From Candidatus Bathyarchaeota archaeon (GTDB lineage: Archaea > Thermoproteota > Bathyarchaeia > Bathyarchaeales > Bathycorpusculaceae): a stretch of 64,000 nucleotides of DNA. The stretch spans positions 1,120,001-1,184,000 of the forward strand of contig OY970340.1 of NCBI GenBank assembly GCA_963717465.1. The letters run 5' to 3'. The position numbers and the translations under genes are program-made. Shown here in pieces: positions 1 to 64,000 of this stretch. The number at the start of each line of letters is the position of its first letter. Positions within the stretch are counted from its first letter, which is position 1. Under the pieces are notes generated by a model. The model ran no database searches and was not told the DNA's origin. It worked only from the letters and a program-made list of their open reading frames with translations.

Positions 1-257
1 TGATTATTCGTAACTGCGACTACCACGAACGGTTTTAGGTCTAGGCTTTTTATAAAGGCGTTGGCGTCATTGATTTTTTCATTTCGTAGGCAAATTTTCT
101 GTCTTTTACTCAACGCCAATATGTCGCTTGAAAAGGAACTGCTTACTACAAATATTTTGGCGCCTGCATCTAGAAAATCGATAGTTTTCCTGTAGGCTTC
201 TTCGCCGCCGCCGACTACAACAACAAATTTGCCTTCAAGCTTCAGGTCTACAAGCAT
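1..257 (-). CDS. sirC: Precorrin-2 dehydrogenase / siroheme synthase N-terminal domain (runs off window start)
   Basis: Manual translation from ATG at 257: MLVDLKLEGKFVVVVGGGEEAYRKTIDFLDAGAKIFVVS, the typical SirC/CysG Rossmann N-terminus. Confidence 0.8.
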   Translation of the reverse strand, partial: MLVDLKLEGKFVVVVGGGEEAYRKTIDFLDAGAKIFVVSSSFSSDILALSKRQKICLRNEKINDANAFIKSLDLKPFVVVAVTNN

Positions 258-464
258 TCCTTATCATTCACCCTTAAAATGCTTCGAGCGTCAACACTAA
301 AATCTTAAGTGCCCCGATTTGAATTTTTCTACCATAACAGCGTAATCCTTAATCCTACTCTATGCGATGCTATGTGGTTCGCTGCTTATGGTGATTTCAA
401 GAGTAAAACTGCCGTTTGAGCAACGAACACAATGCTTGTAATTTAAAGCAAAGGCATGTTGAAC

Positions 465-488
465 TGGATCGGTGGGAATTTGAACCCC
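465..488 (-). repeat. Degenerate copy of tRNA-Ala 3' end (att-like site)
   Basis: TGGATCGGTGGGAATTTGAACCCC matches 53144-53167 at 22/24 positions. Confidence 0.8.
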
Positions 489-557
489 AAGCAAAGTGGA
501 GATGCCACCCGCAAATCCCATCTTTTCTTTCTCTTTTGGAAAGAGCATGATTACTAA

Positions 558-704
558 TTATTTCTGAAGTTTCTGAAGTTCAGCGTTTTCTTTTTCGATT
601 CTCTGATAACATTCCCAACAAACATAGCGTGCACGGCCTTTTTTTTGAATGGTAATGAGTGAAAGCATTTCACTAAATTGTTTACATACTTGACATATAC
701 CCAA
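558..704 (-). CDS. Small zinc-finger protein (48 aa, below ORF-track cutoff)
   Basis: TTG start; MGICQVCKQFSEMLSLITIQKKGRARYVCWECYQRIEKENAELQKLQK has two CxxC pairs. Confidence 0.5.
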   Translation of the reverse strand: MGICQVCKQFSEMLSLITIQKKGRARYVCWECYQRIEKENAELQKLQK

Positions 705-1392
705 ACCTATCGCCTATACCCTGCTCTCAATTCCATTTTCAATATAGACTTTTCAATAGTTATTAAACATTAATCCCACTTCAATCGTTACTTCGCACGC
801 TAAAAAAAGGATTAACGAAAAAGTGTTAGTGGACTTAACTGGAATATCCCTCGAATGGTTTGTGCACTAAGTGCGCGCGAGGCAGCAGTCCAAAAGATAA
901 GGTTAAAGATAAAAATAAGATGGGAGGGTTGAAAACGATCAGTTGTGTAGTATTCAAGAATAAGGTGGCAAGTGTAGCCGCTAGTAGGCCAATCGCAGGG
1001 TTTAAAGCAAGTTTCGATATGCTCACTAGCGTGCCTTCAGAGTTTTAGATGTATAGCATTAGTGCGATTTTTATGATTTTCGGTTCTGTCATTTAATTGG
1101 TAATTGGGAGCAGCCAATCGCAAAAAAGCAAACTTTCAAAGGCACCCCTAATTTGATAGCTGTTTAAGACTAGAGGAGGACTTAAAAAGAACATCTGGCA
1201 TAGTTCTTCGTGTAGCACGCATGCTTGTTCCGAAAATGGTTAAAAATGGTCAAAGGTCCATTTTTCGCGTTTTGACTGCACATTAAAGCATGACCCCGAA
1301 TAGAAGTAGCAAGAGAGTTACACGACAAAAAGGTGAATTATAACCGTTTTTGACCAATTTAGAAACAGCCATGAGTACGCTAAAAATAAAAA

Positions 1393-2982
1393 ATGGAGTG
1401 TATAAAATTGAGAGAAGGAACATACATACCTAAAAGATTTTGCCCGCCTATAGCGACAAAAGAGGAACTAATGATAATACACCAAGCAGCAGTGTATTTG
1501 TTAGAAAAAGTTGGGGTTGGAGGCCTTACACCTAAGCTACAGAAAATCTATAAACAGTTAGGTTGCACGGTTGCTGATGAGAAAAAGGGAATCGTAAAGA
1601 TTCCTGAAAGACTTGCAGTGGAAGGCATAGACTCAGTGGCGAGCAGTTTCATTCTGCCAGCGAGGGTACCTAAGGAAGATATCTTTATGCAAGCTGGAAG
1701 CAACCATACCTTTGTTGGAGGTTTTGGCATAATGGCTCTATACTCTACGTGGAATCCAGCAACACGGAAATTTGAATTTCGAGATGGTGTAGATGCTGAC
1801 AACTGGAGAGAACAGAAGGTCGTTGAGTATTTCCCCGAGTATGACATGACTAGCCCCATATACTTACCTATGGATTTGGCTGAGGCTGGTTTGCCAGTGG
1901 ATACTCATGATCTCAACAGTACTATTCAATGCAATACCAAGCACATTTGGCATATTGACGCAATTGATCATATTGAATGTTACACTGAGTTAGCTGCTGA
2001 GGTTCTTGGAGGATTCGAAGAGCTTGCGAAGAGACCATTCATAACTAACCATGGAGATACACCAGGCTTAGTTTACGGCCAAAAAACTAGTGATAGAATG
2101 AGTGGAACTTTGGAAGGCTGGGAAAAGGGCAGACCTCTGCTTATTGATTACACGGATGTTTGTATACCTGGTTTTCAAGGACCCGCCAGCATAACAGGAG
2201 CATATGCAGTGACAGTTGCAACAGCTTTATCGATGACTGTGGGTTTAGGTTTGGGAAACAATGGAGTAGGAAGAGGGCGAATCCCTAACATGACCTATGA
2301 CCTAGTCATGCCTATGGACCCCTACACTCAACAATTAGCAACTACCGAAGAAATATTTAGCAAAGCTTTATCCCTTCATGTGAACTTTTGGCATCGCAAC
2401 TACAGTTGACCAAAAACTACAATGTGGCCCGGACAAGGCATAGGCGGTTGCTCAGGTGGTTCTGACACACAAAATGGTCTAGGAGCTTGGTGGCTGTTTA
2501 ATGCATTCGCAAACGGTACTGATCAGACAGGAGAATGGTCAACAACCGCTGGGCCAAACGGAATCAACATGTGGGGCTATGCTGTATGCGCTGAAATGAT
2601 TAAAATATTTAAGTATTATTTCAAAGATTTCGACTTCTCACCTGCGAGTTTCGATCCTGAAGGGTGGCTTACGAAAGGTCCCAGAGGAGACTTCATGAAA
2701 GAAAAAGAAACTGTGAAAAAAATGGTGGACTTGATGTTTGCGCCGATGCGTCATGGCTATGGCTTATATGAAATAAGGCAATATCTGCGATGGATTGAGG
2801 ATAAACTTACCATGGATGATCGTGCAAACGCTTTAACCCAGAAGATCATTAAAGAGTTCCCTGCTCCACTGCCTCCAAAAGACGTATCTGATAGAATGAA
2901 TGCAATCATAGCCAAATACGACAAGATGTACCAGATCGGCGGCTACACCGTAGACAAATCAGGTACAGGTGCAAGATTCTAA
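1393..2982 (+). CDS. mttB: Trimethylamine methyltransferase (MttB) superfamily protein, non-pyrrolysine, interrupted by an in-frame TGA at 2407-2409
   Basis: ORFs 1393-2409 and 2422-2982 share a frame (12 nt gap). N-half has IHQAAVYLLEKVGV and GPASITG; C-half has KGPRGDFM and a C-terminal PLP..V...MNAII motif typical of the family. Confidence 0.75.
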
Positions 2983-3007
2983 GGAGACAAAAAAGAAGGA
3001 ATTCTCT

Positions 3008-3661
3008 ATGGTAACTAAGGCTGAAGTACTTGAGCACCTCGCTAAAGCAATTATTGATTATGATGAGGATAAGGCTGTTGTAGCGGCTAAAGAGGCTGTT
3101 GAGAATAAGCTGGAGATTATGGACGCTATCGAGAAAGGCCTATCAGTTGGCATCAAAGAGGTTGGTGACCGATTCGGTCGCTTCGAATATCCTCTACCAT
3201 ACGTAATCATGGCGGCAAACGCGATGACTGCTGCAGTTAACTACCTCAAAGAAAAGTATCCCAAAGACAAGCTGCCAAAGGCAAAAGGCATAGTTGTCAT
3301 CGGAACAGCTTTCGGTGACATCCACAGCATTGGCAAAAACCTTATTGCTGACATGTTGCGAACTGATGGCTTTGACGTTTATGACTTAGGTGAAGAAATT
3401 CCAACCGAGGACTATGTCAAGAAGGCTGAAGAGGTTCATGCAGACATTGTTGCAATGGGTGCGTTGATGACCAGCAGCATGTCCTATCAGAGAGCACTCG
3501 TTGATACGCTTGTTGAGCGTGGTCTTCGTAAGAAGTATAAGGTGCTTGTTGGCGGTACTCCGATGACTGATGATTTCTGCAAGCGGATTAAGGCTGATAC
3601 TTGGGGTGCAGACTGCGGAGACGCAATCAAGAAAGCACGTATGCTCGTAGGCAAAACCTAA
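3008..3661 (+). CDS. Methyltransferase cognate corrinoid protein (MttC/MtbC-like)
   Basis: B12-binding DIHSIG (DxHxxG), GALMT and VLVGG motifs; ATG at 3008 preferred over the GTG at 2969. Confidence 0.9.
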   Translation: MVTKAEVLEHLAKAIIDYDEDKAVVAAKEAVENKLEIMDAIEKGLSVGIKEVGDRFGRFEYPLPYVIMAANAMTAAVNYLKEKYPKDKLPKAKGIVVIGTAFGDIHSIGKNLIADMLRTDGFDVYDLGEEIPTEDYVKKAEEVHADIVAMGALMTSSMSYQRALVDTLVERGLRKKYKVLVGGTPMTDDFCKRIKADTWGADCGDAIKKARMLVGKT

Positions 3662-3942
3662 AAACAAAAAACTCTATTTTTTTTATATTTTTAGAATTAA
3701 TTTCTTTGCTGATCTTATAGCCTGCGCTTCTTTTATTACTCACATCTTACTTTTAGTAAGAATAATGGTTTTACTAAAACTGTGCATTTATGAATTATTT
3801 TAGTCTAGTCTACGCTGCCCGAGCTTTTAATTCGAGTTTTTAGCTGGCAGATCGATCTGTTACTTTTGCAATTTACTACTCTCTATAAGTGACTATTTAC
3901 CCTCTTATTTTAATTTCAAAAATCTAAACCGAGAGTGAATTA

Positions 3943-4404
3943 ATGTCTATCGAGGAGTTTTTCGGTTACAAGTTTCGTACTAACCTATATTATAACGAGC
4001 ATGTTTGGGCCAAACTAGAACCTGATGGAAATGTACGGGTGGGGTTCGACGATATTGTGGCTAGAGGTGCTGTCAAGATCTTTATGGTGAAACTAATGCC
4101 TCTTGGATCAGTTGTCGTGCAGAAAAAGAAGATAGGCATATTGGAATCAATAAAATATACTGGACCAATTGTTGCACCGCTTTCTGGGACGATTGTTTCT
4201 GTAAACGAGAATGTTCGCAAACTTGGTGCTAACGCATTCAAGGATGATCCATACGGCGAGGGTTGGCTATCTGTCATTAAACCATCAGATCTCGAGAATG
4301 AGTTGAAGAATATACTTTATGGTGAAGCTGCTGTAGAATGGTTTAAGAAAGAAGCTGAAAAGTCAAAGGATGACATAGCAGGTGGAGAGTATAAAGGCCT
4401 GTAA
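3943..4404 (+). CDS. gcvH: Glycine cleavage H-like lipoyl carrier protein
   Basis: HVWAK, VRVG, lipoyl-Lys motif LESIK, APLSGTIVSVN, DPYGEGWL. Confidence 0.85.
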   Translation: MSIEEFFGYKFRTNLYYNEHVWAKLEPDGNVRVGFDDIVARGAVKIFMVKLMPLGSVVVQKKKIGILESIKYTGPIVAPLSGTIVSVNENVRKLGANAFKDDPYGEGWLSVIKPSDLENELKNILYGEAAVEWFKKEAEKSKDDIAGGEYKGL

Positions 4405-4559
4405 TCATCAATTTTGTTCTCTGAGAATAGAACACTAAGCCCGTTCAACATTGTTGATTTACAATTAGATTAACTCTATGATAGAAAAAAAGAAGACTTT
4501 ATTTTTGATATTTAATATAAAGCTTGCCTGCTAGTAGGTTCAGCGCCTACAATATGCTC

Positions 4560-4949
4560 TTACATAAATGCTGATTGGAGTTTCATCACGACTTCCATTG
4601 GGCCATCAACTTTTATTGCTCCACTCATCATTGCGCCCATGCCGTCAATAAGGCCGCTATATATCGCATCTACTGTGTCGGTTGTAGTGATGATTGTGGC
4701 TTGTGCTCCTTTCTTCTTCAACACTTTAAGATATCCTTTTTCAACTTTCTCAACTTTGCCATCCACACCGAATTTCAAATAGTAAACCTCTTCTGCATTT
4801 GTAAAATTAATGATAATAGCTCCACCCCAATTTTTAGATCCTTCCGGCTTAGCAGCTACTCTTTCAGTTAGACCCTTTATCAATTCATCTGCTTTTTCTT
4901 GAGCTGACATTTTTTCAAACCCCTTTTTGATTAAGTTGTCTATTGCCAT
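4560..4949 (-). CDS. SCP2 sterol/lipid-binding domain protein (true start probably the ATG at ~4910)
   Basis: C-terminal AMMSGAIKVDGPMEVVMKLQ matches the SCP2 signature. Confidence 0.7.
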   Translation of the reverse strand: MAIDNLIKKGFEKMSAQEKADELIKGLTERVAAKPEGSKNWGGAIIINFTNAEEVYYLKFGVDGKVEKVEKGYLKVLKKKGAQATIITTTDTVDAIYSGLIDGMGAMMSGAIKVDGPMEVVMKLQSAFM

Positions 4950-5037
4950 TATGCTTTTAAGAAGTAACTAGCTAGTTTTGTTACAACCCAAAAAAACATT
5001 AATTATGACTGGTAAGAGTCCGTATTAAGCTCATAGT

Positions 5038-5946
5038 TTATGATTTTATTCGTGCTTGCACGAGTCCTATTTCCGAGATTTCTGATTCATTCCAAACTCT
5101 TTCAAAGAATTGAATGATGACATTAATTAGTTCTTTGTTATTCGTGACCATTATTTTCTTAAAGTAACCGTAATCGTCTTTTTCGAGTGACATTACCAGT
5201 TCTTTCCCATCTCTCTCAAAAAAGCATGGAAAGGTACCGTTGATTGTTTTGTTATATCTATTTTCAAAATTATCGGAGACCTTCCCTTTCTCTTCCTTCA
5301 TCAGTTTTTTAGTGTATTCTCTATTTATCTTATTATCTTTACCAATACATCTGTATTTAACTCCGCGGATGATATTGGCTTTTGTTATTCGGTGACTTTC
5401 CTCAAAATTTGGCGTTTCTTTGTATGCATTGTCTATCATTATCAATATTTCCTTTTGAGTTTTCCTAAAGAACTCCATGAGTATAGCATAAATCGTGTTT
5501 TCATTTTCGACGACAGTAAATTTGTCGATTTCGTCTGGTTCTTTCTGTTCTGACAATTTTAGGGTTGCAAGTAGTGTCTCCTTGTTGCTTCTGAGCAGCA
5601 TTGCCTCAGTGCTCTTAGATTCCGCCATAAAATCTATTACCTTGTCAAACGGTGTTGCAGAAAAATATGCTGGGCATCCAAGCGAAGATGCAACAAAATT
5701 TCTGTTTTGCAGACTCCTAAGATGGCGATAAACTTGGACTTTATTAATTTTTAACGTTCTCGCTATGTCCATTACTTTATGGGTTCCAGTTTTTGCCAAA
5801 AAAATGTATATGCGTGCTTCCTGTTCAGTAAACCCCAATTCAATTAGCTTAGCCAATATTAAATTCTGGTCCAATCTAGCTTCCTTCTCTCTGGAGCGTA
5901 ACTCTATTTCTAGTATAGAAATTGTGAAGTATTTATACTGAATCAA
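5038..5946 (-). CDS. TrmB-family transcriptional regulator
   Basis: LGFTEQEARIYIFL...IARTLKINKVQVYRHLRSLQNRNFV wHTH plus PLD-like effector domain ending FFERVWNES. Confidence 0.85.
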   Translation of the reverse strand: MIQYKYFTISILEIELRSREKEARLDQNLILAKLIELGFTEQEARIYIFLAKTGTHKVMDIARTLKINKVQVYRHLRSLQNRNFVASSLGCPAYFSATPFDKVIDFMAESKSTEAMLLRSNKETLLATLKLSEQKEPDEIDKFTVVENENTIYAILMEFFRKTQKEILIMIDNAYKETPNFEESHRITKANIIRGVKYRCIGKDNKINREYTKKLMKEEKGKVSDNFENRYNKTINGTFPCFFERDGKELVMSLEKDDYGYFKKIMVTNNKELINVIIQFFERVWNESEISEIGLVQARIKS

Positions 5947-6059
5947 AATTTGCGATATAGGTGCTTGAATTATTTTTGAGGAGTTGTTACTTTTGAAACT
6001 TATTAGAGCTTAATAGGTTTTCGGATATTAAGCTCTTTCAATAAACTGAAGGTAGGCAA

Positions 6060-6773
6060 ATGGAATCGTTATATAGTGAACTAAAAGAAACTCTGAAGGC
6101 AGAAGATCCAAACAAGTTTGGGGAATTAACCCAAAAAGCTTTGGATGCCGGCGCTGACCCTTATGATTTGTTGAATAAAATCGTAGGTTACGCTAAAGAG
6201 CTTACATCGAAAAGCTGGTGGGCTGGAGGAACAGAAGGAGCGAGCAATGTTTCCGAAAAAGATGCTCTGCTACTATCAGATCTTATTGTGATAGGCGAAT
6301 GCCTCATAAAAAGTACTGGCATTATAAAACCTCATTTGTTAGCAAGCGGAAGGAAAGCGGAACTTCCAGGAAAAATCGTTCTGGGAACTATCGAAGGGGA
6401 TGTACATGATATTGGGAAAAGCCTAGTTAAAACGATGTATGAATCAGCTGGGTACCAAGTTAATGATATTGGCCAAGATATTCCAGTCAAGAACTTTGTA
6501 ATGGAGACAAAAAGAACAAAGGCCGATGTAGTTGGCATCAGTTGTTCCATGTCTATGTGCAAAACAGCAATTCCTAAAGTTGTAAAAGAACTACAAAGAA
6601 TGGGAATTCGAGACAACGTCAAAGTAATTGCAGGTGGGCAATCAACCTTCGAAAGTGATGTGCCACTATATGGCTTGGATGCTTGGGGAGCAGACATGGT
6701 TGATGCAGTTAAAAAAACTGATGAATTAATACGAATACTTAAAGAAGAGAAATTGAAGAAGGGGGTGAAATGA
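6060..6773 (+). CDS. Second corrinoid (cobalamin-binding) protein
   Basis: GKIVLGTIEGDVHDIGK, VVGISC, VIAGG. Confidence 0.9.
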   Translation: MESLYSELKETLKAEDPNKFGELTQKALDAGADPYDLLNKIVGYAKELTSKSWWAGGTEGASNVSEKDALLLSDLIVIGECLIKSTGIIKPHLLASGRKAELPGKIVLGTIEGDVHDIGKSLVKTMYESAGYQVNDIGQDIPVKNFVMETKRTKADVVGISCSMSMCKTAIPKVVKELQRMGIRDNVKVIAGGQSTFESDVPLYGLDAWGADMVDAVKKTDELIRILKEEKLKKGVK

Positions 6774-8045
6774 TGAATATAGAATGGAATTCTGAAGAAA
6801 TTAATCGTGACTATCCCTTGTGGTGGAATAAAGGGCCATTCAGTTACCAATTCACCGCTACGGAAGAGGTTATACTAGAGAAGGCGCGAGCAAAGTGGCT
6901 TGAACGCAAGAAAGATGAACCCATGATGCCTCGTGAACGATGGGCTAAAGCCCTATTTACTGATGAATCAATAGATCGGTTACCTTGTCACAACACAGGT
7001 ATGCACCAGACTGTATGTCGAATATTCGATGGTTTCTGTGATCCACCATCAATCGTATCCATGAAAGATATGATAAATAACCCCAACTTAGATGCAATAG
7101 GACAACTATTATGGTATGCAAAATTTGCAAGCACTTGCGACATGATGTGGCCATACAACTATGGCTTTGGAGAAGAACTGGTGACTAGGAAATTCAGATT
7201 CATCGAAAATGGTCCACCACTGGCTGTGGAGCCTTTTGTCAGGACCAAAGAAGATGCTCTATTCTTCTTAGACAATGTTCCGGAGCCTGCCTTGAGAGCT
7301 GGAACTTGGCCTATATATTTCTGGGAAACTAAAACACTCATGAAACTATGTTCCAGAGATGCCAATAGTAGGATCCACTTGTGGCGGTCCAGTAACCATG
7401 GCTGGCTTCCTGAGGGGAATCAAGGATTTTGTATTGGATATTCGAAATAATATTGAGCTTGCCGAGCTATGTCTCAAGGGTACAACTGCTCTCTTGAAGA
7501 AGAAGATTGACAAACAGACAGAGATACTTGGTCAGCAAATAGATGACACCGGAGAGGGTAATTGGATAACTTGGTGTGACTCAACTAGCTACTTGTCGGG
7601 GGAGGAATTCGCAAAGGTATTTGACATAACCTACGTTGATGCGGTGAAATACTGTGCAAAGAAAGGATGGCAGCCTGAAGTTATCCCTGAAGGGCCAATG
7701 GTTGCTCACGTGCCAATCGCAAAGTGTCTCAGTGAAAACGGTGGTGGTGGAATGTTAGCTTTCAGTGAACATCCAAGCATTGAGGAATGGTATGATAACA
7801 CACGAAAATATGATAATGTGTGGGCTCATGATGCATTTGATAATGTAATGATGTTTTCTCCTGATTATCAAAAAGCTATCCGAGAAGATCTGGCACGTCA
7901 CGCAAAAATATTTGTAAAGTATCCGACAAAAGGACATAGAACCTATTTATCAGTGCCTACCGGAGATCCGACGATACCTCTTTCAGCTATTGAATTTGCA
8001 AGCAAGGCAATACTTGAAACCTTCAAATATCCACTTCAAATTTAA
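6770..8045 (+). CDS. Uroporphyrinogen decarboxylase / MtaA-CmuA-like methyltransferase, single +1 frameshift near 7351
   Basis: MMPRERWAKAL...IDRLP and GGPVTMAGFLRG motifs; removing one T in TGTTCCAGAGATG joins the two ORFs as KLCPEMPIVG; ATGA overlap with the corrinoid gene. Confidence 0.7.
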
Positions 8046-8051
8046 CTACAG

Positions 8052-8080
8052 TGCGATTCTAAAAAATCGCAATTTTTTTT
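8052..8080 (+). terminator. Hairpin plus T-tract terminator
   Basis: TGCGATT-CTAAAA-AATCGCA followed by T8, just after the 8045 stop. Confidence 0.55.
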
Positions 8081-8267
8081 AATTAATTACGTCATGGGGC
8101 TGTTGCAGGGTTGGCATGTTGTCGTGTGTTTGCCGAGCGGAGATTGTTTCAAACGACTAAGCGGTTTTTCAGCAAACGCTAAAATAGGTGCTAACCCGTA
8201 GCGCTTATATGTTGCTATAGGCGTGATATTAAGTACGAAATGAACAATGCAGTAGAATTTAGGGAGA

Positions 8268-8651
8268 TTGGCTATCATTGACGTGACTAACCGACTATCG
8301 AAAGCCAAATATATTAACCTTGAAACATACAAAAGAAACGGCGAAGCAGTCAGGACTCCCGTTTGGTTTGTAGAGAAAAATGGCTTGGTTTACTTTCATT
8401 CAATGGCAAAATCTTGGAAAGTAAAGAGGCTTAAAAGAAATCCTATGGTTCGTCTGGCACCTTGTTCAATGTCAGGTAAAATAAAGGGAGACTGGCTCAA
8501 GGGAAAAGTTACACTAATCGATGGAGAAGAAGGCAAAAGAATAGTCAAGCTGGTAAACTCCTCACAGTCAGGTATGGATAAAATTATTAGCTTTTTTGAG
8601 AAGAGGCGCGAGCGCGGTAGTGTTGCTTTCTCAATCAAATTGGAAGCCTGA
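8268..8651 (+). CDS. PPOX-class F420-dependent oxidoreductase (pyridoxamine 5'-phosphate oxidase-like)
   Basis: YINLETYKRNGEAVRTPVWF and KVKRLKRNPMVRLAPC motifs. Confidence 0.85.
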   Translation: MAIIDVTNRLSKAKYINLETYKRNGEAVRTPVWFVEKNGLVYFHSMAKSWKVKRLKRNPMVRLAPCSMSGKIKGDWLKGKVTLIDGEEGKRIVKLVNSSQSGMDKIISFFEKRRERGSVAFSIKLEA

Positions 8652-8916
8652 CCAAAATATCCTCATTTTTAGCTTTCACCTGGTAAGATGTAGCCTGCGA
8701 CGCCTAAGAGGGCAGACGGTGTCGATTGTGGCATTAGATAGCCTTCATACGTGCCGCTATGCTCATACTTGTCATAACCTTTTTGCGAGCACAAAGCAAA
8801 GTTTATGTATTGAATACGTAAGCTAACGCGGGCGCGTACGTCAGATAAATTTTTTCCTTTTTAGCAGGAAAATTTTAGTTAGGTTAGAAAAATTTTCAGA
8901 ACTGTTATTGCTGGTC

Positions 8917-11152
8917 GCCAATGTTAAAAATAATTTTCTAGATATAGGTACAGGAACTAGTAGTAGTTGTTCATTGGAACTAGGAGTAGTTTACTTAGGT
9001 TATAGGCAAAGATGCGTGCAAGGGATTAGAAAAACTCACTAATCATGCAGATAATATCGGGACAAGGCGAGGCGCCACCCAAGTTTTGGTCTACTGTTTA
9101 GCCGTGAAAACACGTTAGAGCGCTTATTGCAAAGTCTTTAATAGTTCTTCTTCTCCTCAAAAGGGCTGAACGGTGGTTTATTCACATGAAGGGGTTACGT
9201 GTTTTAGCAGCATTGGTTTGCGCACTTTTTGTTTTCAGTTTAGTTTTGATTCCGTTAACGAATGCTGACTGGATAATGTTTCGCGGAGACCTGTCTCGCA
9301 ATGGTGTAGGAACAGGTAATCCGGCGCTTACGCCCACGCTACTCTGGAATTATACCACCGGCGGCATTGTTTTTTCGTCTCCTGCTGTTATAGATGGTGT
9401 AGTCTATGTGGGTTCACTGGACGGTAACGTTTATGCTTTAAACGCTGCTAGCGGCATCCAACTTTGGAATTATACTACCGGCAACTATGTTGAGTCATCT
9501 TACACTGTTTTAGGTATTAGCACGCTTGCAGACTCCCATGGGGGTCCTAGTGAATCGGTTTATTCGTCTCCTGCTGTTGTTGGTGGTGTGGTCTATGTGG
9601 GTTCACAGGATGGTAATGTTTATGCTTTGAACGATACTAGCGGCATCCGAGTTTGGAATTATACTACCGGCGGAGGGATTTGGTCATCTCCTGCGGTTGT
9701 CAACAACGTGGTCTACGTGGGCTCCGGTGACGACAATGTTTATGCTTTGAACTCTACCAACGGTGCCCAACTTTGGAATTACACAACTGGCAATTTTGTT
9801 GATTCGTCTCCTGCTGTTGTCAACGGCGCAGTCTACATAGGCTCCGATGACGGTAACGTTTATGCTTTGAACTCTACCAACGGTGCCCAACTTTGGAATT
9901 ACACAACCGGCGACTATGTTAGGTCGTCTCCTGCTGTTGTTGGTGGTGTGGTCTATGTGGGTTCATACGACGATAAAGTTTATGCTTTGAACGCTACTAC
10001 CGGCACCCAACTCTGGAATTACAGCACCGGCAGCGCGGTTTATTCGTCTCCTGCTGTCGACGATGGAGTCATCTACATAGGCTCAGAAGATGGTAATTTT
10101 TATGCTTTGAATGCTACCATTGGTAGCCAACTTTGGAATTACACCACCGAGGGCGGGATTGAGTCGTCTCCTGCGGTTGTCAACAACGTGGTCTACGTCG
10201 GCTCCGATGACGGTAACGTTTATGCTTTAAACGTTGCTACCGGCGCTAAACTTTGGAATTACACCACCACCGCCGATGTTGAGTCGTCTCCTGCGGTTGT
10301 CAACAACGTGGTCTACGTCGGCTCCGATGACGGTAACGTTTATGCTTTGGGTAGTTCTTCAACGCCAACTCCAACGCCCACTCCAACTTTGTCGCCGGCA
10401 GGTACAGCAGCATTTGTTTTCAGTCCACTCGACTGGGCCATAGTTGTAGTTGTCATCGCTATCATAATGTTACTTTTAATATTCCTTCTATTGTTCAGAC
10501 GCGGCTGCAAGCTTACGGTGACGGTGCAAGATGCGGAAACGCTCTCGCCGATTTCAGGAGCAACGGTTTCAGCTAGTGGTCCGAAATCTTTGGCAGGTAC
10601 TACTGGAAGCAATGGACAAGCTGTTTTTAGTAACGTGAAAAAAGGCGATTATTCAATCATAGCCAGCGCCACAGGATACAACACTTCAATGCCAGCATCC
10701 GTTTCAGTGAAAAATAAAACTGATTACGTAATTAAGCTGAGCCAAATGGTGCCCAAGACCAAAGAAACCTAAACAAAGTGAAAGCATACAATCTCCCTTT
10801 TTTAAGTGTCTTTAAAGGCACTGAACTGACTTGTAAACTAATTTCGGTGTTTTGCTCAAGCCGCTGATATTGATGTTTTTGTGTATTTTGTTGTGACTAA
10901 TTGCTTGATCAACAGCGCGTGCGGAGGAGAAGTGCATAGTCCGAATATGTTTCTAAAAAGGAACAAGAAAATTCGGAGACACTATGTTTTAACAAAACCT
11001 ATAATGCCTAAAAATAGCGAGATAAGGCCTGGTTTTTTTACTAAATGTAAGGCGTACTAAGCGGAAAAAACGTGATAAACCTAAACAAACGCCAATGTTA
11101 AAATAATTTTCACGATATAGGAGGAACTAGTTGTGGTTGTTTAGTAGAACTA
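8917..11152 (+). repeat. Pair of ~60 bp imperfect direct repeats (8917-8982 and 11091-11152) flanking the PQQ-propeller gene
   Basis: GCCAATGTTAAAA(A)TAATTTTC..GATATAGG...GGAACTAG..GT.GTTGTT...GAACTA occurs on both sides. Confidence 0.7.
9186..10772 (+). CDS. PQQ-binding-like (BamB-type) beta-propeller surface protein with signal peptide, P/T linker, TM helix and C-terminal carboxypeptidase-regulatory-like domain
   Basis: Eight SSPAV..GVVY.GS.DG.VYALN...G..LWNYTT repeats; PTPTPT linker; hydrophobic WAIVVVVIAIIMLLLIFLLLF. Confidence 0.9.
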   Translation: MKGLRVLAALVCALFVFSLVLIPLTNADWIMFRGDLSRNGVGTGNPALTPTLLWNYTTGGIVFSSPAVIDGVVYVGSLDGNVYALNAASGIQLWNYTTGNYVESSYTVLGISTLADSHGGPSESVYSSPAVVGGVVYVGSQDGNVYALNDTSGIRVWNYTTGGGIWSSPAVVNNVVYVGSGDDNVYALNSTNGAQLWNYTTGNFVDSSPAVVNGAVYIGSDDGNVYALNSTNGAQLWNYTTGDYVRSSPAVVGGVVYVGSYDDKVYALNATTGTQLWNYSTGSAVYSSPAVDDGVIYIGSEDGNFYALNATIGSQLWNYTTEGGIESSPAVVNNVVYVGSDDGNVYALNVATGAKLWNYTTTADVESSPAVVNNVVYVGSDDGNVYALGSSSTPTPTPTPTLSPAGTAAFVFSPLDWAIVVVVIAIIMLLLIFLLLFRRGCKLTVTVQDAETLSPISGATVSASGPKSLAGTTGSNGQAVFSNVKKGDYSIIASATGYNTSMPASVSVKNKTDYVIKLSQMVPKTKET

Positions 11153-11176
11153 TTTAATTTTCTTGTTCGCTGTTAT

Positions 11177-11208
11177 GATCCCGGGTTCAAATCCCGGCGA
11201 CCGCACCA
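11177..11208 (+). repeat. Isolated tRNA 3' half (T-arm, acceptor strand, CCA), probably tRNA-Gly type; att-site remnant
   Basis: GATCCCGGGTTCAAATCCCGGCGACCGCACCA with no matching 5' half upstream. Confidence 0.7.
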
Positions 11209-11328
11209 CACTCACCACACACTGTATGACGAACAACTAAACGTGTGACAAACAGCTAAACGACTACTAAAAATGAAATTTAGTTCAAATTTACTTACCC
11301 TCACCAACCTATCCACACACAGTCAAAT

Positions 11329-11405
11329 ATGGAGTTACCAGACTGGTAGCGCGGTATTTTCTTCTTCCTGCTGTTGCAAACGGTGTTGTATAAGTAGGTT
11401 CATGG
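11329..11405 (+). pseudogene. Relic single PQQ-propeller blade
   Basis: Reads WSYQTGSAVFS/SPAVANGVV*VGSW with a frameshift and a stop. Confidence 0.55.
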
Positions 11406-11643
11406 CGCACGCGCGTCTAATCCCATAAAGACCTAAACTAGTTAAAGCTTTGGATCTACTAATCATTCTCATTTTTGCATCTATTTTTGCTGCAAAATTC
11501 ATTAATAACCTCAGTCTTGCCTCTTTATTTCATGAAATTCGTTAAAATCTTTTTCTTCTTCATTCATAAGCTGTAAAGTTAAGGTTTTACTACAGTGCGG
11601 ACATTTTAACTCTAAATCAGTTATAATTTTTTCTTCTTAATCG

Positions 11644-11666
11644 AAAAAAACCGACCGTCAGGTCGG
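11644..11666 (-). terminator. Intrinsic terminator of the molybdoenzyme operon
   Basis: On the minus strand CCGACC-TGAC-GGTCGG followed by T7. Confidence 0.7.
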
Positions 11667-11690
11667 GAGGTCAATCTTAGCAAAAGGACT

Positions 11691-12806
11691 TTATTCCATT
11701 GCACTCATTGGGTGCACGGATAGCTTAGGCATCTCTGCGAGAGCGCCTGGTGGCATGATGTTTGGATATGGTTTCCAGCATCGGATCGAGGTTGATCCCA
11801 GTCCGTTAGTTAGCTTCTTTTTTCTGCCGTCTTTGTAAGTAAAGGTACCTTCGAGCTTATCCCAGTCCAATGCTAAAACTGGAGTATCTGGCACTTGTCC
11901 AGTGCTGCCTGCCAACATACCGCCAGTTACATTTGTGTCAAACTCTAAAACTCCAGTGTCACATTCTGCGACTATTTTGTAATGCGTTGGAACGAAAATT
12001 CCAGCTTGGCGAAGATATGCCCATTCACTGTGTATTATGTCAAATTTAACAACTGGGAAGTACTGTTTCTCATCGACTAAGTAAAGTGACATGTCTTTGT
12101 GGTTGCCGTACTTGAATTCGTACATGCTACCGAAGACTTCATCAAAGTGGAACCACATCCAGTCCTCCCATCCTCCTATTTCCGCGGGGCTTGTATCTAA
12201 TGCGATATATCGTTCTCGGACGCCTTTGCCTTTAAAGTTCACCTTTTTCCCTTTGAGAGTAAATGTGCCTTCAATGGTTCCTGCCCAAAAGTATCCATAG
12301 GCAATGCTGTGAGTTGTAAGCACAGATGGCTTCTCATTTGGTCTCCCGTACCAAGTTGGATATCCTGCACCTTTGTGAATAAAGTCAACTTTCAGCTCGC
12401 TTTTCTTGTCCTCCACATTGTAGTGCCATGTGTGGTCGTCTTTGCATTTGAGATGAAAATCTCCACAATCAATTGCGACCTCATTGGCTGACTTCTTAAT
12501 CGTGAGAGTGCCTCCCGGATAAATAGTCCGGGCTATCGGCGATGTTGGAAAGTCGGCAACCTTGTATATTGATCCAGGTAATTGAGCAACCGTTCCTTTG
12601 TCCGAGGTAACTCTTAGCATGAACATGTCTATCTTCTCCAACTTTAAGGACATCGGTGTTACTCCAAGCCGATACTGTTTGCCATCTTCTCCGAAGACAA
12701 CTGCATCAATCATCCAATCCAAAAAACCTGCCTGGGCGCCCTCAGGAATTCCTGCTCCTTCTACATCTAATGTAACTTCCGGATTTGATACTTTCACCGT
12801 ATTCAC
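11691..12806 (-). CDS. Hypothetical protein, likely AttH/tocopherol-cyclase/lipocalin-like double beta-barrel
   Basis: Beta-rich sequence with GTIEGTFTLKGKKVNFKGKGVRER and GWEDWMWFHF; GGAGGTG RBS; directly downstream of the molybdoenzyme. Confidence 0.55.
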   Translation of the reverse strand: MNTVKVSNPEVTLDVEGAGIPEGAQAGFLDWMIDAVVFGEDGKQYRLGVTPMSLKLEKIDMFMLRVTSDKGTVAQLPGSIYKVADFPTSPIARTIYPGGTLTIKKSANEVAIDCGDFHLKCKDDHTWHYNVEDKKSELKVDFIHKGAGYPTWYGRPNEKPSVLTTHSIAYGYFWAGTIEGTFTLKGKKVNFKGKGVRERYIALDTSPAEIGGWEDWMWFHFDEVFGSMYEFKYGNHKDMSLYLVDEKQYFPVVKFDIIHSEWAYLRQAGIFVPTHYKIVAECDTGVLEFDTNVTGGMLAGSTGQVPDTPVLALDWDKLEGTFTYKDGRKKKLTNGLGSTSIRCWKPYPNIMPPGALAEMPKLSVHPMSAME

Positions 12807-12847
12807 CTCCTTTGAAAATTAAAAAAAAGAGAACTAAAAAAAGGACC

Positions 12848-15160
12848 TTATGGTCCTGCGTGTCCTGTGTTTGTTGGGTATACTTTAGCGAGAAGGGATT
12901 TGAAGTTACAGGCTCCTAGTTCTGGGCTAAGCTGTTCCGGGTCGTCTGGCACTGTGGCATTGATGTTCCAGTCTGTCCATCCATACAGTGTTGGTTCCTC
13001 AGCTGGTAGCTCTGGACGCCACCAACCGTGTTCAGGAGAAACAATCTTTGGATTAACACCGAAATCATACCGTACCTGCTGCATGCATCTGCCAACAGGA
13101 GTCTCAATCCAGACCCATTCGCCATCTCCAATGCCCATGTTGCGGGCGGTCAATGGATGCATCTTAACTCGCGGGAATGGACGTAGATGTCTCATTAAGC
13201 TGAGATGTCGATGCTCGCCATGTTGAGCTTCTTGGAATCTTGCTCCACTGCACATAATCAACGGATAGTCCTTAGCAATATCAGGCGCCGCAATCGGCGT
13301 CCAAGGATTCTCAGTGTAATACGGCAATGGATCATATCTTAGCTTTTCTAGAATGGTTGAGTAGAGCGCGACTTTGCCTTCAGGTGTTCCAAATCTTCTC
13401 ATCAATCCAGTCCCTGGATCAATTTCCTCGTACTTCTTGTATCTTGGCTCGTATGGTGGTACACCTTTCCATTGCTTTATGACTTTTTCACGAGTCCAGC
13501 CTGATCCCTCATAGAACATGTCCTGAAGTTCTTCTAGAGTCTTCCATGGCCAAGCGGTTTTGAGTTTTTCCTCGCCGACTACACCTACAGCAAGATGTCG
13601 GTATATTATGCTGTCATCCTCTAGATCCCACAGGCCAGGTATTTTCATTGGTAACGCGCGGTCACCTGCAATTTCAAACTCGACTTGTCCCTGAGTTGAA
13701 ACAGATCCGTAACCTGATGGTCTCTCAAATTGGCTGGTGCCTGGTAACACGTAGTCTGCCAGCATTCCTTCAGGAGTCATCTGAGCACATTCAATGTAAA
13801 CGAAGAGTTCAAGCTTCTTTAGAGCCTCATACACTTTTTTGATGTTGGGGTAGCATCTCATCGGGCCAATTTCACCAGAAATCATTGCCTTGATCGGATA
13901 GGGTTTTCCTGTTATAATTGCTTCCATTGTAGCTGGAAAATTAGGACCCCTTGTTCCACCAGATGTGCTCTGTCTCCAATATCCTTTGTCTGCACTTGCC
14001 CCTAACAGATGAGGCGTAATATTGGCGTTTTCAGCTCTATAATTCTGGATTCCTAACTGTTTTGCCATTTGTTCACGGTTGGCAATCTTTGCTAATGAAG
14101 CTGTTAATTGAACAGCAGTGTTGAAGTTTGGTTTTGCATGTAGGTATTCTCCGCCTTCTACGTCGATGTTTCCTGTTAAAGCAGGTAGCATGTATTTGGA
14201 TCGGACGTTGCTCATAGAGTTTCTGCCTCCATTTTCTATGGCGTAACCGTATGGGAACGTGCAGGGATTGTTTTTAACTATCCACCTGGCTGCTTCTCTG
14301 ATTTTTTCGGCTGGAATCCATGTGATTTCTGCAGCTTTCTCAGGTGTATACTGCTTAACGCGTTCTTTGAGCTTATCAAATCCAAAACACCATTTCTCCA
14401 CAAACTCGTGATCGTATAGGTCCTCTTCAATGAGAACGTTCATTATTGCCATAATCAGCGCAGTGTCAGTTCCTGGTCTAATCGCCAACCACATTTCTGA
14501 GTTCCTAGTAGTCTCTGTGAACCTTGGGTCGACGTTAAGCATTTTCGCGCCACCTTCCACTCCTGAAACAAATCCCGGCCATGAATACGTCCAGGATTCA
14601 CTTGGGTTTGTGCCGATCGTAAAGATGCCTTTGGTCTTGCCTGGAATTATGTTCGCATATGTTAATCCCACGCCATAGCCTAACCCTAAGGCTACAAACG
14701 TGGGGCCTGCTCAAAACTGAGCTGCAGCAGAGCCAAAGTTGGGGCTACCTATTGCCACATGGAAAGCGGCCAGTCCGATACCTAAGCCACAAGATCGGCC
14801 GGTGCCATGGAAACCACATACTGTTTCATAGCCATATTTTTCCCCTAATTCCTTTACCTTGGAGGATATTTCGCTGTATGCTTGCTCCCAGGATATTTTC
14901 TGCCATTTGCCTTCGCCGCGTTTGCCAATGCGCTTCGTTGGGTACATTGGCCTGTCCTTGTGGTAAATGTACTCTACAGAATACTTCCATTTCTGACAGT
15001 ACGGCCCAGGATTAAATGGGCTTTCCCAGTCAGGTTCAACTTTAACGATTTTACCGTTCTCAACAAATTCAAGCAACTGACAAGAACCAGTACTGCAAAA
15101 ACCGCAAATGCACCTGTGCACTCCATCGTAGCTTTTTGGGTCTTCAATTTCACTCATCAA
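12848..15160 (-). CDS. Mo/W-bisPGD oxidoreductase of the acetylene hydratase-like clade, 770 aa when read through the in-frame TGA at 14711-14713 (candidate selenocysteine)
   Basis: ORFs 14711-15160 and 12848-14671 are in frame (39 nt gap reading AGPTFVALGLGYG). N-terminal CxxC-x4-C...CxK 4Fe-4S motif; GSPN...QF*AGP; C-terminal YPLI..GAR...HGEHR...EHGWW.PE domain. Confidence 0.85.
14667..14704 (-). promoter_or_regulatory. Putative bacterial-type SECIS hairpin immediately 3' of the in-frame UGA
   Basis: mRNA UGA-GCAGGC-CCCACG-UUU-GUAGCCU-[UAGGGUU]-AGGCUAU-GG-CGUGGG: 6 bp lower stem, two U-G pairs plus a bulged U, 7 bp upper stem, G-rich loop 22 nt from the UGA. Confidence 0.65.
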
Positions 15161-15207
15161 TTTTATCTCCTATTTTTATATGCTTTACACCATGAAAGCC
15201 AATTACT

Positions 15208-15330
15208 CGACTGATATTTAAGACGGAATAAAGGCTAGTTTACTCTTTTGAGACAAAACAAGATAGTTATCAGCAAAGATGCTGGCACTGTTGCATTTCA
15301 AATGTGTTTTTGACATTAATATTGCAATGC
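15208..15330 (-). promoter_or_regulatory. Promoter/operator block duplicated at 17482-17605
   Basis: Both copies contain the TATA box CTTAAATATC (minus strand), AGACAAAACA and TGCTGGC..TGTTGCAT...ATGT.TTTTTGACATTAA.ATTGCAATGC. Confidence 0.75.
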
Positions 15331-15427
15331 GTTTTTTGAACGAATAAATTAGTACTGCAAATCTTTTAAAAAAGGGCATTCTTAAAAAAATAAGCTTAAT
15401 TGCTAAAAAAGGAAATGGGGGAAGAAA

Positions 15428-17419
15428 TTAAATTTCTCTTCCCAATTTGTGACCAAAATACACAGCGTCGCAAATGTTGTGTGGACTGTTAGCATCTCCG
15501 AGACGGAAGAGGTTGCTGTTTTCCTTCCATCCTTGCTCTCTCAATTGCCAGAACAGCGTGTCGTTTGGCTGTTTTGATGTACAGAGTACAAATGTATCAG
15601 CTTCTACTTCAAACATTTCATGGTTAAAGCCGTTCATGAAACCGCCCTTATTCCCATTAATATATGTAAGCAGTGACATTGGACTGAACTTTACTCCTTT
15701 TGACATAGGACGCTCGTACATTTGAGCAAATTGCAAAGTCATGAACGTATCATTGCCGCCAATAAAGTGCCCCGCTGCCCTGATGTCAACAGTTTTTCCT
15801 GCATCAGCCAACATTTCAGCAAGACCTAAACCTTCATCATAACCAATTTGATCATAAAGTATTATTCTGGGACCAAGTTTGTTCATATCAACTTTGCCTG
15901 AGAGTATGTCTTCCCCGTTTACTACGTTTGGTTGATCCCAACCCTCTATGGCACAATATACGCCTGCATTGTCACCATCACGTTTAGGCTCTGCTCCAGT
16001 AGCAACTACCATCACATCAGGATTTATGCTTTTAACAAGTTCAAGTGTAACTTCCTTATTGAGGACAATCTTAACTCCTAACTTGTCACACTGTAACTTT
16101 AGCCATCTCTTGAAGCCATCATATTCCTGTCGTACAGGCAGTTTCATTGCTAAATTAATGGCCCCGCCGACGTCATTTGACTTTTCGTAAATAGTAACCT
16201 CATGACCCCTTGTTGTTGCGATTCTTGCGAATTCCATGCCACACGGACCAGCACCGGCAACCAAAATGTTCTTTCTCTTTGCAGCAGGCATAAGCGTTCC
16301 TATTCCCCAGTATTTCTCTTCGCCGACCGTTGGATTTACAGTGCACATCCTGGCACCAGTTTTCATGCAGCCTTCATTTTCATAAATGCATGGCCTTATG
16401 TCATCTAATCTTCCTGCCTTGGCTTTATTTGCAAATTCAGGATCAGCTATTTGACCCCTGCAAACGCCGATCCAGTCAGCTTTGCCTTCAGCTAAGATTT
16501 TTTCAGCGAATACTGGATCGTTAATTCTCCCTATGCAGCCTATAGGTATTTTCTTTACAACTTCTTTTACAGCTTCAACTCCGTACAGTTGGTAGCCAGG
16601 CTCCATGTACAGTGGAGCAACTATTACGTTTAGCCCTGAGGGTTCGATTGCTATGTCTATGTCCAAAGCATCAACCTTGTCTTCCAGTTTCTTTGAAATT
16701 TCTGCTCCATCCATAGGTCCTATCCCACCAGGAATAAATTCATCAACACACAGCCTGGTAATGACTGCCATGTCACTGTTAACGCCTTCCCTGCATCTTT
16801 TAATTGCTTCGTAAAGATACCTTAATCGATTATCTAAGCTTCCACCCCACTTGTCTTTTCGCCTATTCGTTAAGGGAGACATGAAATTGTGCACCATGCC
16901 CCCATGATCATGAATTTCGATGCCATCAAACCCTGCTTTCGCAGCGTTCTGTGAAACCAATCTGAAACCGTCAAGTGTCGATTCAATTTGCTCATCAGTC
17001 ATCATTGCATTTGAGACCCTGGGATCTTCTGGGTCTACAGTTCTTGAAGGACCCCATCTACCCATCCAAACCCCACTAAGTCCTATTTGGGCGAAAATTT
17101 TTGTACCAGTGCCTGCATCGTGAACCATATCAACTATTCTTTTCAGTGCTGGAACTATTTCTGGCAATGTCCCGCGTGGATATGCAGCAAAACGAGAGGT
17201 GCTGGGACGCCCGTTTTCAAATGGATAACATGAAATGAATCCATAACATATCAGCCCACAGCCACCTTTCGCTCTTTCAGCCTGATAGTACGCCAAATGT
17301 TCTGTTGGTATGCCGTCTTGTATATGTGCATTTGCGTGGCCGGATAACATAATTCTATTAGGAATTGTTACGGGCCCCATTTTCAGCGGAGAAAAAAGAT
17401 ACTTAAATTTTACACTCAA
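15428..17419 (-). CDS. Old Yellow Enzyme-family NADH:flavin oxidoreductase with Fe-S and FAD domains (2,4-dienoyl-CoA reductase/BaiCD/TMADH-like)
   Basis: LFSPLKMG..TIPNRI, AGFDGIEIH, NRRKDKWGGSLDNRLR, C..ENEGC...CTVNP, VAGAGPCG. Confidence 0.9.
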   Translation of the reverse strand: MSVKFKYLFSPLKMGPVTIPNRIMLSGHANAHIQDGIPTEHLAYYQAERAKGGCGLICYGFISCYPFENGRPSTSRFAAYPRGTLPEIVPALKRIVDMVHDAGTGTKIFAQIGLSGVWMGRWGPSRTVDPEDPRVSNAMMTDEQIESTLDGFRLVSQNAAKAGFDGIEIHDHGGMVHNFMSPLTNRRKDKWGGSLDNRLRYLYEAIKRCREGVNSDMAVITRLCVDEFIPGGIGPMDGAEISKKLEDKVDALDIDIAIEPSGLNVIVAPLYMEPGYQLYGVEAVKEVVKKIPIGCIGRINDPVFAEKILAEGKADWIGVCRGQIADPEFANKAKAGRLDDIRPCIYENEGCMKTGARMCTVNPTVGEEKYWGIGTLMPAAKRKNILVAGAGPCGMEFARIATTRGHEVTIYEKSNDVGGAINLAMKLPVRQEYDGFKRWLKLQCDKLGVKIVLNKEVTLELVKSINPDVMVVATGAEPKRDGDNAGVYCAIEGWDQPNVVNGEDILSGKVDMNKLGPRIILYDQIGYDEGLGLAEMLADAGKTVDIRAAGHFIGGNDTFMTLQFAQMYERPMSKGVKFSPMSLLTYINGNKGGFMNGFNHEMFEVEADTFVLCTSKQPNDTLFWQLREQGWKENSNLFRLGDANSPHNICDAVYFGHKLGREI

Positions 17420-17481
17420 CTCGCATCAAACTCCCATTTTTACTTAATCTTTTTTATTTTCAGTGTTTCGACACAAAGGAC

Positions 17482-17605
17482 CGACCGATATTTAAGATCG
17501 AATGTAGGCAAGTTTCAGATCCTGCGACAAAGACAAAACATGCGTTAGGTGAGTTGCTGGCGTTGTTGCATCGTAGATGTTTTTTTGACATTAACATTGC
17601 AATGC
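17482..17605 (-). promoter_or_regulatory. Promoter/operator block duplicated at 15208-15330
   Basis: Same elements as 15208-15330; contains the palindrome CATTGCAATG. Confidence 0.75.
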
Positions 17606-17797
17606 ACTCTGCTTCACCCTAAGTGATAAGAATGCAAACCCTTGATTGATAAGAACAGAGAATTGCAATTGCAAGCAAGAACAGCATTCAACTTGCAGTT
17701 CGAGTTTTTATGCTTGAACAGAGATACTCAAAAATAGAATGATTGCAATTATGCGTCCTGTAGAGTATTGGCCAACTAATCTAAGTATTAGTAGGAG

Positions 17798-18388
17798 TTA
17801 TTTTTCGGTCAGCTGTCTCTTACTAGGAGGATGCAATGGTTTTTTAGGCTGAAGTAGTATGGACTCCAAGTTTCGCAATGAGAACGGTGTCGGAAATTTG
17901 GTGCTCGTATGAAAAATGAAGCTACTCATGTCAATAGATGGATGAGATGGAAATTCTTCTTTGGATTTCTTAGCTAGTTCCAAGTAGTCATCATAACTCT
18001 TATGTGCAGATATAACAACCCAATTTACTCCCCACGCATCTTGCTCTTGCAAGATACCCAGTATTTCTGGGTGCCTCTGAGATAATTCTTTAACTTCTTC
18101 GGCTTGCTTTTGTGTTATCACTTCAGTAGTTTTGGCAAAAGAAAATATGATTAATTCTATTCCTATTTTATGGAGGTCAGGTATTAACGTGTACTCTTTT
18201 ATATAACCCTCGTGCTCTATCTTTCTTTTTCTTCTAGATATTGTTGAGTTGCTTATACCCAAATTCTTAGCAATCACTCTATCGCTTCTACAACCCAACT
18301 TCATCAGAGCAAACAGAATTCTTAAGTCCATTTGCTCACTTTTATCTTGCTTACCCATAAACCCCACAATAATAGGGGGAGTACTCAA
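17798..18388 (-). CDS. Lrp/AsnC-family transcriptional regulator
   Basis: RSDRVIAKNLGISNSTISRRKRKIEHEGYIKEYTLIPDLHKIG wHTH. Confidence 0.85.
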   Translation of the reverse strand: MSTPPIIVGFMGKQDKSEQMDLRILFALMKLGCRSDRVIAKNLGISNSTISRRKRKIEHEGYIKEYTLIPDLHKIGIELIIFSFAKTTEVITQKQAEEVKELSQRHPEILGILQEQDAWGVNWVVISAHKSYDDYLELAKKSKEEFPSHPSIDMSSFIFHTSTKFPTPFSLRNLESILLQPKKPLHPPSKRQLTEK

Positions 18389-19064
18389 ATGTTTTAAGGT
18401 TTTCGCGTGAGAGTTTTATTGCAGTTATATTTTAATTTTTGCAACAATGATCGCAGCATTTAGAAGCAAAATGGTTTTTCAGTAGCAAAATACAAAAAAT
18501 ATAAGTAATCAACTTTAAAAGATGAAAACAACTTCCTTTTGCAAGGATAGCTAGAGGGGGGCTGCTTGTCACTCACTTCAGATGATTCTAATCTCCTAAA
18601 GTTCCTCTGGCTATCCAAAAAAGCCGGTAGCGCGTGCGAGTTGCGTCTCACCGGTTCGTTCCATACATGGGAGGCCTGCGACTGAACATACTGAACTATA
18701 CACGGCTCGTTTCTCGAAAACTTGCTCCAATTGATCAAACGCTGCTAATCCGCGAGACTTTTTACTTTTTCTTTTCATTTTTTAAACTCCTTTTTATGTG
18801 CGTTATTTTAAAATATAATACGCTGTACTTCAACCATGTCAACATTGCCAAGAGTAGCAATGGCTGGCACGCGTACTATTGAGAAATATAAAGAATACCT
18901 CGAAATATTTACTTCAACAAATTATTTGGCGATTAAAAGGGGCATAGGGGCGTAAAATAAATATCAATCTATTCTTACGAGCGCGCTTCTTTGTAACTGT
19001 ATGTAATTGTAATTGTGTTAGTAGGGGAGTATGTATAAGTGAAGAATTAGCAGGGTTTGGATTT

Positions 19065-19081
19065 GGGATTAAATTTTAATC
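19065..19081. repeat. Palindromic motif G(A/G)TTAAATTTTAATC, copy 1 of 3
   Basis: GGGATTAAATTTTAATC followed by a CT tract; also at 23639-23657 and 31288-31306. Confidence 0.7.
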
Positions 19082-19399
19082 TTTCTCTCTTTCTCTCTCT
19101 GATTCTAACAAACTAACTCTCAGCCACACCGACACACGCTAACCACGACTGACTTTAAACCTCAACCGCTAACTGTCTCTTCTTATCACTCTTTCCCACG
19201 CATTATTTCGTTAGGTCGTTAGCTCGTTCGTTCCAGTTAGTTCCAGTTAGCTCGCTCAATAACTCGTTAGCTCGTTCGCCCGCGTGCCTAATGTCTTTCA
19301 GTCAGACTGTTTGTCACCGTCAGTCGGTCTGTCACACACACAAAGGTACTTGAAAAGATAGATAAGTCTTTTAAGCTATAATCTTGTGAAAGATAATCA

Positions 19400-22351
19400 A
19401 TGAGCTCAACCTCAGGACATTTAAGCGAGAATTCATGGAACTCTCGCCTTGCTAATTCTTTGCAAACGAAAGGCTTTCCGACAGCAGATTTTGAAAGAAT
19501 TTTGCCAACATTACGAGGAATAAGAAAACCTGATATACCATTTCAAAGTCCAGATGGTCTTTGTTTTGTTAGTGCTAAAATTGGTGCAAACAAAGAGGTT
19601 GATGCTGTAGCAAGTGCCTATGAATACCTTCAAAGCATAGGTGAAGTAAGCACGGTATCAGAAGCGTTTGCCTTAACTTATCCATCAGCAAACGAAAAAG
19701 AATTTCATCTTAGAGTTCTTGCTAACAATAAACACATGACTTTATCATGGATTTTCTCAAATTTTGAACAAGTAGTTGAAAAAATTTCAGTGGTAGTCAA
19801 AAACGATTGGGAAACCGCCCAAATTGGGAAAGAATCAACTATCACTTCTGCAATTCGTGTACTGAGAAATGGAGTAATCGGTTTATCATCAGCATTTACT
19901 AACACTTCACCTGAAGAATTTGAAGCTCTTTTTGGTGGAAAAGCTTTCTTCGAAAATGTACTTGGCTATGAAACAATAAAGAAAAATCAAGAGACAGATT
20001 TGAAATCGGCAGCAGCCTATCTCTTTGTAAACCAAATACTGTTTTACGAAATATTAAGCAGAGAAGCAGGTTTTGTCCCAATTGCAAAACAAGACCTAAC
20101 AAGACCTGCTTTTCTAAAACCAATATATTTTGATAAAGTTCTAAAGATCGACTACAAACCAATTTTCAATTTTGACATCGCCTCAAAAATTAGCGGAAAT
20201 GAAGCGGGGGATTCATGCAAACAAATTATCCTTGCAATTCGTACATTATTCCCTGCAAGAATAGACCATGATATTATTGGCAAAGTCTTTCATAATGTTA
20301 TTCCGTTGGAGATTCGTAAAGTTGTAGCTGCCTACTTTACAAATAACGCTGCAGGAGATTTACTTGCAAAATTGGCAGTTAAGTCTAAAGATGATAAAGT
20401 TTTTGACCCTGCATGCGGAAGCGGTACACTGCTTGTATCAGCTTATAAAAGAAAACTGGAATTAAGCCATAGCAAAATTACAAAAGAAATTCATGAAAAG
20501 TTCGTTGAACGTGAATTAACAGGAATAGACATAATGCCTTTTTCAGCTCATCTCGCTGCAGTAAATTTGGCTTTGCTGGGGCTACCAAATAATACTGATA
20601 ATCTTAGAATTGCGATTGATGATTCTACAAAACACAAAGTAGGCGATGAGATACCCCCAGCTCGAGAAGTTCTAAAAGATGCGTTTAAGTCAAGTCGAAT
20701 TTCAGATTATTTTCCTGATGTACCGACAGAAACGAGTCCCAATTCCACTACAAAAATGGGTGCGTTAGCACTTCAAGAAAAAGATGCCACGTCAATATTA
20801 CTTGAGAGCGTAGACTTGGTAATAATGAACCCTCCTTTCACAAGCAGTGACAACTTGCGTGGAGAATACAAGAATGAGTTAAGAAGGCGGTTCGCCTCAC
20901 CTTCCACCTATGCTAAATGTCTAACAGGAAAACTGAGTTTTCAAGCATACTTCATATTGTTAGCTGACAAGTTCCTTAAGAAAGATGGACGAATAGCATG
21001 TGTATTGCCTTTCAGCACTTTCGTAGGAAAAGCTTTCCATAAGATAGATGAATTTTTGGTTAGGAACTTTACAATTGAGTGCATAATATTTGGTTTAGGA
21101 CGATCAGCATTTTCAGACAACACTAATCTTTCTGAAGTGTTGTTTGTCGCAAAAAAAGCTAAACCACTTGAAAACAGGTTTGTGGTGATGGCTACAAAAA
21201 CTCCGCCTACCGAATGGTCAGATGAAAACGTGGTTTCAATACAAGAACAGATAGAAGAAAGTCAAAGTATAACTAAGATAAAAGAAACCAAACTTGCCTT
21301 GAGTCTTTCATTTAAACAGTCAGACTTGATTGGAAGAAAAGGCGGTTTGAATCAGCTTTCACTTGAATTTGATAGGCATTTCTCAGAAGCATTATCTTTT
21401 CTTCATGATTCTTACTCAAAAAGTGGCAAAGTCAGACAGTTTCATAATGTCGCAAAATCAGCTAAGTTTGAGCTATTTGCATATGAACTAAGAATTAAAG
21501 GCGGGAAGTACTATGGATTTTCAGCCTTGTCAATTTCTGCATCAGAAAGTAGAATGAAAAAGAACACAGATGTATTATTATATTTAGAGCAAAATGAAAG
21601 AAACATTAAAGCTAAGAACCGTTTTACGAATGAAATATACACGTATCCAAAGGCAGCAGTAGTTAAACAAGTTAGGAGAATTTCTGATATAGACCGCGTG
21701 AACATCTCAGAAGATAATGAATTTGTAGTAAGCAAATATTTTGATGATTTACCAAACATTCTAAAGTCAATTTACTCTGAGGAAAAGGCAAAAGATTTTG
21801 AGTATAAGATAAGACGTGAATGGAGAAAGAAAGTAGCTCATGGAATGTCAAGGTTTATTTTCACAAGGAAAATAGACCTTGCCGCCCGTGGAACATTTCT
21901 GCTCAGTTTGTATTCTGAAGAGCCTCGTTTTCTCTCCGCCGATAGTTGGGGAATTAGAAACATATCCGCTGATGATTCTAAGATACTGACATTATGGTTT
22001 AACAGCACTTTGTTTTTGGCTGAAATAATATCTAAGCGTACACAAACAAGAGGTAGCTGGGGCAGAATTGACGAGCATTACGTTTTTGAAATGAATTGTA
22101 TTGACCCTCTCAGAATAAGCGAGAAACAACGTATAATCCTATTAGAACTATTTGATACAATTGGCGATAAGACGTTTCCTTCATTGATAGAACAACTTAA
22201 AGATGGTTTTGAAACGAGAAGAAAACTTGATGCGGCATTTCTAACTATACTTGAAGTTAATGAAGAAAACCAAAAGAAGTTCCTTGACAGCCTTTATGAA
22301 ACAATGTATAACCGTTTAAGTGCTATGAAAGAAACAATGCAAGGCGATTAA
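19400..22351 (+). CDS. Fused restriction-modification protein (Type IIG-like N6-adenine methyltransferase with TRD)
   Basis: Motif I FDPACGSG, motif IV MNPPF, N-terminal KPDI...VSAK resembling a PD-(D/E)xK nuclease, long C-terminal TRD-like region. Confidence 0.8.
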   Translation: MSSTSGHLSENSWNSRLANSLQTKGFPTADFERILPTLRGIRKPDIPFQSPDGLCFVSAKIGANKEVDAVASAYEYLQSIGEVSTVSEAFALTYPSANEKEFHLRVLANNKHMTLSWIFSNFEQVVEKISVVVKNDWETAQIGKESTITSAIRVLRNGVIGLSSAFTNTSPEEFEALFGGKAFFENVLGYETIKKNQETDLKSAAAYLFVNQILFYEILSREAGFVPIAKQDLTRPAFLKPIYFDKVLKIDYKPIFNFDIASKISGNEAGDSCKQIILAIRTLFPARIDHDIIGKVFHNVIPLEIRKVVAAYFTNNAAGDLLAKLAVKSKDDKVFDPACGSGTLLVSAYKRKLELSHSKITKEIHEKFVERELTGIDIMPFSAHLAAVNLALLGLPNNTDNLRIAIDDSTKHKVGDEIPPAREVLKDAFKSSRISDYFPDVPTETSPNSTTKMGALALQEKDATSILLESVDLVIMNPPFTSSDNLRGEYKNELRRRFASPSTYAKCLTGKLSFQAYFILLADKFLKKDGRIACVLPFSTFVGKAFHKIDEFLVRNFTIECIIFGLGRSAFSDNTNLSEVLFVAKKAKPLENRFVVMATKTPPTEWSDENVVSIQEQIEESQSITKIKETKLALSLSFKQSDLIGRKGGLNQLSLEFDRHFSEALSFLHDSYSKSGKVRQFHNVAKSAKFELFAYELRIKGGKYYGFSALSISASESRMKKNTDVLLYLEQNERNIKAKNRFTNEIYTYPKAAVVKQVRRISDIDRVNISEDNEFVVSKYFDDLPNILKSIYSEEKAKDFEYKIRREWRKKVAHGMSRFIFTRKIDLAARGTFLLSLYSEEPRFLSADSWGIRNISADDSKILTLWFNSTLFLAEIISKRTQTRGSWGRIDEHYVFEMNCIDPLRISEKQRIILLELFDTIGDKTFPSLIEQLKDGFETRRKLDAAFLTILEVNEENQKKFLDSLYETMYNRLSAMKETMQGD

Positions 22352-22383
22352 CGTTTCTTCCTTCATATCTCGGGATTTTGCAG

Positions 22384-22563
22384 CTAATTGAGCGTAGAAA
22401 TTCTTGGATTCCAGTCCTTGCGTTCACTTCTCAGATACTTAGCAAACAGATAAGCCTCTTCACTAATCAATGTATCAATAGTTTGTCTAATGCCAACCTT
22501 GATTCTTTCAACGTTAACTGTGCGGTCAAAGAATGCGTTTAAGTCTTCAGCTAAACTGTCAGT
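22384..22563 (-). pseudogene. cas1: C-terminal remnant of a solo Cas1 (casposase-like) gene
   Basis: Manual translation: TDSLAEDLNAFFDRTVNVERIKVGIRQTIDTLISEEAYLFAKYLRSERKDWNPRISTLN*; no start, in-frame TAA upstream; recognised from memory of archaeal solo Cas1 C-termini. Confidence 0.6.
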
Positions 22564-22590
22564 TTATGCCTCCTCTTAACGTAGCAAGAG

Positions 22591-23182
22591 CACTCGCTGC
22601 CTGATCTTTGTGCTTCGTTTTACCTAAAACCCTTTCTCTAGAGAAACTTTACCTCGCGGGCGATTTAAAGAACGACACGTAACGATCATTTTTCGTTACA
22701 TAGTGTTTTAGTCTTTTACTAGATTTAATACTAACCATTTCCAGTTTCTCTTAAACCCGATAATCTTTTTTCCTTAATTTTTTCTGGATTAGCTCGAGCG
22801 AAAGTATTTCTTAGGACGCACAAATTGTTATACTGAATTCGCATCATCTATTGAAATCGAAACAGATAGACTGGGATTGTAAGAGTTGTTGTCAAGAGAT
22901 TGTGATGGTTGCTCACAGCACAAGGCGTGTAGTCGGCGCTACAGAAAAGTGCAGAGTGGCGAAAAAGTCTACTGCCCAGACGGATCAGTGCATCTAGTGG
23001 ATAACGCGTCTGAAATCCAAACAATTGAATTGCAAATTGCAGATTTATTAGAAAAGTATCCGCAAGCGCGTTTTAAAGTGCCATGACGCGTTATTCTTCT
23101 TAGTGGGTGCTCTCTTACTGTTGCAAACACTCGCTGTGTGAGTTATGCCCAGTTTTACCTAAAACCTCTTCTCTAGAGAAAA
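22591..23182 (+). repeat. Pair of ~55 bp imperfect direct repeats (22591-22646 and 23128-23182) ending in the palindrome TTCTCTAGAGAA
   Basis: CACTCGCTG...GTTTTACCTAAAACC..TTCTCTAGAGAAA at both positions. Confidence 0.7.
22886..23086 (+). CDS. Small Cys-rich hypothetical protein
   Basis: CDGC...C...YCPDG..HLVD. Confidence 0.55.
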   Translation: MLSRDCDGCSQHKACSRRYRKVQSGEKVYCPDGSVHLVDNASEIQTIELQIADLLEKYPQARFKVP

Positions 23183-23638
23183 TTCCTTTGTTTGCTTCCT
23201 CCGTAGCGAGCACACACAGTTTTAAGCGTAGTGAATGGACGGAAATATGCTAGCGGAAGACTATTCGATATGTTAAAAAATCGGACAATGGTTCATTGTT
23301 TTTTCTGATTCCGAGCCTAGATTTCTATTGGCATTTTAAAAAAAACAAAGGAATTGCCTTGATTTTTTGATTCTGTTTGTTTTTCAAAGACTTCGGAACA
23401 AAGTTGCTCGAAGCTCTACAAGCTACATTGTTCCGATTGCACGGGTATATGCCTTATATCTGCTGCTGCATCTTGTCTATGACCGGGATGCAACACTAGT
23501 TTTAACCTTTTTCCGGACGTACGGGAAAATCTGACCTGTGTGCACCCATTCCCCTATGTCCTTCTGTCCTCCCTTCCTGTGCCTCTATCTCTGTTTGTTC
23601 ATATGTGCGTCATAGTTTCGACTCGGACGGCGAGAGAG

Positions 23639-23657
23639 AGGATTAAATTTTAATCCT
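23639..23657. repeat. Palindromic motif, copy 2
   Basis: AGGATTAAATTTTAATCCT preceded by a GA tract. Confidence 0.7.
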
Positions 23658-23703
23658 ACGTGTATTAATTTTTTGTCCGAAAAAGTTTAACACACCTCTT
23701 GTA

Positions 23704-24096
23704 TCAATTCTTTAAAATGCTATTTTCATCAATAATCGCGATTGATATTCTCTTTCCTTTCTCTCTTCTAGCGTAATCGAATGCGAAATTCATCAGCTCT
23801 TTTCCGTGACCTTTGTGTCTATGTTCAGGGAGAACGGCTAATCTCTCCATATAGTAAAGTGCATCACTTGCTTTTTCTATGGCCACAAAACCAATTTGCT
23901 TGTTATTTTGAAAAAGCCCAAAAAGCTTTACTCCTTTTTCTTTTGATGCTTTTAGTTTCTCAAAAGTGATAAAAGCGGGATTCGTAGAGCAATTTTCTTC
24001 GTTGATATTGAACTCTTTTGCTACTGTGATAAAGGAGCCTTTTATAACCTTTATACTATCTTCCATTTCACTGTCATTGGTGATTTCTTTAATCAT
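23704..24096 (-). pseudogene. GNAT acetyltransferase, C-terminally truncated
   Basis: YYMERLAVLPEHRHKGHG motif; ends ENSILKN*YKR where the family has a conserved W (LKNWY); the frame is lost just before the 23639 palindrome. Confidence 0.7.
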
Positions 24097-24260
24097 GTTT
24101 ATTTCGTCCGTGATATCTAAAACTTAAATGCAAATCAACGGATACAGTTGCGGAACCTTCGTTCATTTCAAATGTATTTATTCAATCGAAAAAAGGATGT
24201 ATATAAAACTCGTCATTACGTAGTGAAAACACTGTCGAAGCGCGCCGTGCAAGACAGGAG

Positions 24261-25329
24261 TCAACTTCCTGATCGGAACAGGACAATCTCATGTAGAGCT
24301 GTTCCATTTTCCTTGTTGGTAATCCCGTTGCGAGTCACATCTATCTCGAAATTCGATTCGAGCCTGAAATATCCCGGATGTAGACGCAACAAGTGTCTTG
24401 CTATGAACCTGAGCGGCATACTGAAGTTTTCGAGCATATCCTGGCTCTCAAGAATCTTTCTCACATCGAGGCTCATCTCAAGCTCGCTCGGGACCGAGAT
24501 TGTTATCCTCCTAGGATAGCTGTGCTTAGCCCTTGGGTTATACTCATAGTTCTCCTTTCCGAATTCGAACTCCCCTGTGCTGAGCACCACATCTCTCCCG
24601 TCGGCCATCATTAAGACCTTAACCGCATGGTTGCCCACCTTGCCATTGCACTGAATGAAAGCATAGGACACGGTGTAATGCTGCGAATAGATCCGTCCCC
24701 ACATCCAATAGTCGATGATGCTCTGGAAGGGGAAATCTAACCAGTTGTGATCGTGATAACCAACGCCCTTGACCTGAAAAACACGATCCCCATCGGCGAT
24801 TGTTCCTTCAACTGAAGCTCTTGCAAAGGGGACCACCCAGGCAAAAGTGCCCATCTTCCCGAACTGAGAAACACCAGTTCCAGGTTTCCAACCGTTCACC
24901 TCGGCCTTGAAAGTCAGATGGCAACCTATGTCCTGTTCCTTCACATGAACCTCGTAGATGGGCAGCTCCCCCTGTGATTGCTTGGCTTTCAGATAATTCT
25001 CTCCAATCTTGACATCTGCCCCTGCACTGGAGGCGGCAAAGTCCGATTTACTGCATGGCACGAACCTTTGGGTCTTCCTGCCATCCGGTCTTAGGAGAAC
25101 GATCTCGACGCCGGGCTTTCCTCCTGCCCCTGGATTGGGGTTCGCTGCGTAGAAGAATACTACGATAGTTTCGCCAGTTTCCATATGCGCGTCGAAGTAC
25201 CACCACTCATACATTCCCTTTCCTATGCATGTCTATGTGGATGCCGTCTTCTTCAGGTGCGAGCGGTCTTACGACTGCATCACGTCTGCCAGGTCCGGTC
25301 CACCCTTCTTTGACCAAAGGTCCACTCAT
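24261..25329 (-). CDS. CrtC/hydroxyneurosporene synthase / AttH-like lipocalin-fold protein (frameshift near 25217)
   Basis: YEWWYFD, GYHDHNW and WMWGR motifs; upstream frame MSGPLVKEGW...PEEDGIH joins after removing one base. Confidence 0.7.
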
Positions 25330-25330
25330 G

Positions 25331-27039
25331 CTATCGACCCTCCTCAGGTTCAGAATAGAAGAAGGGATCCGACGCGGTGTTTGGATCCAACGCCTTCTTT
25401 ATCTTGCTCATGTACTTGGGATAGTCTCGGCAAGCTGGGCCGAAACGCTTGTTCATTTCACAACCGAACCCAGCGATCGGGATCCCCATGGCCTCCTCGA
25501 CTGCCGCTTTGCATCCATCCTCGATGATCTCCCCGGAAGCCCTTACCGCCTCGGGATTTCCAGAAGCGTACATGAAGATGCCTTCAATATATCCAAGGTG
25601 AGAGTTCTCGAAGGTGCCTCCGCATCCCAAGTCACCGCCATCGTCAAGGAAAGTCCCCTTTTCGATATACTTCTTCTTCGCCAAGCTATCCATTCCCCTT
25701 GCTTGATACCCAGATCCCAAGTATCGAACGAGCCCAACATCGTCGACATCCCTTGGGAGGGACGAAAGGTCGCTTGCGTGTTGACCGCATTTCTGATCAT
25801 CAGCCAGAATAACCGGGATTCTATCTGCAACTTCTGACGCCTTCCTACCGGAATGCTGTGAATTAGGTCCTGCAGGCGAGGGAGGCGACGAAGGACAGTA
25901 AACGGGTCCCCGACGTGTTTCAGTATGGGCTTCATGATTCGGAACATTCGAGGGGTCATCTTGATGTTCATGGGCACCTTCACCCCGCCCGTCTCCCTCA
26001 TGATCTGCTTCATCGCGGCCGTTTTCCACTTGAATTCGCCATCCGAGTAGCCAATGACTGCATTGACCAGCACGTGGTGCATCGCTTTGTCAAAGAAACC
26101 GCTTTCCATAGCAACCTTAAGCTCTTCATTGTTCTCGGTCATTCCCAGAGCTGAGAGGAACAGTGGCGTACGGAAGCAGGCGTATTCTATCTCAGCCTCG
26201 CCGAGCTTGTAGCCAGCATCTGCCATGGCCTCCGCATTTGGGAATGCATGCACGTTCAGCGACATTCTTTCAGGTAATTCATCAAGAATGTAGACGGGCG
26301 ATTTTCCGTGGAGCTTCCATTGCGCGGGTCCATTCCACTTGTAGAGTTTCACCGCGCACTTTGTGAACACGCCGAGCCCTCCGAAAGTCCCCTGAAAGCC
26401 ACGCATGATGCCGCGCAGCGAGGGGCCAGGACCGTCGGCTGTGAACCAGCCTGTGCCGACGCCTCCGCTGCCAAGGGTCAGGACCTCGCCGGTGGGCAGC
26501 ACCCATTCCACACCGAGCAGATTACGACCGCTGTAACTGGTCGCAGGTCCGCTCATGCCGTATCCCCAGGCGGCCGCAGTGGACGCCAGAATGGAATGAT
26601 TGGAACCTGCGGAGACCGTGTGAACCGTCAGCCCCAGCTTGAAGATCTCCGTCTGCAGGTCGATTGCACGGACGTAGGGTTCCACAATCGCGATTTGGTT
26701 CTTAGCATCGATATCAATGATTCTGTTCATACGCTTGAGATCGAGGATTATCACCCGGTCCCTTGAGGCAGCGCATACTGCGTGGAACCCTGTCGAAAGC
26801 GGCTTTGCCATGAGGTGGTTCTTGTTGCAGAACCGCATGATCCCTTGGATTTCTTGTGTGCTCTTGGGTAGCGCAACGGCGACTGGACGAGGGAGCCATT
26901 TCGACCCGTCCTTCACGACGGTCTCTGGATTCATATAGAACGAGTACGTGTCCAGCATGCAGGGGGAGGTCGATACCCACTCCCGACCGACGATGCCCTG
27001 AAGTTCTTTAGTCTCTTCCTCGGTGATCGAAGACAGCAC
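25331..27039 (-). CDS. FAD-binding oxidoreductase (GlcD / VAO-PCMH family), frameshift near 25680
   Basis: PVAVALPKSTQEIQGI, LDLKRMNRI, LLGVEWVLPTGEV, GGLGVFTK; C-terminus KIKKALDPN in the shifted frame. Confidence 0.8.
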
Positions 27040-27074
27040 CTTCCTAGTAGTTCGAATCTGCGTAGTTGATCATC

Positions 27075-28550
27075 TCATAGCCCCCACTTGCCTCGGTTCA
27101 ACACCCTGTTAGGATCGAATATTTCCTTCATCTTCTTTAGCACCTCATAGCTTAGCGGATTTTGACCGAACACCACGTCGCCGGCTGATCCGTATGGCCT
27201 GCTGAAGAATGCCCCCTTCCGAGCTAGTTTGGTCACCGCTTCCTTCTCGAGCCCGCGCATCAGCTCAACGTCGTTTGGCTTTGCGGGGTCGAAAGGGCAC
27301 ATGAGTTCCACGTGGCAGGCATGATTCTGAATGATGGGTTGTATGTATACTCCAACTGACTCCTTAAAGGCGTTTGCGCCCGCTAGGTCGATGAAGATAT
27401 CTACGAGTTCAGGCGCTCTATCGAGGGTCGTCAGGAAGAACAGGGAAAGGCAATGGCCTTTCAGTCGGTAACGCCAGTCAGTTTCGCCGCACGGACGCGT
27501 AGCCATATCCAGCAGAACCTCTGCTTGAATACTTCCCTGAGATGTCGTCATGATGAACTTGTTCTCATTGGCGATGGATTCTATGTCCCTACACTGGTAG
27601 TCGACCCTTGACTTGGGCATCCTTTCAAATCCCGCGACGTTCACCAGGCAGACATGACTGGGAAGTGAGTTTCGTATCGATTCGAATTGTCCTCCGCCCT
27701 GCGCGCTTACGAGCATAGCCGCTGCGGTGCGGTTAAGAACAAAGGAATGCTCCCCCAACCATTGCCTTTGCACGTCGTAGATGAAGGGGATCAACGCCTG
27801 GAGGGAATCGGCACCGAGGAGGAAAGGATGCTCAAGGGTCGGTTTAAGCTCCGTGCGCATCGTAATCCATGTCACTACGCCCATGGTGCCTTGGGAACCT
27901 TGGATAACACGGTGAAAGTCCGTTTGGGATGGGCCTTGAGAGGATTTCTGGGCACCACCCATAGCACGCTGCTGCTCGAGAGTCCCGGGACCTCCTGCCG
28001 CGCCAGTGCGGAAAATCTCTCCGTTTCCGAAAATGAACTCCGTGCTGCCTACTGGGTCGCTGATGTCCCATTGTCTATTTGGCCATGTGGTGGGTTCTCT
28101 GTCCATCACTGATGCGACGACGCTCTTGCTGGTACGAGGTGCGAGGGGCATTGGGATGGTCATTCCATGGGGCTCAAGGGCTTTTAGCAATTCTCCGTAG
28201 GTTACGCCTGGCTCAATCTGGCAGACACGGTTTCGCCTGCTGATCCAAGGGATCTGCTTCCAATTGGACAGGTCTATCAAGATGTTTTCTTCCTTTGCCG
28301 CGAAGCCGCCCTTGCCATGGGCGCCCGTTGATGAGGACACTGTTAGATTTAGGCCGATTTGGTTGGCAAGCCGCATTAAACCCTGCAATTCGTCTACTGT
28401 GGAAGGGCGGAGCACATGGGAAGGCTTCACTGTCGAGTCTATGATAGGATTCGATTGGCTAAAAGCGCCGATGTCCGCGGGGTCACTGCTGACGGTTCCC
28501 TGATGCATAACCAAGCGCAGTCGCTCTTCAAGTTCAATACTTGCGATCAC
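27075..28550 (-). CDS. FAD-binding oxidoreductase (GlcD-like)
   Basis: LRPSTVDELQ, IEPGVTYGEL, GSQGTMGVVT, KMKEIFDPNRVLNRG. Confidence 0.85.
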   Translation of the reverse strand: MIASIELEERLRLVMHQGTVSSDPADIGAFSQSNPIIDSTVKPSHVLRPSTVDELQGLMRLANQIGLNLTVSSSTGAHGKGGFAAKEENILIDLSNWKQIPWISRRNRVCQIEPGVTYGELLKALEPHGMTIPMPLAPRTSKSVVASVMDREPTTWPNRQWDISDPVGSTEFIFGNGEIFRTGAAGGPGTLEQQRAMGGAQKSSQGPSQTDFHRVIQGSQGTMGVVTWITMRTELKPTLEHPFLLGADSLQALIPFIYDVQRQWLGEHSFVLNRTAAAMLVSAQGGGQFESIRNSLPSHVCLVNVAGFERMPKSRVDYQCRDIESIANENKFIMTTSQGSIQAEVLLDMATRPCGETDWRYRLKGHCLSLFFLTTLDRAPELVDIFIDLAGANAFKESVGVYIQPIIQNHACHVELMCPFDPAKPNDVELMRGLEKEAVTKLARKGAFFSRPYGSAGDVVFGQNPLSYEVLKKMKEIFDPNRVLNRGKWGL

Positions 28551-29867
28551 ATTCGCTCACCTCGATCAGTTTCCGCGGCCTCGTAAACAAGATCGACAAT
28601 GTCGACAACTGGAAGTAGTGGTTTTTCTAAGGATTGTTGGCTCTTGGACAGGTTTCGCTCTGCAGTGATGACACGCTGTAACCAGACACTCAGCTCCCAC
28701 ATCCACTGCTTCTTCTAGTCGGTCAAGAGCTGTTGAGCGCGCTAGGTCCGGATATGCCGATGGGACCCCGCCGCCTCCTCCGCAACAATACGAGTACTCA
28801 CGGATGCGATGCATCTCGATGAAATCGATTCCTTTGATCGCACGCAGAATCTGACGCGGTGGTTCATAGACGCCATTCACTCCTCGGTTGATTTCTTTGG
28901 GAGGTTCGGTGTAGGTCATGCAACCCCGGGTGACTTTCTGCTCACCCTTCCATCTGAGAGGCGGTTCGCTCTGACGCCCAAGGTAACATGGATCATGATA
29001 GGTTACTTTTCGTCTGATGGGGTTACGCAAGCGCAGGCGATTATCAGCTATCAATTGCGCTAAGAATTCAGTAATGTGCAGGACCTTGGCCTTTGGCGCC
29101 CTCGCGTATTCAGGATACTTGGAACGTAGGGCTCCTAGGCACGACCCAGAAAGAACAATAACCGTCTTGATTTCCATATTGTCGAGCATGTCCACCAGAT
29201 GGTTTGCTATGTTTGCAAAAACATCCCTGTGTCCTGTCCAGTAAGCCGGCAGCCCGCAGCATGTTTCATTCTCTCGCAGGATTCCGAAGTCCACTCTCGC
29301 TTGCTTCAGCAAGATAGCGCATTTTCGGGCCACTTCTGTGGCTCCTGGGTCACATTGCATGCAGCCCGTAAACAGGAGAATCGGCGCCTTTTGATCTGGT
29401 AATATCTTCAATCCCAGATCTTTTACCCAACTTAGATCTCGATTCCCTGATTTTCCCTCTGGATTTCCATATTCTTGGAGATTCTTTATCATGGACCGAT
29501 GGGCAGGCAAAGCAAATCCTTTGTCCACAATGTGCTCTCTGAGCGCCATGTTTATCGCGTGGCGTTCCGCGTCCATGATGAATTTGCAGGAAACGTCACA
29601 GAGTCCGCATGTAGTGCAGGCGAATGTGATATCAGCAAGCGCTTGATCAACCTGAATGCGACCATTGACCAACGAGAGTGCCATGATGCTCTTGCCTGAA
29701 CCAGAGTACCCATGGAAATGGTACAGGTGGCTGGCCGGGCAACCATCAGCATATTTCGGGTTCGTTACCGTTGGTAGTGGCACCATCTTGCAGAGAGAGC
29801 ATCTGAAGCACTTCTGCATCTCTGGTTCCAGATCTCTAAGTCTAGGCAAGGACATTACATTGAACAC
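28547..29867 (-). CDS. (Fe-S)-binding oxidoreductase, GlcF/HdrD-like with CCG domains (+1 frameshift near 28655)
   Basis: CFRCSLC, CTTCGLC, ETCCG, YHDPCYLGR, CCGGGGG; removing one A restores the C-terminus LPVVDIVDLVYEA with an ATGTGA overlap to the next gene. Confidence 0.85.
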
Positions 29868-30286
29868 TCCTCAATTAATGAGCGACTGACGCCTAAAAGG
29901 ATATTGCGTGCTGGCTTGTCCCGAAATTATAGGTTTATTTTGGAGTTCAAGCAAGGTAAGTTTGAAATGTCGCAAGTACATTCTATTGTGTCTATAAGTG
30001 GCGGAAGAAATGACAAAAGCCAAGTTTGAAATACGTGAGACTGAAAAACATACAATTATTGTTAATGCGAGCGCGCTTCTAAAATACATCAAGATAGGAG
30101 TGGATGGCGAAAAAGTCGTTAATGAAGCAAACTTTCAGCCATTGCCAAAGAAGTTCCAGTTGGATGTGGGAAATTCCGAAAAGATCATTTGGAAATCAGT
30201 GCTGGACCGTTCTCGCCTATCAAACTATTCGTGGACGAAAAAGTAGCTCAAAAAAACTGAAACTGCATCGCTAGCGCGGACTAAAA

Positions 30287-31141
30287 ATGAAAGAATTTGA
30301 GAAAATTAGCCCAACTGCTAAACTTGTAGCTTATTCAAGAACGTTTACTGACATTCCTTTTGCTAAAGAGATTGCAATTAAAAGTAACGCTAAACAATCC
30401 TTCGAAGAACAGACTGGGGATATTCGAGGCTCTCCAATCTGGGAAGCACGATATAAAGTCACTGACAAAATAATCAAAGAACATGGCATAACTCAAGTTT
30501 TAGAGATTGCCGCTGGGCTTTCTCCTCGTGGTTTATCGATGACAAGAAATTCCGATGTCGTATATGTAGCAACTGATTTGCCTCAAATTCTGGAAGAAGA
30601 AAAGGAAATTGCTAAGTCAATTCTTGCTCAGTCAAATGAATTACGTCCGAATCTCCACTTTCAAGCAGTAAATGCTCTTGACATGGTGAGTTTATCGAAG
30701 GCTGTTACTTTTTTCAAAAAAGACAAATCTCTTGCCTTTATCACTGAAGGACTTTTACCGTATTTTTCAATGGAAGAAAAACAAACCTTAGCTAAAAACA
30801 TCCATAAAATATTCAGTGAATATTCTGGCTGTTGGATTACTAACGAGGTTTATAGCAAGGACGCACTAAAAAAAATTAGTCAATCAGCAGATGATTTTGC
30901 TAAAAATCGTATGAAACAGGACCAGTACAATATTTTATCTGGAAACAATGTTTTCTCCGATGAGGATGAAATAAAAAGATTTTTTGAAAAAGAAGGGTTT
31001 AAAATTGAGAAATATCCTCATTCAAAAATCTTCGGGGACTTAACGTCGGTAAAAAACTTGGGTCTTAGTGAAGAAGAGATAGTAAAAGTAAAGCAAATTC
31101 TGGATATTAAAGATACACTGATTTTAACACCATCTTACTGA
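30287..31141 (+). CDS. SAM-dependent methyltransferase (LCM/TcmP-like)
   Basis: ISPTAKLVAY, QVLEIAAGLSPR, TDLP, ITEGLLPY. Confidence 0.8.
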   Translation: MKEFEKISPTAKLVAYSRTFTDIPFAKEIAIKSNAKQSFEEQTGDIRGSPIWEARYKVTDKIIKEHGITQVLEIAAGLSPRGLSMTRNSDVVYVATDLPQILEEEKEIAKSILAQSNELRPNLHFQAVNALDMVSLSKAVTFFKKDKSLAFITEGLLPYFSMEEKQTLAKNIHKIFSEYSGCWITNEVYSKDALKKISQSADDFAKNRMKQDQYNILSGNNVFSDEDEIKRFFEKEGFKIEKYPHSKIFGDLTSVKNLGLSEEEIVKVKQILDIKDTLILTPSY

Positions 31142-31287
31142 TAACTGGTGTCAAATGCTTAGTATGGTTGAAGATTTTAAGAGTAGATTTAATCCGATTG
31201 ATACCACGCACAAGATGACTCATAACATACCTAAACCGAGTAAACATCACCTACCTTCTCAAAAAATCACTATTTTTTTTGGTTGGT

Positions 31288-31306
31288 TGGGTTAAATTTT
31301 AATCCA
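31288..31306. repeat. Palindromic motif, copy 3
   Basis: TGGGTTAAATTTTAATCCA. Confidence 0.6.
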
Positions 31307-31661
31307 CACACTCTAATGAATTTCGGGTCAAACCAGCGCGCTCCTTAAACTCTCTAATTTGCTTTGAAAGGAAAAGCAGTGTCTCTTGCAACCTCTATTG
31401 GCACCTAAACGAAGAATTTATCATAGGTCTTTCCACCTGTAGCGCGCAAAAGGTTACATAGTGTGTAACTCTTATGCTAAGAGTATTCTTTTGCATAAGT
31501 TTGAAGAGGTCTAACGTAACTCTCCTCTGCAAATTCCACATAAATATTTTGTTTTTTCTTACTTATTAAGAATATACGAAATTTCTAAAAGTTAGAGGCA
31601 ACAAAATAAAGAACAAAAAGATAGAAAACAAACTACGCACATATTTAACAGTCAGCTGTGA

Positions 31662-32216
31662 TTGAGCGTGGCATTAAACTGTTACTTACCGGGGAAAACG
31701 ATTTTGATAGATGCTTCAGGGTGGAGTGACCTCTTGTTAGGCGTAGTGGTATGTGCGCTTAAACCTCCAGACCGCATGGTGATGGAGCGCAGAATCCCGA
31801 CATCATCCTTCCAGCCGCCAAACTTCAAGAACAAGAAATATTTGGAAGATGCTGTAAAGATTGCCAATGAAATTGTCGCTGTTATGCAGCCTGACTCAGA
31901 AACCTGCTTTAAGGTTTGTTCAGAATACGTTTTATCGAGCGTAATCGAGCACTTGCAAAGCCAAGGTTTCAAAGTTGAAAAAATCGAATCAACAGGCGAC
32001 TTAAAACAGATAGTAGAAAACGGCTATATTAGATGGTGTGTGGAAAAGGGTGTTCCAGAGGAAAAACTCCAAGACAGCAGACGCTTCTGGACTTTTATAG
32101 AGTGGGTTGCTGAAAAACCTCACTTGAGAGAGAGCCTTGTGAAGACTGGTTGGGCAAGTTGGGAAAATAAGTGGCGAGAAGAAATATTCAAGAAACCGTT
32201 AAACTTACGTGACTAA
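31662..32216 (+). CDS. Conserved hypothetical protein (N-terminus weakly RNase HII-like)
   Basis: Long ORF; ILIDASGWSDLLLGVV resembles an RNase H-fold first strand. Confidence 0.55.
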   Translation: MSVALNCYLPGKTILIDASGWSDLLLGVVVCALKPPDRMVMERRIPTSSFQPPNFKNKKYLEDAVKIANEIVAVMQPDSETCFKVCSEYVLSSVIEHLQSQGFKVEKIESTGDLKQIVENGYIRWCVEKGVPEEKLQDSRRFWTFIEWVAEKPHLRESLVKTGWASWENKWREEIFKKPLNLRD

Positions 32217-32563
32217 ACTATTCATTTACTAAAAGTGCGCACATACATCTTTTCCGATGGTCAAAAGTCTTAAATCGGCAAAAGAAATAGGCTCAGAAAA
32301 GATGAGAATTTATGGTGTAAGTCTCTTTGGTTCGTGTAAAGAACGGTTTATAGCGCGCTAGAAAACTCTTGAAGCATTAAAAGGAACAATTTAAGATATT
32401 GAGGGCTAAAAAGAATAATTGATTAATCTCTATCAAAGCAAATTTTAACTGAATGTCCAATGTGCGTGGAAAATTTGAGTAATAAGTTTCAAACCAGACA
32501 ATATATTTTTGAAAAATCCATAGGTTATAATTATAGGTTGCATTCTTAATCTCTTAGTTCTAA

Positions 32564-32989
32564 GTGTTGATTGACATGGACTTTAAGTTGCATATCATTA
32601 AGCGAGAAGACATTTTGGATTATTCTCAAAGGAATCGCATTTGCTTTGCGGTAATTGATATGCGCAAGTCTAAGAGTTATCCTTCAAATTTTGTTTGCAT
32701 GTTGCCAATGGAAGTTCGAAAAGGCAAGAGTGAGAATGGTTTTGGAAGAGTTTTTGGTGAAAATAGTGTTGAACAGGCAAAGCTTTTGTTAACTGATGCT
32801 TTAAAAACAGTTGATGATTCTGAGGTTAGAGTTGAGATAGAGCGAAGACTAAGACTGCTTGAGTCCAAACAGGTTAATCAAATAAAGTGCAGTGGTTGTG
32901 GAAAGTTATTTCAGCCCAAGCGTTTAAGAAGGTTCAAGAACAATTTTTGTGAAGAATGCATGAAGAAGAGGTTGGCACGGCGAGATTAA
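32564..32989 (+). CDS. Hypothetical protein with C-terminal zinc finger
   Basis: CSGC...FCEEC. Confidence 0.65.
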   Translation: MLIDMDFKLHIIKREDILDYSQRNRICFAVIDMRKSKSYPSNFVCMLPMEVRKGKSENGFGRVFGENSVEQAKLLLTDALKTVDDSEVRVEIERRLRLLESKQVNQIKCSGCGKLFQPKRLRRFKNNFCEECMKKRLARRD

Positions 32990-33144
32990 AGACTCCTCAC
33001 GCGCGCTCAGTTTCCTCTTATGAAACATTCAGCCATTTATGAATTCTGTCACGTGCGTTAACAAATCTTATACAGGCACTCTACTTTTTGGCTAAGCGCT
33101 ATAGCTATAATTGAGTCGTTAAGCAAGCTTCCATTTAGAAGCTA

Positions 33145-34143
33145 TTAGTATTGAAGCTCTTTGTTAACCTGATTTATCGCTGGTTTGCCCTCAGACACTC
33201 GTAGAATATTTTCCACAGCAAGTTGCAATTCAGCATTCATGCCTGCATCTGTAAGGGCTATGTTGTGAGGTGTGGCGATAACATTCGCTAACTTCCAAAA
33301 CTCATATGGTTGAGTTTGACTAGATTCTGCCGATGGGTTCCACCAAGGTTCAGACCACCAGACATCAAGCCCAGCACCAGCAATCCATCCTTCTTTTAAA
33401 GCTCTGTAAAGCGGCTCTTCCTGAATGATTTGACCGCGGCCAACGTTCACAATATATGCTGTATGCTTCATTAAGTGGAGTTCACGCTCACCAATCATTC
33501 CACGCGTCTCAGGCGTCAAAGGTGCAGTAATTACCAAAAAATCAGACTCCCCAAGAACATAGTCAAGGTCACGGGGTCCGCCTAGGAAGTCAGGGATAAA
33601 CTTAAGTCCCGAGGTGTCTTTCGGGTCTCGCTTTGTTGCATAAATCTTCATTTCAAAAGCTTTGAGGAGGCAAGCCACTTCCATTCCTACGTGTCCAATG
33701 CCTATAATGCCAGCATTTTTTCCTCGCAGTTCAACTCCCATTCTGGTTGTGTCGTCTCCTTGCGGGAAAAGGTCGTGTCGACGAACAATGTGCTTGGCTA
33801 GGGCCAAAACAAGAGCAACTGCTCCCTCAGCTAAAGGCGTTGGGTTAGCACCTGACGTATTTGCAACAGCAACCTCCTCTCTCAAAACATCGAAGGGTAT
33901 ACCATCGACGCCAGCCCCAATCTTTTGAACAAGTTTAAGCTTCTTAGCCGCCAAAGCTACTTTCTCAGAAAGAGTAACACAGATTATGATATCGACATCA
34001 GCAGCAAGCTGCACCAGTTCTTCCTCGGTTCCCTCCGTAGGAACGATTACTTGAACATCATCAGGAAACATACCTTTGAAACTCGAAAACATAGACATAG
34101 ACTGAGACAAAAGAATCCAAGGAAAAGCAAGCAAAACCTTCAT
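33145..34143 (-). CDS. D-isomer-specific 2-hydroxyacid dehydrogenase
   Basis: GAGVD, GIIGIGHVG, PLTPETRGMI, NVGRG, AGLDVW, TPHN; ATG at 34143 preferred. Confidence 0.9.
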   Translation of the reverse strand: MKVLLAFPWILLSQSMSMFSSFKGMFPDDVQVIVPTEGTEEELVQLAADVDIIICVTLSEKVALAAKKLKLVQKIGAGVDGIPFDVLREEVAVANTSGANPTPLAEGAVALVLALAKHIVRRHDLFPQGDDTTRMGVELRGKNAGIIGIGHVGMEVACLLKAFEMKIYATKRDPKDTSGLKFIPDFLGGPRDLDYVLGESDFLVITAPLTPETRGMIGERELHLMKHTAYIVNVGRGQIIQEEPLYRALKEGWIAGAGLDVWWSEPWWNPSAESSQTQPYEFWKLANVIATPHNIALTDAGMNAELQLAVENILRVSEGKPAINQVNKELQY

Positions 34144-34557
34144 GAAAATCACTAAAGAAAATGAAAAATACCCATTTAATAAAGTTAATGCCATTTTACG
34201 CAAATCTTTAACTGATTCAACTGAGGGCAAACAGCGACTCACTCCGAGGAACCGCTAATGCGGTAGTCAGCTTGAACCTATTTGGCACACGCTGGCTTAT
34301 CCCTTTAACGATTAAAAACTCTATAAGTCTGATTTTGCTCATTAGAGCCTAAAATGGGCTTCTTTGATAACCAGTTTTTAGCCGCGCTAAGAGAGGATTG
34401 AACACAGAAACTTCACTACACTTCTTAACTAAACTGGCTTCAGCCATAACACCTAGGAACAATCAGCGTCTTGGGCAAAGATCTAACTTAGCTTACAATT
34501 TGTAGAAAGTTATGCAAATCCGCAATAAATGGGAATAGTGGCTGTGCTTTTACTTTG

Positions 34558-36472
34558 TTAGGTTTCTTGAGTCTTAGGAGCAGTTGAGTTCAGCTTAATA
34601 ACGTAATTCGTGTTATTCTTCACTGAAACGGCTGCTGGTACTGACGGATTGTATCCTGTGGCGCTGGCTATGATTGAGTAATCGCCTTTTTTCACGTTGC
34701 TAAAAACAGCTTCTCCCTTGCTTCCAGTAGTACCTGCCAAAGATTTCGGACCACTAACTGAAACCGTTGCTCCTGAAATCGGCGAGAGCGTTTCCGCATC
34801 TTGCGCCGTCACCGTAAGCTTGCGGCCGCGTCTGAACAATAGAAGGAATAGTAAAAGTAACGCTATGATAGCGATGACGACTACAACTATGGCCCAGTCG
34901 AGTGGACTGAAAACAAATGCTGCTGTACCTGCCGGCGACAAAGTTGGAGTGGGCGTTGGCGATACTGTAGGAGTTGGAGTGGGCGTTGGCGATACTGTAG
35001 GAGTTGGAGTGGGCGTTGGCGATGTTGAAGCTGCATTCATTGTAATAGTAGCAGTGTTGGATTGAGCTGAAGTCGTACTTGAATTGTCAGTAACCGTTGC
35101 GGTAATCAAGTAAGTACCTGCGGAGGCAGGAGAATAATTAAATGTTGACGCAGTCTGTTCATTTTGAAGAGTCCCATTCACATACCATTGATAACTTGTG
35201 TAATTGCCTGAGCCGCCGCTGGGAGTAGCATTGAACAGTTGAGACTGGCCAGCATCCAAAGTAACCGATGTAGGCGAAATAGACACTGCGGGAGCTGAAG
35301 AAGTTGAAGAAGTACCCAAAGCATAAACGTTACCCTCGGCGTCTTCATAGACTACGCCGCCGTCAACAGCAGGAGACGAATAAAATCCAATGCCCTCCGC
35401 AGTGTAATCCCAGAGGTAGCTACCGCTAGGTAGCGTTCAAAGCAAGTAAGCCTTCTTGGAGTGGGGCTGTATCGCCTATGTAGACTACGCCGCCGTCAAC
35501 AGCAGGAGAAGACTCCACTTCAGTGGTTGTGTTGTAGTTCCATATTTGGGTGCCTGTGGTGGCGTTGAAAGCGTAAATGTAATCATTATTGTTGCCTGTG
35601 TAGACTACGTTGTTGGCAACAGCAGGAGAATCCCAAAAAGAACTGCAAATGGCGCTGGTGTAGTTCCATATTTGGGTGCCTGTGGTGGCGTTCAAAGCAT
35701 AAAAGACGTCATTATCGTTGCCTATGTATACTACGCCGTTGGCAACAGCAGGAGACGACTCAAAAAAGTTATCGCTGGTGTCACCGCCGGTGATGGAGTA
35801 ATTCCAGATCTTGGCGCCGTTTGTAACGTTTAAAGCATAAACGTCACTAGTTGGTATCCCATCGGAGCCTACGTAGACTATGCCATCAACAACAGCAGGA
35901 GACGAATGAGCAAAACCCTCTTGTGCACCCCCAGACACAATGCAGGTGTAGTTCCAGAGTTGGGCGCCGGTGGCAGCGTTCAAAGCATAAAAGACGCCAG
36001 TAGCACCGCCTACGTATACTACGTTGTTGGCAACAGCAGGAGAAGAATACTGAGAGTTAATAGTTAAATTCCAGAGTTGGGTGCCTGTGGTGGCGTTCAA
36101 AGCATAAAAGAGGTCGTACGCATCGTCCATGTAGACTACGCCGTTGGCAACAGCAGGAGACGACGAAATCCCTCCGATGGTAGTGTAATTCCAGAGTTGG
36201 ATGCCGCTTGTAGCGTTCAAAGCCAACATGGATTTACTCACGCATGCGTAGACTACGCCGTTGGCAACAGCAGGAGAACTATACCCGCCCGAAGAGACTA
36301 AGGGAACACTCCAAAGTAGCGTGGGAGTAAGCACTGGATTACCTGTGCCGACGCCATCGTGAGATAGATCCCCGCGCCACATTATCCAGTCTGCGTTCGT
36401 TAACGGAATCAAAACTAAGCTGAAAACAAAAAATGTGCAAACCAATGCTGCTAAAACACGTAACCCCTTCAT
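34558..36472 (-). CDS. Second PQQ-type beta-propeller surface protein with extra Ig/PKD-like domain (+1 frameshift near 35428)
   Basis: Removing one C gives ATSGSYLWDYTAEG...SSPAV...GNVYALGT, joining both ORFs; N- and C-termini nearly identical to 9186-10772. Confidence 0.85.
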
Positions 36473-37207
36473 TTGAATAAAACCTTTTAGCCCTTTTGGG
36501 GCTTAAGAACTATTAAAGACTTTGCTATCGTTTTCTAACTTGTTTTAACGGCTAAACAGTAGACCAAAACTTGGGTGGCGCGTCGCCTTGTCCCGATAAT
36601 GCCTAACGCGCAAAAAAGCTGCAACTGCTTTTTAAGTTTGAATTTATAAAATGCAAAAGTCGCATTTTGGGCGCTCGCGCGGCTTTTTCAGGCAAAGGGT
36701 TTATCGTTAATTCTAACAGACCTGCAAAAAGAGCAGAAGCAGTAGCTCTTCTAAACTCGCGCATGCCCCTTTAGGTTTTTTTGAGCAGCTTTGCCATCTG
36801 CATTGACTTGGGTAGACGAGAACGGTCCAGTATTAATTTTTTTTCTTATTCCATCTGCGGTTACCAGGTGGTCCTATAAGAAAATAAAGTATTAACATAA
36901 GAGCAATGGTTACAACGATAATTATCACAGCTGTTACTTCAGTCGTTACTCTCACCTCCATTTTTAGTGTCTAAGTCTAAATGCTTCCACTTAGTGCAGC
37001 GTAATTTTTTTCGGTGTTTATTACTTCAACCTGGAACTTTTTTGGCAATGACGAAAAGGTGATTATTTAACGACTTTTTCGCTATCCACTTCTATGGCGG
37101 TGTATTTTAGAAGAGGGGTCACATTAACAATAATGGTATTTTTTTTAGTCTCTCCTATTTCAAACTTGGCTTTTGTCATTTTTTTGAACCTCCCTCTTCT
37201 AACTTCG

Positions 37208-37951
37208 CTACTTCCACTTTGTTAGTATTTCCTCCCTTCGGAAAGTTGTTGTGCTAACATAGAACAGCGCTACATCAACTGCTAAAAGTATACCTGAGAT
37301 TATAAGCAGGCTGTTTACGTCAAGAGTTATTATGCTTGTCTCACTGGCAAGGTATATGCCCAAGAGTGGAAAGAGGATAAAAATTCCAAAACTGCTAGCG
37401 CTGCGCACATCATTAACTCGCGATGAAACAATGACGCTGAACAAAATACTCATAACAATAGCGACCGGCATCAGAACTAGGAGCAAAGTGGCGATATTCC
37501 AGTTTGGAAAATAATAGTAGCCAAGCGTATGGAAAGTAACTCCATCAATGCCTACCATGAAGACTGCTGCAGCCGCATACATTGCTACTAAAGTTGGAAT
37601 AACTGCGGAAATGGCTTTTCCAAGCAAAATCTCTCCATCAGTAAGGGGCGTGGCTAGAAGCGGTTCCAGACTCTTCTCCACTTTCTCCCCCACTATACTG
37701 TAGGAGGCAATCCCTAAGGGAACATATGCTGCTCCTATGACTAAGAAGAAGGAAAAGGAGTTAAGCAAATTCGGAAGCACACTCGGCGCTGCGAGTCCGT
37801 GGCTCCCCCTTACTGCTAAATACTCCAGTATCACCGGAAACAGAACCGAGATAACTACTGGGAAAATAATAATTGAGTACCAGACGTTTTTTACTCGCCT
37901 AAATATTTTGAAGTCCTTTGCTGCTACAATCCACGCCTTAGAGAGTCTCAT
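37208..37951 (-). CDS. ABC-2 type transporter permease
   Basis: SIVGEKVEKSLEPLLATPL..EILLGK; six hydrophobic segments. Confidence 0.85.
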   Translation of the reverse strand: MRLSKAWIVAAKDFKIFRRVKNVWYSIIIFPVVISVLFPVILEYLAVRGSHGLAAPSVLPNLLNSFSFFLVIGAAYVPLGIASYSIVGEKVEKSLEPLLATPLTDGEILLGKAISAVIPTLVAMYAAAAVFMVGIDGVTFHTLGYYYFPNWNIATLLLVLMPVAIVMSILFSVIVSSRVNDVRSASSFGIFILFPLLGIYLASETSIITLDVNSLLIISGILLAVDVALFYVSTTTFRREEILTKWK

Positions 37952-37953
37952 GT

Positions 37954-38872
37954 TTATTTCCTCACAAGTTTTAGATAGGTATCTTCCAAAGTTGAGCCCA
38001 CAACATTGATTGATTTGACATGACCGCCCGACAGCACTATAGCCTCTATAACAGGTGAATTTTCCTTGTCTGGGTTTTCCACGTCAAATGTTATCGTGTC
38101 GCCGCCGCTGGACAAATTCTTGAGCGGCAGTTTTTTCAGTGCCGCCAAAACGGCATCGTTCACTTGCTGTTCCAATCCGATAACTGTCTTCTTACCGCTA
38201 ACGGACCTTTCAAGTTCCTGCGGAGTACCAATTGCCCTAAGACTCGTATTCATTATTGCTACCCTGTCGCAGATTCTCTGCGCCTCGTCGAGGTTGTGAG
38301 TGTTCAGGAAGATTGTCTTCTTCTCTTTTTTTAGTTGAAGAATGAAATCTCGGACTGTTTTCGCAGCCTCAGGATCTAGATTTGCAGTAGGCTCGTCCAT
38401 GAAAAGGACTTGTGGGTCATGGATTAGGGCGCGGGCTATGGCGAGTTTTTGTTTCATGCCCTTGGAAAAGGTCCCTGCTAAATCGTTTCTCTTATCCCAA
38501 AGTCCTAACATTTCAAGAAAACGCTTATTGTTCTCTTTTCTTTGTGCATCCGAGCAGTCGTATATTTTTCCGTAAAAATCTATGTTGTCGTAGGCGGTCA
38601 GATTTTCAGATAACCCAACGTTATCAGGAACTAATCCGATGATTTTGCGGATTTTAATTGAGTCTTCCTTTTTTCCTATGTCATAGCCGCCTATGTTTGC
38701 GTTCCCACTAGTTTTTGATATTAGGCAGCAAAGCATTCTGATAGTTGTGGTTTTTCCTGCGCCATTCGGGTCCGAGAAAACCGAAAACTTCGCCATCGTT
38801 AACATGTAGCGTAAGGTTGTCAACGGCTGTAAGGTTGCCGAATTTTTTTGTCAGGTTTTCGGTATCGATCAA
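37954..38872 (-). CDS. ABC transporter ATP-binding protein (+1 frameshift near 38770)
   Basis: [48 protein letters not shown]. Confidence 0.9.
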
Positions 38873-39147
38873 CAAGAACCGCCAGTTATTAGCTCTCAAT
38901 CAGTGACTGATATATTTAAAACGCGCGCTCAAAACACCGGGTGAAAGACAAAGCGGTGTCACCGACTTGCTTCAACATTTAATATCGGGACAAGGCAACC
39001 GCGCTTTCTATGTCGTCGAGGTTTAGACCACGCAAAACGGAGCAAGAACCATTATTCTTCTCCATAATAGACTGACCAAACGATCAAGGACAAATTTGTT
39101 AACAAGAAAGTGTTAATCAAAATAATTTAGCAACGAACTGGAGCACC

Positions 39148-39745
39148 TTCAAAATAGTCCACTTCAAAAAACCTTGAAAAAAAGCAATCCTAAACCTGCA
39201 GAAAACTAATTAGTAACTAATTAGCAGCCGACAAATGACCCCAAACCCTTCCTTTAACTATGCAAAAAGTTCAAACAACACCACCCCTGACCATAAAAAA
39301 GTTCAAAACACACAACCCCTCAAAACCAAAACCAAAACACTTTAGCAAAAAGAAGCCCAAACCAACCCTTTTCAAACCAAAAAAATTCCCAAAATTGAAC
39401 AAAAAAGTTCAAAATTCCACTTCCACCACACCAAACCATGAACAACCACCAACCAAAAACAACAACCAACCACACAAACAACAACCCAAAAACCCACAGC
39501 GCCATTCAGCCTAAACCTAATTAACGGCGCGCACGTCTTTACCGTTCTTGCATCTAGAAGTACTAGTCGGTTTAGCCGTTGCACTGTTACGTTTTGCTTT
39601 GCACCTTAAGTTGCCTCCTCACTCACTTGATAAACCCCAAAACAACCTCATCAGACTGCTCCAAAACCAACTTTTGAAAATTCAAAGCACCCCAAAGCTT
39701 AGCATCAATCTCAAGATCTAGTGGACCGGTGGGGATCTGAACCCC
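39148..39745 (+). repeat. ~600 bp direct repeat copy 1 (island end sequence ending in tRNA-Ala 3' fragment at 39722-39745)
   Basis: Aligns along its length with 52596-53167. Confidence 0.9.
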
Positions 39746-40594
39746 CGAGCAAAGTGGAGATGTCACCTGCAAATCCGTTTTTTATCCTTCAAGTGGAATA
39801 ATGCTCCGCACATCACAGCAACAATGCCAATATTGTGGTGGTAGAGCGCCCATGGCATTTCTGAAAATGAATTTTAAGAGTTCGTCCGTCACTACTTATG
39901 TATGTTGCTGAAGTGGTGTCTTTGTCCACCCTTTAGCTAAATAGAGTCCAGAAGTTATTTGCAATACCGTTTTAGTGGTTTATTGTTTCTTTCCCTTTGG
40001 GGGAAGTTGCTGTCTCGCCTGCTTCTTCTTTGCTTCTTTTTCGCGTTCCATTTTTTTCTGTTGTTCTATTTGAGTATTTTTTTGTTTACGTTTAGCTACA
40101 CTCGGCATAAATATCACTTACAAATTAACGATAAACATGCAAACTAAAACACATTTCCTTTTCATTAATTGAGGAAGCCAATGAAGCCAATAATTATCAA
40201 AACTAACTTGTATTCCTTTCATTTTTACTAAAGAAGCCAAAACGTTACAATGTCAAAAAAAGAAACAAAGTTTAGAAATGTTCTATCTCGGGCTTAAGAA
40301 GTCTGTGTTTTGCTCTGTTTCTCCTTTTTTTCTTTCTTTTCTCGTCTCGCTCTTTTTTAGTCAATGATTAATCTTTTTTTGGCATTTTTGCTCCCAAAAA
40401 TATAGTGTGCCTAACACTGCCTCAATAATTTTCAAAGAATCGCGGAATTCTATTTGCGAACTTGCCAACGATAGCCACAATCATGAAGTAACTGATGCCA
40501 AAATAGAACAAAAAGAGAAATAATGAATAGGAAAAATCACGGAAGTATTAAGTAAAATGCACTCAAAAAACAACTTACATGACCGTGTTTATTT

Positions 40595-40619
40595 TAGTGG
40601 ACCGGTGGGGATTTGAACC
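40595..40619 (-). repeat. Exact 25 bp copy of tRNA-Ala 3' end (att-like site)
   Basis: TAGTGGACCGGTGGGGATTTGAACC identical to 53141-53165. Confidence 0.85.
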
Positions 40620-40624
40620 GTGTT

Positions 40625-40844
40625 CAGACTGCGTGAAAAGTCTCTTTTTGTGCTCTTAGTTACCATTAAGCTTAAAGCTAGCTTCAGGACAACTGAAAAG
40701 CCATGAGCGAACATGTAAACGGAACACACAGTTGATGAGTTTGATGAAAGCGTAAAAAACGGAGAAGACGCAGAGAAAGATAGAAGACAATGGCTTAGAT
40801 TACAGAGGCTCTTGCAATTTAGCTCTGGGTTTTGACACGGTCTG
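40625..40844. mobile_element. 220 bp MITE with 15 bp imperfect TIRs and 4 bp TSD
   Basis: Left CAGACTGCGTGAAAA versus reverse complement of right end CAGACCGTGTCAAAA (12/15); TGTT duplicated at 40621-40624 and 40845-40848. Confidence 0.7.
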
Positions 40845-41007
40845 TGTTGAGTTCAAACCACAAGCCTAACCCACGCGCATAAGTGGTCATTAATTCTTTT
40901 TCAACCGATTTCTGAAAAATAGGCATAGAATTTAATCGAATAAGCTTTTAGAGGTGAGAGCGTAAAGGGATAGCTGAACGAGCCTCAAAGGAGGTGATAA
41001 AACCGAT

Positions 41008-42018
41008 TTGGACGGTTATCAACGCCTTCCCCTTGGCACTCTCAAACTTCTATTTTCCACCATCGATATAAGTATAGCCGTAAGGCAAGTCGAGGCCCAG
41101 TACGTTAACTCCAAAAAAGGCAGACCCCACTATCCGGTTCGCTCCATGCTCCTTGCTTTGATGTTCATGTGTTTTGAAGCCGTACCAAGCGTGAGGAAGC
41201 TCTGCAGAAAACTCGAGAGAAGACATTACGCCAGGGAAATTTGCGAGTTTCAAGGCGACCAAGCGCCCAAACACAACACGTTTAGCCTCTTTATCAGCCG
41301 TGCAGGCCCAGAGACCATCGAAGGCCTATTCACAGAGCTCAGGGATCAAGCCTTCACCATGAACATAGTAGACAAGGACGAATGTGTGAAGGTTAGTTTG
41401 GACAGCACTTTCATGAAGGCGAATTCACGGCGTGGACGGAAAGGAGGCAAAGGTGATCGCGGCGCAAGGGTTGGCAAGATTGACCGCAGAAACTACGATG
41501 TCGGCTGGAGAGCCCATGCATCCACATCCATGTCGGCTTTGCCGTTAACATACGTTGTTAGGTCAGCAAATGTTAACGATAAAAAATCAGTTGAACCTTT
41601 GCTTAGGCAATCGTGCAGTTTGCTTAGTCGTTTTGGAAAGCGTGTCAGTCATGTCATTGCAGACAGGCAGTATTATTCAGCCGAGGTCTTTGCTGCAGTC
41701 TGGAAGCGAAAAGCGGAACCAATCATTCCTCATCCGTCTGGCGTTAAGGAGGCGTTGATTGATTTGTGGTTAACGAAACGTTTTAAGGTTAAGGGTGATG
41801 CGAGGTTGGTTGAGCTTTACAGGTTGAGGATGTCTGTTGAGAGAAGTTTTAGGGCTGGGAAGCTTGAGTTGATGATGGAGAATGTGGGTTGGAGGGGAAT
41901 GGCTAAAGTGCGGATGCATGTGGGAATCTGTTTTGCATGCGTTTATGCTGTAGCTATCTTGGCTCATAGTATAGGCAGACCGGAATTAGCAAATTGCATA
42001 GCAGCCTTTACTTACTAA
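41008..42018 (+). mobile_element. DDE transposase (IS5/IS1182/ISH-like)
   Basis: GRPHYPVRSMLLAL N-domain, LDST, ADRQY, YRLRMSVERSF catalytic motifs; GGAGGTGA RBS. Confidence 0.85.
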
Positions 42019-42909
42019 ATTTCAAAGAAGGCGTTGTTTGCAAAATTAAGCCCAAAATGAATTAATGACCAATTATGCGCGCATGTGGTCAGCTGAAGCG
42101 TCTCCTGGAACAAAATATCAAAGCCGTTGGCGAATCAAGCCCCGGCAGGATGGAACAACTACAAAAAAGCCTTAACGAAGGCAACTTTAGCGAAACCTTG
42201 GTACATTGTCTTCCAGTTCAGCGTTGTTATCTTTATTGGGTTAATCCTGCCCATAAAACAATGGAGACAAGTTAAGACTTCCTTAAAGGATAAAAAATGG
42301 CGTTAAACAGTAATGTTGAGTGGTGTTTGATAATTCGCAAGCATTATATCAAGCTCATTCTCGAAAAAAAGAAGACTTGGGATGCTCAGGACCCAAGGAC
42401 TCTTCGAGATAGGGTAAAGGATTGCGTTAGGAAACACGAAAACTAAGTTAATCGAAGGATATGCAACAGTTTCAGATGTGAAGAAAATGTCTGTTGCTAA
42501 AATGAAAAAGAATAACGACAAGCACTTTGCAAACGATTTTATAGATAATCATTGGAAAAATAGAAAATGGCTGTATGCTTTTGTTCTTTCAGAGGTTGAG
42601 CGCAATCCGAAAAAAGAACACTATCCGTCTTCACATGGTAATCCAAAAGTTCGCTTGCCGTAAAGGATATCTCTCAAGTTTTTTTGAACCTGGCTTAAGT
42701 CTTATTGTTGGATCTAAATGATTGGCAAACATGTCAGGTGGTGTGACTAATGACAAAAATAGATTACTAAATCTGAGAAATTGAGGTGCTCCTATTTACC
42801 TATGTTTACATATCTCTAACCGAATGACTACAAAGAATTTTAATTAGAATAGACAATTGTTACTAAACTTAAATACAGTTCATGCATTACAAAATTACAG
42901 GGTACGATT

Positions 42910-44400
42910 ATGAGGACTCCAGCCATTTATATGGATAAAGAAGAGGATAGGGTTAGAACCATCTTGGGCGGTACTCCTTTGAGTGCTGAAAATATACGAC
43001 TTAGTGAGGAAGCATTAGGAGCTCAATGGCATGGGACATCATGGTTCTTCTTGATGCATTTGATAGCTAAGACTTTCACAAAAGAAGATGAAATTAGGTT
43101 ATCAACCCTAAAAACCATTGTTCAAGATTACGGCATAAAAAACTGGATCAATGACTATAACCTTAAACAGCAGCTTGTTAAAATTGTGGATGTTTTTAAA
43201 CGAAGAGAATTAGGTAATGTACATTTAGATGGTGCTCTGTCGTTAAAAATTGATGGTTTAATATCGACCGATGAATTAAAAAAATATGCCGATCGACAAT
43301 ACGAGTATGCAATGGGAGAAGGACTAGTAAGGTACAGTGTGCCCAATAATACATGGTTTGACAGAAAGATGTCTGACTATGCAGAGCGCTTTTGGTGGCA
43401 CTACATGATTATGGTTTTTGACGGCCCGAAAATTTACAGCAGTTCTAGTGGAGAGAGCGCCTTAAAGGCACTTTATAACGACTTAGAAGAGAAAATGGGC
43501 GGAAAACAGTTAGCATTTCATGGTGTAGACCTGTGGCAGAAGCCGCATTTGGAACACGCACTATCATTATTGGAAGGCTGGGAAAGAGGGCTTATTACTC
43601 GTCGAGTTCTCGCCACATTTAAATTTGGGGATGTTGAATTCGTTGCCCCGCGTTTTTTTGCAGAACCAGACGCCAAACCGATTAGTGCAGCGATTTTTTC
43701 CGGTAAGGATAATGAACGGGTATTGAGATTAATTGAAAAGCTAAGGCGATTTCCCGCATATCCAGTATACAAAGGTAATATCGAAGAATATAATTTAAGC
43801 ACCGCTCTAGAAAGAGCAGGTGCAATTACAATAGTTGATGAGTCAGATACTAGTTACAGGGTCCCACACTTAGTTTATTTAGTTTCACGAGATATGGCAA
43901 ATAAAGCAAACAGGATTTTGGATTTTAAGTATGCTCCAAGAGGTCCTAATGTTGATTTTGGAGATAATTCATTAGCGGACGAAATGTTTAGAACCCTAGG
44001 TCGGGCTCGTGCATATGCTCAGAAAATTATTCCAGAAGCAAGACTGGACAAAACAGATTACACTTCTATGATTGAAAAGATACTGAGCAGCCTTGAAACA
44101 AGAAAGGAAGCGAATTTAGGAGAAATAACTTCGATTTTCACACCTTTGAGCGGTGTTATGGGGGCAATTGAAATTGACGAAAAAAGCTCACACGCGGTGG
44201 TCAAAGGAGGTTACGATTTTGTCATTAAATTCCTTAGAGATTTCTGGGAGCAAATTTTAACCGACCGTTCAGTAGCTGATGTATTCTATCCTGTAAGCAA
44301 AAGTGTTGAAAAAAGCGAATTTGAACAAACAACGAAAAGCGAAAAGAGCCAAGTTGAAATTCAGATAAAAAACAGCTTAAAATCATACTTTGCAAAGTGA
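42910..44400 (+). CDS. Hypothetical protein (496 aa)
   Basis: Long ORF after a TATA box (CTTAAATA near 42868); no motif recognised. Confidence 0.75.
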   Translation: MRTPAIYMDKEEDRVRTILGGTPLSAENIRLSEEALGAQWHGTSWFFLMHLIAKTFTKEDEIRLSTLKTIVQDYGIKNWINDYNLKQQLVKIVDVFKRRELGNVHLDGALSLKIDGLISTDELKKYADRQYEYAMGEGLVRYSVPNNTWFDRKMSDYAERFWWHYMIMVFDGPKIYSSSSGESALKALYNDLEEKMGGKQLAFHGVDLWQKPHLEHALSLLEGWERGLITRRVLATFKFGDVEFVAPRFFAEPDAKPISAAIFSGKDNERVLRLIEKLRRFPAYPVYKGNIEEYNLSTALERAGAITIVDESDTSYRVPHLVYLVSRDMANKANRILDFKYAPRGPNVDFGDNSLADEMFRTLGRARAYAQKIIPEARLDKTDYTSMIEKILSSLETRKEANLGEITSIFTPLSGVMGAIEIDEKSSHAVVKGGYDFVIKFLRDFWEQILTDRSVADVFYPVSKSVEKSEFEQTTKSEKSQVEIQIKNSLKSYFAK

Positions 44401-45415
44401 TATTATGGAAGATTTCTCAAAAGATAAAGCCAAATTCTTCAAAGATTTCGTTAGTCAGGAGATTTTAGAGAAGGAATCAATCGTAAGTCAAGAATCCCTG
44501 ATTAACATGAGTGAAGAAATCTCCCCAGAAATTATCAGGTGGGAAAATAACAAACCATCTTTACAACTTTGGCTCAAGTCACGATTGTTCGAGCCCGTCG
44601 TAGCATCAATCGGTGTCGAAAAATATATTGAAGACCTTCTCAGGTACAAGGGTGACAAACCAGAGAAAGAAGTCCAAATTAACTCTTTCCTAGCATCAAC
44701 CAATATTTCAAGTTCCTTGAATCTTTTTATCGTCGAATTATTGAGAAAACTTAATAATAAAAACAAATTATCACTCAATGAATCCCATTTTCAAGCATTG
44801 TCTGATATATATAAGCCTAGAAAAGATTTCAAGGCTACATTTAATGACACAAAATTCTTTGTAGATGAGATTGAAAATATTCGAGATATTTTGCTCAGGA
44901 CTTCTTTAGATTTGTTAACGGGATACAATTCAATGGAAGAGGGCTATTATTTAAGACCTGAACACAGGGTTGAGGATAATAAAATCCCAGACAATCTTAT
45001 AAAAATTGGTTCTATTTCCGATTTTACAATTAGGCAATTAACCACAATTTCACAAACTTATACATCTTCTTTAAAAATATGGATAATGGAAGGTTATGTC
45101 GTATGGAAATTTAGGGATCAACCGACAATATTCTTGAAATCTGGGCAAGCGTATTACTCACCGAACCGTTCAAAATACCTTAAAACAAATGACAAGGAGA
45201 TGGCAAAAAGACAGCTATTTCTTATTGAAGAAAAACTTGAAATTGCTCGAAAGTCTCCAACAGTGCCTTGCGCGATTTGTGGCGAGCGTTATACTTCAAA
45301 CATAATGTATCATTCTAGCAAAGGAATAGCCCCAATTTGCGAGAACTGCTCGAAAGATGAAAAAGTCAAAGGTCACGTGGCAACGTTAAGAAATAAAGAA
45401 GAACCTACCTCCTAA
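44390..45415 (+). CDS. Hypothetical protein with C-terminal zinc ribbon
   Basis: CAIC...CENC; abuts upstream gene (ATG at 44405 possible). Confidence 0.75.
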   Translation: MQSDIMEDFSKDKAKFFKDFVSQEILEKESIVSQESLINMSEEISPEIIRWENNKPSLQLWLKSRLFEPVVASIGVEKYIEDLLRYKGDKPEKEVQINSFLASTNISSSLNLFIVELLRKLNNKNKLSLNESHFQALSDIYKPRKDFKATFNDTKFFVDEIENIRDILLRTSLDLLTGYNSMEEGYYLRPEHRVEDNKIPDNLIKIGSISDFTIRQLTTISQTYTSSLKIWIMEGYVVWKFRDQPTIFLKSGQAYYSPNRSKYLKTNDKEMAKRQLFLIEEKLEIARKSPTVPCAICGERYTSNIMYHSSKGIAPICENCSKDEKVKGHVATLRNKEEPTS

Positions 45416-45426
45416 TAGGTGGTATT

Positions 45427-46809
45427 TTGACAATCAAACCCGACACTATTGACACTCTTATACAGCAAACAAGAGAGGCTCTTGAGGGTAGCAGATACGG
45501 AGATGCTTTAGCCAATGCTAGGATGGCGTGGAAGGAGGCAAAAAAACAGCTTAACAGAGTTAAAACAAAAGTTAACAGAATAGATGCCGTTACCGAAGAA
45601 AACATGGGCAAAATTGCCGAACAAAAGGAAAAACTGCAAGCATACCTCAGCACGATAGGTTCATTAATGCAAACAATCCGTAAAGAAAAGAAACATGCAG
45701 AAAAGTTCCGCCAGCTTATCGAAAAAATTCGCGAAGAAGGCATTACGGAAAAGATAGCGACCGTTCAATCTGAAATAGATAATCTGACATCAAAACCACG
45801 AACTCTAAATGGAACCGAACGCTACTTACTTTGCCTGAGAAGATGGAACTCTTTTACTCCTTTTCTTGCAAGTTATCCAGGTTCTAGCCAAGGAGGAGGA
45901 TACTTTTTAGCGTGGTGTAACAAAGGAATTGTTATTGATCCGGGCATTAATTTTATTCAAAATTTCCTATCATCTGGGTTCTCGATTTGCGATATTGATT
46001 CAGTAATTTTGACGCATTCTCACGTTGACCATACGGCAGATCTCGAAGCAATACTTACTTTAATGCATGAGTTGAATAAATATAACGAAACAAACAATAG
46101 GGAAACCCACAAAGTAGATTTTTTCCTTAATGTCGGCTCAGCGAATAAATTTATGCAGCTTTTTTCAGTATCATACGATTCCGTTGGAAATATTGTTGTC
46201 CTTAAACAAGATGATAATTATCAGGTCTCACCGGAAGTTTCTCTCGCAACATACGCTTCTTTCCACACAGATCTTTATGCAAATCGAGCGAAGTGCTTAG
46301 GGTTAATTCTTAACTGCAAAAGTGAAAAGAAGAAAATAAGCTTCGGTCTTACAAGTGATACTGGGTATTCACCGGACTTAGCAAATTACTATACTGCATT
46401 AGAGGACGGTTTGATTGTGCTTCATATCGGTTCAATTTTGGAGAAAGAGTTATCAATAGTTAAACCAAGAGAAAAATTCTACGAAGAACACCTTGGATTA
46501 CGAGGAATTTATAATTTGATTTATGACATCAAACCTAAATTAGCAATAATCTCCGAAATAGGTGAAGAACTGAAGGATACTATTCTGCCGATTGTTAAAG
46601 ACTTAGGCGACATATTTCCTAACACAAAGGTATTGCCAGCTGACATAGGATTAAGGATCGACTTATCTAGTTATGGTAGTCCGTTCAAGGTAGAATGCTT
46701 TAAATGTAAAACATACAAAAATATTTCCGAGATTATGTTTAGCCCGCCCAATGAAAGCAGTGGAAGCAGTGGGATTCAATTCACCTGCAAAACATGTGGA
46801 AAACAATAA
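45427..46809 (+). CDS. MBL-fold metallo-hydrolase with N-terminal coiled coil and C-terminal zinc ribbon
   Basis: LRRWNSFTP...GGGYFL...IVIDPG, THSHVDH, TSDTG, HLG; CFKC...CKTC. Confidence 0.85.
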   Translation: MTIKPDTIDTLIQQTREALEGSRYGDALANARMAWKEAKKQLNRVKTKVNRIDAVTEENMGKIAEQKEKLQAYLSTIGSLMQTIRKEKKHAEKFRQLIEKIREEGITEKIATVQSEIDNLTSKPRTLNGTERYLLCLRRWNSFTPFLASYPGSSQGGGYFLAWCNKGIVIDPGINFIQNFLSSGFSICDIDSVILTHSHVDHTADLEAILTLMHELNKYNETNNRETHKVDFFLNVGSANKFMQLFSVSYDSVGNIVVLKQDDNYQVSPEVSLATYASFHTDLYANRAKCLGLILNCKSEKKKISFGLTSDTGYSPDLANYYTALEDGLIVLHIGSILEKELSIVKPREKFYEEHLGLRGIYNLIYDIKPKLAIISEIGEELKDTILPIVKDLGDIFPNTKVLPADIGLRIDLSSYGSPFKVECFKCKTYKNISEIMFSPPNESSGSSGIQFTCKTCGKQ

Positions 46810-47432
46810 TCAACCTCAAACGGCTCTCCCGAGGTCATAAAAATTTTTTGTCTCTTTTTTAAGTGATATTTAGCTTCCTATATCGACATTCAACATAATG
46901 AGCTTGAAAACAAAAGAAATTTTGTGTTAGCACTTGGCTTTGCTTAGTAGTCTTGTTCCGCAGGTTTTGCATCCGTATTTTTACGTTGTGGAAAAACATC
47001 TTCACTGGAAAGATTATAAAGCTAGCCATATTTTTCCCATGCTGAATAAGCTTGATAAAAGTTGAAAATGGCAGCGTTGTGTGTTAAATGCACAGCAGTA
47101 GAAGGTGCTGAGATCCTTAATTTTAAGGAGACTCTTTAACCTTAAATATAACAAAGTTCACAATTTTTCTACTATAACTTAATTAATAGAGAATTGGAAT
47201 AGGCTAAATTTGAGGCTCAAATAGTCATCTTGTCATTCTATTTCCTAAAATTACATTATAGGAAAAGGGCGAGTGTTTAATTGCTAAACTGGCAATTATT
47301 TGAGTGAGTCAACCCCCACCCGACTAGGGGCTTTTTCTTAGGGCTTTGCTTAGCTAAAAGTTCTAAATACGCACAAATGAGTCGTGATTAATATTCGGCT
47401 GCTTTAAAAAGCGTTCCAGCATAAACCTTAAA

Positions 47433-47494
47433 TACTTGAAGTATGTTTATAGTACTTGCAGTACTTAAAACAAACTTAAGGTACACTTAAGGTA
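47433..47494. promoter_or_regulatory. Array of TACTTNA(A/G)GTA-like operator sites overlapping a TATA box
   Basis: TACTTGAAGTA 47433, TACTTGCAGTA 47453, AACTTAAGGTA 47473, CACTTAAGGTA 47484; related TACCTCAAGTA at 50291. Confidence 0.6.
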
Positions 47495-47679
47495 CGATAA
47501 AAATACTGCGGTGAGGTGGAATATGGAGAAGAATATGGAGAAAGCGTAAAAAGGCAGGACATTTCGCGGGCAGAAAATGCCCGCATACTACATTTAGATA
47601 AAAGCAGGTTATCGATAATCTTAAAAGTGAAATAGCGTTATAGTGGCTAAGAAATGTCTTTGCCTGAAGGGATATTTAA

Positions 47680-48531
47680 TTGATTACCCATTATATATCA
47701 GATTTAGGATTTGAAAATGAAAAATTAACTTTACGTTTTAATTCGAGCATGGCTGAGTCCTTAAGACTATTTTCTGGTCAGACACTATTTAGTTGCTTTG
47801 ATAAGGAAAAGGACCATAGACAACTCCTTCTCTCCCCAATTAAGCTGAATCCGACAATGAACTACTTCAGAGTATATATTAATAACGAAAGAGGTATACT
47901 TGAAAAAATATGTGAAGCCCTAAATGAATATGATGTCAACATCGCGGGATATGGGGCTTTTGTTCTTGGAAACCTAGCCGTTTTTGAAATAACAGCTGAT
48001 TTTAAAAATGCTAAAGGAAGCCCTGATATGATTCGAACAAAGTTACAAGAAATCGGAGGGGTAGTTATTCACAGAAGGCTGATTGAGCTCATTCCTCTGT
48101 TCTTTAACAATCAAACGGTAATTACGGTCGAAAAAGAGGGAAAAAACCACGATCCGATTAAAGAATGGTCTTTAAATATTCCTAAATCGATTGCTAGTGA
48201 AGTAGGCATAAATTGGAATGAAAAGTCTTTTGCAATAATTAGTAATTATTCTCGCATCCCAGCATTATTAGTTGAGTTCCTGCTACCAAACTCACCTATA
48301 GTAAAACTATCAGCTAATCTAGTAGATCAACCGGGTGCTTTGTTTCGTCTCTCAAATGTGCTTAAGGATTACATCGACATTAAGGCAAGTTTCCAAACTC
48401 TTCTTGATGAAAAGACAGAGAAATACATGGCCATTGGTATTTTAATACAAGGCAATACCGAAGGAATAAAAAGCGCTTTGGAAAATCTACCTCAAGTGAA
48501 AGAATTTAATATTGAAAGAATTGGATGGTGA
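47680..48531 (+). CDS. Tandem ACT-domain protein
   Basis: NERGILEKICEALNEYDVNI and DQPGALFRLSNVL ACT motifs. Confidence 0.7.
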   Translation: MITHYISDLGFENEKLTLRFNSSMAESLRLFSGQTLFSCFDKEKDHRQLLLSPIKLNPTMNYFRVYINNERGILEKICEALNEYDVNIAGYGAFVLGNLAVFEITADFKNAKGSPDMIRTKLQEIGGVVIHRRLIELIPLFFNNQTVITVEKEGKNHDPIKEWSLNIPKSIASEVGINWNEKSFAIISNYSRIPALLVEFLLPNSPIVKLSANLVDQPGALFRLSNVLKDYIDIKASFQTLLDEKTEKYMAIGILIQGNTEGIKSALENLPQVKEFNIERIGW

Positions 48532-48564
48532 ATAAACTTCGCAGACTTTATAGATCTTCGAGAA

Positions 48565-49359
48565 ATGCGTGAAGTTTTCAAGGACAATTTGAAGAAAATG
48601 CTGATGTATCGTGGAATAACTGCTGAAATAGAACTGCCTGATCTAACATTAGATGGGACCCATTATCGAATTTCGGCTTACTTAAGTAATGCGAGAATAA
48701 AAACAAACCCAGAAGAGAAGTCTTTTGAAGGGGAATTAAATGTAGAAATTGACTTAGAAGAAGGAAAGCTTCGTTTAGAATGGTATTGCCCATTCCATTT
48801 AATGGACAAACTAAATTGGATAGAAACTGACCTGAGTAGGGAAGAGGAAAAACTCGAATCGATAAACAAAGAAAGACTTGAAATGCTTGACAAAGTATTT
48901 CAGCTTGTCCTATATAACATGGCTTGTCAATTCCTTGAACAACTAACTTGGTATATGTTAAATGTTGATCCCCCTAATTATTTAAAATTGCGAATATTGA
49001 CAACATTGCTGCTTAAGAATCCTCGGTTAGTGTTGCCTCCTGCAGAGCCAAATGTAGATGTATTTGTATCTAGAAACAACGAAGGTTCTTACGATTTAGT
49101 GATGACATTGTACTTAATTGGCTTCTCTTTGGAGAATTATCCTCACATATCAAAAGCTTCAATAACTGTCGTTAATGAAGTTAAGAGTGGGAGAGAATCC
49201 TTCAATATATACCCAGTTGAGTTTACCTACAATAAAAATGAATTATCTGAGAAGGAGTTTGAAGAATACAAAGACCGATTTCTAGGCACTATTGTTAATC
49301 CTATGAAGGAATTATTTAAAGAATTGGATCCATTGGCATTTGCAATAGAGCTGAAGTAG
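48565..49359 (+). CDS. Hypothetical protein (264 aa)
   Basis: Long ORF in operon. Confidence 0.65.
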   Translation: MREVFKDNLKKMLMYRGITAEIELPDLTLDGTHYRISAYLSNARIKTNPEEKSFEGELNVEIDLEEGKLRLEWYCPFHLMDKLNWIETDLSREEEKLESINKERLEMLDKVFQLVLYNMACQFLEQLTWYMLNVDPPNYLKLRILTTLLLKNPRLVLPPAEPNVDVFVSRNNEGSYDLVMTLYLIGFSLENYPHISKASITVVNEVKSGRESFNIYPVEFTYNKNELSEKEFEEYKDRFLGTIVNPMKELFKELDPLAFAIELK

Positions 49360-49360
49360 A

Positions 49361-49924
49361 ATGACTGGCGATGGTCACCCGTCAAAATTGCAAAAATGGA
49401 AATGGCCAAGCAGGATAGTTATTATTTTTCTAATAATTGTAATTATCTTTTTAGGAGTGTATTGTCCGAATAATGTTGAGGTTTTGTTGACGGCAATAAT
49501 CTCAGTTGGGGCATGCGTTTTAGCATGGATTTTACTCGAATTGCATTTTCAAGAAAATATAAATGTTGAAGACCAGCAAGAAAAAGAAAGAATTATCATA
49601 TTGCTAAGAGACCCGTTTTGTGGGTTAATCTTAAAAATGTTAATAAAAAATCAAAGCATCAGAGTCGATGAATTTTTAAAACTCTTTGATGACTCGGACC
49701 ATAAGCGGTCTGCCCTTGATGCAATAGGTTCTTTATCAGAAATGGACTTTATTGCTTTTTTTGATTGGGCGATAAGCCCTGTAAATAAGGAACCTAACAC
49801 AAGCACAATTGTTTTTAAAATTCAACTTACGAACCAATTTGACGTCCTTTGGAATAAATACAAGAGGGACTTACAACCCTATCTCGCGGGGACAAGATTG
49901 CCGTCCGCCAAACCCGCCTATTAA
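49361..49924 (+). CDS. Membrane protein (2 TM helices) with possible C-terminal wHTH-like domain
   Basis: Two hydrophobic segments followed by a soluble helical domain. Confidence 0.6.
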   Translation: MTGDGHPSKLQKWKWPSRIVIIFLIIVIIFLGVYCPNNVEVLLTAIISVGACVLAWILLELHFQENINVEDQQEKERIIILLRDPFCGLILKMLIKNQSIRVDEFLKLFDDSDHKRSALDAIGSLSEMDFIAFFDWAISPVNKEPNTSTIVFKIQLTNQFDVLWNKYKRDLQPYLAGTRLPSAKPAY

Positions 49925-49930
49925 ATGGAT

Positions 49931-50257
49931 TTATGTAGCATGTAGTGCAGGCAATCGGTCAACAAAAACGGAATATTCTTCAGCGATTTGATATTTTCTA
50001 ACAGCCCTTCTCGGGTTAGTTTTCACTTGTCCGAGGGTTTGAACTGTCCATTCATCTTTTAATATACCCATACTTGCCAAAAGCCTAAGTGCATTAACAA
50101 TCGTTGTTTTTGAACCTTTAACTTGCTCACAAATCTGATTAAAATACAATTGTTTACCACCGCGCAACGTTCTGAGAATTTCATCAGCCTTCGGAATCCT
50201 GGCTATCTTAACAAGCATTAACACTTCTTTTTCATTGTATTGCTTAGTTGCTGCCAA
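49931..50257 (-). CDS. ArsR/HxlR-like winged-helix regulator
   Basis: ILRTL...LYFNQICEQVKGSKTTIVNALRLLASMGIL...RKYQI. Confidence 0.75.
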   Translation of the reverse strand: MAATKQYNEKEVLMLVKIARIPKADEILRTLRGGKQLYFNQICEQVKGSKTTIVNALRLLASMGILKDEWTVQTLGQVKTNPRRAVRKYQIAEEYSVFVDRLPALHAT

Positions 50258-50637
50258 ATCTATCCCTCCTTTTGCTCAGTATATTCGTAATACCTCAAGT
50301 ACGACAAACACAATTACTGCAAACTTCTAATAAAAGCTTTGTGCTTGCGATACGTTCTAACAATTTGCCCAACAAATAAGCAAGATGAGAAAACGATACC
50401 TTAAATCTTTCCAAAATGCTCGCTACCGATTCTTTATTCCCTTTTTATAATATCCTTTGCAAACCTCTGCAAGTAATTAAACCCAGTATGTATATCGTTT
50501 AAGTCGAGCCTTTTTTGCACCTTAAATGCAGCTATGATAGTATTATCATCTTTGATAATGTCACTGGCCACTGTTTCGCGGAACAGGTGAGGCCATAGAG
50601 TTTCGCTTGTTCGCCTTATCAGTAACAGCGCTAGTTT

Positions 50638-51394
50638 CTTCGAAATTCCAAACGGTGTTATCAGCATAGGGAAGCATGCCATCCATGGATGTTCAGCCCT
50701 TAGGAAAATAATAATCCCTCCGAGTGTGGCGATTGTGGAAAACAACCCGTTCTCCAGTTGTCCCTCTTTGACGTTGGTGAACCGCAGTCCCAATTTTATC
50801 TTTGAGAACGATGCATTGTACGACCGGAACAGGACATCAATCTTCTATTTTGCTATCAATAGCCCTTCAAAATCCTTCGTAATTCCGGAAGGGATTACTA
50901 CCATTCAAAGGCATTCATTTTTTGGCTGTATCAGCCTGTCAAGCGTGACCATTCCGAGCAGCGTGAAGGTCATTGGTTACAACCCTTTCGCCAACTGTCC
51001 TTCTTTGTCACTTGTTAACCATAGTCCTAACTTTGTGTATGAAAATGGTGTGTTGTATGACAGAACCAAGACCAAGCTAATGTACTACTCGATGCGTAAT
51101 CTTGGGAAGGAATTCTTGATCCCTCATACTGTCAGGACGATAGGACGGAATGCGTTCTTTGGGTGTAGCAATCTCAATTCTGTCATTATCTCTGATGGAG
51201 TGGATCGTGTAGATAAAGGAGCTTTCGCCTGTTGCACAGGACTAAAGAAACTCAATGTTGCTGGAAGCGTTGCTCACATTGAAGACTGGGCTTTTTATGG
51301 CTGTTCTAAATTGACATCCCTGAATGTGCCGAAGCATACTTCGATCGCAGACCATGCGTTTTCGAGGTGCCCCGTAAAGTTGACTAGATCTTAG
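50638..51394 (+). CDS. BspA-type leucine-rich repeat (LRR_5) protein; 5' end uncertain
   Basis: Repeats of IP.GV..IG..AF.GC..L..V.IP.SV; frame stays open upstream of 50726 (FEIPNGVISIGKHAIHGC). Confidence 0.8.
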
Positions 51395-51402
51395 GTGGAG
51401 CC

Positions 51403-52542
51403 ATGAGCAAGAAGAGCAAGTCGGACAGAACAAACGTGCCGAGAAAAGATGAGCTTCTGAGGCACTTATCTGCTGTCACAAGGTTCGTCAGGAAGGCTAG
51501 TGATGACCCTTCCCTGTTGCGTTATCTGGAAGAGACGAAGAGGGCACTAGCCGAGACTAAGTACGGCCTCATCTTCGAAGAGCATTCGGAGGAAATAGAG
51601 AGGATCTTGGAGGAGAACGATGTCGAGCTGGTGGAGCAGAGGAAACTGGCAATCAAGAATGGTAAGAGGTTGAACATCTTGATAGAAGGGGAGAATCTCG
51701 CAGTTCTCCGGAAGCTGACAACCAAATATTCGGGAGAGGTGGACGTGATTTACGTCGACCCTCCGTACAACACAGGTATGAAATCCTTGAATTACGATGA
51801 TTACGATTATGCTGACGCGGGCGATGCGTACGTTCATAGCAAGTGGCTTAGTTTCATGGGTAAGAGGCTCCGTGTTGCATATGGCCTCCTGTCAGGAAAT
51901 GGTGTGATGTTCATTCACATTGATGAGCACGAAACAGGTACCCTGCTCCTCTTATGCCAAAGTATTTTTGGCGAAGCCAACGTGGTCGTCCTGGTTTGGC
52001 CCAAGACAGATCCCAAGTTTGATCAGAACCGTGTTGAAAAGCCATTTCACAACATTAAAATCGTGCACGAGAACATCTTTGCGTGTTTCAAAGACAAAAA
52101 CAACACTATCTTTAATGCTCTGATGATGCCCTCACGTGCAAGTGGTGAAGAGTACGAAGAGACTCCGATCCGCATGGAAACTATATTGAAGGGTCTGGGG
52201 ACAACATCATCCGCTAAAGACGAGCTTGAGGAGATTCTTGGGAGAAGAGACATCTTTCAGACCCCAAAACCCATGAAGCTTGTAAAGGAGCTGGTCAGGG
52301 CAGCAGCGGGGAAGCATGCGTTAGTCTTGGATTTCTTTGCTGGCTCGGGAACTACTGGTCACGCGGTCATGGACTTGAACATGGAGGATGGAGGAGATCG
52401 AAAATTCATTCTCGTAAACAACTCGGAGAATGGAATCTGTAGAGAGGTGACATACGAGCGCTTAAGAAGGGTGCTTGAGAGAGAACACTATCAGGAATGC
52501 TTGAGATACTTAAAAGTCAAGTACGTTCCGAGAATTCGCTAA
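51403..52542 (+). CDS. Site-specific DNA methyltransferase (beta class, Type III Mod-like), no Res partner visible
   Basis: KYGLIFEEH, LIEGENL, IYVDPPYNTG, HSKWLSFM, TPKPMKL, LDFFAGSGTTGHAV. Confidence 0.9.
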   Translation: MSKKSKSDRTNVPRKDELLRHLSAVTRFVRKASDDPSLLRYLEETKRALAETKYGLIFEEHSEEIERILEENDVELVEQRKLAIKNGKRLNILIEGENLAVLRKLTTKYSGEVDVIYVDPPYNTGMKSLNYDDYDYADAGDAYVHSKWLSFMGKRLRVAYGLLSGNGVMFIHIDEHETGTLLLLCQSIFGEANVVVLVWPKTDPKFDQNRVEKPFHNIKIVHENIFACFKDKNNTIFNALMMPSRASGEEYEETPIRMETILKGLGTTSSAKDELEEILGRRDIFQTPKPMKLVKELVRAAAGKHALVLDFFAGSGTTGHAVMDLNMEDGGDRKFILVNNSENGICREVTYERLRRVLEREHYQECLRYLKVKYVPRIR

Positions 52543-52595
52543 CAAGACGCTGAATTTTCTCCTACACGAACTCACGATTTTTTTATAGCGCGCCT

Positions 52596-53167
52596 TTCAA
52601 AACAGTCCACTTTAAAAAACCTTGAAAAAAACAATCCTAAACCTTCAGAAAACTAATTAGTAACTAATTAGCAGCCGACAAATGACCCCTAACCGTTTCT
52701 TAACCATGCAAAAAGTTCAAACAATACTACACATAACCATAAAAAAGTTCAAAACACACAACCCCTCAAGACCAAAACTAACGCACTTTTGCAAAAACAA
52801 GCCCAAACCAACCCTTTTCAAACCAAAAAAATTCTTAAAATTGAACAAAAAAGTTCAAAATTCCACTTCCACCAAACCATGAACAACCCCCAACCACACA
52901 AACAATACTCCCAAAAACCCACAGCAGCATTCAGCCTAAACCTAAACAACGGCGCGCACGTCTTTACCGTTCTTGTATCTAGGAGTACTAGTCGGTTTAG
53001 CCGTTGCGCTGTTACGTTTTGCTTTGCCCTTAAGTTGCCATCTCACACCTTGATAAACCCAAAACAACCTCATCAGACTGCTCCAAAACCAACTTCTGAA
53101 AATTCAAAGCACCCCTAAGCTTAGCATCAATCTCAAGTTCTAGTGGACCGGTGGGGATTTGAACCCC
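52596..53167 (+). repeat. ~570 bp direct repeat copy 2, overlapping the tRNA-Ala 3' end
   Basis: Aligns with 39148-39745. Confidence 0.9.
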
Positions 53168-53217
53168 AGACCTCTTGAGTGCAAGTCAAGCGTTCATACC
53201 AACTGAACTACCGGCCC
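53144..53217 (-). tRNA. tRNA-Ala (anticodon TGC)
   Basis: GGGCCGGTAGTTCAGTTGGTATGAACGCTTGACTTGCACTCAAGAGGTCTGGGGTTCAAATCCCCACCGGTCCA folds as a cloverleaf with a G3-U70 pair; CCA not encoded. Confidence 0.95.
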
Positions 53218-53702
53218 TTGCCTTTCCTCTCTTCGCCCCAGAATATTTAGTTTTTGCAAAGAAAAGACAAGAAAAAACAGGTTAAATCTAACTAAAAATA
53301 AAATGGATTAATAATAAACTAATGATGGTCAAGCGTTAAGCTTAATATCGTCTTGGCCTTGCTGGTCGTTTCTTTGCCCAGCATTCCCGGCAGTAAACTG
53401 GTCTGCTTGGATCAGGTTTGAATGGGACTTCACATTCCTGACCACATTCAGAGCAAGTTGCCTTATGCATTTCTTTTCCGGACACTATTTCAACTCCATT
53501 ATCTGTTTATGGTGCACTACTATCAGTGCACATTTATTGCACTAGCATTGAAGAATATAAAATTTGTCGTAACAGAAACAAAACAAACAATTCACCAAGA
53601 AAAATTATCTCCATAAATTCGCTAGAAGCGACAGCAGAAACAAGTTTATTTAAAAAGTTAAATTCCCAAAAGTGCACAGACTATCATTAGGAGTAATTTA
53701 AC

Positions 53703-54188
53703 ATGGAGCTCAAAACAGTACAGATAAGTCCTCCAAAAGACTGCAACACGATATTGGGCATGGCGCATTTCATAAAAACAGCCGAAGACTTGTATGAAGC
53801 TCTAGTTAATGCAGTTCCAAACATTAAATTTGGAATCGGCTTCTGCGAAAGCTCAGGACCCTGCTTAGTCAGACATGAAGGAAACGAAGCTGACCTTGAA
53901 CAATTAGCATCAGAAAAAGCCTTCGAAATCGCCTGCGGCCACAGTTTTATAATATTCATTAAAAACGCCTATCCGTTAAACGTACTCGATAAAATTAAGA
54001 AAGTGCCCGAAGTCTGCACTATTTACGCAGCAACAGCCAACCCGCTGGAAGTATTAATTGCTGAAACCAGTCAAGGCCGAGGAATAATAGGCCTCGTCGA
54101 CGGCTTCAAAAGCAAAGGAATCGAAACGGACAACGATGTCAAAGAGCGACGCGCATTCTTAAGAACAATAGGCTACAAACTAAACTAA
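53703..54188 (+). CDS. Adenosine-specific kinase family protein (DUF355)
   Basis: [52 protein letters not shown]. Confidence 0.85.
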
Positions 54189-54371
54189 GAAAAATAAGCG
54201 GCATATATTTCTCCTAGACATTCATTTTAATCGGCGGTTTACCGTTCGGTCTAGTTAGTAACCAAGTTTCTGTCTCTGTATGGGAGTTTATTTAGACTTG
54301 TGTGTCAAGTAATTTATTGAAAAAAATTGTTAAGACAAGAGGCGTATTGGTAGAAAATAAGGCTAAGTTAC

Positions 54372-55010
54372 ATGGCAAATAATAAAATGAAAGCTTCAGT
54401 TAAGCCTGTCATTCTTCTAATCGCTTCTTTCTTGGGGATATTAGCTATAAGTTTTTTCTACGTGCCCTTTTTTACTGCAGCAAAAGTTCTATATCCTATC
54501 TTTGTTACACCCACGGTAGCTATTGACCTGTATGGTTTAGTCTTGCCCCTAATTGTTGTTCTCTCATGCACAGCGGTTTACATCAAACAATCGCGCTCCA
54601 AAATAGGTTTTGCAATCGCCTTTTTATGCTGCCTTTTAATTGCATTGTTCACTAGTCAAGTAACAACTGACGGCTTAAGAATCAATGCAGCTTTATTCTC
54701 CTTAGTTGCCAGCTTACTAGTCACGTCTGTATCGGCATCGCTTGCATTAATACGCGACAAAGCGATCAAGTTTAAATCAGTTTTTGTTTCTTCCTTACTT
54801 TTGGGCTCAATCTGCATACCGCTAGCGATGATCCTCATAGACATTTATTCTCTGCAATTTTATGCAGCTGCCGTCATAGGCGGGAACGGTCTCGCTGACG
54901 GAATTCTGCTTTCTACTTTATACTCACCTTTAGCGATAACTTTTGAATTCTCCATACTAGAGCTTGCTTTTTCAGTAGTCAACCAAATAAAACTATTTAT
55001 CAAGGATTAG
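54372..55010 (+). CDS. Hypothetical membrane protein
   Basis: Multiple hydrophobic helices; IGGNGLADGI motif. Confidence 0.65.
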   Translation: MANNKMKASVKPVILLIASFLGILAISFFYVPFFTAAKVLYPIFVTPTVAIDLYGLVLPLIVVLSCTAVYIKQSRSKIGFAIAFLCCLLIALFTSQVTTDGLRINAALFSLVASLLVTSVSASLALIRDKAIKFKSVFVSSLLLGSICIPLAMILIDIYSLQFYAAAVIGGNGLADGILLSTLYSPLAITFEFSILELAFSVVNQIKLFIKD

Positions 55011-55144
55011 ATTTATTAAAAATTAGACACGGCAGCAATTTTCAAAAACAACGTTTTTACCATGTTTATCACGTTCGCTGATGCCGATGATGTTTTCTAA
55101 ACTTTCTTAAATATTTCAAAGATTGCGCGAGAAACGTTGATGCC

Positions 55145-55594
55145 ATGAATGATTTGCATCTGAAGATCCTAACAAAGAAATTAATAGAGAAGAAAGAAAG
55201 CATGAGTGATTTTTCAAGGTCTACTTTCTGGGTTCTACTCGCCCTAAGTCTGGCAATTTTGGGAATCGACTTTTATATTATTAATCTTCCCCTTTCAGGT
55301 TGGATTTTGCAAGCTATTATCGTCGGTGTGTTTCTCGAGTACCTCAAGCCTAAAAAAACTCTTCTTTTGGTTGCATTAATCGAAATCTTCTTCATCAGCA
55401 GTTACGGTGGTTGGATGACTGTCTTAGCCCTTTTAAGCTTAATTGGGCAAGCATTCTTTTTACCATTAATTGTACTTTTTTACTTTGTTGCAGTTTTAGC
55501 CATCTTCTCGTTTGGAATAATTACCAATCACCTTTTTCACAAAATAAATCTATTCGAAAGATTAACCCGCAGCGGACATTTGCATCTGAATTAA
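55145..55594 (+). CDS. Hypothetical membrane protein
   Basis: Four hydrophobic segments. Confidence 0.55.
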   Translation: MNDLHLKILTKKLIEKKESMSDFSRSTFWVLLALSLAILGIDFYIINLPLSGWILQAIIVGVFLEYLKPKKTLLLVALIEIFFISSYGGWMTVLALLSLIGQAFFLPLIVLFYFVAVLAIFSFGIITNHLFHKINLFERLTRSGHLHLN

Positions 55595-55980
55595 TAGACT
55601 CACGATTTGCTTTTTATCTTCTGAAAGAGTGACTCCAAAAACGCGTACTGCTGCAGTAAAAAGTGCAATGCCATAGCAATTCCACAGTTCTTTGCATAAA
55701 ACCAGTGAACATTACTTTATCTGTCTACAAAACGTCAATCAGATGCTAAAAATGATTTGCTGCAAGACTAAAAAGTGCTTGTAATAAATAACTTGATTTT
55801 ATCAAAAATGTACATAGAAGAAAATAGGATTATTACTAATATATTTCAAAAGATCGCCGCTAATGTGACAAGCCTTCTGCAGTTTATTCAAGTTTTAGAT
55901 AGTTTGCTCTAGAAACGGTTTAAAAGCATGAAAAGCTACAACAAACTTTATTCACTTATGTGAACGCTGGTGGCTGACAA

Positions 55981-58900
55981 ATGGCGGATGGCGCCCCGGG
56001 AAATCCGGAAATATTCAAGATTAAAGATGAGACCCCTTCAGCGCAGCCCCCTGTAACCGCAGAAGAGATTTTAACTGCTCCTGCAGACGAGTTAATGTCC
56101 CGTTTAGATACGTCACCTCAGGGTCTTAGCTCTCAAGAAGCAGAAAAAAGATTAAGCATTTATGGCACTAACGAATTAGCGCGAAAGAAAAAACGTTCTG
56201 CTATTATCAGTTTTCTTCTGCATTTCAAGAGCCCCTTAATCATCATACTTTTGGCCGCTGCGAGCATTCGCAGGAGCTACTGGTGATGTTGCAGATTTTA
56301 CCATAATTTTCGTCATTGTAATAATCAGTGTTAGTATCGACCACTATCAAGAATCAAAAGCGGAAAATTCAGCTGAATTACTTAAAGAAAAAATCAGTAC
56401 AACTGCCACAGTAATTCGTGATAACGTCAAAAGAGAACTTAAACTTTCCCAAATCGTTCCAGGAGACGTCGTCTATCTTTCAGCTGGAGACATAGTTCCG
56501 GCAGATGCAAGAATCCTCACCGCTAAAGATCTTTTCGTGAACCAAAGTGCTCTAACAGGTGAATCCTTCCCCGCTGAAAAGACAGCTAACAGTTTGGATT
56601 TAAAAGATCCATCATCAAGTTCCATTACTGAATGGAACAATTATCTGTTTATGGGCACCTCCGTTGTAAGCGGCACAGCGACAGCAGCGGTGGTTAAGAC
56701 CGGTGGCTCAACAGAATACGGAAAAATTGCGAAAAAACTTGTTACAAAGCCGCCTGAAACAGAGTTTGAAAGAGGCGTAAAAGGATTCAGTTACCTAATC
56801 ATGCAAGTAACCTTTGTACTAATTATCTTCGTTTTTATTGTACTTCTCTGGTTTAAACGTCCCTTTGTTGATTCGTTATTGTTTGCCGCAGCCCTTGCGG
56901 TGGGATTAACGCCTGAACTCTTGCCGATGATTATCACGATGAATCTCTCCAAAGGCGCAGTTAACATGTCAAAAAAAGGCGTAATTGTCAAACACTTGCC
57001 TTCAATCGAAAACTTTGGCAGCATGAACGTTTTGTGTACAGACAAAACTGGAACACTGACTGAAAATCGCATATCGCTTGTTATGCATGTTGATATGGAA
57101 GGCAAGAATAACGATAAAGTTCTTCTATTCTCTTACTTGAACAGCTACTTTCAAACTGGATTAAAAAGCCCTCTTGACGACGCCATACTCGTTCATAAAG
57201 AGGTCGATTATGCAGGTTTCCAGAAAATCGATGAGGTCCCATTTGATTTTGTTCGCAGACGCGTTTCAGTAGTAGTAGAAAAAGAACAGGAAAAATTCTT
57301 CATAGCTAAAGGCGCTCCAGAAGACGTACTGAAAGTCTCAGCTTATTATGAATTTGAGGGTTTACTGTACGATATCAATGAAGAGATTCGGAAAAAGATT
57401 GAGCAGAAATACGTCGATTTAAGTTCTGAAGGCTTAAGGGTCTTAGGAGTAGCATACCGAAAACTTCGAGAAGAAAGAACCACTTACTCAGTTAATGACG
57501 AAACAGATATGGTTTTTCTTGGTTTCATCGCATTTCTTGATCCCCCTAAGCAGACTGCAAAGGAATCGATAGCTCTTCTAGCGAAGGAAGGAATAGAACT
57601 AAAAATTTTAACTGGCGACAATGAATTAGTAACAAGAAACGTTTGTCAACAACTTGGCTTTGAAATCAAAGGAGTTGTTCTTGGTAACGAACTTGTTCAG
57701 ATGCATAATGATTCACTTGCTCGAGTGGTAGAAGAAGCCAATGTTTTTGCTCGAGTAACCCCTGCCCAAAAAGATAGAATAATCAATCTGTTGAAAGACA
57801 ACGGCCATGTTGTTGGCTTCATGGGCGACGGCATTAATGATGCTCCTTCGTTGAAAACCTCCGACGTTGGCGTTTCAGTTAACAACGCAGTAGATGTTGC
57901 AAAAGAAGCAGCCGACATTATCCTTCTAGAGAATGATTTGACGGTACTGGCTGAAGGTGTTACCGAGGGTAGAAAAACATTTGGCAACACCATGAAGTAT
58001 GTAATGATGGGTATTAGCTCAAACTTTGGCAACATGTTTAGCGTTGCTGGAGCAGCGCTCTTTTTGCCGTTTCTCCCGATGACGTCCATACAGATATTGC
58101 TTAACAATCTGCTGTACACACTTTCTCAAACGACAATAGCCACAGACAACGTGGACGAAGAATACATTGAGCGCCCAAAAAGGTGGGATATTTCCTTTAT
58201 ACGAAACTTTATGATAGTTGAAGGTCCCACAAGTTCAATCTTCGATTACATCACCTTCTTCCTTATGATCTTTATTATTCCACTATTTGCAACTTTAATA
58301 CAGCCTATCCAGCAATTTCAAACAGCGTGGTTTATAGAATCACTCTGCACTCAAACATTAGTTGTATTTGTCATTAGGACCAGGCAATCACCGTTCTGGA
58401 AGAGTAGACCCGGCAAGTATTTAACAATCAGCAGTCTCTCAATAGTTGCTGCAGCTCTTATTATTCCATATACGCCATTGGGACCAATATTTCAATTTAC
58501 GCCCCCACCACCACTTTTCTACGTTTTCTTATTGGCGATTATCGTAACATATTTGTTATTAGCTGAAGTAGTGAAGAAAGAATTCTACAAACGGCATTCA
58601 TACAAGATTGAACAGGCATTAGTTCCAAAAAGAAAAGCCTTCTACCTCAATAAAACTGCGCGGTTCGTATTGGATTCAGCAGCCGTAATATGCCTTCGCC
58701 CAGAAAACGAAATTTCATTCGATTCCTTAATTCAGGATTTAGCCAGAAGCATCAACTACCCAATTGAAAAAGACAAAATTGACCAAAGCCTGCAATACCT
58801 AAAGCGCGGCTGGATTCATCGAAGTGGACTGGCACAATCACACAATAAAAAGGACACAAACAATAAGAGAATACATTACAAAGTACGTTGTTCCAAGTAG

Positions 58901-59012
58901 AAGTTGGCAACTAGCATTTGACGATTGGCTGCGCATAAACAATACGATTCAAGAGAAATATGGAAAAACAAACCCTGACTTCCAAGACCTTTTAACACCA
59001 AAGCAACATTAA
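55981..59012 (+). CDS. mgtA: Mg2+-translocating P-type ATPase with C-terminal extension (+1 frameshifts near 56267 and 58808)
   Basis: TGES, GLTPELLP, DKTGTLT, KGAPE, TGDN, GDGINDAP, SSNFGNMFSV, FQTAWFIES; three ORF pieces join after removing single bases. Confidence 0.9.
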
Positions 59013-59172
59013 CTGGGCTCATAGGCACCCTTAAAAAAAATGATAACTAGACTATTTTTGCTCTTAAAAACTTTTGAAAAATATTTCAAAAGTATCAATC
59101 TCTGAACAGTTCCTTAACATAACTGAATATGATAGCGGCATTATTCCAAGCAACTAAAAGGGAAGTCTGTAG

Positions 59173-60021
59173 TTATAATTGAAGGACTAAGTATAATATT
59201 GCAATACCTATTGCAATTACTCCAAGTCCAGCTGTCAAATAAACTATTTTTTGTTTCGCGGCGACCTTTATGAGAAAATCTATCAAAAATAAGCTGACTA
59301 TAGTAGAAACGATAATAGCTACAACTAAACCCGTTAATCCTATTGCAGCAATGGATGGAGCAAGATTCGACTTGCTAAATAAAGCTATTCCGAAGGCTCC
59401 GGCGGAAGCAAATATTCCAGCGGTAAAGGATAGTCTAAATGCTTCATCTGGCTTAACTTTTAGTAGTAGCATTGTGCTAGTTGTAATTCCTGATCTGCTT
59501 ACGCCTGGTAGTGCTGCTATGCCCTGTGTGATTCCTACCAACAAGTAGTCCTTGATCGTGAGGTTTTCCAGTTTTCTCGGTGCAATCCCTTGTGCTTGTC
59601 TATTTCTGGAATATCGTATGAGCGCTGCGTCAGCGATTAGAATGACCCCCACTATCAACATGGGGATGCCTATTATGACTCCCGTTATTGAATCTGCGAT
59701 TATGTATAGTGGAACGGCAATCAAGCCAGTAACCACGGTAACGACTAAAACGTAGAAGAACAGTTTTCGTTTATCTTTATCCTTCGAGCCTAACAAAACC
59801 TGCACTAACTTAACTAGATCTTTTCTAAAGTATATTATAGCGGCAACCAGCGTACCAATTTCCATGAATAAGCCAAAAGTATACGCTTGCTGGTACGTGA
59901 GATTTAGAAGAATAGTGGAGGAAATCATAATTTGCGTCTTGCTGCTTATGGGAAGCCACTCTGAAATACCCTGAATAAGACCAATTATTATAGAGTACAG
60001 CAATTGAATAATATTGGACAT
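59173..60021 (-). CDS. uppP: Undecaprenyl-diphosphate phosphatase (BacA/UppP)
   Basis: QGISEWLPISS and PGVSRSG motifs. Confidence 0.9.
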   Translation of the reverse strand: MSNIIQLLYSIIIGLIQGISEWLPISSKTQIMISSTILLNLTYQQAYTFGLFMEIGTLVAAIIYFRKDLVKLVQVLLGSKDKDKRKLFFYVLVVTVVTGLIAVPLYIIADSITGVIIGIPMLIVGVILIADAALIRYSRNRQAQGIAPRKLENLTIKDYLLVGITQGIAALPGVSRSGITTSTMLLLKVKPDEAFRLSFTAGIFASAGAFGIALFSKSNLAPSIAAIGLTGLVVAIIVSTIVSLFLIDFLIKVAAKQKIVYLTAGLGVIAIGIAILYLVLQL

Positions 60022-60363
60022 GTTACCAACAGATACTGTAAGCTTGAAAATAAAGTTTTATCATTAAACCATTCTTAAAGATGAAAGATGTTCGAGGATA
60101 TTGCAAGGTATATTTGCTTTCAAAAAGAGCAATTTTATTTGACTTAACGATTTGAACTGGCAAAAAATTTGTTATTAACAAAACGTCTACAAAATTGGAG
60201 TAAGAAGACAGAATGCTATTCCGCCCTTTTTCCAATGAAAAAAGCAAAAAATCAAAAACACTGCTTAAAGAAAATAACAAAGTATAGGAATAGTTGATGG
60301 ACTAAAGGGCTACAAAATATGCTGTTTAAAAATTGGTATTGTTACAGTGTCATTTAGGCTTCT

Positions 60364-61116
60364 CTATATCGTGAAAGAGAGCGTTGTTTTCCTTCCATTC
60401 TTAAGTTGATATGAGAATTCCACGTTTTTTGAGGTAAGAAAAGAGAAAGAATTGCTAAAATAAAAACAATAATTTCCAGAAGTTTTAATTTGGTAATTAA
60501 AGGATTTAAAATTCGATATAGTCTCTTGATATTTAGGTCTTAACGAATTAACTGTTCCTTTATACCCAAGAACGCCAAAGTAAATGTCATTGTTGCCGCC
60601 TGCAACTTTAATATCCAAATGTACTTTCTGTCCTTTTCTAAGTGCTAATACAATCCTTTGAACTCTGGGTTCACTGCTCATTTTTTCCATAACTTGTGGT
60701 CTTATTAATCCTAAGTATCCTCTCCGTCGTTTTATTTTAGATGGCGTTTTGTTAAGTTTTGATGCTAAAATATTATCATCCATGCTAAGGAAATTTCTAA
60801 AAAGAAATTCATCCTCAATGGCTGACCAATTTTCATTACCAACTGTATTCTCTTTTTTGTATTGCCAACTATACTTCCAAGAATCCCCGAAGCCATTTTT
60901 AAGCAGATAAGCAGAACGCTTTTGTTCGTCAGAAAGTGTAGCGTAGGCTTCATTGATTTCTTTCATTTTTTCTTCAGCATCAGACGACTTGTTGCGATCG
61001 GGATGATACTTCATTGCAAGTGATCGATAAGCAGCTGTTATCTGGTCATCGGAGGCATCTTTCGGTATACCAAGCACATCAAAGTAATCCCTTTTTTCAG
61101 CCATCTGCTTTATCAC
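60364..61116 (-). CDS. J-domain protein with C-terminal GOLD/emp24-like domain
   Basis: KRDYFDVLG...YHPDRN J-domain; [19 protein letters not shown] resembles the p24/GOLD signature. Confidence 0.75.
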
Positions 61117-61228
61117 TTGATTAAGAAAATAAAAGCTAACAGATTAAGACTTTATCCTTGCAGAATGCTGCATAATACCTTCTGAACACTAAACTTTTTA
61201 AACAAAAAAAGAGATGAGGATATTCTTA

Positions 61229-62129
61229 CTAAGAAGCGTCTAAGTTTGCAGCTGCAGATCGCTAGGTCGCAAATGTCAATTCTGCCGTGTTGAGCGAAAT
61301 CTAAGCTTTGATCATATCTTACTTGACCGAAAATTGAATGAAAGTCTGATAGAATGCTCTTTAGTTCTGAGGGGGTAACAGTGGCATTGGTTAACGTACC
61401 ATCTTGAACGTTAGGATTCAATGCGAAGGGGCAAATCATTTTTTTAGTCTGGATAATCCTATCAAATGTGACTGTTCCAGATATAGTGTCAACGCCAGTT
61501 ATTGAAAGAGTGAAGTTTTCCCAGCCACCTGTAACTGTTAGTGTTCCTATTGTATTGGTTGCTAAGGGTACCAGTGTTTGATCATTGTTAATGCTTACAA
61601 TATTGCCATCAGCATCAGTAATTACAGTGTGGACATTGGTGACATTCCAAACATTCCACGTGCCATTCAAGTAAAAGTCATTTCCATTATAATCCAAAGC
61701 AGCATAAGAGGCATTAGTCAGTCTGGCCGTGTAGTAGGTATACGTAAAGTTTTCGCTTTCACGCACTGAAGCAGTCGGTACTGAACCATTAGTAGTCCAT
61801 ATTGCGGTAGAGGAGGACCACTGTTCATCTGTATTGTTAATAGATAATCCCTGAGTTTGTGCCGTAAGTGTACCTGTAGCGTTGCTTGATCCAAAGGTTG
61901 TTATTGAGCCTACCATGCGAACATATTCTTGTTGAAGACTAGTGTTCCTTGAATCGTTCAAAGCCTTAATCCAAGTGAAAATCGGCGCCGGCGAGAATAA
62001 AGCGTTGTTGTTACAAGTGTTGTTAGAAGAGTTGGTATTTTGAGTGTTCGAAGCGAATGCTCCTGCAGTTATGCTAAGGATACTTGCTGCAAAAATTGTC
62101 AACAATATTATTGCTAATTTTTTCTTCAT
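61229..62129 (-). CDS. Secreted protein with C-terminal dockerin-like motif (+1 frameshift near 61256)
   Basis: Signal peptide; YDQSLDFAQHGRIDICDLA; corrected end AAANLDAS*. Confidence 0.65.
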
Positions 62130-62445
62130 TTCTTTTGCACCTTTTTCTGTAATTCACTACTTGCTTGCCAGAAATAAAAGCATTTCTGAAGCCCTTTTAG
62201 TTAAATAACCTTTATAACAGTTCATTTTAGTTCATTAACGTTCAATCAGGTTTTATTTATTTTTAACCCTTTAATTTAGTCAGAGTTTGCTCAAAATAAT
62301 ATGTTTTTAAACGCAATCGTTGATCTTAAGATTTTACTAATGATGATACTGATACTAAGTGCGGCGGGCGGCTCTATTGCGAAATTTGAGTCTAAATATA
62401 GAATCCTTAAATACGCATGATAAAATAATGCCTACACTGGTATAG

Positions 62446-63393
62446 ATGAAGCATCAGATTCTCGCTACCCTTTTCGTAACTATGGCTATAGTGCTATTTT
62501 TAGCACCTATAGGTAGCGCTCAAGCTCAAACCCAGACTTCACTTCAGTATAAAGTGCAACTTAGTAGTGACAGGTCAGCGGTTTGGACAATAACACAAAC
62601 TTCAGACCTAAACGGAACAGTCGACACATGGAGCAGTTTCCAGAGTAAAGTGACATCACTTGTCTTAACATGCGCAAACCAGACAGGCAGGCAAATGAGC
62701 GTTGACAATGACTCACTTCAAATAAGCACCGTAACATCAGGGGATTCAAAAACAACCGAGTACACGTTCACTTGGTTGAACTTTAGCGAAACACAAAATG
62801 GGCAGCTTATCGTTGGAGACGTCTTTGGAAATTCAAGTTTCTTCGACCAATTGTATGGGGTTGGCTATAATGACGTTGGTTATTCGTTCCAAATTAACTA
62901 CCCTGCCAATTATTATGTAGGATCAATTAAACCTTCACCAAATTCTGAGGATAATTATACGCAAACCTTGCAATGGTTTGATGTATCATTATTCATAAAT
63001 GGAAGCCCAAAGATCGTCTTTCAAGTAAACCCACAAACCGCATCCCCTTCAGGACAGACGCCCTATGTTCTCATAGCTCTCATTGCATCAGTTATAGCTA
63101 TAGGGCTTTCTGGTGGCTTCTTGTTTGTAACTCGACGCAAAAATCGCAAGGGCTCAGAACCCGCTATCTCACCTGCGGTTTTACTTGAAACTGAGGAAGA
63201 GAAAGTCCTAAGAGTTCTCCGTTCGAACGGTGGTACCGCCTATCAATCTGCAATTACAGAACAATGCAAATTTTCTAAAGCTAAAACAAGTCAGTTGCTC
63301 ACTGCCCTGGAGAAGAAGGGTTTTGTGAAAAGGTATAAAAAGGGACGGGATAAAATAGTCAACATCACCGAAAACGCCAAGAGGAATAATTAG
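62446..63393 (+). CDS. Membrane-anchored protein: extracellular domain, TM helix, C-terminal wHTH (COG2512-like)
   Basis: Signal peptide, TM segment, then EEEKVLRVLRSNGG.AYQS.I...FSKAKTSQLL..LE.KG.V.R.KKGR. Confidence 0.8.
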   Translation: MKHQILATLFVTMAIVLFLAPIGSAQAQTQTSLQYKVQLSSDRSAVWTITQTSDLNGTVDTWSSFQSKVTSLVLTCANQTGRQMSVDNDSLQISTVTSGDSKTTEYTFTWLNFSETQNGQLIVGDVFGNSSFFDQLYGVGYNDVGYSFQINYPANYYVGSIKPSPNSEDNYTQTLQWFDVSLFINGSPKIVFQVNPQTASPSGQTPYVLIALIASVIAIGLSGGFLFVTRRKNRKGSEPAISPAVLLETEEEKVLRVLRSNGGTAYQSAITEQCKFSKAKTSQLLTALEKKGFVKRYKKGRDKIVNITENAKRNN

Positions 63394-64000
63394 ATGCGTT
63401 CATATCGACGTAAATTGAGCATAATTTTGCTAATAATCGCCGCTTTCATGATTATTGTTGCACCCCTTCAACTAGCTAAAGCTCAGGACACAACCACTAT
63501 CAGTGTTAGCCCGCAGACAACAACAGCAAGCGTGGGACAAACTGTGTCGGTCAAAATTGATGTTACTGATGTGCAAGGTCTCTACGCACTTGACCTAAAC
63601 CTTGACTATAACAGTTCCGTGCTTCAATTGACAAGTGCTCAACCTGACTTAGGCACTAATTCTATCGCTAGCGGCGGTGTCTTGTACGGTAATCCATTAA
63701 CAACTAACATCAACAATCTTCAATCAGGGGGCTTATACTATAACTCAACAATATCTTCAGGCAGCTATGAGCTTATTGCAACTTCTGCAGCCTCAGAAGG
63801 CTTCAGCGGAAGCGGAACAATCGTAACATTAAAGTTCACAGTAACAAATACGGGGCAATCAAACATAACAATAATTGATGCAAACGAAACGCTGGCAAAC
63901 GATGCAGCACTGAATTCCGGTGATACATCAGAGTACATTACCCCAGTTAATGCAGTAAACGGTTTAGTTAACGCTACAGCATCATCTACTTCAAGTTCAA
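63394..64000 (+). CDS. Cohesin-domain secreted protein (runs off window end)
   Basis: Manual translation MRSYRRKLSIILLIIAAF...VGQTVSVKIDVTDVQGLYALDLNLDYNSSVLQL...GFSGSGTIVTLKFTV. Confidence 0.75.
   Translation, partial: MRSYRRKLSIILLIIAAFMIIVAPLQLAKAQDTTTISVSPQTTTASVGQTVSVKIDVTDVQGLYALDLNLDYNSSVLQLTSAQPDLGTNSIASGGVLYGNPLTTNINNLQSGGLYYNSTISSGSYELIATSAASEGFSGSGTIVTLKFTVTNTGQSNITIIDANETLANDAALNSGDTSEYITPVNAVNGLVNATASSTSSS

What the first reader, a model, noticed from the sequence alone, without database searches (positions are those of the whole stretch)
12848..15160. Candidate selenocysteine molybdoenzyme with a bacterial-style in-gene SECIS in an archaeon
Seen: two ORFs join in frame across one TGA (14711-14713, codon 150), reading GSPNFGSAAAQF-U-AGPTF. 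A 38 nt hairpin with a bulged U and G-rich apical loop starts 6 nt after the UGA, with the loop 22 nt away. TGA is used as a normal stop elsewhere in the window. Established: in this family the residue shortly after GSPN is the Mo/W ligand (Cys in acetylene hydratase; Sec or Cys at the equivalent site of formate dehydrogenases). Bacteria place SECIS right after UGA, while characterised archaeal SECIS elements lie in UTRs. The 41 nt gap after this gene is A/T-rich with no evident SECIS. Inference: a selenoenzyme of the acetylene-hydratase-like clade in a probable Bathyarchaeon, implying bacterial-type Sec decoding in an archaeon or a transferred gene that kept its signal.
Basis: partly seen in the sequence, partly recalled or inferred. 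Interest (0 to 1): 0.9.

Follow-up and report, generated by a model that had tools for sequence, protein, structure and literature searches.

The report
Selenocysteine molybdoenzyme with in-gene hairpin, archaeon
An archaeal gene for a molybdenum or tungsten enzyme most likely reads an internal UGA as selenocysteine at the metal-binding site, and the UGA is marked by an RNA hairpin inside the gene, where published work places such signals only in bacteria.

Summary
One TGA (14711-14713, minus strand) joins two ORFs into a 770-codon bis-MGD enzyme. It aligns with Sec140 of E. coli FdhH and with the tungsten-ligand Cys of acetylene hydratase. A 38-nt hairpin starts 6 nt after it.

The genome is archaeal, probably Bathyarchaeia. 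It holds 11 paralogs, each with TGA at this codon and the same hairpin. It also holds SelD, SepSecS, two tRNA-Sec genes and two PSTK-aSelB fusions. SelA and the bacterial SelB winged-helix domain were not found.

Hairpins with the same 6-nt spacing follow both UGAs of an HdrA-MvhD gene. They are kept in five related genomes and missing from 28 Cys-type orthologs with nearly the same peptide. Of 16 Sec UGAs, 15 score -15.4 kcal/mol or lower; none of 442 ordinary TGA stops reaches -15.

All outside homologs are Cys-type at 46% identity or less, so this is not a retained bacterial signal. No UTR SECIS was found.

Best reading: an in-ORF, UGA-proximal SECIS-like element served by archaeal-type machinery. 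A helper hairpin with an undetected distal SECIS remains possible.

Earlier agents in this scan noted the same hairpins in other windows of this genome. The papers I searched do not describe them.

The parts
12848..15160 (-). Gene for a 770-codon bis-MGD (Mo/W) enzyme of the acetylene-hydratase / catechol-dehydroxylase-like clade, read through one UGA. Likely start is the ATG at 15157-15155, right after the TTG at 15160.
   Evidence: Translation. Pfam Molybdop_Fe4S4, Molybdopterin and Molydop_binding span the whole protein. Best solved relative is acetylene hydratase 2e7z, E 7e-99, residues 17-761.
14711..14713 (-). In-frame UGA, codon 150, read as selenocysteine; the Mo/W-ligand position.
   Evidence: Aligns with the X (Sec140) of E. 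coli FdhH 1aa6 and with the ligand Cys of acetylene hydratase. The same codon is TGA in all 11 paralogs. It is Cys in 81 of 83 and 75 of 77 outside homologs.
14667..14704 (-). SECIS-like hairpin inside the ORF. It starts 6 nt after the UGA: lower stem CCCACG/CGUGGG, bulged U, upper stem, 7-nt loop UAGGGUU.
   Evidence: Folds. Present in all 11 paralogs, with CCAACG/CGUUGG in the 42%-identical paralog. 77% of cells paired, against 48.5% or less when the partner is slid, and 0 of 500 shuffles reach the observed score. Synonymous-codon identity is 0.79-0.85 here against 0.52-0.58 elsewhere in the gene.
12807..12847 (-). 41-nt T-rich gap after the stop codon, with no stable structure and no SECIS.
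   Evidence: No Rfam SECIS family at E 5 or less. No GAA_A-type motif within 400 nt either side (no positive control).
15428..17419 (-). Upstream neighbour: 663-aa Old-Yellow-Enzyme-type FMN domain fused to an FAD/NAD(P) reductase domain (enoate or 2,4-dienoyl-CoA reductase-like). Possible redox partner or pathway enzyme.
   Evidence: Pfam Oxidored_FMN plus Pyr_redox_2. Paralogs of it lie beside three other paralogs of the selenoenzyme.
17798..18388 (-). HTH (AsnC/Lrp-type) regulator upstream on the same strand.
   Evidence: Pfam HTH_24 and HTH_AsnC-type.
11691..12806 (-). Downstream 371-aa ORF of unknown family, 41 nt after the selenoenzyme gene.
   Evidence: No Pfam family. No paralog in the genome.

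Best explanation
The gene encodes a cytoplasmic bis-MGD Mo/W enzyme with an N-terminal [4Fe-4S] site, in which selenocysteine replaces the cysteine that ligates the metal. UGA-150 is recoded by the organism's archaeal-type Sec system: tRNA-Sec, SerRS, the PSTK-aSelB fusion, SepSecS and SelD.

The cis signal that separates this UGA from a stop is the hairpin inside the ORF. It starts 6 nt after the UGA and its apical loop begins 22 nt downstream. When UGA sits in the A site, the base of the hairpin is at the mRNA entry channel. Inferred: it either recruits or positions aSelB-GTP-Sec-tRNA through an unknown contact, or it pauses the ribosome so that Sec-tRNA outcompetes release factor.

Shown here: the UGA, its position in the protein, the machinery, and the hairpin's co-occurrence with Sec UGAs and its absence from Cys codons and real stops. 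Inferred: that the hairpin is necessary and sufficient, and which factor reads it.

The substrate is unknown. The clade and the neighbouring OYE-type reductase suggest reductive chemistry on aromatic or unsaturated compounds, not acetylene hydration.
For: Sec position: U150 aligns with Sec140 of FdhH and with the ligand Cys of acetylene hydratase.

Paralogs: 11 paralogs at 42-78% identity each have exactly one TGA at this codon. Eight are otherwise intact.

Machinery: SelD, SepSecS, two tRNA-Sec (anticodon UCA) and two PSTK-aSelB fusions.

Hairpin against controls, 45 nt from +9. Of 16 Sec UGAs in the genome, 15 fold at -15.4 kcal/mol or lower. 4000 Cys codons in long ORFs give mean -6.0, sd 3.2, 1st percentile -14.3. 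None of 442 ordinary TGA stops reaches -15. The 11 most stable of 3999 TGA read-through contexts are all Sec sites.

Sec/Cys pairs in HdrA-MvhD. The two Sec-type genes examined first fold at -22.6 and -25.8 after U212 and at -23.0 and -23.7 after U682. The 28 Cys-type orthologs (72-75% identical, nearly the same local peptide) fold at -6.6 to -13.2 and -7.9 to -19.3, with no hairpin at +9. In all six Sec-type orthologs the stems are essentially invariant (one has a single change at the last stem base), and the other changes fall in the loop.

Selection beyond the protein: synonymous-codon identity in the hairpin is 0.79-0.85 against 0.52-0.58 elsewhere. This ranks among the top 1-3 of 295-533 sliding windows.

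No distal element found. T-tracts lie 10-30 nt after the stop codons of the paralogs. The HdrA 3' flanks showed no obvious similarity by eye between two species; they were not aligned. There were no Rfam SECIS hits in 52 kb and no GAA_A motif.
Against: No experiment or expression data: no RNA run was listed.

SelD's own UGA (codon 18) has no such hairpin, with -5.4 kcal/mol at the 54th percentile of controls. So the hairpin may not be obligatory, or SelD uses something else.

Covariation within the paralog hairpin is modest: 4 of 15 pairs change on both sides, and 83 of 500 shuffles reach that count. The paralogs are not independent.

The hairpins of the different genes share no clear sequence motif, so a specific binding protein is not implied.

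The apical loop UAGGGUU fails the bacterial rule of a G in the first two loop positions.

aSelB has no known RNA-binding extension.

My search for a methanogen-type SECIS had no positive control, and Rfam has no dedicated archaeal SECIS model that I know of (recalled).
Confidence: 0.7

Rival explanations
1. The hairpin is only a helper, like the selenocysteine redefinition element (SRE) next to the UGA of eukaryotic SEPN1. The true SECIS would be a distal element of a type not yet recognised, in a UTR, elsewhere in the operon, or acting in trans.
For: A stem-loop just downstream of the Sec UGA that stimulates read-through is known in SEPN1 (passage in PMC2248747; the 6-nt spacing there is recalled, not seen). 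aSelB lacks an RNA-binding extension. SelD's UGA lacks the hairpin. The hairpins share geometry and no clear sequence motif.
Against: No candidate distal element was found. The 3' flanks carry T-tracts 10-30 nt after the stop and no stable fold. The HdrA 3' flanks showed no obvious similarity by eye between species; they were not aligned. No Rfam SECIS family matched at E 5 or less in 52 kb. No GAA_A motif was found. The paralogs have different downstream neighbours.
Confidence: 0.2
2. The gene came from bacteria and kept a bacterial SECIS.
For: The nearest outside homologs are bacterial: Dehalococcoidales, Thermoleophilia, Coriobacteriales, Peptococcaceae. No homolog was found in 36 genomes of the same genus. 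The geometry fits most bSECIS rules.
Against: Outside homologs carry Cys at this residue in 81 of 83 and 75 of 77 loci, none carries TGA, and none shows the hairpin; identity is 46% or less. Hairpins with the same spacing follow the UGAs of HdrA-MvhD and of a methyltransferase. No bacterial SelB domain and no SelA are present to read such a signal.
Confidence: 0.04
3. The hairpin is a by-product of the conserved peptide GPT..LGYGVG and has no role. UGA would be decoded without a local signal.
For: The stems encode conserved residues. Covariation among paralogs is limited. SelD manages without a hairpin.
Against: Synonymous sites in the stems are far more conserved than elsewhere in the gene. 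In HdrA-MvhD nearly the same peptide is encoded without the hairpin in 28 Cys-type orthologs. Three unrelated peptides all give a hairpin starting at +9.
Confidence: 0.04
4. TGA is a real stop: a pseudogene, a split gene or an assembly error.
For: Three of the 11 paralogs are broken elsewhere. Raw reads were not available, only contigs.
Against: Eleven copies all have TGA at exactly the metal-ligand codon, and eight have no other stop over about 770 codons. A complete Sec machinery is present. Contigs from two runs of another study cover the site with no listed change there.
Confidence: 0.02

Closest known systems
Bacterial SECIS (bSECIS; prototype E. coli fdhF; consensus of Zhang and Gladyshev as summarised in the Fig. 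2 legend of PMC13188914, passages read)
   Same: It lies inside the ORF right after the Sec UGA. The apical loop is 7 nt (rule 3-9), the upper stem 7 bp (rule 4-16), the UGA-to-loop spacing 22 nt (rule 16-37) and the MFE far below -7.5. A GG lies in the loop and a U is bulged.
   Different: The host is an archaeon. No SelB winged-helix domain and no SelA were found. G is not in the first two loop positions of the MFE fold.
Archaeal SECIS of Methanococcales/Methanopyrales (GAA_A type) and the eukaryote-like SECIS of Asgard archaea
   Same: Same biosynthetic machinery class (PSTK, SepSecS, aSelB), and HdrA, MvhD and SelD are shared selenoproteins.
   Different: Those elements are described in 3' UTRs (5' UTR for M. 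jannaschii fdhA), 70-1500 nt from the UGA (passages in PMC9499178 and PMC13188914). Here no UTR element was found and the structure directly follows each UGA.
PSTK-aSelB fusion Sec system of Bathyarchaeota (Mukai et al., Front Genet 2022, PMC8762117; passages read)
   Same: Same fused kinase-elongation factor ORF next to SelD. The genome is archaeal by its SSU rRNA.
   Different: The word SECIS does not occur in that paper (0 occurrences), so it does not place the signal. This genome has two such cassettes and a large client family not mentioned there.
Acetylene hydratase of Pelobacter acetylenicus (PDB 2e7z)
   Same: Best solved relative (E 7e-99, full length). Cytoplasmic, with an N-terminal FeS motif. 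The metal-ligand residue is at the aligned position.
   Different: Sec replaces Cys. The residue after the second FeS cysteine is Ser, not the catalytic Asp13 (residue role recalled). The FeS motif is CX2CX4C. Hydratase activity is therefore unlikely.
Catechol dehydroxylases of Eggerthella/Gordonibacter (Maini Rekdal et al., eLife 2020, PMC7028382; passages read)
   Same: That paper describes a bis-MGD clade closest to acetylene hydratase, spread through anaerobes 'and even Archaea'. Many of my nearest genome hits are Eggerthellaceae.
   Different: Identity is only 31-38%. No characterised dehydroxylase sequence was on hand to compare. Those enzymes use Cys.
Sec-containing formate dehydrogenases (FdhH, FdhA)
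   Same: Sec is the Mo/W ligand at the aligned position.
   Different: The residue after Sec is Ala, not the conserved His. NCBIfam Fdh-alpha scores 240 bits against a cut-off of 666.
Selenocysteine redefinition element (SRE) of eukaryotic SEPN1
   Same: A stem-loop just downstream of the Sec UGA, inside the ORF, in a system that uses PSTK, SepSecS and EFSec-type machinery.
   Different: The SRE works alongside a 3' UTR SECIS. None was found here.

Membership tests
Bacterial SECIS (bSECIS) | [quoted passage not shown] | tested here: met
   The hairpin starts 6 nt after the UGA, inside the ORF.
Bacterial SECIS (bSECIS) | 3-9 nt apical loop, 4-16 bp upper stem, 16-37 nt from UGA to loop, MFE -7.5 or lower (PMC13188914 Fig. 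2 legend) | tested here: met
   7-nt loop, 7-bp upper stem, 22-nt spacing, -21.8 kcal/mol.
Bacterial SECIS (bSECIS) | [quoted passage not shown] | tested here: not met
   The MFE loop is UAGGGUU, or UAGGAUU in most paralogs, with G at positions 3-5. The rule would be met only if the loop is redrawn.
Bacterial SECIS (bSECIS) | Read by the C-terminal winged-helix domains of bacterial SelB, with SelA as Sec synthase | tested here: not met
   The TIGR00475 match covers only model positions 2-338. Pfam gives aSelB_III and no SelB-wing domain. The SelB part aligns 9-460 of 465 with M. maripaludis aSelB. No SelA above cut-off.
Archaeal SECIS (methanogen GAA_A type) | Stem-loop with a GAA_A bulge in the 3' (or 5') UTR | tested here: not met
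   The 41-nt T-rich gap has no stable fold. There were 0 hits of a home-made GAA_A pattern in 11 Sec genes with 400-nt flanks. No positive control was run, so this is a weak negative.
Eukaryote-like SECIS (Asgard type; Rfam SECIS_1) | Kink-turn SECIS in the 3' UTR | tested here: not met
   No Rfam SECIS family at E 5 or less in 52 kb covering 11 Sec-related loci.
Archaeal/eukaryal Sec machinery with PSTK-aSelB fusion (Bathyarchaeota type) | tRNA-Sec, SelD, SepSecS, and PSTK and aSelB in one ORF | tested here: met
   The fusion is described in PMC8762117.
Selenoprotein (Sec/Cys pair criterion) | In-frame UGA aligned with a conserved, functionally essential Cys of homologs | tested here: met
   Cys in 81 of 83 and 75 of 77 homolog loci. 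Aligned with the metal-ligand Cys or Sec of solved enzymes.
Acetylene hydratase | Catalytic Asp next to the second FeS cysteine (Asp13; role recalled) | tested here: not met
   The alignment to 2e7z puts Ser at that place. The motif is C-G-F-C-S-T-G-S-C.
Formate dehydrogenase (Sec/Cys-His) | His directly after the ligand Sec/Cys; score above the family cut-off | tested here: not met
   U-A-G-P-T here against X-H-G-P-S in FdhH. TIGR01591 scores 240 bits against a cut-off of 666.
Catechol dehydroxylase clade | Groups with characterised dehydroxylases (Dadh, Cldh) in a tree | not tested
   No characterised sequence was on hand. I have only 31-38% identity to uncharacterised Eggerthellaceae homologs.
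SRE-type helper element | UGA-proximal stem-loop acting together with a distal SECIS | tested here: inconclusive
   The proximal stem-loop is present. No distal SECIS was found, but unknown types cannot be excluded.

The most novel reading that the evidence does not exclude
A lineage of Bathyarchaeia decodes Sec with a third configuration: archaeal/eukaryal-type biosynthesis and an aSelB fused to PSTK, with the recoding signal as a UGA-proximal hairpin inside the ORF and no UTR SECIS. This local signal let a horizontally acquired, Cys-type acetylene-hydratase/catechol-dehydroxylase-like Mo/W enzyme convert to Sec and expand to 11 copies. That would be the first Sec-ligated bis-MGD enzyme family outside the formate and formylmethanofuran dehydrogenases (that limit is recalled).
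Probability: 0.55. Interest if true: 0.88.

Novelty: new variant of a known kind. Interest (0 to 1): 0.8.

Why it matters
How archaea link a SECIS to the ribosome is an open question. Reviews state that aSelB does not bind the SECIS and that no archaeal SECIS-binding protein is known (PMC9499178).

An archaeal system whose signal sits next to the UGA would be easier to take apart. A UGA plus a 40-nt hairpin cassette can be moved into reporters.

It would also show that SECIS position is not fixed by domain of life, which bears on how the bacterial, archaeal and eukaryotic systems are related.

It widens the archaeal selenoproteome. A 2026 review lists 11 archaeal selenoprotein families, limits Sec use to Methanococcales, Methanopyrales and Asgard archaea, and does not contain the strings 'Bathyarchae' or 'acetylene' (PMC13188914).

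It also points to Sec-dependent Mo/W chemistry in sediment archaea thought to live on aromatic or lignin-derived compounds (that ecology is recalled).

For annotation: gene callers will split all these genes at the UGA.

Tried and rejected
- Close relatives outside the genome. The genome contigs and metagenome-contig scans gave nothing above 46% identity and no TGA. No orthologous Sec/Cys pair could be made for this gene itself, so I used HdrA-MvhD instead.
- First try at locating residue 150 with a 90-aa fragment found only 2 loci. Repeated with the full protein.
- HdrA homologs flagged '1 TGA' in five other family genomes turned out to be stops between tandem genes, not Sec.
- RNA evidence: no RNA holder listed. 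The four DNA runs hold only 7-10% of the sampled words, as short low-depth contigs. They say nothing on expression or habitat.
- Rfam search at E 5 or less found no SECIS family.
- The home-made GAA_A scan gave 0 hits against 0.07 expected in shuffles, with no positive control.
- SelD: a longer fold from +14 gives -34.9 kcal/mol, z -2.4. Cys-type orthologs fold at -20 to -31 in the same stretch, so nothing can be concluded.
- A small CxxU ORF (89 aa) between two paralogs has no Pfam family and no hairpin. I did not accept it as a selenoprotein.
- Other read-through candidates from the codon-score scan (CRNU, CU, CASU motifs) lack hairpins and were not followed.
- Not attempted: structure prediction, complex prediction and protein-atlas searches. 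I judged they would not change the verdict.
Full report
THE OBSERVATION. On the minus strand an ORF runs from 15160 to 12848: a TTG followed directly by an ATG, down to a TAA stop. It is interrupted by one in-frame TGA at 14713-14711, and read through it gives 770 codons with ...GSPNFGSAAAQF-U-AGPTF.... Six nucleotides after the UGA a 38-nt hairpin begins (14704-14667). It has 15 base pairs, one bulged U, and a 7-nt loop UAGGGUU that starts 22 nt after the UGA. The 41 nt between the stop codon and the next gene are T-rich and unstructured. TGA is a normal stop in this genome: 9 of 37 ORFs of 200 aa or more in the window end in TGA.

THE PROTEIN. Pfam finds the three domains of a bis-MGD molybdo/tungstoenzyme across the whole read-through product. 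No NCBIfam model reaches its cut-off; the best are PhsA and Fdh-alpha at about 240 bits against cut-offs of 666-694. The closest solved structure is acetylene hydratase (2e7z, E 7e-99, residues 17-761), followed by polysulfide/thiosulfate reductase and formate dehydrogenases. U150 aligns with the ligand Cys of acetylene hydratase and with the X that marks Sec140 in E. coli FdhH. Two features separate it from those enzymes. The residue after U is Ala, not the His of formate dehydrogenases. The residue after the second FeS cysteine is Ser, not the Asp that acetylene hydratase needs (that role is recalled). I therefore file it in the acetylene-hydratase-like clade but not as a hydratase or a formate dehydrogenase. 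The characterised catechol dehydroxylases of gut Actinobacteria are reported to be the closest relatives of acetylene hydratase and to have homologs 'even in Archaea' (PMC7028382, passages). Many of my nearest genome hits are Eggerthellaceae at 31-38% identity. The upstream gene encodes an OYE-type FMN/FAD reductase, and paralogs of it sit beside three other copies of the selenoenzyme. Reductive chemistry on aromatic or unsaturated substrates is an inference from this context only.

THE GENOME. The window lies in a single 3.05-Mb contig. Its SSU rRNA matches the archaeal model over its full length and beats the other models of that Rfam clan. The genome holds a full archaeal-type Sec toolkit:
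- SelD, itself with one TGA.
- SepSecS next to a tRNA-Sec.
- Two tRNA-Sec genes with anticodon UCA.
- Two ORFs of 732 and 730 aa in which PSTK is fused to aSelB.

SelA is not found above noise. The SelB part aligns end to end with M. maripaludis aSelB (residues 9-460 of 465) and carries Pfam aSelB_III but no bacterial winged-helix domain. The PSTK-aSelB fusion has been published for 'diverse Bathyarchaeota and one Archaeoglobus' (PMC8762117, passages). This is my main basis for calling the organism a probable Bathyarchaeon. I could not test that against a named reference.

A FAMILY OF ELEVEN. The genome holds 11 paralogs of this gene at 42-78% identity, each with exactly one TGA at the same codon. 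Eight are otherwise intact and three are broken by other stops or a split. One further paralog at 34% identity has Cys. No homolog was found in 36 genomes of the same genus. Only 1 of 24 other genomes of the order has one, and it is Cys-type at 40% identity. No homolog was found in the five relatives that use Sec in HdrA. In the public collections the best matches are 46% identical or less. The aligned residue is Cys in 81 of 83 loci and in 75 of 77 loci that cover it, out of 80 fetched. The remaining four are gaps or a misalignment, and none has TGA. So the Sec form is confined, as far as these searches reach, to this organism's expanded family. The simplest history is acquisition of a Cys-type gene, conversion to Sec, and duplication. 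That order of events is inferred.

IS THE HAIRPIN MORE THAN CHANCE OR CODING CONSTRAINT? All 11 paralogs fold into a hairpin starting at +9, with a lower stem CCCACG/CGUGGG. The 42%-identical copy has CCAACG/CGUUGG, a C-G to A-U change that uses a synonymous GUG-to-GUU change. On the ungapped alignment 77% of cells pair, against 48.5% or less when the 3' partner is slid. None of 500 shuffles reaches the observed pairing or covariation score. Only 4 of 15 pairs change on both sides, 83 of 500 shuffles reach that count, and paralogs are not independent, so covariation alone is modest evidence. Synonymous sites are more telling. Where the amino acid is conserved, codon identity within the hairpin is 0.79-0.85, against 0.52-0.58 in the rest of the gene. 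The hairpin window ranks among the top 1-3 of 295-533 sliding windows.

INDEPENDENT SITES.
- An HdrA-MvhD fusion with U212 and U682. The second lies inside the FlpD domain at the motif CNWU.
- A methyltransferase-like gene with two UGAs.
- SelD, U18.

Folding the 45 nt that start 6 nt after the codon gives -15.4 to -26.0 kcal/mol for 15 of these 16 Sec UGAs, and in 13 of them the helix starts exactly at +9. In comparison, 4000 Cys codons in long ORFs of the same genome give a mean of -6.0, sd 3.2, 1st percentile -14.3 and 0.1 percentile -17.6. The 442 ordinary TGA stops give a mean of -4.9 and a minimum of -13.9, and none reaches -15. Among 3999 TGA read-through contexts the 11 most stable are all Sec sites. 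Of the 39 at -15 or lower, 15 are Sec sites and the other 24 mostly lie in frames with low or negative coding scores.

SEC/CYS PAIRS. HdrA-MvhD gives the cleanest test. In a sample of 80 genomes of the family, one other genome has the two-UGA form, and 28 Cys-type orthologs at 72-75% identity were examined. A sample of 60 genomes of the genus adds four more Sec-type genes. After U212 the Sec-type genes fold at -22.6 to -27.6, whereas the Cys-type genes encode almost the same peptide (IEGPKMVDVGRHP for IEGPRMVEVYRHP) and fold at -6.6 to -13.2 with no hairpin at +9. After U682 the values are -22.0 to -24.1 against -7.9 to -19.3. Across the six Sec-type orthologs (85-86% protein identity) the stems are essentially invariant (one ortholog has a single change at the last stem base), and the other differences fall in the apical loop or outside the hairpin. 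So the hairpin travels with the UGA and not with the protein sequence.

IS THERE A DISTAL SECIS? I found none.
- The 3' flanks of nine paralogs carry T-tracts 10-30 nt after the stop and no stable local fold outside the next genes.
- Their downstream neighbours differ.
- The 3' flanks of HdrA-MvhD showed no obvious similarity by eye between two species; I did not align them.
- Rfam reports no SECIS family at E 5 or less in 52 kb of Sec-gene loci.
- A home-made scan for the methanogen GAA_A motif gave 0 hits in 11 genes with 400-nt flanks. It had no positive control.

These are negatives of limited power against an unknown type of element.

HOW IT MOST LIKELY WORKS. Shown: the UGA sits at the metal-ligand codon, the archaeal-type machinery is present, and a hairpin with fixed 6-nt spacing is specific to Sec UGAs. 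Inferred: when UGA occupies the A site the base of the hairpin is at the mRNA entrance. The hairpin either presents its upper part to incoming aSelB-GTP-Sec-tRNA or to an unknown adaptor, or it slows the ribosome so that Sec-tRNA wins over release factor. Its geometry meets the published bacterial consensus for loop size, stem length, spacing and energy, but not the rule of a G in the first two loop positions (PMC13188914, Fig. 2 legend). The bacterial reader domain is absent. It therefore works like a bacterial SECIS in placement but is not a member of that family. The main rival is an SRE-like helper, as next to the UGA of SEPN1 (PMC2248747, passage), acting with a SECIS of unknown kind. The lack of a shared sequence motif among the hairpins, and SelD's UGA without any hairpin, keep this rival alive.

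WHAT DOES NOT FIT. SelD's UGA (HG-U-SCK) has no hairpin at +9 (-5.4 kcal/mol). The SelD orthologs of four related Sec-using genomes have TGC or TGT there. A longer fold further downstream is not clearly better than in those Cys orthologs. Either SelD is read through by another means, or the codon is a recent change, or it is an error. I could not tell.

LITERATURE.
- A 2022 review places archaeal SECIS elements in UTRs; a 2026 review does the same and limits Sec-using archaea to Methanococcales, Methanopyrales and Asgard. The 2026 one does not contain 'Bathyarchae' or 'acetylene' (PMC9499178, PMC13188914; passages only).
- The paper describing the Bathyarchaeota fusion does not contain the word SECIS.
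- Full-text searches for selenocysteine or selenoprotein with Bathyarchaeota/Bathyarchaeia, for PSTK with SelB, fusion and Bathyarchaeota, and for 'bacterial-like SECIS' with archaea returned no paper whose title or abstract start points to an in-ORF archaeal SECIS. Of these I opened only PMC9499178, PMC8762117, PMC9723677 and PMC5424206, as passages.
- Subscription journals are outside that library.

Within this scan, earlier agents reported the same in-gene hairpins from other windows of this genome. I re-derived the HdrA-MvhD and methyltransferase cases myself.

VERDICT. This is a real selenoprotein gene (about 0.9) of a family not listed among selenoproteins in the 2026 review. The hairpin is very likely a functional recoding signal (about 0.8). 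That it is the only signal is less sure (about 0.55). The finding is a new variant of a known kind, and of high interest.

Noticed in passing
own genome C1:951651-952683 (+), outside the window (L218:352-1383): SelD carries a TGA at codon 18 (HG-U-SCK) with no hairpin at +9. The SelD orthologs of four related Sec-using genomes have TGC or TGT there. How or whether this UGA is decoded is unexplained.
   Followed up: partly
own genome C1:952743-954941 (+) and C1:2827363-2829555 (-), with tRNA-Sec at 845693-845779 (+) and 2829638-2829725 (-): Two PSTK-aSelB fusion genes (732 and 730 aa) and two tRNA-Sec genes, both with anticodon UCA. The second pair forms its own cassette. Earlier notes of this scan call the second copy divergent; I did not test that.
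   Followed up: partly
own genome C1:1519922-1522484 (-) (L217, L227): HdrA fused to an MvhD (FlpD) domain, with two Sec codons (U212; U682 in CNWU), each followed at +9 by a hairpin. A Cys-type paralog lies at 1502437-1504851. Sec-type orthologs were found in 5 other genomes (4 of 60 sampled in the genus, 1 of 80 sampled in the family).
   Followed up: yes
own genome C1:about 2822990-2824195 (-): A methyltransferase-like gene with two in-frame UGAs (2823619 and 2823439). The second is followed at +9 by a hairpin. The first has a less regular fold, with the stable hairpin starting near +30.
   Followed up: partly
own genome: paralogs at 130832-133136, 2797289-2799575 and 616645-618946: Three of the 11 TGA-bearing paralogs are broken by TAG or TAA stops or a split, yet keep the UGA and the hairpin. 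These look like recent pseudogenes in an expanding family.
   Followed up: partly
window 15428-17419 (-) and own genome 2380033-2382054, 2799948-2801919, 1213852-1215874: An OYE-type FMN/FAD reductase is paired with the selenoenzyme in four loci, in different orientations. Two of these copies appear frameshifted or split.
   Followed up: partly
own genome C1:1821617-1821886 (+), between the Cys paralog (1817834-1820059) and paralog p11: An 89-codon ORF with a CITU motif across a TGA. It has no Pfam family and no hairpin, so it is probably not a selenoprotein.
   Followed up: partly
window 15161-15200 (-): An A/T-rich box (ATATAAAAATAGG) lies about 20-30 nt before the start codon, next to a GGAG. 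This suggests a very short leader or none, and so no room for a 5' UTR SECIS. Read from the sequence only.
   Followed up: no
window 9186-10772 (+): A 528-aa protein with PQQ-like beta-propeller repeats and a carboxypeptidase-regulatory-like domain, convergent with the operon. No link to the finding was seen.
   Followed up: no
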